A stretch of 64,000 bases of DNA from Escherichia coli (lineage in GTDB: Bacteria > Pseudomonadota > Gammaproteobacteria > Enterobacterales > Enterobacteriaceae). The stretch lies in the NCBI RefSeq assembly GCF_048403405.1, contig NZ_CP183129.1. One strand, given 5' to 3'. Under the pieces are notes generated by a model. It saw only the letters and a program-made list of their open reading frames with translations. It ran no database searches and was not told the DNA's origin. This document shows positions 1 through 64,000 of this stretch, one piece after another. Both the position numbers and the translations under genes were made by a program. Positions within the stretch are counted from its first letter, which is position 1, and each line of letters begins with the position of its first letter.

Positions 1-1130
1 GCATTTACGGCCAGGCAGTGCACTTTGTAAACACCAGAGACGACATGCCTGAAGCAACCCGTGTTCACCTGGAACCGACCATCAATTTGCCGCTCTCTAA
101 TAACTGGGGCAGCATCAATACCGAAGCGAAGTTGCTGGCAACCCATTATCAGCAAACTAATCTTGACTGGTATAACTCCAGAAACACAACCAAGCTGGAC
201 GAATCCGTTAACCGCGTAATGCCGCAATTCAAAGTTGACGGCAAAATGGTCTTTGAACGCGATATGGAAATGCTGGCTCCGGGTTATACCCAAACGCTGG
301 AACCGCGCGCGCAGTATTTGTACGTGCCGTATCGCGATCAGAGCGACATCTATAACTACGACTCGTCTCTGCTGCAATCTGACTACTCTGGCCTGTTCCG
401 GGACCGGACTTACGGCGGTCTTGACCGTATTGCCTCCGCTAACCAGGTGACGACCGGTGTCACATCTCGCATATATGATGATGCTGCCGTTGAACGTTTT
501 AATATTTCCGTTGGTCAAATCTACTATTTCACGGAGTCTCGTACTGGCGATGACAACATAACATGGGAGAATGACGACAAAACGGGCTCACTGGTGTGGG
601 CAGGCGATACTTACTGGCGTATCTCCGAGCGTTGGGGATTGCGTGGCGGGATTCAGTACGATACACGTCTGGATAACGTAGCGACCAGTAACTCCAGCAT
701 TGAATACCGTCGGGATGAAGACCGTCTGGTACAGCTGAACTACCGTTACGCCAGCCCGGAATATATTCAGGCTACGCTGCCTAAGTACTATTCCACGGCT
801 GAGCAATATAAGAATGGTATTTCGCAGGTAGGTGCCGTCGCCAGCTGGCCAATTGCCGATCGTTGGTCAATTGTTGGGGCCTACTACTACGACACCAATG
901 CGAACAAGCAAGCCGACTCTATGTTAGGTGTGCAATACAGCTCCTGCTGCTATGCAATTCGCGTCGGTTACGAGCGGAAGCTGAACGGTTGGGATAACGA
1001 TAAACAACATGCGGTATATGACAACGCAATCGGCTTTAACATCGAACTTCGCGGCCTGAGCTCCAACTACGGTCTGGGTACGCAAGAGATGCTGCGTTCG
1101 AACATTCTGCCGTATCAAAACACTTTGTGA
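1..1130 (+). CDS. lptD: LPS-assembly outer membrane protein LptD, C-terminal part (5' end lies upstream of window)
   Basis: ORF track 18..1130 (370 aa) reads as LptD C-terminal beta-barrel region; 52-bp spacer to surA as in K-12; gene truncated by window edge. Confidence 0.9.
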
Positions 1131-1182
1131 TTTGTTGATTTACCACGTAATCCGCAGTGCGGTTAATTGAAATGGAAAAAGT

Positions 1183-4276
<3,094 letters not shown>

Positions 4277-4278
4277 CG

Positions 4279-4656
4279 ATGATCAATTCGCCCCGAGTGT
4301 GTATTCAGGTTCAAAGCGTCTACATTGAGGCACAATCTTCACCTGATAATGAACGTTACGTTTTTGCTTATACCGTAACCATACGCAATCTGGGGCGAGC
4401 GCCAGTGCAGTTGTTGGGGCGTTACTGGCTGATCACCAATGGCAATGGCCGTGAAACCGAAGTCCAGGGCGAAGGAGTGGTTGGCGTCCAGCCACTTATC
4501 GCGCCTGGCGAAGAGTACCAGTACACCAGCGGTGCAATCATTGAAACCCCGCTGGGCACCATGCAGGGTCACTACGAAATGATCGATGAAAATGGCGTCC
4601 CTTTCAGCATCGACATTCCCGTATTCCGACTCGCCGTTCCCACACTCATTCATTAA
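4279..4656 (+). CDS. apaG: ApaG (DUF525) protein
   Basis: ORF track 4225..4656; trimmed to internal ATG giving 125 aa beginning [11 protein letters not shown], which matches recalled ApaG. Confidence 0.9.
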
Positions 4657-4662
4657 AAGAAT

Positions 4663-5505
4663 ATGGCGACATACCTTATTGGCGACGTTCATGGTTGTTA
4701 CGATGAACTGATCGCATTGCTGCATAAAGTAGAATTTACCCCTGGGAAAGATACCCTCTGGCTGACGGGCGATCTGGTCGCGCGCGGCCCGGGTTCGCTG
4801 GATGTTCTGCGCTATGTGAAATCCTTAGGCGACAGCGTACGTCTGGTGCTGGGCAATCACGATCTGCATCTGCTGGCGGTATTTGCCGGGATCAGCCGCA
4901 ATAAACCGAAAGATCGCCTGACACCGCTGCTGGAAGCGCCGGATGCCGACGAGCTGCTTAACTGGCTGCGTCGCCAGCCTCTGCTGCAAATCGACGAAGA
5001 GAAAAAGCTGGTGATGGCCCACGCAGGGATCACGCCACAGTGGGATCTACAGACCGCCAAAGAGTGCGCGCGCGATGTAGAAGCGGTGCTGTCGAGTGAC
5101 TCCTATCCCTTCTTCCTTGATGCCATGTACGGCGATATGCCAAATAACTGGTCACCGGAATTGCGGGGGCTGGGAAGACTGCGGTTTATCACCAACGCCT
5201 TTACCCGTATGCGTTTTTGCTTCCCGAACGGGCAACTGGATATGTACAGCAAAGAATCGCCGGAAGAAGCCCCTGCCCCACTGAAACCGTGGTTTGCGAT
5301 TCCTGGCCCTGTCGCTGAAGAATACAGCATCGCCTTTGGTCACTGGGCATCGCTGGAAGGCAAAGGTACGCCGGAAGGTATTTACGCGCTGGATACTGGC
5401 TGCTGCTGGGGTGGTACATTAACCTGCCTGCGCTGGGAAGATAAACACTATTTTGTCCAGCCGTCGAACCGGCATAAGGATTTGGGCGAAGCGGCGGCGT
5501 CTTAA
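4663..5505 (+). CDS. apaH: bis(5'-nucleosyl)-tetraphosphatase (symmetrical) ApaH
   Basis: 280-aa ORF, metallophosphatase motifs (GDVHG, GNHD); synteny. Confidence 0.95.
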
Positions 5506-5523
5506 ACACAGCCTGATACAGGA

Positions 5524-5560
5524 AGGCCGGATAAGACGCGACCGGCGTCGCATCCGGCAC
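5524..5560. repeat. REP (repetitive extragenic palindromic) element
   Basis: GCCGGATAAGACGCG..CGTCGCATCCGGC palindromic unit between convergent apaH and folA. Confidence 0.7.
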
Positions 5561-5582
5561 TAGCCGTAAATTCTATACAAAC

Positions 5583-8108
<2,526 letters not shown>

Positions 8109-8116
<8 letters not shown>

Positions 8117-8639
8117 GATGTGCCTCCTGCCATTCCAGCAGACGTTGCTTATAGTGCCGCGCCTGCCCTTCGAGGGTTTCGTCGTCACAAATAAAGGTGC
8201 AGTGCATGGCAAACGGTGGCAGCCAGTTCAGCCCGCAGTAGATTGCCGTCGCCTGTAGCGGCTGTGACAGCACATCAAAGCCCGGATGCGCACCAATCTC
8301 AAAATGGCTTTCCCCACCGCCGGTCGTCACCGCCCACAGTAAATGTTTGCCATGCAGCGCCGTGCCGCCGTGACCGTAAGCCCAGCCGTGCGAGAAGACT
8401 TTATCGATCCAAAGTTTAAGAAGCGGAGGAATGCTGTACCACTGCATCGGGTGCTGCCAGACGATCAGATCGGCGCGAGACAGCGCCTCCTGCTCGGCGG
8501 CAATATCGATATTGAAGTCAGGATAGAGTTGATAAAGAGAGCGAATTTCGACGCCTTCCAGCGTCCTTGCCTGTTCAAGCATCCGTTTATTCGCATGGGA
8601 ATGATGCGGATACGGATGCGCATAAATTATAAGAATCAT
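8109..8639 (-). CDS. kefF: KefC ancillary flavoprotein / quinone oxidoreductase KefF
   Basis: 176-aa ORF; 8-nt overlap with kefC start; synteny. Confidence 0.93.
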
Positions 8640-8746
8640 AGGTAGCCCGCGTGATTACGCCTTTGTTTTCCCACAAAGTGTAGTCATATATTCACGCGGC
8701 TTATAGTCAATAATATTGATTCAGAAAAGAGAGAAATCTGAACAAA

Positions 8747-10078
8747 TTACCCCATTCTCTGCCCGCGGATGGTCATATTGCTGGTCTGCGCCAGTGACAT
8801 CCCTCGAGTCTCCGGGGCAAACGCTACGGAAATCAACAAGCCAAACAGCGAGATACCCGCCCCCATTAGCATCGTGTTACTGATACCGTAATTGTTGATA
8901 AAGATCGGCAGTGCCCAGGTCGAAACAATAGTGCCAATACGACTTAAGGACATAATCACGCCCACGGCAGAGGCGCGGATATCTGTCGGGAAGAGTTCAT
9001 TAGGATAGAGCCACTGCAAATTACCTGGCCCGCCAGAGAAAAAGGCATACACCGCAAAGGCCATCACTACCAGCCAGATCCCCATATCCGGGATCAGCCC
9101 CAAAACCGCCAGCGCCAGCGTCATCATGGCAAAGCTGCCAATCAACAATGGACGCCGTCCGGCAGTGTTTAACCACAGCATCGGCGGAATACAGCCAAGC
9201 ATAAAGAACAGGCTAATCACCACATTCCCCAGTGCCGCGTTTTTGCCAACCCCCAACCCCAACAAACCAACGATTTGCGGGCCAAAGGTGTAAATGGCGA
9301 ACATTGGGATCACCTGGCAGGTCCAGATGGCGGCAACAAACAGAACAAAAGGAAAATGGCGGCGATTAAACAGATCGCGAAAACGGGTTTGCTGCGGCTG
9401 CTCTTCATCGAAAGCCACCGGTTCGCCAAACAGTTTGATCATCATCTCTTCGCACTCTTTTACTCGCCCTTTGCGTAACAACCAGCGGGGAGATTCAGGC
9501 AGTTCGAATCGACCAATCAAAATCAACAAACAGGGGATCGCTGCGCTACCCAGCATCCAGCGCCAACCACCTTCCACATCATAAAGCCAGTAACCGACCA
9601 GATCGGCGCAGGTCGCGCCGACATACCACATGGCGGCGATAAAGCTGATGGAAAATGCCCGCTGACGGGTACTGGAGAACTCGGTGATCATTGAGGTGGC
9701 AATGGGATAATCTGCACCGATGACAATGCCGATGAGTACCCGCATCACCAACAGTTCGACGGGGGATGAGACAAACATCGTCGCCACCGATATCACGCCG
9801 ATGGCGATGATATCAATGAGGAACATTTTGCGCCGTCCGACTTTATCGGAAATATAACCAAACAGCGATGTGCCAACGAACAGCCCGGCGAGCGTTCCCG
9901 CGCCCAGCAAGCCAATCCAGTCAGCGTCCAGTTTCAGCGCCGGGGTCAGTTGCTCCAGCGCCACGCCAATCATTACCAGTACATAACCATCCAGAAACGG
10001 ACCACCGCTTCCCCACAGCAAAATGCGGCGGTGAATAGAGGAGAATTTGAGATCGTCAAAGTTTCTGGACGGTTGCAT
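8747..10078 (-). CDS. yaaU: MFS-family transporter YaaU
   Basis: 443-aa ORF with multiple predicted TM helices; spacing to kefF (107 bp) as in K-12. Confidence 0.9.
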   Translation of the reverse strand: MQPSRNFDDLKFSSIHRRILLWGSGGPFLDGYVLVMIGVALEQLTPALKLDADWIGLLGAGTLAGLFVGTSLFGYISDKVGRRKMFLIDIIAIGVISVATMFVSSPVELLVMRVLIGIVIGADYPIATSMITEFSSTRQRAFSISFIAAMWYVGATCADLVGYWLYDVEGGWRWMLGSAAIPCLLILIGRFELPESPRWLLRKGRVKECEEMMIKLFGEPVAFDEEQPQQTRFRDLFNRRHFPFVLFVAAIWTCQVIPMFAIYTFGPQIVGLLGLGVGKNAALGNVVISLFFMLGCIPPMLWLNTAGRRPLLIGSFAMMTLALAVLGLIPDMGIWLVVMAFAVYAFFSGGPGNLQWLYPNELFPTDIRASAVGVIMSLSRIGTIVSTWALPIFINNYGISNTMLMGAGISLFGLLISVAFAPETRGMSLAQTSNMTIRGQRMG

Positions 10079-10136
10079 GGGTTATTCCTGTTTTTTTGCA
10101 ATGAGAGTCAGTACGGCGTTACGTATCAAACCAACA

Positions 10137-10424
10137 TCAGCCGTAACGAAACTCCACACCAAAGGTGCCGCGCGGGTATTCCCACTGTTCCAGCGCCGAC
10201 CCCAGCCCCAGAATGCGACAGGTGCCACACTCCAGACATCCGGCGTAATCGAAACGCACGCTTCCGTCATCCTGCTTCTTGTACAGACCTGCGGGGCACG
10301 CTTTCACCAGCAGCTCCAGCACCTGTTTATCAGCATCGGCCTTCACAACAATGTGCGGATGCTCTTCATCGACATTGAATTTATTGACGCCCAGTTTGAC
10401 GTCCACATTGACGGGAGAAGTCAT
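10137..10424 (-). CDS. fixX: ferredoxin-like protein FixX
   Basis: 95-aa ORF with Cys cluster; last gene of fixABCX. Confidence 0.93.
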   Translation of the reverse strand: MTSPVNVDVKLGVNKFNVDEEHPHIVVKADADKQVLELLVKACPAGLYKKQDDGSVRFDYAGCLECGTCRILGLGSALEQWEYPRGTFGVEFRYG

Positions 10425-11707
10425 AAAACGGTCACTCCTTTCATGCCATCCTTGATTAGATTGATGAAGCCCACTTTCTTACCGTGGCGGAGGATTTTCT
10501 TGCGCATCAGTTCCGGCACACTGCCGTCAATGGTGAACAGGTCACGCGCCACGCCCACCGCCAGTTCCGGGTAGCCGCTAAACATGCGTGGGTTATCAAG
10601 GAACGCCGGTAGTTTCTGATACATACGCATATCGCGCAGCGGACCACTCTCAAGATGCTGACGATATTCCGCCAGTTTTTGCTTACTGAAATCGTCGCTT
10701 TTCATCGCTGAAAGCACGGTTTTTGCTGCGGCTTCCCCGGCGGCAATCGCCAGATCCATACCGCGAATGGTAAAACCGAGGTTCATACACATTCCGGCGG
10801 CATCACCGGCAATCAGTACGCCGTCACCGACCAGCTCCGGCAGCATGTTGATGCCTGCTTCCGGCACTACGTGAGCGGAATATTCCACCAGCTTGCCGCC
10901 TGCGATCAGCGGTGCAACGGCCGGATGTTGTTTGAAATCTTCCAGCATTTGCGGCACCGATTTTTTCGCGTCATGTAGATGATGCAGACCACAAACCAAC
11001 CCCAGCGACAGAGTGTTTTCATTGGTATAAAGAAAGCCGCCGCCCATCAGGCCATCGGTGGGTGATCCCGCAAACAGGCAAGCCGCGCCCTGATTACCCT
11101 GCAACTGAAAACGGTCTTCGATTACCGACTTCGGTAACTCGATCAGTTCCTTCACGCCAACCGCCACATCCGTCGGTTTAACGCGTTTTGCCATCCCCAG
11201 CTTTTCGGCAAGGATGGAGTTCACCCCGTCAGCAAGGATCACCGTTTTCGCTTCAATCACATCGCCATCGGCTTCTACGCCGACAACTTTGCCATCGCGC
11301 TGTACGAGGTTATCGACACGAATCCCGGTAATTAACTGCGCGCCCGCTTCTTCGGCCTGCTCCATCAACCAGGCATCAAATTTACTGCGCAAAACGGAGT
11401 AAGAACGCTGGGATGGCGAGGTTTCGTCGCCATTGCAGTAGTCCATGGTCATCGCTGACTTTTCCGTCATAAACGCGAGTTTTTCATGGGTGATCAGGCG
11501 TTCTACGGGGGCGGATTCGGCGAAACCAGGAATAATGTGTTCCAGGCTGTGGGCATAGAGACGCCCGCCGGTGACGTTCTTGGCACCTGCGGAATTGCCA
11601 CGCTCGATAACTAACACTTGCGCACCTTCGCGGGCGAGCACCAGTGCGGCAACCGAACCGGCAAGCCCAGCACCGACGATGATGGCGTCAAAGATATCTT
11701 CGGACAT
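10421..11707 (-). CDS. fixC: FAD-dependent oxidoreductase FixC (ETF-quinone oxidoreductase-like)
   Basis: 428-aa ORF, N-terminal GAGLAG dinucleotide-binding motif; overlaps fixX by 4 nt. Confidence 0.94.
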   Translation of the reverse strand: MSEDIFDAIIVGAGLAGSVAALVLAREGAQVLVIERGNSAGAKNVTGGRLYAHSLEHIIPGFAESAPVERLITHEKLAFMTEKSAMTMDYCNGDETSPSQRSYSVLRSKFDAWLMEQAEEAGAQLITGIRVDNLVQRDGKVVGVEADGDVIEAKTVILADGVNSILAEKLGMAKRVKPTDVAVGVKELIELPKSVIEDRFQLQGNQGAACLFAGSPTDGLMGGGFLYTNENTLSLGLVCGLHHLHDAKKSVPQMLEDFKQHPAVAPLIAGGKLVEYSAHVVPEAGINMLPELVGDGVLIAGDAAGMCMNLGFTIRGMDLAIAAGEAAAKTVLSAMKSDDFSKQKLAEYRQHLESGPLRDMRMYQKLPAFLDNPRMFSGYPELAVGVARDLFTIDGSVPELMRKKILRHGKKVGFINLIKDGMKGVTVL

Positions 11708-11757
11708 AAGAACTCCCTGTCAGCGGCAGGGCCGTAATGCAGCCCTGCCAGAGTGGA

Positions 11758-12699
11758 TCAACGCGCTAAAGCTGCGGTCAGCGCCGGAAGGATCTTCACG
11801 GCGTCGCCAACAATGCCGTAATCCGCGTACTGGAAGATCGGCGCATTTTTATCTTTGTTGATGGCGAAAATGGTTTGCGACGCGTTAGCACCAACCATGT
11901 GCTGGATCTGCCCGGAGATCCCCACCGCCAGGTACAGTTCAGGTTTCAGCATCAGGTTGGAGATACCGACATAGCGTTCGTGCTCCATCCATTTTTCGTT
12001 TTCTGCCACCGGACGAGAACAGGCCAACTCCGCACCTATCGCCTTACAAAGCTGTTCTGCCAGCGCAATGTTATCTTTGCTGCCAATGCCGCGACCGACG
12101 CTGACCACCAGACGGGCTTTGTCGAGATCGACGCTGTTACTCTGGCGCGCCTGGGTTGCCGTGCGCGTAATCGCCACCGCCGGAGCCTGCCACTCCACGG
12201 TGTGCGTTTCGCCAGTGCGTGACGCGTCTGGCTGAGCCGCATCGAACGTGCCGCTGCTGATGGTCAGTACCGCATACGGCGTGGCAATGCGTTCTTCGCC
12301 AATCGCCAGACCACCGTAAACCATGTGTTTCACTGTCGCTTTACCGTCCTGTACGCTGACGGTGCTGGCATCGTTAGACACCGCCGCTTTAAGGCGATAA
12401 CCCAGTTTTGCCGCCAGTAATTTACCGCGACGGGTATTCGGCAACAGCACCAGGCCGTCTGCGCCGTGCTGGCGAATAGTGTCAGCCATGACACCGGCGT
12501 AATCTTCAATCATCCGATCATCTGGTTTGCCGTTTAATTTCCAGACATGATTAGCGCCGAGCTGGATTGCCTGTGCGCCGTCGGCATCATTGAGGACAAA
12601 GGTGTTGATTTGATTAGCTAAAGCCTGCGCACCGTTCATCAGTTCCGGCAGACGAGAAGGGGTATCGCTGAATACCCAGACTTGAGAAAACGTGTTCAT
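11758..12699 (-). CDS. fixB: electron transfer flavoprotein alpha-subunit homologue FixB
   Basis: 313-aa ORF; synteny. Confidence 0.94.
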
Positions 12700-12713
12700 A
12701 GCATCCCCTGTAA

Positions 12714-13484
12714 TTAAATGACTTTGCGAAGATTTTCAGCAAATGCGGCGATCTGTTCTTCGCCGTCGCCTTCAATCACGATGCGCTGACGCTCGCGCTG
12801 TTTCGGTGCGGCAACCTGTTGTTCAGACCAGGCTTCCACGGCGTTAAAGCCAATATCCGCCGCCGACCATACCTGGACTGGCTTTTTCGCCGCGCCGAGA
12901 ATGGCTTTCATCGAAGGAATTTGTGGGGAATTGATATCAGTGGAAACAGCAACAACCGCAGGCAGCGGAATGCTTAAGGTTTCTGTTTCATCTTCCAGTT
13001 CGCGCTCAACGGTGAGGGTATCTGCCGTCAGAGAGATAATTTTGCTGACGCCGTTAACTGCCGGAATATTGAGGATTTCGCCTACCAGCAAACCAACCTG
13101 CTGGGCATAAAGGTCGGAAGAACCATCGCCACAGAGGATCAAATCAAAGCCTGCTTTCTGGGCGGCGGCAGCCAGTGCGCTCGCCGTTTGTTGCGGCAGT
13201 GCCTGCTCGAACTGGTCATCAATCACCACAATCAGTTCATCCGGACCGCGCGATAGCACATCTTTACGCCCTTTGGCGTTGGTCAGGGCTTTACCGCCCA
13301 CACTTAAGGCCGTCACCTGCGCCTCTGCTGCCTGTTGCTTTAGCTGACAAGCCGCTTCAATAGCGTTGAGATCGTATTGGCTTATTTTGGCATCGGCTTT
13401 ACTGAAGTCTAACGAACCATCAGCATTATTGACCGCAATATCCTGTTCATCAGGCACGCACTTATAGCAAGTAATAATCTTCAT
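12714..13484 (-). CDS. fixA: electron transfer flavoprotein beta-subunit homologue FixA
   Basis: ORF track 12714..13547; trimmed to 256 aa starting [11 protein letters not shown]. Confidence 0.92.
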
Positions 13485-15471
<1,987 letters not shown>

Positions 15472-15501
15472 TTAACCCCCAAAATATCAAGAGGTTGAAA
15501 G

Positions 15502-16644
15502 ATGGATTTTAATTTAAATGATGAGCAGGAACTGTTTGTCGCCGGTATCCGCGAACTGATGGCCAGCGAAAACTGGGAGGCCTATTTTGCCGAGTGCGAC
15601 CGTGACAGCGTCTACCCGGAACGTTTTGTCAAAGCACTGGCGGATATGGGTATCGACAGTCTGCTGATCCCTGAAGAGCACGGTGGTCTGGACGCGGGGT
15701 TTGTTACTCTCGCCGCCGTGTGGATGGAGCTGGGACGTCTGGGGGCACCAACCTATGTGCTGTACCAGTTGCCGGGCGGGTTTAACACCTTCCTGCGTGA
15801 AGGTACGCAAGAGCAGATCGACAAAATTATGGCTTTCCGCGGCACCGGTAAGCAGATGTGGAACTCAGCGATTACCGAACCGGGCGCGGGCTCCGACGTG
15901 GGTAGCCTGAAAACGACTTATACCCGTAGAAATGGTAAGATTTATCTTAATGGTAGTAAGTGTTTTATTACCAGCAGCGCCTACACCCCGTACATCGTGG
16001 TGATGGCGCGCGACGGGGCTTCTCCGGACAAACCTGTCTACACCGAATGGTTTGTTGATATGAGCAAACCGGGCATCAAAGTGACCAAACTTGAAAAGCT
16101 CGGTCTGCGTATGGATAGCTGCTGTGAAATCACTTTTGACGACGTGGAACTGGACGAGAAAGACATGTTCGGTCGGGAAGGTAACGGCTTTAACCGCGTC
16201 AAAGAAGAGTTCGACCATGAACGTTTCCTGGTAGCCCTGACCAACTACGGTACGGCGATGTGCGCCTTTGAAGATGCGGCGCGCTACGCCAACCAGCGCG
16301 TGCAGTTTGGCGAGGCTATTGGTCGTTTCCAGTTGATTCAGGAAAAATTCGCCCACATGGCGATCAAATTAAACTCCATGAAAAACATGCTGTATGAAGC
16401 AGCGTGGAAAGCAGACAACGGCACCATCACCTCTGGCGATGCAGCGATGTGCAAATACTTCTGCGCCAATGCGGCATTTGAAGTGGTGGATAGCGCTATG
16501 CAGGTGCTGGGCGGTGTCGGGATTGCGGGCAACCACCGCATCAGCCGCTTCTGGCGTGACCTGCGTGTAGACCGCGTTTCCGGGGGATCTGACGAAATGC
16601 AGATCCTGACGCTGGGTCGCGCGGTGCTGAAGCAATACCGCTAA
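15502..16644 (+). CDS. caiA: crotonobetainyl-CoA reductase CaiA (acyl-CoA dehydrogenase family)
   Basis: 380-aa ORF; synteny. Confidence 0.95.
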
Positions 16645-16655
16645 GTCCGTGCGCT

Positions 16656-16740
16656 GCCTGATGCGACGCTGACGCGTCTTATCAGACCTACGGGAGCACG
16701 AATGTAGGCCGGATAAAGCGTTTACGCCGCATCCGGCAGT
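16656..16740. repeat. two REP elements in caiA-caiB spacer
   Basis: GCCTGATGCGACGCTGACGCGTCTTATCAGACC and GTAGGCCGGATAAAGCG..CGCATCCGGCA palindromic units. Confidence 0.7.
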
Positions 16741-16754
16741 CATGCGCTACATAA

Positions 16755-17990
<1,236 letters not shown>

Positions 17991-18063
17991 ACGCGTGGCG
18001 TCAGTCGGCTTGCCTGACTAGCGCCCGCCCAATAACAAACGAACAACAATGGATAGAGGTGCA

Positions 18064-19617
18064 ATGGATATCATTGGCGGACAACATCTACGTCAAATGT
18101 GGGACGATCTGGCGGACGTTTACGGTCATAAAACGGCGCTGATTTGTGAATCCAGCGGCGGAGTCGTTAACCGGTATAGTTATCTTGAGTTAAATCAGGA
18201 GATTAACCGCACGGCAAACCTGTTTTATACGCTGGGGATTCGCAAAGGCGACAAGGTTGCTCTACATCTCGACAACTGCCCGGAATTTATCTTTTGCTGG
18301 TTCGGGCTGGCAAAAATTGGCGCGATTATGGTGCCGATTAACGCCCGCCTGTTGCGCGAAGAAAGCACGTGGATCTTGCAAAATAGCCAGGCGTGCCTGC
18401 TGGTGACCAGTGCGCAATTCTATCCTATGTATCAACAGATTCAGCAGGAAGATGCCACTCAGTTGCGGCACATTTGCCTGACAGATGTGGCACTTCCCGC
18501 TGATGATGGCGTGAGTTCGTTTACTCAACTGAAAAATCAACAACCTGCCACCTTGTGCTATGCACCGCCGCTATCGACTGACGATACGGCGGAAATTCTC
18601 TTCACCTCCGGTACCACTTCCCGACCGAAGGGTGTGGTGATTACCCATTACAACCTGCGCTTCGCTGGATATTACTCCGCCTGGCAATGTGCACTGCGTG
18701 ACGATGACGTCTACCTGACGGTAATGCCTGCGTTTCATATTGACTGCCAGTGTACTGCGGCGATGGCGGCGTTTTCTGCCGGGACCACCTTTGTGCTGGT
18801 CGAGAAATACAGCGCCCGCGCCTTCTGGGGACAGGTGCAGAAGTACCGCGCCACCATTACCGAATGTATTCCGATGATGATTCGTACGTTGATGGTGCAG
18901 CCGCCTTCAGCGAACGATCGGCAACATCGCCTGCGGGAAGTGATGTTTTATCTCAACTTGTCGGAGCAGGAAAAAGATGCGTTTTGTGAACGCTTCGGCG
19001 TTCACTTGCTGACGTCTTATGGGATGACGGAAACCATTGTGGGCATTATCGGCGATCGCCCTGGCGATAAACGGCGCTGGCCGTCGATTGGTCGGGCGGG
19101 CTTTTGCTACGAAGCGGAGATCCGCGACGATCACAATCGTCCCCTCCCGGCTGGTGAGCTCGGTGAAATTTGCATTAAAGGCGTACCAGGGAAAACCATC
19201 TTCAAAGAGTATTTTCTCAACCCGAAAGCCACTGCGAAAGTGCTGGAAGCCGATGGCTGGCTACATACCGGCGATACCGGATACCGCGACGAAGAGGGCT
19301 TTTTTTATTTTGTCGATCGCCGCTGCAATATGATCAAACGCGGGGGCGAGAATGTCTCCTGCGTGGAGCTGGAAAATATCATCGCCGCGCACCCGAAAAT
19401 TCAGGACATCGTGGTTGTGGGTATTAAAGATTCGATTCGCGATGAAGCCATCAAAGCATTTGTGGTGCTGAATGAAGGTGAAACATTGAGCGAAGAGGAA
19501 TTTTTCCGCTTCTGCGAACAAAATATGGCGAAATTTAAAGTGCCCTCTTATCTGGAGATCAGAAAAGATCTGCCACGTAATTGCTCGGGGAAAATAATTA
19601 GAAAGAATCTGAAATAA
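18064..19617 (+). CDS. caiC: carnitine/crotonobetaine-CoA ligase CaiC
   Basis: ORF track 18049..19617; start set at MDIIGGQHL (517 aa) from recalled annotation; AMP-binding motif [10 protein letters not shown] present; start could be 5 codons upstream. Confidence 0.9.
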
Positions 19618-19725
19618 ATGAAACGGCAGGGAACTACCCTGCCAGCTAATAATCACGCTCTAAAACAATATGCATTTTTTGCAGGGATGTTGTCGTCCCT
19701 GAAAAAGCAAAAATGGAGAAAAGGA

Positions 19726-20511
19726 ATGAGTGAATCATTACATCTGACCCGCAATGGATCAATTCTGGAAATTACCCTTGATCGCCCAAAAGCGAATGCT
19801 ATTGATGCAAAAACCAGCTTTGAAATGGGCGAAGTATTTCTAAATTTCCGTGACGATCCGCAATTACGTGTCGCCATTATTACCGGTGCCGGAGAGAAAT
19901 TCTTTTCCGCGGGCTGGGATTTAAAAGCGGCAGCAGAAGGCGAAGCACCGGATGCTGACTTTGGCCCGGGTGGTTTTGCGGGATTAACCGAAATTTTCAA
20001 TCTCGACAAACCAGTTATCGCCGCTGTGAACGGCTACGCCTTTGGCGGCGGCTTTGAACTGGCACTGGCGGCAGATTTTATTGTCTGTGCCGATAACGCC
20101 AGCTTCGCCCTGCCGGAAGCCAAACTGGGCATCGTTCCTGACAGCGGCGGCGTGCTGCGTCTGCCGAAGATCCTGCCGCCTGCCATCGTCAATGAAATGG
20201 TGATGACCGGCAGACGAATGAGCGCAGAAGAGGCGCTGCGTTGGGGGGTAGTCAACCGCGTGGTTAGCCAGGCGGAACTGATGGATAACGCCCGCGAACT
20301 GGCGCAGCAGCTGGTTAACAGCGCTCCGCTGGCGATTGCGGCGCTGAAAGAGATCTACCGCACCACCAGCGAAATGCCGGTGGAAGAAGCGTATCGCTAT
20401 ATTCGCAGCGGCGTGTTGAAACACTATCCGTCGGTTCTGCATTCGGAAGATGCCATTGAAGGGCCGCTGGCGTTTGCCGAGAAGCGCGATCCGGTGTGGA
20501 AAGGACGTTAA
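19726..20511 (+). CDS. caiD: carnitinyl-CoA dehydratase CaiD (enoyl-CoA hydratase family)
   Basis: ORF track 19618..20511 (297 aa); start set at [11 protein letters not shown] (261 aa) as in current K-12 annotation; longer form not excluded. Confidence 0.88.
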
Positions 20512-20516
20512 CAACC

Positions 20517-21107
20517 GTGAGCTATTACGCCTTTGAGGGGTTAATTCCGGTGGTTCACCCGACGGCGTTTGTCCATCCCAGTGCAGTCTTGATTGGCGAT
20601 GTGATTGTGGGATCCGGTGTCTACATCGGCCCACTCGCCTCACTGCGTGGTGATTACGGGCGGTTGATCGTGCAAGCGGGAGCCAATATTCAGGATGGCT
20701 GCATTATGCATGGCTACTGCGACACTGACACCATCGTTGGGGAAAACGGCCATATCGGGCACGGAGCGATCCTGCATGGTTGTGTGATTGGTCGCGATGC
20801 ATTGGTCGGGATGAACAGCGTGATTATGGATGGCGCGGTTATTGGCGAAGAGAGCATTGTTGCCGCCATGAGCTTTGTCAAAGCGGGCTTTCGCAGCGAG
20901 AAACGCCAGTTGTTGATGGGTACGCCAGCCCGCGCTGTACGCAGCGTGAGTGACGACGAGTTACACTGGAAACGGTTGAATACCAAAGAGTATCAGGATC
21001 TTGTCGGGCGCTGTCATGCATCGTTACATGAAACACAGCCACTGAGGCAAATGGAGGAAAATCGCCCCCGTTTGCAGGGGACGACGGATGTGACGCCTAA
21101 ACGGTGA
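20517..21107 (+). CDS. caiE: carnitine operon protein CaiE (hexapeptide-repeat/gamma-carbonic-anhydrase-like)
   Basis: ORF track 20496..21107; probable GTG start at 20517 giving about 196 aa. Confidence 0.85.
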
Positions 21108-21109
21108 TC

Positions 21110-21166
21110 TTGCCGGATGCGACCTGGTTGCTGGATAAGATGCTACAACATCGCATCTGGCAAGCA
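21110..21166. repeat. degenerate REP-like palindromic element
   Basis: GCCGGATGCGAC ... ATCGCATCTGGC imperfect inverted repeat between convergent caiE and caiF. Confidence 0.4.
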
Positions 21167-21192
21167 GGACGCCCGGTATCAACGAGATAAAA

Positions 21193-46169: not shown

Positions 46170-48086
46170 TTATTTTTTGTCTTTGACTTCTTCAAATTCA
46201 GCGTCGACAACATCGTCATCTTTCGCGTTGTTTGCAGAAGCATCAGCACCGGCAGTCTGCTGCTGGGCATGTTGCTGCTGGGCGATTTCCATCAGTTTCT
46301 GGGAAACCTGTGCCAGTTCCTGCATTTTCGCTTCGATAGCGGCTTTGTCTTCACCTTTCAGAGCAGTTTCCAGTGCAGTCAGTGCAGACTCGATAGCAGT
46401 TTTGTCGTCAGCCGGCAGTTTGTCGCCTGCTTCTTCAACCTGCTTACGGGTGCTGTGCAGCAGATGGTCACCCTGGTTGCGAGTCTGTACCAGCTCTTCA
46501 AACTTACGGTCAGCTTCGGCGTTAGCTTCTGCGTCGCGTACCATTTTCTGGATTTCATCTTCGTTCAGACCAGAAGAAGCCTTGATGGTGATCTTCTGCT
46601 CTTTACCGCTGTTTTTATCTTTCGCGGAAACGTGCAGGATACCGTCAGCATCGATATCGAAGGTAACTTCGATCTGCGGCATACCGCGCGGTGCCGGGTT
46701 GATACCATCCAGGTTGAACTGACCCAGAGATTTGTTATCAGCCGCACGTTTACGTTCACCCTGCAGCACATGGATGGTTACCGCAGACTGGTTGTCTTCA
46801 GCGGTAGAGAACACCTGGCTGTGCTTGGTCGGGATAGTGGTGTTTTTCGCGATCAGCGTCGTCATCACACCGCCCATGGTTTCGATACCCAGTGACAGCG
46901 GGGTAACGTCCAGCAGCAGTACGTCTTTTACGTCACCAGTCAGAACACCACCCTGAACAGCAGCACCGATTGCTACAGCTTCGTCCGGGTTAACGTCTTT
47001 ACGCGGCTCTTTACCAAAGAACTCAGCAACTTTCTTCTGAACCATTGGCATACGAGTCTGACCACCAACGAGGATAACGTCGTCGATATCAGATACGGAC
47101 AGGCCAGCGTCCTGCAGTGCAACTTTCAGCGGCTCAATGGAACGGTTTACCAGATCTTCAACCAGGCTTTCCAGTTTCGCACGAGTCACTTTGATGTTCA
47201 TGTGTTTCGGACCGGTCGCGTCTGCAGTGATGTACGGCAGGTTAACGTCGGTCTGCTGAGCGGAAGACAGCTCGATTTTCGCTTTTTCTGCCGCTTCTTT
47301 CAGGCGCTGCATTGCCAGCGGATCGTTGCGCAGGTCAATGCCCTGATCTTTCTTGAATTCTTCAACCAGGTAGTTGATCAGACGGCTGTCGAAGTCTTCA
47401 CCACCCAGGTGGGTATCACCGTTGGTTGCCAGAACTTCGAAGGTTTTTTCGCCGTCAACTTCGTCGATTTCGATAATAGAAATATCGAAAGTACCACCAC
47501 CCAGGTCATAAACCGCGATAGTACGGTTGCCAGTACCTTTGTCCAGACCGTAAGCCAGCGCAGCTGCGGTCGGTTCGTTGATGATACGTTTTACTTCCAG
47601 ACCAGCGATACGGCCTGCGTCTTTGGTTGCCTGACGCTGAGCATCGTTAAAGTATGCCGGTACGGTGATAACAGCTTCAGTTACCGGTTCACCCAGGTAA
47701 TCTTCAGCGGTTTTCTTCATTTTTTTCAGCACTTCAGCAGAAATCTGCGGCGGTGCCATTTTCTGGCCTTTAACTTCGACCCATGCGTCGCCGTTATCAG
47801 CAGCAATAATTTTGAACGGCATGATGGAAACATCACGCTGTACTTCTTCGTCCTGGAAGCGGCGGCCAATCAGGCGTTTAATCGCAAACAGGGTGTTTTG
47901 CGGGTTCGTCACTGCCTGACGTTTAGCCGGCTGACCAACCAGAGTTTCACCATCCTGGGTATAGGCAATGATAGAAGGCGTGGTGCGATCGCCTTCGGCG
48001 TTCTCCAGTACACGAGGAGTGGTGCCATCCATAATCGCTACACAAGAGTTGGTAGTACCCAGGTCGATACCAATTATTTTACCCAT
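46170..48086 (-). CDS. dnaK: molecular chaperone DnaK (Hsp70)
   Basis: 638-aa [20 protein letters not shown]... Confidence 0.98.
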
Positions 48087-48119
48087 CTAAACGTCTCCAC
48101 TATATATTCGGTCATCATG

Positions 48120-48245
48120 TGGTTGTGAGTCTGTAATAGGGGCGAAACGTCTGGTTTCAACTGCCCAATTTCATTTTTTTGCAGACTCACTCACTGCGGT
48201 TGACTACTAAATGGGGTCGTAACCCACGTCATCAAGGGGGAGATG
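48120..48245 (-). promoter_or_regulatory. dnaK sigma-32 heat-shock promoters (P1/P2)
   Basis: on minus strand: CTCCCCCTTGATGA ... CCCCATTTA and CAGTTGAAA ... GCCCCTATT, matching sigma-32 -35/-10 consensus (CCCTTGAA / CCCCATnT). Confidence 0.7.
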
Positions 48246-48461
48246 CAAAAATTTTTTGTGCTTTTGCGCAGAAATTTCGCGATATGCCAGAACAAGACAC
48301 GAAACTGACAGCAATTTTATTCATATAGAGAATGAATGACAGCCAAGACATTCATAGAAAAATTGTAATAAAAAGAAAATATTACGTACCTGAATCTTCT
48401 CTTTATCAGCAGTAAACTAGTGGGTATTCATCCCCTACCTCTCCCCACTAAGAGAATCCTT

Positions 48462-48866
48462 ATGAAATCCGTTTTTACGCTTTCCGCCAGCCTGGCGATT
48501 AGCCTGCTGCTGTGCTGCACAGCGCAGGCAAACAACCATAAAATCCTCGGCGTCATTGCGATGCCGCGTAACGAAACCAACGATCTGGCGCTGAAACTTC
48601 CTGTTTGTCGCATTGTTAAACGCATTCAACTCACTGCCGACCATGGCGATTTACAGTTAAGTGGTGCATCGGTTTATTTAAAAGCCGCCCGTAGTGCCAG
48701 TCAGAGCCTGAATATTCCTTCAGAAATAAAAGAAGGGCAAACCACTGACTGGATCAACATTAACAGCGATAACGACAATAAACGCTGCGTCTCAAAAATC
48801 ACCTTTTCCGGCCATACGGTGAACTCATCGGATATGGCCACGCTGAAAATTATCGGCGACGACTAA
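48462..48866 (+). CDS. yaaI: DUF2541 secreted protein YaaI
   Basis: ORF track 48420..48866; trimmed to 134 aa starting [23 protein letters not shown] (signal peptide). Confidence 0.85.
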
Positions 48867-48891
48867 CGCCAGAATATAGAAGCCACAAAAA

Positions 48892-49605
48892 ATGAATGTT
48901 AATTACCTGAATGATTCAGATCTGGATTTTCTCCAGCATTGTAGTGAGGAACAATTGGCAAATTTCGCCCGGCTGCTCACTCATAATGAAAAAGGCAAAA
49001 CTCGCCTCTCCAGCGTACTGATGCGCAACGAACTGTTTAAATCGATGGAAGGACATCCCGAGCAACACCGCCGCAACTGGCAGCTGATTGCCGGAGAATT
49101 ACAACATTTTGGTGGCGATAGTATCGCCAACAAATTGCGCGGACACGGTAAATTGTATCGGGCCATTTTGCTCGATGTTTCAAAAAGATTGAAGCTGAAA
49201 GCCGACAAAGAGATGTCTACGTTTGAAATTGAGCAACAGTTACTGGAGCAATTTCTGCGTAATACCTGGAAGAAAATGGACGAGGAACATAAGCAGGAGT
49301 TTCTGCACGCGGTCGATGCCAGGGTGAATGAGCTGGAAGAGCTGCTGCCGCTGCTGATGAAAGACAAATTATTGGCAAAAGGCGTGTCGCATTTGCTTTC
49401 CAGCCAATTGACCCGCATTTTACGCACCCACGCAGCAATGAGCGTACTTGGGCATGGTTTGCTGCGCGGCGCGGGGCTGGGAGGCCCTGTAGGCGCGGCA
49501 CTAAATGGGGTTAAAGCGGTCAGCGGCAGCGCCTATCGCGTGACGATTCCAGCCGTACTGCAAATCGCCTGCCTGCGCCGGATGGTTAGTGCCACTCAGG
49601 TCTGA
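48892..49605 (+). CDS. yaaW: UPF0174 protein YaaW
   Basis: 237-aa ORF; synteny between yaaI and satP. Confidence 0.85.
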   Translation: MNVNYLNDSDLDFLQHCSEEQLANFARLLTHNEKGKTRLSSVLMRNELFKSMEGHPEQHRRNWQLIAGELQHFGGDSIANKLRGHGKLYRAILLDVSKRLKLKADKEMSTFEIEQQLLEQFLRNTWKKMDEEHKQEFLHAVDARVNELEELLPLLMKDKLLAKGVSHLLSSQLTRILRTHAAMSVLGHGLLRGAGLGGPVGAALNGVKAVSGSAYRVTIPAVLQIACLRRMVSATQV

Positions 49606-49753
49606 TACCGGAAACCGGGGAAAATTTTCATTTTCCCCTCAAAAGATCGTAGACACTGCCCCACTGGCTGATTATTATGCCGCGCCCTGAAAACACTACA
49701 GTTATTCAGGGAAATTATTTCACCATTCATTCGATGATGATTTTTGAGGAATT

Positions 49754-50320
49754 ATGGGCAACACTAAGTTGGCTAATCCGGCACCGCTGGGCCTGATGGG
49801 CTTCGGCATGACCACCATTCTGCTTAACCTGCACAACGTGGGTTATTTCGCTCTGGACGGTATTATTCTTGCCATGGGCATTTTCTACGGCGGCATCGCG
49901 CAAATTTTTGCTGGTCTGCTGGAGTACAAAAAAGGCAACACTTTCGGTTTAACCGCATTCACCTCTTACGGTTCTTTCTGGCTGACGCTGGTTGCGATTC
50001 TGCTGATGCCGAAACTGGGTCTGACCGATGCGCCAAATGCACAGTTCCTTGGTGTCTACCTGGGTCTGTGGGGCGTATTTACGCTGTTTATGTTCTTCGG
50101 CACGCTGAAAGGCGCACGCGTTCTGCAATTCGTTTTCTTTAGCCTGACCGTGCTGTTTGCCCTGCTGGCGATCGGTAACATTGTCGGTAATGCCGCGATC
50201 ATCCACTTTGCCGGCTGGATTGGTCTGATCTGCGGTGCCAGCGCAATCTATCTGGCGATGGGTGAAGTGCTGAACGAGCAGTTTGGTCGCACCGTTCTGC
50301 CGATTGGTGAATCGCACTAA
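49754..50320 (+). CDS. satP: succinate-acetate/proton symporter SatP (YaaH)
   Basis: 188-aa six-TM ORF MGNTKLANPAPLGLMGFGMTT... Confidence 0.94.
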   Translation: MGNTKLANPAPLGLMGFGMTTILLNLHNVGYFALDGIILAMGIFYGGIAQIFAGLLEYKKGNTFGLTAFTSYGSFWLTLVAILLMPKLGLTDAPNAQFLGVYLGLWGVFTLFMFFGTLKGARVLQFVFFSLTVLFALLAIGNIVGNAAIIHFAGWIGLICGASAIYLAMGEVLNEQFGRTVLPIGESH

Positions 50321-50330
50321 TTGTTTTGAG

Positions 50331-50357
50331 ATCCCCCCGCTCGGGGGGATTTTTTTA
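50331..50357 (+). terminator. satP rho-independent terminator
   Basis: ATCCCCCCGCTCGGGGGGAT perfect hairpin followed by TTTTTTT; abuts the mog stop on the opposite strand. Confidence 0.8.
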
Positions 50358-50942
50358 TTCGCTAACTTCGCGTCTTGCACTCTTCGGTCTGAATGCAGCA
50401 ACCACTTCCGGTGCCGTTTCAACGTATGGCCCTTCCAGCAACTGAATGCAGTACGGTACGCTGGCAAAAATACCGTGCACCACAACGTTACCCTCAGCGT
50501 CCTTTACACCTTCCAGCGTCTCTTTAATCGACTTCGGCTGACCGGGTAAGTTAAGGATCAGCGCCTGTTTGCGAATCACACCCACCTGACGCGAAAGGAT
50601 CGCAGTTGGTACAAAATGCAGGCTGATCTGGCGCATCTGTTCACCAAAGCCTGGCATCTCGCGGTCCGCTACTGCCAGCGTCGCATCGGGCGTTACGTCA
50701 CGACGCGCCGGGCCAGTTCCGCCCGTGGTGAGCACCAGATGGCAACTCATTTCATCCACCAGCTCACACAACGTTTGCTCGATGATCGCCTGCTCGTCGG
50801 GGATTAAGCGGGTTTCCAGTTCAAACGGCGTGGTTAGCGCCGATGTCAGCCATTCTTCCAACGCAGGGATGCCTTTATCCTGATAAACGCCGCTGGATGC
50901 GCGATCAGAGATGGAAACTAAGCCAATACGTAAAGTATTCAT
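50355..50942 (-). CDS. mog: molybdopterin adenylyltransferase Mog
   Basis: ORF track 50355..50945; 195 aa starting MNTLRIGLVSISDRA. Confidence 0.94.
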   Translation of the reverse strand: MNTLRIGLVSISDRASSGVYQDKGIPALEEWLTSALTTPFELETRLIPDEQAIIEQTLCELVDEMSCHLVLTTGGTGPARRDVTPDATLAVADREMPGFGEQMRQISLHFVPTAILSRQVGVIRKQALILNLPGQPKSIKETLEGVKDAEGNVVVHGIFASVPYCIQLLEGPYVETAPEVVAAFRPKSARREVSE

Positions 50943-51056
50943 CAAGATTTTTCCGTTTAAACAGTCTCGTTAAACAGAATGATACACTGCGAAGGGAGTG
51001 ACAGACAGGCTTCAGAAGAGGTAGCGTGACCGACTTCCCGGTCACGCTAAGAATGA

Positions 51057-52010
51057 TTACAGCAGATCGCCGATCATTTTTTCCAGTTTTTCCTGGTCAA
51101 CAGCAAACTTACGGATACCTTCCGCCAGTTTATCTACTGCCATTGGATCCTGGTTATGCTGCCACAGGAACTCGGACTCAGTGATACGCGCCGGACGCGC
51201 TTTCACTTCGCCGGTGTAAGACAGTTTACGTTCGATAGCCCCTTCGCTCTCAGCCAGCTCTTTCAGCAGCGCCGGTGCGATGGTCAGACGGTCGCAGCCT
51301 GCCAGTTCCAGAATTTCGCCGATGTTACGGAAGCTTGCGCCCATCACCACGGTTTCATAACCGTGCTCTTTGTAGTACTGGTAGATTTCAGATACAGAAA
51401 CCACGCCCGGATCTTCTGCCGGAGCGTACTCTTTCTTGTCGGTATTCGCTTTGTACCAGTCAAGAATACGGCCAACAAACGGCGAGATCAGGAACACGCC
51501 CGCTTCCGCACAAGCACGAGCCTGAGCGAAGGAGAACAGCAGGGTCAGGTTACAGTTAATACCTTCTTTTTCCAGCTGTTCTGCAGCACGGATACCCTGC
51601 CAGGTAGAAGCCAGTTTGATCAGAATACGATCGTTGCTAATACCTGCATCGTTGTAGAGTTTGATCAGGCGTTTTGCTTTCGCAATTGACGCTTCGGTGT
51701 CATAGGAAAGACGCGCATCAACTTCAGTTGAGATACGGCCCGGAACCAGTTTCAGGATTTCCAGACCAATATTTACTGCCAGTTTGTCGGTCGCGTCCAC
51801 GATCTGCTGCGCGCGATCGTTGCTCTGCTGTTTCGCCCAGGCGACAGCATCATCAATCAACTTACGGTATTCCGGAATCTGCGCTGCGTTAAGAATGAGA
51901 GAAGGGTTGGTTGTGGCATCCTGCGGTTGATACAGCTTCATTGCCGCGATGTCCCCAGTGTCGGCCACTACGGTGGTGTACTGACGAAGGGAGGTCAATT
52001 TGTCCGTCAT
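51057..52010 (-). CDS. talB: transaldolase B
   Basis: ORF track 51057..52073; trimmed to 317 aa starting [20 protein letters not shown]. Confidence 0.96.
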
Positions 52011-52288
52011 GATAGTATTTCTCTTTAAACAGCTTGTTAGGGGGATGTAACCGGTCTGCCCTGATGATATCACGACGCAACGTCAGCGCAACCGCCGACA
52101 AGACGGTTATCGCCAGGCGAGACTGTTTCAGATTTCTGACACTGCGTTGATATCGCCCGCCATTTTTATACAAAACCTCATGTATGCTACGCAGAAGTTA
52201 TCAAGTACCTCGTAGCGTATATACTTCTTAAACAATTGGTAACGTTTACACAGGAAAGTCATCGCGACCGGCAATAAGAGGGATATGC

Positions 52289-53719
52289 ATGCCAGATTTT
52301 TTCTCCTTTATTAACAGCGTCCTTTGGGGATCGGTAATGATTTACCTGCTCTTCGGCGCAGGTTGTTGGTTCACTTTTCGCACCGGATTTGTGCAGTTTC
52401 GCTACATCCGCCAGTTTGGCAAAAGTCTTAAAAATAGCATTCATCCACAGCCAGGCGGTTTAACCTCATTTCAATCATTGTGTACCAGTCTTGCGGCGCG
52501 CGTGGGTAGCGGCAACCTGGCTGGCGTTGCGCTGGCTATTACCGCCGGTGGACCAGGTGCCGTCTTCTGGATGTGGGTTGCCGCGTTTATCGGCATGGCG
52601 ACCTCGTTTGCCGAATGTTCCCTTGCACAACTTTATAAAGAACGTGACGTTAATGGGCAGTTTCGTGGCGGACCGGCATGGTATATGGCGCGCGGGCTGG
52701 GGATGCGCTGGATGGGCGTTCTGTTCGCCCTCTTTTTGCTCATCGCCTACGGCATAATTTTCAGCGGAGTTCAGGCGAACGCCGTTGCCCGAGCCCTGAG
52801 TTTTTCTTTTGATTTTCCCCCGCTGGTGACAGGCATTATTCTTGCTGTCTTTGCTCTGCTGGCAATCACTCGCGGTCTTCATGGCGTCGCCCGGCTCATG
52901 CAAGGGTTTGTCCCGTTGATGGCGATAATCTGGGTACTGACCAGCCTGGTAATTTGCGTAATGAATATCGGGCAACTTCCCCACGTCATTTGGTCTATTT
53001 TTGAGAGTGCTTTTGGCTGGCAGGAAGCGGCAGGCGGCGCGGCGGGATATACCTTAAGCCAGGCGATTACTAACGGTTTTCAGCGCAGTATGTTTTCCAA
53101 TGAGGCGGGAATGGGGTCGACGCCAAACGCGGCAGCGGCGGCTGCGTCCTGGCCTCCGCATCCCGCAGCGCAAGGAATTGTCCAGATGATTGGCATTTTT
53201 ATCGACACCCTGGTCATCTGTACGGCAAGCGCCATGCTGATATTACTGGCGGGTAACGGCACAACCTACATGCCGCTGGAAGGTATTCAGCTTATCCAGA
53301 AGGCGATGCGGGTGTTAATGGGTTCCTGGGGTGCGGAGTTTGTTACCCTCGTGGTTATTCTGTTTGCCTTCAGCTCCATCGTTGCCAACTACATTTATGC
53401 CGAAAACAATCTCTTCTTCTTACGCCTGAACAACCCTAAAGCGATCTGGTGTCTGCGAATCTGCACCTTCGCAACGGTCATCGGCGGCACCTTGCTAAGT
53501 CTTCCGCTGATGTGGCAACTGGCAGATATCATTATGGCCTGCATGGCTATTACCAATTTGACCGCCATATTACTGCTCTCGCCTGTGGTTCATACCATTG
53601 CCAGTGATTATCTACGCCAGCGTAAACTCGGCGTGCGCCCGGTGTTTGATCCGTTGCGTTATCCGGATATCGGTCGCCAGCTTTCTCCGGACGCGTGGGA
53701 TGATGTTTCGCAGGAGTAA
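52289..53719 (+). CDS. yaaJ: sodium:alanine symporter family transporter YaaJ
   Basis: 476-aa polytopic membrane ORF; synteny. Confidence 0.92.
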   Translation: MPDFFSFINSVLWGSVMIYLLFGAGCWFTFRTGFVQFRYIRQFGKSLKNSIHPQPGGLTSFQSLCTSLAARVGSGNLAGVALAITAGGPGAVFWMWVAAFIGMATSFAECSLAQLYKERDVNGQFRGGPAWYMARGLGMRWMGVLFALFLLIAYGIIFSGVQANAVARALSFSFDFPPLVTGIILAVFALLAITRGLHGVARLMQGFVPLMAIIWVLTSLVICVMNIGQLPHVIWSIFESAFGWQEAAGGAAGYTLSQAITNGFQRSMFSNEAGMGSTPNAAAAAASWPPHPAAQGIVQMIGIFIDTLVICTASAMLILLAGNGTTYMPLEGIQLIQKAMRVLMGSWGAEFVTLVVILFAFSSIVANYIYAENNLFFLRLNNPKAIWCLRICTFATVIGGTLLSLPLMWQLADIIMACMAITNLTAILLLSPVVHTIASDYLRQRKLGVRPVFDPLRYPDIGRQLSPDAWDDVSQE

Positions 53720-53788
53720 TCACAACTATCGATCAACTCATTCTCTTTTTTTGCTAAAGTCGGCATAAATTTCCTGCAAGGACTGGAT

Positions 53789-54565
53789 ATGCTGATTCTT
53801 ATTTCACCTGCGAAAACGCTCGATTACCAAAGCCCGTTGCCCACCACGCGCTATACGCTGCCGGAGCTGTTAGACAATTCCCAGCAGTTGATCCATGAAG
53901 CGCGGAAACTGACGCCTCCGCAGATTAGCACGCTGATGCGCATCAGCGACAAACTGGCGGGTATCAACGCCGCTCGCTTTCATGACTGGCAGCCAGATTT
54001 CACGCCGGAGAATGCCCGCCAGGCGATTCTGGCGTTTAAAGGTGATGTCTACACCGGCTTGCAGGCCGAAACCTTCAGCGAAGACGATTTCGATTTTGCC
54101 CAACAGCATTTGCGAATGCTTTCCGGCTTGTATGGCGTACTGCGCCCGCTCGATTTAATGCAGCCTTATCGTCTGGAAATGGGGATCCGTCTTGAGAATG
54201 CCCGAGGGAAAGATCTGTATCAATTCTGGGGAGATATCATCACCAACAAGCTGAACGAGGCGCTCGCAGCACAAGGCGATAATGTGGTGATTAATCTGGC
54301 GTCAGATGAGTATTTTAAATCGGTGAAGCCGAAGAAATTGAATGCCGAGATTATCAAGCCGGTGTTCCTCGATGAGAAGAACGGCAAATTTAAGATCATC
54401 AGCTTCTACGCTAAGAAAGCACGCGGTCTGATGAGTCGTTTCATTATTGAAAATCGGCTGACCAAACCAGAGCAACTGACTGGTTTTAATAGCGAAGGTT
54501 ACTTCTTTGATGAAGCTTCCTCCAGCAATGGCGAACTGGTGTTTAAACGCTACGAGCAGCGTTAA
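53789..54565 (+). CDS. yaaA: peroxide stress protein YaaA (DUF328)
   Basis: 258-aa [20 protein letters not shown]... Confidence 0.93.
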
Positions 54566-54604
54566 GTTTGTAGTCAATGCCGGATGGCAATCCGGCATTG
54601 ATAT

Positions 54605-54901
54605 TTAGCGATGATGTTTGTCAGGCCCCGGACGATGATCGCCACGATGATCATTGTGCTTGTTATGGCGCGGCGATGGCGGCGGTCCATATGGGTGCCA
54701 GCGATTGCCTCGCCATTCATAATGTTGTTTCCACCAGCCGTGGTCGCGCCAGTGACCGCCATCCCAGTAATAGCCACGATTATCACGATCGCCTATCTGT
54801 AATTTTACTGACGGGACTAGCGTAATTTCCGCAGCCTGCGCTGCCATGGGAGCGACCAGAACCAGGGAAAGTGCGAGTACGATAGATTGCATCTTTTTCA
54901 C
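54605..54901 (-). CDS. yaaX: DUF2502 secreted protein YaaX
   Basis: 98-aa ORF with signal peptide and His/Arg/Trp-rich C-terminus; position matches K-12 yaaX. Confidence 0.85.
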
Positions 54902-55062
54902 AGGTTACTCCTTTTATCATTGCCCGTTATGGGTCGATATCCGGAGATTACGCGATGAGAACGGCAGTTGTTATTCTCCGCAATCCTAATCTCTAAGTTA
55001 CCGCATTTATTGAGAATTTCTCCTTTTTCCCTGTCGTTTTTCTCCATATTTTCTTCATAATA

Positions 55063-55772
55063 AATATCCTCCGGCATAGCCGGAGGTTTTTCAAATGCGC
55101 CTATAAGGCTCTCTTACCAGCCGCGCCCTAACAGGCGCACACGATCTGACATTTGCATCCAACTTCGTTACTTACGGCCCGTAAACGGGCTGCCCGGATA
55201 GGGAATCGATAACTGCTCTCCCATTTTATCCTCTTCAAGCTGGTGCTTTATGTAATCCTGTATCTTCGCCGTGTTCTTACCCACCGTATCGACGTAGTAC
55301 CCTCTGCACCAGAACTCCCTGTTCCTGTATTTGAATTTCAAATCACCAAACTGCTCGTAAAGCATCAGACTGCTTTTCCCTTTCAGATATCCCATAAAGC
55401 CGGATACGCTCATTTTGGGCGGGATCTCCACAAGCATATGGATATGATCTGCACAGCATTCAGCTTCCAGAATCCGTACACTTTTCCACTCACACAGCTT
55501 TCTCAAAATACTGCCTATTGCTCTACGCTTCTCTCTGTAGAACACCTGTCTTCGGTATTTTGGCGCAAAAACTATGTGATATTTACAGTTCCATCGGGTG
55601 TGCGCTAAGCTCTTTTCGTTCCCCATTGGGACCCCCTTTTGATTTCTTGTTTGACACTTGCAGTTGCCAGACCGCAAGGTGTTTTAACAAATCAAAAGGG
55701 GTTTTAATAACTGGCTTAAAGCTGAAAGCTTTCCGGAACCCCCAGCCTAGCTGGGGGTTTTCTGTGCACAAC
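55063..55772 (-). mobile_element. IS200-family insertion sequence (IS200/IS605 family, single-ORF type)
   Basis: about 710 bp absent from K-12 at this site; boundaries found by aligning flanks to the recalled K-12 thrC-yaaX spacer (…TTCTTCATAA | IS | AAAAAAGCCGGGCTG…); encodes HUH Y1 transposase; sub-terminal perfect hairpin CCCCCAGCCTAGCTGGGGG. Confidence 0.85.
55168..55626 (-). CDS. tnpA: IS200 transposase TnpA (HUH single-strand Y1 transposase)
   Basis: ORF track 55168..55677; trimmed to 152 aa MGNEKSLAHTRWNCKYHIVFAPKYRRQVFY...HIHMLVEIPPK...FWCRGYYVDTVGKN, carrying the HuH motif and catalytic Tyr region of IS200 TnpA. Confidence 0.9.
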   Translation of the reverse strand: MGNEKSLAHTRWNCKYHIVFAPKYRRQVFYREKRRAIGSILRKLCEWKSVRILEAECCADHIHMLVEIPPKMSVSGFMGYLKGKSSLMLYEQFGDLKFKYRNREFWCRGYYVDTVGKNTAKIQDYIKHQLEEDKMGEQLSIPYPGSPFTGRK

Positions 55773-55774
55773 AA

Positions 55775-55812
55775 AAAAGCCGGGCTGCATAAAAGCAAAC
55801 CCGGCCTGATTG
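55775..55812 (-). terminator. thrC (thr operon) rho-independent terminator
   Basis: on minus strand GCCGGGTTTGCTTTTATGCAGCCCGGCTTTTTT just after thrC stop; the IS200 insertion begins immediately after the U-tract. Confidence 0.8.
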
Positions 55813-55828
55813 AGATAATGAATAGATG

Positions 55829-64000: not shown

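Follow-up and report, generated by a model that had tools for sequence, protein, structure and literature searches.

The window, the whole 64,000-nucleotide stretch of Escherichia coli DNA that was analyzed, contains the gene yaaW with satP on one side and yaaI and dnaK on the other, which is the setting of K-12; the window runs in the opposite direction to the K-12 sequence, and dnaK therefore lies on its minus strand. An antisense open reading frame (ORF) lies fully within yaaW (Table 1). The ORF listing confirmed the preliminary description of the locus, which had reported a 148-codon minus-strand ORF wholly inside yaaW, and the identification with htgA/mbiA made there was borne out by a base-for-base mapping. 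K-12 b0012 mbiA (NC_000913 10830..11315, 161 aa) maps to positions 48933..49418 on the minus strand, antisense in yaaW, with the window ATG at 49418 aligned with K-12 position 10830. The start at 48934 given in that description is not an ORF boundary in the window; it is 1 base off the mapped K-12 mbiA end (48933) and is therefore essentially that end. The stop-free run around the antisense ORF is 183 codons long and is bounded upstream by an in-frame TAG. The antisense ORF is the already described, disputed mbiA/htgA/htpY frame of Escherichia. Its disputed coding status, as also stated in the preliminary description, matches the literature (Delaye 2008, PMC2268670), and the curated K-12 record retains the mbiA coding sequence (CDS; b0012) inside yaaW.

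Table 1. Features of the yaaW/mbiA locus (positions in the window)
Feature	Position	Strand	Remarks
yaaW CDS	48892..49605	+	237 aa; DUF3944 and Ubiq_cyt_C_chap domains; from the ORF listing
Antisense ORF, truncated allele of mbiA/htgA/htpY	48981..49427	-	148 aa, GTG start; coordinates include the stop
ATG, annotated K-12 mbiA start	49416..49418	-	145 aa from here; from coordinate mapping and translation
Allele-specific TGA stop	48981..48983	-	TGG (Trp146) in K-12; caused by yaaW-silent ACC>ACT (Thr30, yaaW nt 90)
K-12 mbiA stop codon position	48933..48935	-	TGG in the window and 3,853 genomes; TGA in 1,500
Next in-frame stop, TAA	48903..48905	-	End of the ~171-aa read-through form, the commonest in E. 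coli
Upstream in-frame TAG bounding the stop-free run	49533..49535	-	Opposite yaaW Ala214-Tyr215
CCCCATTT, sigma-32 -10-like	49503..49510	-	Upstream of the ORF
GGGTG, weak Shine-Dalgarno-like	49425..49429	-	6 nt before the ATG; putative, read from the sequence

yaaW is a real, selected gene at this locus. The YaaW protein of the window is 100% identical to that of K-12 and scores above the cut-offs of Pfam PF13099 and PF03981, and the codon-usage score of yaaW (+0.215) is gene-typical. Omega of yaaW was 0.27 for changes silent in MbiA and 0.03 for those that change MbiA, a sign of strong constraint. yaaW was matched in 5,424 of the 5,426 complete E. coli genomes with identities of 96.6% to 100%, including an exact match in strain 7/2, and a match was absent in the other two. 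In NZ_CP180600.1 (strain PS2Canimalfeces12), an IS1-family element in yaaW leaves two annotated fragments. RefSeq/PGAP gives yaaW the name "msyB, acidic protein MsyB" in each of the 15 E. coli genomes with PGAP annotation that were inspected, and no PGAP gene call was found on the minus strand at yaaW in these 15 genomes. The NCBIfam equivalog NF007593, which bears the MsyB name, matches YaaW end to end with 520 bits, but the true MsyB (K-12 b1051, 124 aa) does not resemble YaaW (BLASTP E = 2.6) and matches another model, NF008544. The MsyB label on yaaW looks like a propagated naming error.

The yaaW gene of the window differs from that of K-12 at 16 nucleotides, none of which changes the YaaW protein. 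These differences result in S4N, R78L, S95N, W146stop, N149S, and stop162W in the MbiA frame. Compared with K-12 MG1655 mbiA (b0012), the frame of the window has the same locus, strand relation, phase, and ATG and agrees with it at 141 of the 145 shared residues; unlike in K-12, it carries S4N, R78L, and S95N and ends 16 codons early (W146>stop), so that the product from the K-12 ATG has 145 aa rather than 161. The preliminary description had called the frame open here too, which holds for the 145 codons from the K-12 ATG but not for codon 146, where TGG is replaced by TGA. Stops in close relatives had been named there as counting against a gene, and such stops do in part occur, among them that of the window itself. 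In searches with allele-specific 30-mers against all complete E. coli genomes, the window allele (yaaW nt 90 T, stop at MbiA codon 146) was found in 247 of 5,424 genomes and nt 90 C (MbiA Trp146) in 5,156; the codon-146 stop is also present in the E. albertii type strain. A shorter htgA arising from a nonsense mutation was noted earlier in the strain encoding UniProt Q8FLC7 (Delaye 2008, PMC2268670). With no more than the final 10% of the frame lost, the truncation alone does not decide the coding question. At yaaW nt 42, the K-12 allele T produces the stop at MbiA codon 162, and the allele C results in read-through of this stop (genome counts in Table 1). Only 1,500 of 5,424 genomes carry the annotated K-12 stop, which makes this form of mbiA a minority allele. 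From the alleles at nt 90 and nt 42, it follows that three C-terminal lengths (145, 161, and ~171 aa) segregate in E. coli.

A scan of species-representative genomes covered 17 yaaW loci. In E. coli, E. albertii, and two further Escherichia lineages, the antisense frame runs open for 183 to 209 codons, and in E. whittamii it is open throughout the part that was available; the first 145 mbiA codons are free of stops in all Escherichia sequences examined. The frame is closed by 5 to 8 stops in Citrobacter, Salmonella, Kluyvera, Pseudescherichia, and others, with the longest runs ranging from 59 to 102 codons. This species distribution agrees with the previous placement of the ORF origin in the Escherichia/Shigella lineage (Delaye 2008, PMC2268670). 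No homologue of MbiA outside Escherichia was found in a collection of 5.8 billion proteins, which held one Escherichia cluster with 14 members. Two sequences considered as distant MbiA homologues were rejected as assembly artefacts; they are on E. coli-like contigs with 95% nucleotide identity and 12 to 13 gaps, and their yaaW is frameshifted. One locus in NZ_JAATUR010000005.1, labelled E. coli SCPM-O-B-8794, has a yaaW four-fold-site divergence from the window of 0.34 to 0.50, which is E. albertii-like; this genome probably belongs to a cryptic Escherichia lineage and not to E. coli sensu stricto.

A frame that is open for at least 145 codons throughout Escherichia and closed in the other genera speaks for MbiA being the product of a genuine, recent overprinted Escherichia gene with a weak or conditional function, all of whose forms (truncated, K-12, and extended) would have a function. 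Biofilm modulation and, originally, heat-shock regulation have been proposed as functions of MbiA. The conserved ATG preceded by a weak Shine-Dalgarno-like sequence, the earlier experimental reports (PMC2268670, PMC2731890), and the retained K-12 CDS point in the same direction. Such a gene is nevertheless unlikely, given the length, composition, and substitution pattern of the frame.

The length of the mbiA ORF is within the chance range, not beyond it. When synonymous codons were redrawn according to codon usage in the window, with the YaaW protein kept fixed, 22% of 20,000 trials yielded an ORF of at least 148 codons in the same phase, and 8.6% of the recodings contained a stop-free run of at least 183 codons. 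In the 64-kb window, 22 antisense overlapping ORFs of at least 148 aa lie over approximately 53 genes (a gene set obtained by simple longest-first selection), and the mbiA frame is the shortest of them. The other 21, for example, the 308- and 267-aa ORFs opposite dnaK, are similar to it in length, nongenic codon usage, and neutral evolution. However, most generic shadow ORFs are in the exactly complementary phase, whereas the third-versus-third phase of mbiA is found in only 3 of the 22; mbiA also differs from them in having a history of experimental claims. The dnaK gene (46170..48086, minus strand) has antisense ORFs of 308, 267, and 181 aa (region 46092..48128, plus strand), and a gene of 1072 aa (21849..25067, minus strand) is overlain by a 631-aa antisense ORF (23319..25214, plus strand). 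Being much longer than the mbiA frame, the antisense ORFs at these two genes show a high background of shadow ORFs.

The codon-usage log-likelihood of the mbiA ORF is -0.291 per codon, lower than that of any of the 54 accepted genes, whose lowest score is -0.148 and whose average is +0.247. Among 51 overlapping ORFs ranked by this score, it takes 39th place. MbiA contains 22% Ser and 9.5% Cys. Neither the codon usage nor the composition of the ORF is genic. Pfam and NCBIfam searches of MbiA retrieved no family, and an AlphaFold2 single-sequence model, with a mean pLDDT of 28.9, is compatible with the lack of a fold, although such a result carries little weight when the protein is an orphan. 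Nongenic codon usage, a length in the chance range, and the lack of a fold and a family all argue against a genuine gene. The Ser/Cys-rich composition of MbiA is the complement of the Leu/Glu-rich helical segments of YaaW. At 49330..49356, the codons GAG CTG GAA GAG CTG CTG CCG CTG CTG are read as ELEELLPLL in YaaW and as SSGSSSSSS on the opposite strand. The peptide SSGSSSSSSFT highlighted in the preliminary description is present, but its longest serine run is six residues and not the seven given there (8 of 9 residues are Ser).

Selection on the MbiA frame was analyzed with an alignment of 16 E. coli sequences, spread evenly over the identity ranking, and 3 sequences from other Escherichia. 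Among yaaW-silent changes in the overlap, those nonsynonymous in MbiA comprised 18 transitions at 30.4 sites and 11 transversions at 76.2 sites, and those synonymous in MbiA comprised 63 transitions at 148.4 sites and 9 transversions at 60.1 sites. The maximum likelihood estimate of the MbiA-frame omega on yaaW-silent changes in the 19 sequences was 1.27 (95% confidence interval [CI], 0.79 to 1.98), and omega values of ≤0.5 were rejected (p = 2e-4), in a test that counts segregating sites rather than tree events and ignores effects of Leu CTG/TTG codon bias. The same statistic was 1.03, 1.07, and 0.94 in three groups with a closed frame (Citrobacter and Kluyvera with their relatives). Purifying selection on the MbiA protein was not detected, and the pattern is neutral, like that of the closed-frame controls. 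An omega of about 1.3 that is indistinguishable from these controls is at odds with a genuine gene, although a very young mbiA under weak or conditional selection could evade the omega test. In a related possibility, MbiA would be a de novo protein too young or too weakly or conditionally selected for sequence tests, and its forms of 145, 161, and ~171 aa would be a functional biofilm polymorphism, which we consider quite unlikely.

A stop in the K-12 frame can arise by 73 single-nucleotide changes, only 6 of which are silent in yaaW. Over two alleles, there are seven yaaW-silent routes to a stop, including three transitions (nt 42, 90, and 513) and four transversions (nt 162, 252, 414, and 498). 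Two of the silent routes are polymorphic in the 19 sequences, compared with 1.9 expected under neutrality, and both are among the three transitions. Stop polymorphisms at the neutral expectation, together with three C-terminal forms within one species, further weigh against a genuine gene. The population-wide survey covered the three transition routes. The nt 513 T allele, a silent transition that places a stop at codon 5, was absent from the 5,426 genomes when both common haplotypes were queried; its absence favors a genuine gene but, as a single site, is weakly informative.

The mbiA frame is probably a nonselected "shadow" ORF, whose existence and persistence are side effects of yaaW. Its third codon positions face those of yaaW (the "123/213" phase of Delaye 2008, PMC2268670). 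In this phase, an antisense stop requires a yaaW Tyr codon preceded by a codon that ends in a pyrimidine, or a His or Gln codon preceded by one that ends in T, and Escherichia YaaW has few such stop-permitting contexts. Nearly all stop-creating mutations alter a YaaW residue as well and would be removed by selection on YaaW, and because of this selection the mbiA frame would stay open without selection on its own product. In agreement with this, conservation in a phase shielded by selection on the mother gene has been described as a possible artefact (PMC4182739). The mbiA ORF is thus most likely not a selected protein-coding gene, and from these comparisons of sequences we infer that a functional MbiA protein is absent.

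Compared with other Escherichia, divergence at four-fold sites is 0.28 to 0.34 in the overlap and is not below that of the neighboring genes yaaI and satP (0.14 to 0.36). Compared with E. albertii, it is 0.33 in the overlap and 0.55 in the rest of yaaW; the somewhat lower value in the overlap speaks for a genuine gene, but the same drop is found in comparisons with Citrobacter and Salmonella, which are without the ORF. The argument of Delaye for a slower evolution of yaaW in the presence of htgA was not found compelling, with an amino acid divergence of YaaW from E. albertii (2.5% to 3.9%) similar to that of SatP, a neighbor that is not overlapped (2.1%).

In another reading, the functional product would be an untranslated antisense RNA from within yaaW that modulates yaaW by transcriptional interference or by forming an RNA duplex, with the ORF being incidental. 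The missing constraint at the protein level would be compatible with such an RNA, as would an intragenic htgA/yaaW promoter that is active in vitro (PMC2731890) and the Northern signals for htgA cited in Delaye 2008 (PMC2268670). However, the overlap does not have the synonymous divergence below that of neighboring genes that a conserved RNA predicts, and no sigma-70-like promoter was found on the minus strand upstream of the ORF. A sigma-32 promoter for mbiA was not supported; the -10-like motif CCCCATTT upstream of the ORF is at chance frequency (6 in the window versus 7.1 expected), and no convincing -35 partner was seen for it. In addition, an Rfam search of the region retrieved no family, with a chance-level match (E = 0.46) located outside the ORF. 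A regulatory antisense RNA appears very unlikely. A terminator-like hairpin just past the stop (48969-48957, minus strand) was also discarded, as such hairpins are at chance level (2 found versus 1.3 expected).

Previous reports on htgA are conflicting. Fellner, in 2014, reportedly observed biofilm and metabolite phenotypes of strand-specific stop mutants. According to the summary in Delaye 2008 (PMC2268670), Missiakas reported in 1993 that htgA/htpY has promoters and is transcribed and that a labelled protein is produced from it. The overprinting origin of htgA was proposed in the same study (Delaye 2008, PMC2268670), whose authors called the existence of htgA controversial, since the start codon had been moved, the sigma-32 induction had not been reproduced, and one allele was truncated. 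The failure to reproduce the induction, as discussed by Delaye, also argues against a genuine gene. Like the proposed antisense overlapping genes of Scherer and Neuhaus (nog1/citC, laoB, ano, pop/ompA, and asa), mbiA is embedded and confined to Escherichia, and an origin by overprinting has been suggested for it; unlike mbiA, which was judged here by evolutionary tests with negative results, those candidates rest on transcriptome sequencing (RNA-seq) and ribosome profiling (Ribo-seq).

htgA/mbiA has repeatedly been cited as one of few "established" antisense overlapping genes in E. coli and has served as a textbook example of a gene born by overprinting. The substitution pattern and the allele counts argue for passive persistence under selection on yaaW and show the K-12 form to be a minority allele, which makes the frame a weaker positive example and training case for the detection of overlapping genes. 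For genome annotation, yaaW is the only gene that has to be called here. The motif count incidentally revealed another CCCCATTT at 48209..48216 (minus strand), on the strand of dnaK and ~120 nt upstream of its start, where it presumably fits the sigma-32 promoter of dnaK.

Follow-up and report, generated by a model that had tools for sequence, protein, structure and literature searches.

An IS200C element in the terminator T-tract of the Escherichia coli thr operon

In the window analysed here, a stretch of 64,000 nucleotides of Escherichia coli DNA, the thr operon lies on the minus strand, and the end of that operon raises the question addressed in this report. The spacer between thrC (threonine synthase; 55829..57115, minus strand) and yaaX (encoding a DUF2502 protein; 54605..54901, minus strand), the upstream and downstream neighbours of the extra DNA, is 927 bp long in the window as against 213 bp in both K-12 MG1655 and the closest IS-free relative, strain Z1323HEC0462. 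What is the additional DNA, how did it come to lie at this position, and does it matter to the genes on either side? A reading of the sequence alone had already contrasted the 927-bp and 213-bp spacers, figures borne out by the window annotation and by K-12, and had proposed that the difference is an IS200-family element. We conclude, with a probability of about 0.93, that the extra 714 bp are one intact copy of IS200C, which belongs to the IS200 group of the IS200/IS605 family, inserted in the T-tract of the thr operon terminator. The IS200C copy is itself an ordinary, already known element.

We set the junctions of the insert by hand alignment against K-12 and then confirmed them with Z1323HEC0462, which is IS-free, shares the thrC and yaaX protein alleles of the window and is 99.5% identical to it over 24.9 kb. 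The empty site reads GCCCGGCTTTTTT/ATGAAG in both K-12 and Z1323HEC0462 (here and below the slash marks a junction). At the occupied site in the window GCCCGGCTTTTTT is followed by GTTGTGCACAG...GGATATTTATT and then by ATGAAG, the right terminus of the insert being also written GGAGGATATTTATT. The whole inserted DNA, relative to these two strains, occupies 55059..55772 (714 bp, minus strand) and is made up of a 711-bp core and three further bases, GTT. The sequence-only reading had put the extra DNA at roughly 710 bp and its limits at 55063-55772; its presence and the right limit of 55772 were exact, while the left limit fell four bases short of the actual start at 55059 and the size is 714 bp. 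The K-12 site, with its 213-bp spacer, is empty of this DNA. Since both junctions end in TT, the register of the insert is ambiguous by 2 nt, with 55061..55774 equally possible, and sequence alone does not fix the exact cleavage positions. When occupied and empty sites are compared, at thrC and likewise at ecnB, there is no target-site duplication, only this 2-nt TT ambiguity. The same comparison at thrC places the insertion directly after the T-tract of the terminator, as had been proposed, with the element oriented in the same direction as thrC and yaaX.

The 711-bp core (55059..55769, minus strand) runs from 5'-GTGCACAG to GGATATTTATT-3'. Over its full extent it has 0 differences in 711 positions from the copy between csgA and csgC in strain AR_0137, and 4-8 differences from other E. 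coli copies. The name IS200C rests on the RefSeq annotation of 100%-identical loci ('IS200/IS605-like element IS200C family transposase', WP_000526135.1), which serves as a proxy for the ISfinder reference. A feature that agrees at all 711 positions with IS200C copies annotated at other loci is not a product of chance. The sole long open reading frame on the thr strand within the 714 bp is tnpA (55168..55626, minus strand; 152 codons and a stop), and there is no accompanying tnpB, an arrangement that assigns the element to the IS200 group and sets it apart from the IS605 and IS1341 groups. The TnpA protein matches the Pfam family Y1_Tnp (4.4e-38, residues 11-129) and the NCBIfam family transpos_IS200 (147.7 bits, cut-off 55), and its relatives of solved structure (2ec2, 2f4f, 2a6m, 2vhg and 2xm3) include the IS608 and ISDra2 transposases. 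From motif positions the HUH motif is H61-I-H63 and the catalytic tyrosine is Y125. The PDB alignments pair the DHIH of TnpA with the DHIH of the solved chains and Y125 (qdYIkhQ) with the tyrosine in their kkYIeeQ, and a Y125F substitution is catalytically dead in the TnpA of Salmonella IS200 (PMC4513863). Both the IS200-family call, for which Pfam, NCBIfam and the annotation of identical copies agree, and the prediction of a 152-residue HUH/Y1 transposase therefore stand.

None of the 16 inverted-repeat pairs found in the element joins its two termini, which upholds the earlier claim that terminal inverted repeats are lacking. Each end carries a subterminal hairpin, and both hairpins are on the minus strand. 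The left-end hairpin (55737..55759), AACCCCCAGC-TAG-GCTGGGGGTT, has a fully (100%) complementary stem of 10 bp and an A run on its 5' side; those limits count an AA/TT extension of the core, CCCCCAGC-TAG-GCTGGGGG, and the hairpin folds with -18.7 kcal/mol. The right-end hairpin (55068..55086), CCTCCGGC-TAT-GCCGGAGG, folds with -15.9 kcal/mol (z -4.5), and the nine nucleotides directly 3' of it, ATATTTATT (55059..55067, minus strand), form the end of the element. The two hairpins follow the same design of an 8-bp stem and a 3-nt loop, with two compensated pair changes between them, and on the 5' side of each lies an A run (AAAA and AAAAA). The left-end hairpin is presumed to be the one bound by TnpA; its counterpart in IS200 (nts 12-34) is a bidirectional terminator (PMC4513863, Fig. 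1 legend) at which about 85% of incoming transcripts are terminated (PMC5435999). In the 5' untranslated region of tnpA a long stem-loop (55633..55701, minus strand; -32.1 kcal/mol, z -5.4) sequesters the Shine-Dalgarno sequence, and the Rfam family STnc490 (RF01405) matches 55636..55759 (minus strand) over the whole of its model (1-124 of 124) at 146.1 bits, against a gathering score of 56. In Salmonella, a region of this type encodes the antisense RNA art200 and the sense RNA 5'tnpA (PMC4513863, PMC5435999, PMC12594629). The Rfam match lies on the tnpA-sense strand, whereas the literature has STnc490/art200 as antisense. Matches to the Rfam families ceN100 and PsrR1 (E ~0.8), which fall on the thrC terminator and the right-end hairpin, were set aside as chance.

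How this copy relates to known elements can be stated quite precisely. From IS200C elsewhere in E. coli, whose sequence is the same, it differs only in its location, common to six clonemates, and in the GTT. The IS200 of Salmonella enterica, reportedly the subject of work by Lam and Roth in 1983 and by Beuzon and Casadesus, has the same left-end terminator hairpin, the same 5' stem-loop hiding the Shine-Dalgarno sequence, a single tnpA with Y125 and the STnc490/art200 region, the layouts being compared by description. It is quoted at 707 bp as against the 711 bp obtained here from empty sites, a difference that depends on where the T-rich ends are drawn. IS1541 of Yersinia pestis and Y. pseudotuberculosis is 85-87.5% identical to IS200C over the full length, with identical 22-nt left-end and right-end hairpins. 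It too lies behind a hairpin and T-tract and forms head-to-tail tandems, but its left terminus is GTGCCCAG rather than GTGCACAG and its copy number is much higher. A Yersinia IS1541 copy between pheL and pheA, at the attenuator (PMC3082878), fits this placement at terminators. The better-studied IS608 (Helicobacter pylori) and ISDra2 (Deinococcus radiodurans) have homologous Y1/HUH TnpA proteins (2a6m, 3.9e-19; 2xm3, 1.9e-16) and share with IS200C the subterminal hairpins, the lack of inverted repeats and of a target duplication, a short target abutting the left end and the lagging-strand orientation. They differ in carrying tnpB, and their targets, TTAC and TTGAT, have no reported need for an adjacent hairpin, whereas the target of IS200C, judged from its flanks, is apparently TTNTT beside a hairpin. 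The RAYT (TnpA-REP) proteins have a distantly related Y1 domain, with TnpA scoring 32 bits against NCBIfam REP_Tyr_transpos, far below the cut-off of 80. They are likewise tied to extragenic hairpins; IS200C differs from them in being multicopy and bounded by its own ends.

We surveyed the distribution of the element in complete E. coli genomes. A copy of IS200C covering at least 80% of the element is found in 2068 of 5426 (38%), at up to 35 places per genome, so that the description of IS200 as sporadic in E. coli was an understatement. The thrC-yaaX site itself is occupied in only eight of the 5426. Six of these (4621, TUM1226, OX030728, MS 69-1, GN02461 and TUM14771) have the junction of the window, and these six are exactly the genomes with a 100.0% match over the adjacent 24.9 kb; the next relative, at 99.5%, is empty. 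The insertion with this junction is confined to one clone, within which there are about 11-20 copies of IS200C, and is a good clone marker. The strain-marker value suggested by the sequence-only reading is supported with one caveat, namely that two other lineages are independently occupied at the site. In the genomes concerned, AR_0067 and LSN03-016011/A, the flanking SNPs are different and the insert is 711 bp without GTT. The AR_0067 copy is identical to the yghA and ecnB copies of other strains, and for the LSN03-016011/A copy the nearest match is the one at plaP in JJ1887. Three IS200C subtypes in three backgrounds are best read as three independent insertions, and point to the thrC terminator as a recurrent hot spot used by at least three IS200C subtypes.

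This recurrence at a terminator can be set beside the positions of related elements in general. One genome per species was scanned for the 22-nt left-end hairpin and the E. coli copies were added, giving 122 distinct, non-tandem left-end flanks. They come from E. coli, Yersinia, Vibrio, Brenneria, Dickeya, Edwardsiella, Mailhella, Desulfovibrio and Oxalobacter, together with metagenome-assembled genomes assigned to Bacillota, Peptococcaceae and Saccharibacteria, and are spread unevenly over these taxa, with about 50 drawn from a single genome, that of Yersinia pestis. A TTNTT pentanucleotide abuts the left end (T at position -5 in 115 of 120, at -4 in 101, at -2 in 118 and at -1 in 107, with any base at -3), and the right end of the element finishes with TTATT. 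A GC-footed hairpin followed by a T-rich tail is present in 94 of the 122 flanks (at least 77%), compared with 36 of the 875 TTNTT sites in the window (4%), and the distance from the foot of the hairpin to the junction is mostly 6-9 nt. The detector requires a GC base at the 3' foot of the hairpin and is conservative, missing the thrC terminator itself with its bulge and long loop; an earlier detector that took the longest stem gave 51 of 120, an undercount in which the stems took in the A and T runs of bidirectional terminators. Inspected by eye, most of the 28 flanks that it missed, including the one with the thrC terminator, do contain hairpins. Head-to-tail tandems, in which the right end of one copy abuts the left end of the next, occur at icd in E. 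coli and also in Y. pestis. A preprint has also described terminator-like sequences as over-represented on the upstream side of IS200/IS605 elements, within the element as well as immediately beyond its end (bioRxiv 10.1101/2025.07.22.666184). Judged from these flanking sequences, elements of this group lie behind terminators as a rule, and the position at thrC is neither chance nor a local accident.

Several other accounts of the insert have to be weighed against that of a recently arrived and largely harmless IS200C copy. The 714 bp could be ancestral at the thrC site and have been lost by precise excision from K-12 and most other E. coli, since IS200/IS605 elements do excise precisely (PMC5027513) and the site is occupied in three diverged backgrounds. 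We regard this as very improbable, given that only 8 of 5426 genomes are occupied, that the nearest relative (99.5% flank identity) is empty, and that the three lineages carry different subtypes, each with exact or almost exact matches at other loci, as fits recent independent insertions. A different possibility is that the insertion alters yaaX expression or thr read-through, for there are now 714 bp of new DNA between thrC and yaaX, and the base after the T6 tract, the only change adjoining the tract, is G in place of A. The thr operon terminator (55773..55807, minus strand; hairpin 55779..55805 and T6 55773..55778), whose T-tract was the insertion target, nevertheless folds with -21.9 kcal/mol (z -4.75) and has the hairpin and T6 of Z1323HEC0462, so the sequence-only reading was right that the hairpin is intact. 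In the direction from thrC to yaaX the element adds its left-end and right-end hairpins; the latter has a terminator-like score, and the former has the stability and, in IS200, the stopping power given above. That yaaX had been displaced from its former upstream sequence, as was also suggested, proves incorrect: the 157 bp directly upstream (54902..55058, minus strand) are identical to the empty allele of Z1323HEC0462, and only thrC and its terminator have moved away. A promoter scan of the minus strand found no consensus sigma-70 site for either yaaX or tnpA. With the terminator intact and these 157 bp unchanged, little effect on either gene would follow; from the sequence, the insertion is expected to be close to neutral for thrC and yaaX, and we think an altered expression of yaaX or of thr read-through improbable. 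It is slightly less improbable, though still doubtful, that the copy matters to its host mainly through small RNAs (5'tnpA and art200) that regulate host genes in trans. The full-length, 146-bit STnc490 match is in favour of this, as is the regulation of invF and of virulence regulons by 5'tnpA in Salmonella (PMC5435999, PMC12594629). However, nothing in it is specific to the thrC-site copy in a clone with about 11-20 copies, and the known Salmonella target invF lies in SPI-1; in E. coli such a role is hypothetical.

The association with terminators could also arise by selection only, if any T-rich pentanucleotide can receive IS200C but survival is restricted to copies that land in harmless spots just past a terminator. 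Intergenic DNA distal to a terminator is a safe place in which an insertion leaves both neighbours intact, and the preprint cited above interprets upstream terminators as a limit on transposase expression that helps the element to persist (bioRxiv 10.1101/2025.07.22.666184). Against this account stand the size of the contrast between the flanks and the window TTNTT sites, the narrow spacing from hairpin foot to junction, the use of the same bond at thrC by three subtypes, and the existence of many other harmless intergenic TTNTT sites. On balance we consider selection only unlikely, while selection against insertions elsewhere may contribute to the terminator enrichment alongside targeting.

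The junction in the window has one further feature, which is unexplained by a simple canonical insertion. Such an insertion would be expected to read ...GGCTTTTTT/GTGCACAG, but in the window the three bases GTT (55770..55772, minus strand) separate the thrC T-tract from the canonical left end; the other two thrC-site insertions are without them. An origin from a pre-existing host allele was rejected as unlikely, as no TTTTTTGTT allele was found at the empty site among 5424 genomes, where the best match was a T9 tract without the G; the empty-site T-tract varies in length only (T6 in K-12, T7 in strain 536, T9 in LS45). Also rejected was the idea that GTT is unique to the thrC copy, the sequence GTTGTGCACAG (GTT/GTGCACAG) being common at other loci. 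At ecnB the GTT is host sequence, for K-12 reads CCGTTTGTT/TTTT there and its natural target at this locus is TTTGTT/TTTT; GTT is consequently not a part of the element as such. Two origins fit the window junction: a canonical insertion followed by slippage that duplicated 3 nt (TTG to TTGTTG), or three nucleotides of a former donor flank (...TTTTTGTT/GTG...) carried over when the left end was cleaved at an upstream TTTTT.

A mechanism that would account for the placement of the element can be sketched from its better-known relatives. The TnpA of IS608 and of ISDra2 acts on single-stranded DNA, where it binds the subterminal hairpins; a short guide sequence directly 5' of each hairpin foot pairs with the cleavage site, and the element enters the lagging-strand template 3' of a defined stretch of four or five nucleotides (PMC6006769, PMC2806898, PMC5027513). 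By analogy, the TnpA of IS200C would have excised the top strand of a donor copy as a single-stranded circle and pasted it into a single-stranded lagging-strand template, 3' of a T-rich pentanucleotide. The plus strand of the window has a GC skew of -0.037 and the tnpA strand is the G-rich one, which makes the tnpA strand the lagging-strand template, the orientation reported for the IS200/IS605 family (PMC5027513). The A runs 5' of each hairpin foot could act as the guides, pairing with the T-rich cleavage sites TTNTT and TTATT; this guide and cleavage-site rule for IS200C is one that we infer from its sequence and from the related elements. A host terminator, with a hairpin and then 6-9 nt ending in TTNTT, may in this way mimic the right end of the element, with its hairpin and then the 9 nt of ATATTTATT ending in TTATT. 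Sharing of this layout would explain both the targeting of terminators and the head-to-tail tandem copies. The fullest version of the proposal, in which elements of the IS200 group actively choose terminators by right-end mimicry and A-run guides, the thrC terminator is a hot spot for them, the GTT is donor flank and IS200C is moving within the clone, is one we put forward tentatively, as a possibility rather than as the probable case.

For the window this matters little: the mobile element is one already known, it lies where it should do no harm, and its main use is as a clone-specific marker whose junction is present in 6 of 5426 complete genomes. Other lineages have acquired insertions at the site independently, and a marker assay should therefore score the junction sequence including the GTT, and not the mere presence of an element. 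Targeting of terminators, the hot spot at thrC and the GTT are side results of modest interest. IS200C is usually called dormant; if the tentative proposal is true, the spread of 11-20 copies across the six almost identical clonemates would signify that the element is currently mobile there. More generally, the locus offers a clean example, with matched empty sites, of how elements of the IS200 group lie directly behind intrinsic terminators, and so bears on how Y1 transposases choose their targets and on how a high copy number of such elements is tolerated.

In the thr operon terminator, the T-tract against which IS200C is inserted in the window (tract at 55773..55778) is polymorphic in length in E. 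coli (loci L001, L129, L130 and L135). It comprises six T residues in K-12 and in Z1323HEC0462, the closest IS-free relative, seven in strain 536 and nine in LS45. Many strains with a single copy of IS200C have that copy between plaP and sbcB (JJ1887, locus L131; ST131-type strains). The plaP-sbcB copy lies behind a terminator, with a flank that reads GGCTTTTTTGTT up to the boundary and GTGCACAG beyond it, and the last 19 bases of this flank are identical to the thrC junction in the window. On the basis of this sequence identity, copies of the plaP-sbcB type are a possible donor of the extra GTT at thrC, if these bases were carried along from a donor flank.

IS200-type elements also occur in head-to-tail tandem, as seen for IS200C downstream of icd in E. 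coli 15.TR.026_OXA (L005, 730..2320) and for IS1541 at five Y. pestis loci (L074, L075, L077, L091 and L121). At the tandem junction the right end of the first copy, GGAGGATATTT(A/T)TT, is followed immediately by the left end of the second, GTGC…, an arrangement consistent with the element's right end, with its hairpin and T-rich tail, being itself a target.

A scan of genome contigs (L009-L070) recovered the exact 22-nt left-end hairpin, ACCCCCAGCTAGGCTGGGGGTT, in Oxalobacter, Mailhella, Desulfovibrio and Vibrio, and in MAGs assigned to Bacillota, Peptococcaceae, Saccharibacteria and Elusimicrobiaceae. Most of these loci align to the window element only over short stretches, typically ~27-350 nt at ~77-100% identity, while in one Saccharibacteria MAG 557 nt can be aligned at 65% identity. 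This wide occurrence reflects either strong conservation of the hairpin or broad horizontal transfer of the elements; many of the matches are at contig ends, and those in MAGs may come from contamination. STnc490/art200 has been described as antisense to the tnpA 5'UTR (PMC4513863). The match to the Rfam STnc490 model, by contrast, is on the tnpA-sense strand, at 55636..55759 (-), and the model seems to represent the sense 5'UTR, left-end hairpin included.

Elsewhere in the window, a sok antitoxin RNA (44545..44697, +; Rfam RF01794, 119.5 bits) indicates a chromosomal hok/sok-type toxin-antitoxin locus. Gathering-level Rfam matches identify the sRNAs ES003 (26281..26333, -) and tpke11 (46082..46159, -), together with the threonine operon leader expected for the region (60538..60657, -). 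In the region between ileS/dnaK and yaaJ (30000..54900), the genes annotated by RefSeq on identical clonemate DNA include espX1, which belongs to a type III secretion effector family, and one for a fimbrial usher.

IS200C is an element usually labelled dormant. In the clonemate TUM1226 the thrC-site copy (L008) has two single-base deletions, at the equivalents of window positions 55616 and 55115; one falls in tnpA codon 4, where the ORF annotation differs, and the copy looks like a product of post-insertion decay. Despite 100.0% identity over the 24.9 kb adjoining the IS, the six clonemate chromosomes contain different numbers of matching places, among which partial copies may be counted: 11 in TUM14771, 12 in GN02461, 13 in OX030728, 15 in TUM1226, 18 in 4621 and 20 in MS 69-1. 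This variation suggests that the copy number of IS200C has changed inside a single clone.

Follow-up and report, generated by a model that had tools for sequence, protein, structure and literature searches.

An IS200C copy between thrC and yaaX of Escherichia coli with the structured left end known from Salmonella IS200

The window analysed here, a 64,000-nucleotide stretch of Escherichia coli DNA (contig NZ_CP183129.1), carries part of the thr locus on its minus strand, with an open reading frame of 152 amino acids between thrC and yaaX (Table 1). A megablast search of 5426 complete E. coli genomes returned, for the 1-kb region around this frame, a 100% identical match in strain TUM14771; RefSeq labels that locus as an IS200/IS605-like element IS200C family transposase. 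The element occupies the thrC–yaaX site in only 8 of the 5426 genomes, nearly all others showing the empty junction.

Table 1 Features of the thrC–yaaX region, in window positions
Feature	Position	Strand	Basis or remark
thrB	58048..57116	-	ORF list; E. coli thr locus
thrC	57115..55829	-	ORF list
Host thrC intrinsic terminator (GCCGGG...CCCGGC + T6)	55805..55773	-	Read from sequence; adjoins the left end of the insertion sequence, outside the element
IS200C insertion sequence, 713 bp	55771..55059	-	Empty-site comparison; left boundary ± 1–2 nt
Sub-terminal left-end hairpin, AACCCCCAGC-TAG-GCTGGGGGTT	55759..55737	-	IS200 nt 12–34
Small hairpin, AAAGCT-TTC-AGCTTT	55732..55718	-	Start of the tnpA transcript (~nt 40); Rfam consensus structure, RNAfold
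Long 5'UTR stem-loop	55701..55633	-	IS200 nt 70–138; upper stem-loop is the art200 pairing site
Shine–Dalgarno sequence of tnpA, AAGGGGGT	55638..55631	-	Same as the published IS200 Shine–Dalgarno sequence
tnpA coding sequence, 152 aa, Y1 HUH transposase	55626..55168	-	ORF list, Pfam, PDB relatives; between thrC and yaaX
art200 antisense RNA, mapped position	55617..55707	+	Published start nt 153/154, 90-nt length
Predicted art200 promoter	55582..55611	+	-35 TTTACA 55582..55587, 18-nt spacer, -10 TAAGCT 55606..55611
Sub-terminal right-end hairpin, CCTCCGGC-TAT-GCCGGAGG	55086..55068	-	Sequence, fold
Right-end tail, ATATTTATT, 9 nt	55067..55059	-	Hairpin foot to 3' terminus
yaaX	54901..54605	-	ORF list; yaaA and yaaJ further on, plus strand

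The boundaries of the element were mapped against two empty sites, those of K-12 BW2952 and of the closer strain BH100N, whose ThrC protein is the same as that of TUM14771. The empty junction reads ...GCAGCCCGGCTTTTTT/ATGAAGAAA in K-12 BW2952 and ...GGCTTTTTTT/ATGAAGAAAATATGG in BH100N, while the occupied junction of the window reads ...GGCTTTTTT-G-TTGTGCACAG...GGAGGATATTTATT/ATGAAGAAAATATGG. Against both sites the insert measures 713–714 bp, without target duplication, and its left boundary falls at 55771/55772. A 1-nt ambiguity at the junction arises because the T7 of the closest empty site stands as T6G in the occupied one: counted in the element, the G at 55772 gives 714 bp, and read as a T-to-G change it gives 713 bp. 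Other IS200C copies have sequence in common only from TTGTGCACAG onward, and we therefore place the element at 55771..55059. The two element ends, TTGTGCACAG and ATATTTATT, are not related as an inverted repeat. Together with a length of ~0.7 kb, a single ORF and sub-terminal hairpins at both ends, this lack of terminal inverted repeats is a trait of the IS200 group. The element is an intact, ordinary IS200-type copy of IS200C on the minus strand, directly past the thrC terminator, which is also present in both empty sites.

By its sequence, the encoded transposase TnpA is full-length and intact. It matches the Pfam Y1_Tnp profile with 130.7 bits (cutoff 23) over profile positions 2–121 of 121, and it carries the HUH motif (HIH) at residue 61 as well as Tyr125, the residue mutated for enzyme inactivation in work on Salmonella IS200 (PMC4513863). 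Its relatives in the PDB are 2ec2, 2f4f and 2a6m, the last of these being IS608 TnpA at E = 4e-19.

For comparison, we used IS200 of Salmonella enterica, in which the left-end terminator and stem-loop were described (Beuzon 1999, as reported in later papers; Ellis 2015, PMC4513863), retrieving four copies by exact look-up of the TnpA protein. Positions 1–50000 of the Salmonella plasmid pSLT held no canonical IS200, only a distant ‘IS200-like’ ORF, and a plasmid search with the Rfam consensus gave as top matches Yersinia IS1541 at 95%, not Salmonella IS200. Both elements are 713 bp long and differ by 55 mismatches and no indels (~92% identity); the host and site here, E. coli and thrC–yaaX, are unlike those of the Salmonella element. 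The left-end hairpin, the lower stem of the leader, the Shine–Dalgarno (SD) sequence and the position of the start codon are identical. Between GAAAAC and the ATG, a stretch of 139 nt, 5 mismatches separate this copy from Salmonella, none of them in the left-end hairpin, small hairpin, lower stem or SD; five changes fall in the region of the upper stem and internal loop. Of the first 9 nt, 4 are different (TTGTGCACA versus TTGTCTATG), and the right end differs at 3 positions, leaving its hairpin and tail unchanged. With nt 1 set at window position 55770, all published Salmonella IS200 coordinates fall on the corresponding features of the window, the terminator (nt 12–34) and the stem-loop (nt 69–138) landing exactly. 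A preliminary description of this DNA had likened the region to the known IS200 design, in which one structure blocks read-in transcription and another blocks translation, and had proposed comparison with the Salmonella left end. The comparison bears this out, and both blocks have been demonstrated experimentally for Salmonella IS200 (PMC5435999, PMC4513863).

The left-end hairpin consists of two fully complementary 10-nt arms and a 3-nt TAG loop, and is located 12–13 nt inside the left end of the element. The preliminary description had correctly noticed this hairpin, giving its position as 55738..55762, which is offset by 1–3 nt. It had also called the structure a perfect palindrome; the arms are indeed complementary, and the whole is an inverted repeat with a 3-nt spacer rather than a strict palindrome. 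The further statement that the element begins with this AACCCCC hairpin was wrong, the empty-site comparison showing that the start had been placed 12–13 nt too far in. The same mapping puts the hairpin inside the element, in a sub-terminal position, as had been proposed. On its own the hairpin folds at -18.7 kcal/mol; its motif has a single occurrence in the window, shuffles giving an expectation of 0, and its 23-nt sequence is the same in all four Salmonella copies. In Salmonella, nt 12–34 form the published bidirectional terminator against read-in (PMC4513863), at which ~85% of impinging upstream transcripts end (PMC5435999). Given this identity, the hairpin would be expected to act as a terminator in the present copy as well. 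Directly past it, the tnpA-sense strand reads CCGGAAAGC, with no U-tract, so that the published ~85% termination rests on no canonical U-tract; a clearer U-tract, UUUUCUGUG, is found on the antisense strand. Our consensus terminator scan did not flag the hairpin. Because it is upstream of the tnpA start (~nt 40), it would act on read-in transcripts and not on the mRNA of tnpA itself.

At the opposite end of the element, the right-end hairpin folds at -15.9 kcal/mol, is terminator-like on both strands and, with its tail, is identical in Salmonella IS200. The extent of the tail was set by the junctions with flanking DNA in 5 E. coli and Salmonella copies and in many relatives. One consensus is common to both hairpins: the left core, GAAAA-CCCCCAGC-TAG-GCTGGGGG, and the right hairpin in its context, GAAAAA-CCTCCGGC-TAT-GCCGGAGG, differ at stem positions 3 and 6, with compensation in the opposite arm. 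Across phyla, the right-end hairpin occurs as CCACCGGC, CCCCCGGC, CCGCCGGC and CCACCAGC, the same positions varying and always being compensated. The distances from hairpin to end are asymmetric, about 14 nt at the left and 9 nt at the right. Asymmetric hairpin-to-end distances are known from IS608. The TnpA of IS608 reads sub-terminal hairpins on one strand, and its structure has been solved (cited via PMC5027513). The layout of the present element is what would be expected for a transposase that reads hairpins in this way, and the left-end hairpin is presumably the DNA hairpin bound by TnpA. This assignment, made in the preliminary description from the left end, gains strength from the right end, whose hairpin follows the same consensus and differs from the left one in a compensatory manner. 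In the IS200 literature that we consulted, we found neither a demonstration of TnpA binding to IS200 ends nor a solved structure of TnpA–DNA recognition.

It could be argued that, as in IS608, the left-end hairpin is kept for the Y1 transposase alone, as a single-stranded DNA site, with terminator activity incidental or negligible here. The shared consensus of the two hairpins, each following GAAAA(A), and their asymmetric end distances would suit such a role, as would the lack of a sense-strand U-tract and the position of this copy already behind the thrC terminator. However, the same sequence terminates ~85% of upstream transcripts in Salmonella (PMC5435999), and the roles of DNA site and terminator are compatible with each other. 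We regard an exclusive DNA role as unlikely, and favour a hairpin that serves both.

Downstream of the left-end hairpin, the leader of tnpA contains a long stem-loop whose lower stem comprises 13 bp, formed by CCCCTTTTGATTT (55701..55689) and AAATCAAAAGGGG (55645..55633). Within it, CCCCTTTTGAT (55701..55691) and ATCAAAAGGGG (55643..55633) are exact complements. The preliminary description had pointed to a segment complementary to the SD at about 55690..55700 and 55632..55642; the pairing is there and extends to the 13-bp stem, the positions having been slightly off. The SD, AAGGGGGT, is located in the 3' arm, and 4 nt separate it from the ATG at 55626. In RNAfold, the minimum free energy (MFE) structure of 55770..55600 has -66.6 kcal/mol with both helices formed and the SD paired, the outcome anticipated in that description. 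Shuffles of the same interval reach -45.4 ± 4.1 kcal/mol (z = -5.2; 0 of 200 fold as well). When the RNA is folded from the published start at ~nt 40, the AAGGGG of the SD has a P(unpaired) of at most 0.007, and the mean unpaired probability over the SD is equally low in only 3 of 200 upstream shuffles. The Rfam family RF01405 matches 55759..55636 with 146.1 bits (E = 2e-31; gathering score 56), and the consensus structure of the family includes the left-end hairpin, the small hairpin and the long stem. The only argument for reading the complementarities as chance features of a leader rich in A/T and G runs, with no function, is that the arms have a low sequence complexity. Against this stand the shuffled folds, the RF01405 match and the hairpin motif that is unique in the window, and we give this explanation practically no weight.

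In Salmonella IS200, whose tnpA transcript starts at ~nt 40, the stem-loop at nt 69–138 sequesters the SD AAGGGGGU and blocks 30S binding (PMC4513863). Mutations in the lower stem relieve repression independently of art200, and disruption of the stem gives a de-repression of ~10-fold or more (PMC4513863). The Salmonella 5'UTR is also processed to a trans-acting small RNA (PMC5435999). In the copy studied here, the predicted fold buries the SD in the lower stem, and translational repression would be expected from a lower stem identical to that of Salmonella.

The antisense RNA art200, which did not figure in the preliminary description, maps across the same stem. In Salmonella it starts at nt 153/154, spans the first three tnpA codons in antisense orientation and, with Hfq, adds an independent layer of repression; art200 is abundant there and tnpA mRNA scarce (PMC4513863). 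The art200 interval has a single mismatch to Salmonella, at element position 152, and the promoter region (element positions 153–204) has none, so that expression of art200 from this copy may be expected. On the antisense strand, the sequence from 55618 folds as a mirror of the long stem, followed by UUUUAAU. The promoter hexamers in Table 1 are putative, having been assigned by eye; a consensus promoter scan returned no promoter for art200 or tnpA, which is consistent with the weak or atypical promoters in the literature. The -35 of art200 has been called good and its -10 almost unrecognisable (PMC4513863), a comment that the reading of TTTACA and TAAGCT fits.

To follow the structure across relatives, we scanned one genome per species with a degenerate pattern and obtained 120 loci with the motif HTRWNCKYHIV. 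Alignable 5' regions came from Edwardsiella, Brenneria, Yersinia, Dickeya, Tatumella, Vibrio, a Desulfovibrio MAG and an Oscillospiraceae MAG, giving an alignment of 12 non-redundant sequences (A3). In A3, 93.3% of cells are paired in the named structure, and 9 pairs are compensatory, compared with 3.2 in shuffles (0 of 500 as high) and 1–3 in slid controls. The SD helix changes from CCCC/GGGG to CTCC/GGAG; in Vibrio, TTTTGAT/ATCAAAA becomes TTTCAAT/ATTGAAA; and in the left-end hairpin CCCCCAGC becomes CCTCCCGC or CTCCCGGC. With a covariance model (R1), most of the retrieved loci were matched over the full length, including those of Clostridia, Bacilli, Fusobacteria (Propionigenium), Mailhella, Pasteurellaceae, Lentisphaeria and a spirochaete MAG. 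The resulting alignment of 53 sequences from several phyla (A5) has 90.8% of cells paired, compared with 71.1% when shuffled and 35–47% in slid controls, and compensatory changes at 40 of 42 pairs; it was fitted to the model structure, which inflates the pair counts, yet the margin is large.

The individual helices behave alike. The long 5'UTR stem is paired in 93.9% of cells in A3 and in 92.2% in A5, where 15 of 15 pairs have compensatory changes; the small hairpin is paired in 91.7% (A3) and 78.7% (A5). In A5 the left-end hairpin is paired in 96.6% of cells with 9 of 10 pairs compensatory, a covariation that does not by itself separate selection on RNA from selection on a DNA hairpin. The strong covariation in A3 and A5 refutes chance complementarity. 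The 139-nt left-end architecture is thus kept in Enterobacterales, Vibrio, Pasteurellaceae, Desulfovibrionaceae, Fusobacteria, Clostridia and Bacilli.

Watson–Crick covariation is blind to the strand, and the long inverted repeat could be kept mainly as the structure of the art200 RNA (a stem plus U-tail that binds Hfq), with SD sequestration as a by-product. The equivalent antisense stem with its UUUUAAU tail, and the excess of art200 over tnpA mRNA in Salmonella, agree with this. By contrast, lower-stem mutations increase ribosome binding and expression without involvement of art200 (PMC4513863), and the paired 3' arm is always on the SD, even where GGGG has become GGAG along with CCCC to CTCC. 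Moreover, an upper-stem G-U pair, kept in 12 of 12 sequences in A3 and 29 of 53 in A5, would read C-A on the antisense strand, a sign that selection acts on the RNA of the sense strand. We therefore consider a structure kept chiefly for art200 quite improbable, and sequestration of the SD the better account of the stem.

Taken together, the region is, with a probability of roughly 0.9, the left end of an intact IS200C in which DNA and RNA control elements overlap in one module that works as in Salmonella IS200. For this copy, the sequence, boundaries, fold, near-identity, covariation and relatedness of the left and right hairpins were computed, and the functions were transferred from the 92%-identical Salmonella element. 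As top-strand (transposed-strand) DNA, the hairpin at nt 12–34 would be the binding site of the Y1 transposase. As RNA, it would end read-in transcripts, here read-through of the thr operon past the thrC terminator, 14 nt upstream of the hairpin. The tnpA mRNA would start at about nt 40, and its 13-bp lower stem would hide the SD, such that 30S subunits rarely bind. Pairing of art200, transcribed from the opposite strand, with the upper stem-loop would add a second block to translation. The net outcome would be near-silent expression of the transposase, and the thrC–yaaX intergenic region thus carries an intact and, by analogy, tightly silenced IS200C copy. The left-end hairpin and the SD-hiding stem are already known, well-studied features of IS200, and this left-end design is recognisable from the raw sequence alone.

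Other systems share parts of this architecture. Yersinia IS1541A has the same organisation, and its left-end hairpin and lower stem are identical; over the element it is 87% identical, with more divergence in the coding sequence and in the spacer that separates the hairpins. In Rfam, the full model of RF01405 (STnc490 Hfq-binding RNA, positions 1–124) is matched, on the tnpA-sense strand and starting at the left-end hairpin. The published STnc490/art200 is an antisense RNA that extends from nt 153 to about nt 64 (PMC4513863, PMC2515195), and what RF01405 in effect models is the structured left end rather than this antisense RNA. IS608 and ISDra2, for which TnpA–hairpin complexes have been solved, likewise have a Y1 HUH enzyme and sub-terminal hairpins at both ends, with neither terminal inverted repeats nor target duplication. 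IS200 differs from them in its perfect 8–10 bp GC-rich stems with 3-nt loops, in having no tnpB and in its target, which is a T-rich run after a hairpin instead of TTAC or TTGAT.

The site of insertion itself, a context absent from the preliminary description, is directly past the T-run of the thrC terminator, with the element oriented along the thr sense strand. Insertion 3' of a defined short target on the lagging-strand template is a trait of the IS200 group; by the replichore geometry of E. coli, the thr sense strand would be that template. Of 28 distinct left flanks in related elements, 26 have a host terminator-like hairpin plus T-run at their end; the flanks are T-rich runs after hairpins, with no single tetra- or pentanucleotide as a common target. 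Transposases of the IS200 clade may choose host intrinsic terminators as targets, the single-stranded terminator (a GC hairpin with a T-rich tail of ~6–9 nt) mimicking the right end (hairpin plus ATATTTATT); we advance this tentatively, as possible though doubtful. Under such mimicry, the left end would land directly 3' of the terminator and in a single orientation, and the left-end hairpin would be, beyond a shield against read-in, one half of a hairpin-reading system that defines the target. A 2025–26 preprint has reported the statistical enrichment, reading it as expression control rather than targeting. The near-invariable position just past host terminators bears on target choice by IS200-type transposases. 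These comparative by-products, the conservation of the left end and the terminator-adjacent sites, are of modest general interest, and the left-end module is of little import for the window itself.

One covariance model detects the whole 139-nt IS200 left end, comprising the left-end hairpin, a small hairpin and the stem that sequesters the tnpA Shine–Dalgarno sequence, in IS200 relatives. Relatives with this complete architecture were drawn from loci L007–L126, and their hosts include Clostridia, Bacilli, Fusobacteria, Desulfovibrionaceae, Pasteurellaceae, Lentisphaeria and a spirochaete MAG. Such conservation is unusually strong for a non-coding leader. The Rfam family RF01405, named 'STnc490', matches the tnpA-sense strand from the left-end hairpin onwards. 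Because published accounts have STnc490/art200 as an antisense RNA that extends from nt 153 to about nt 64, the RF01405 model appears to depict the left end on the sense strand and not the sRNA of the same name.

The hairpins at the left and right ends follow a common consensus, GAAAA(A)-CCNCCNGC-TNN-GCNGGNGG, and where they differ, at stem positions 3 and 6, the changes are compensatory. An A-run lies 5' of each hairpin, and cleavage is predicted at T-rich points, after TTTT in the left flank and after TATT at the right end. In IS608, guide and cleavage-site tetranucleotides pair; by analogy, the A-runs of IS200C could pair with its T-rich cleavage points as their putative counterparts. Two further small hairpins precede the right-end hairpin, and the one with the TTATA loop covaries in distant elements (GGGC-TTT-GCCC and CCCC-TTATA-GGGG). 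Read antisense to tnpA, the left-end hairpin leads into TTTTCTGTG, which makes a better intrinsic-terminator tail than the sequence that follows this hairpin on the sense strand. This arrangement could end outward antisense transcription towards thrC.

Coordinates of features in the window and of degenerate copies elsewhere
Feature	Position	Strand	Remark
thrC terminator	55773..55805		abuts IS200C left end at 55771
Left-end hairpin consensus	55737..55762		followed by TTTTCTGTG on the + strand
RF01405 match	55636..55759	-	tnpA-sense
Small hairpin GCGCC-TGTTAG-GGCGC	55123..55138	-	between tnpA stop codon and right-end hairpin
Small hairpin GCC-TTATA-GGC	55099..55109	-	between tnpA stop codon and right-end hairpin
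Right-end hairpin consensus	55068..55090
Solo left end, E. coli IncF plasmid NZ_CP083479.1	L004:1201-1337		75% identical; covariance model R1, 75.5 bits, full length
Truncated copy, Citrobacter youngae	L121:8680-8822
Truncated copy, Enterobacter sp.	L011:1901-2041

In nearly all independent IS200-clade copies, a GC-rich host hairpin with a T-run lies directly 5' of the left end, in a single fixed orientation (the window copy, L003, L005, L006, L024, L044, L045, L060, L071–L082, L096 and L129–L132). In 26 of 28 unique left flanks, a perfectly paired hairpin with a stem of 5 bp or more ends no more than 12 nt from the junction; the same holds for 7.7% of random 45-mers. Three of the four Salmonella IS200 copies fetched carry a clear hairpin and T-run at the left junction; in the fourth, L132, this feature is only partially present. 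The enrichment has been reported in statistical terms in a 2025–26 preprint; the terminator-adjacent position may reflect either targeting or selection. At the window junction, base 55772, between the thrC T-run and the common element start, is a G, where the closest empty site, that of strain BH100N, has a seventh T. For this G there are two explanations: a substitution at the junction, or a nucleotide brought along from an earlier donor site.

The diverged solo left end on the IncF plasmid, which lacks both tnpA and a right end, is likewise placed after a hairpin and T-run. It passes straight into sequence near iss that encodes MKLCVMMLPLVVVGC, a peptide similar to the lipoprotein signal peptide of lambda Rz1, and ~314 plasmid records fall within the 60–80% identity band. 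The solo left end appears to be an old IS200 relic within a prophage remnant that is widespread on such plasmids. The Citrobacter youngae and Enterobacter copies are missing the 5' arm of the left-end hairpin together with all element sequence upstream of it; they retain the remaining leader and tnpA and are presumably immobile.
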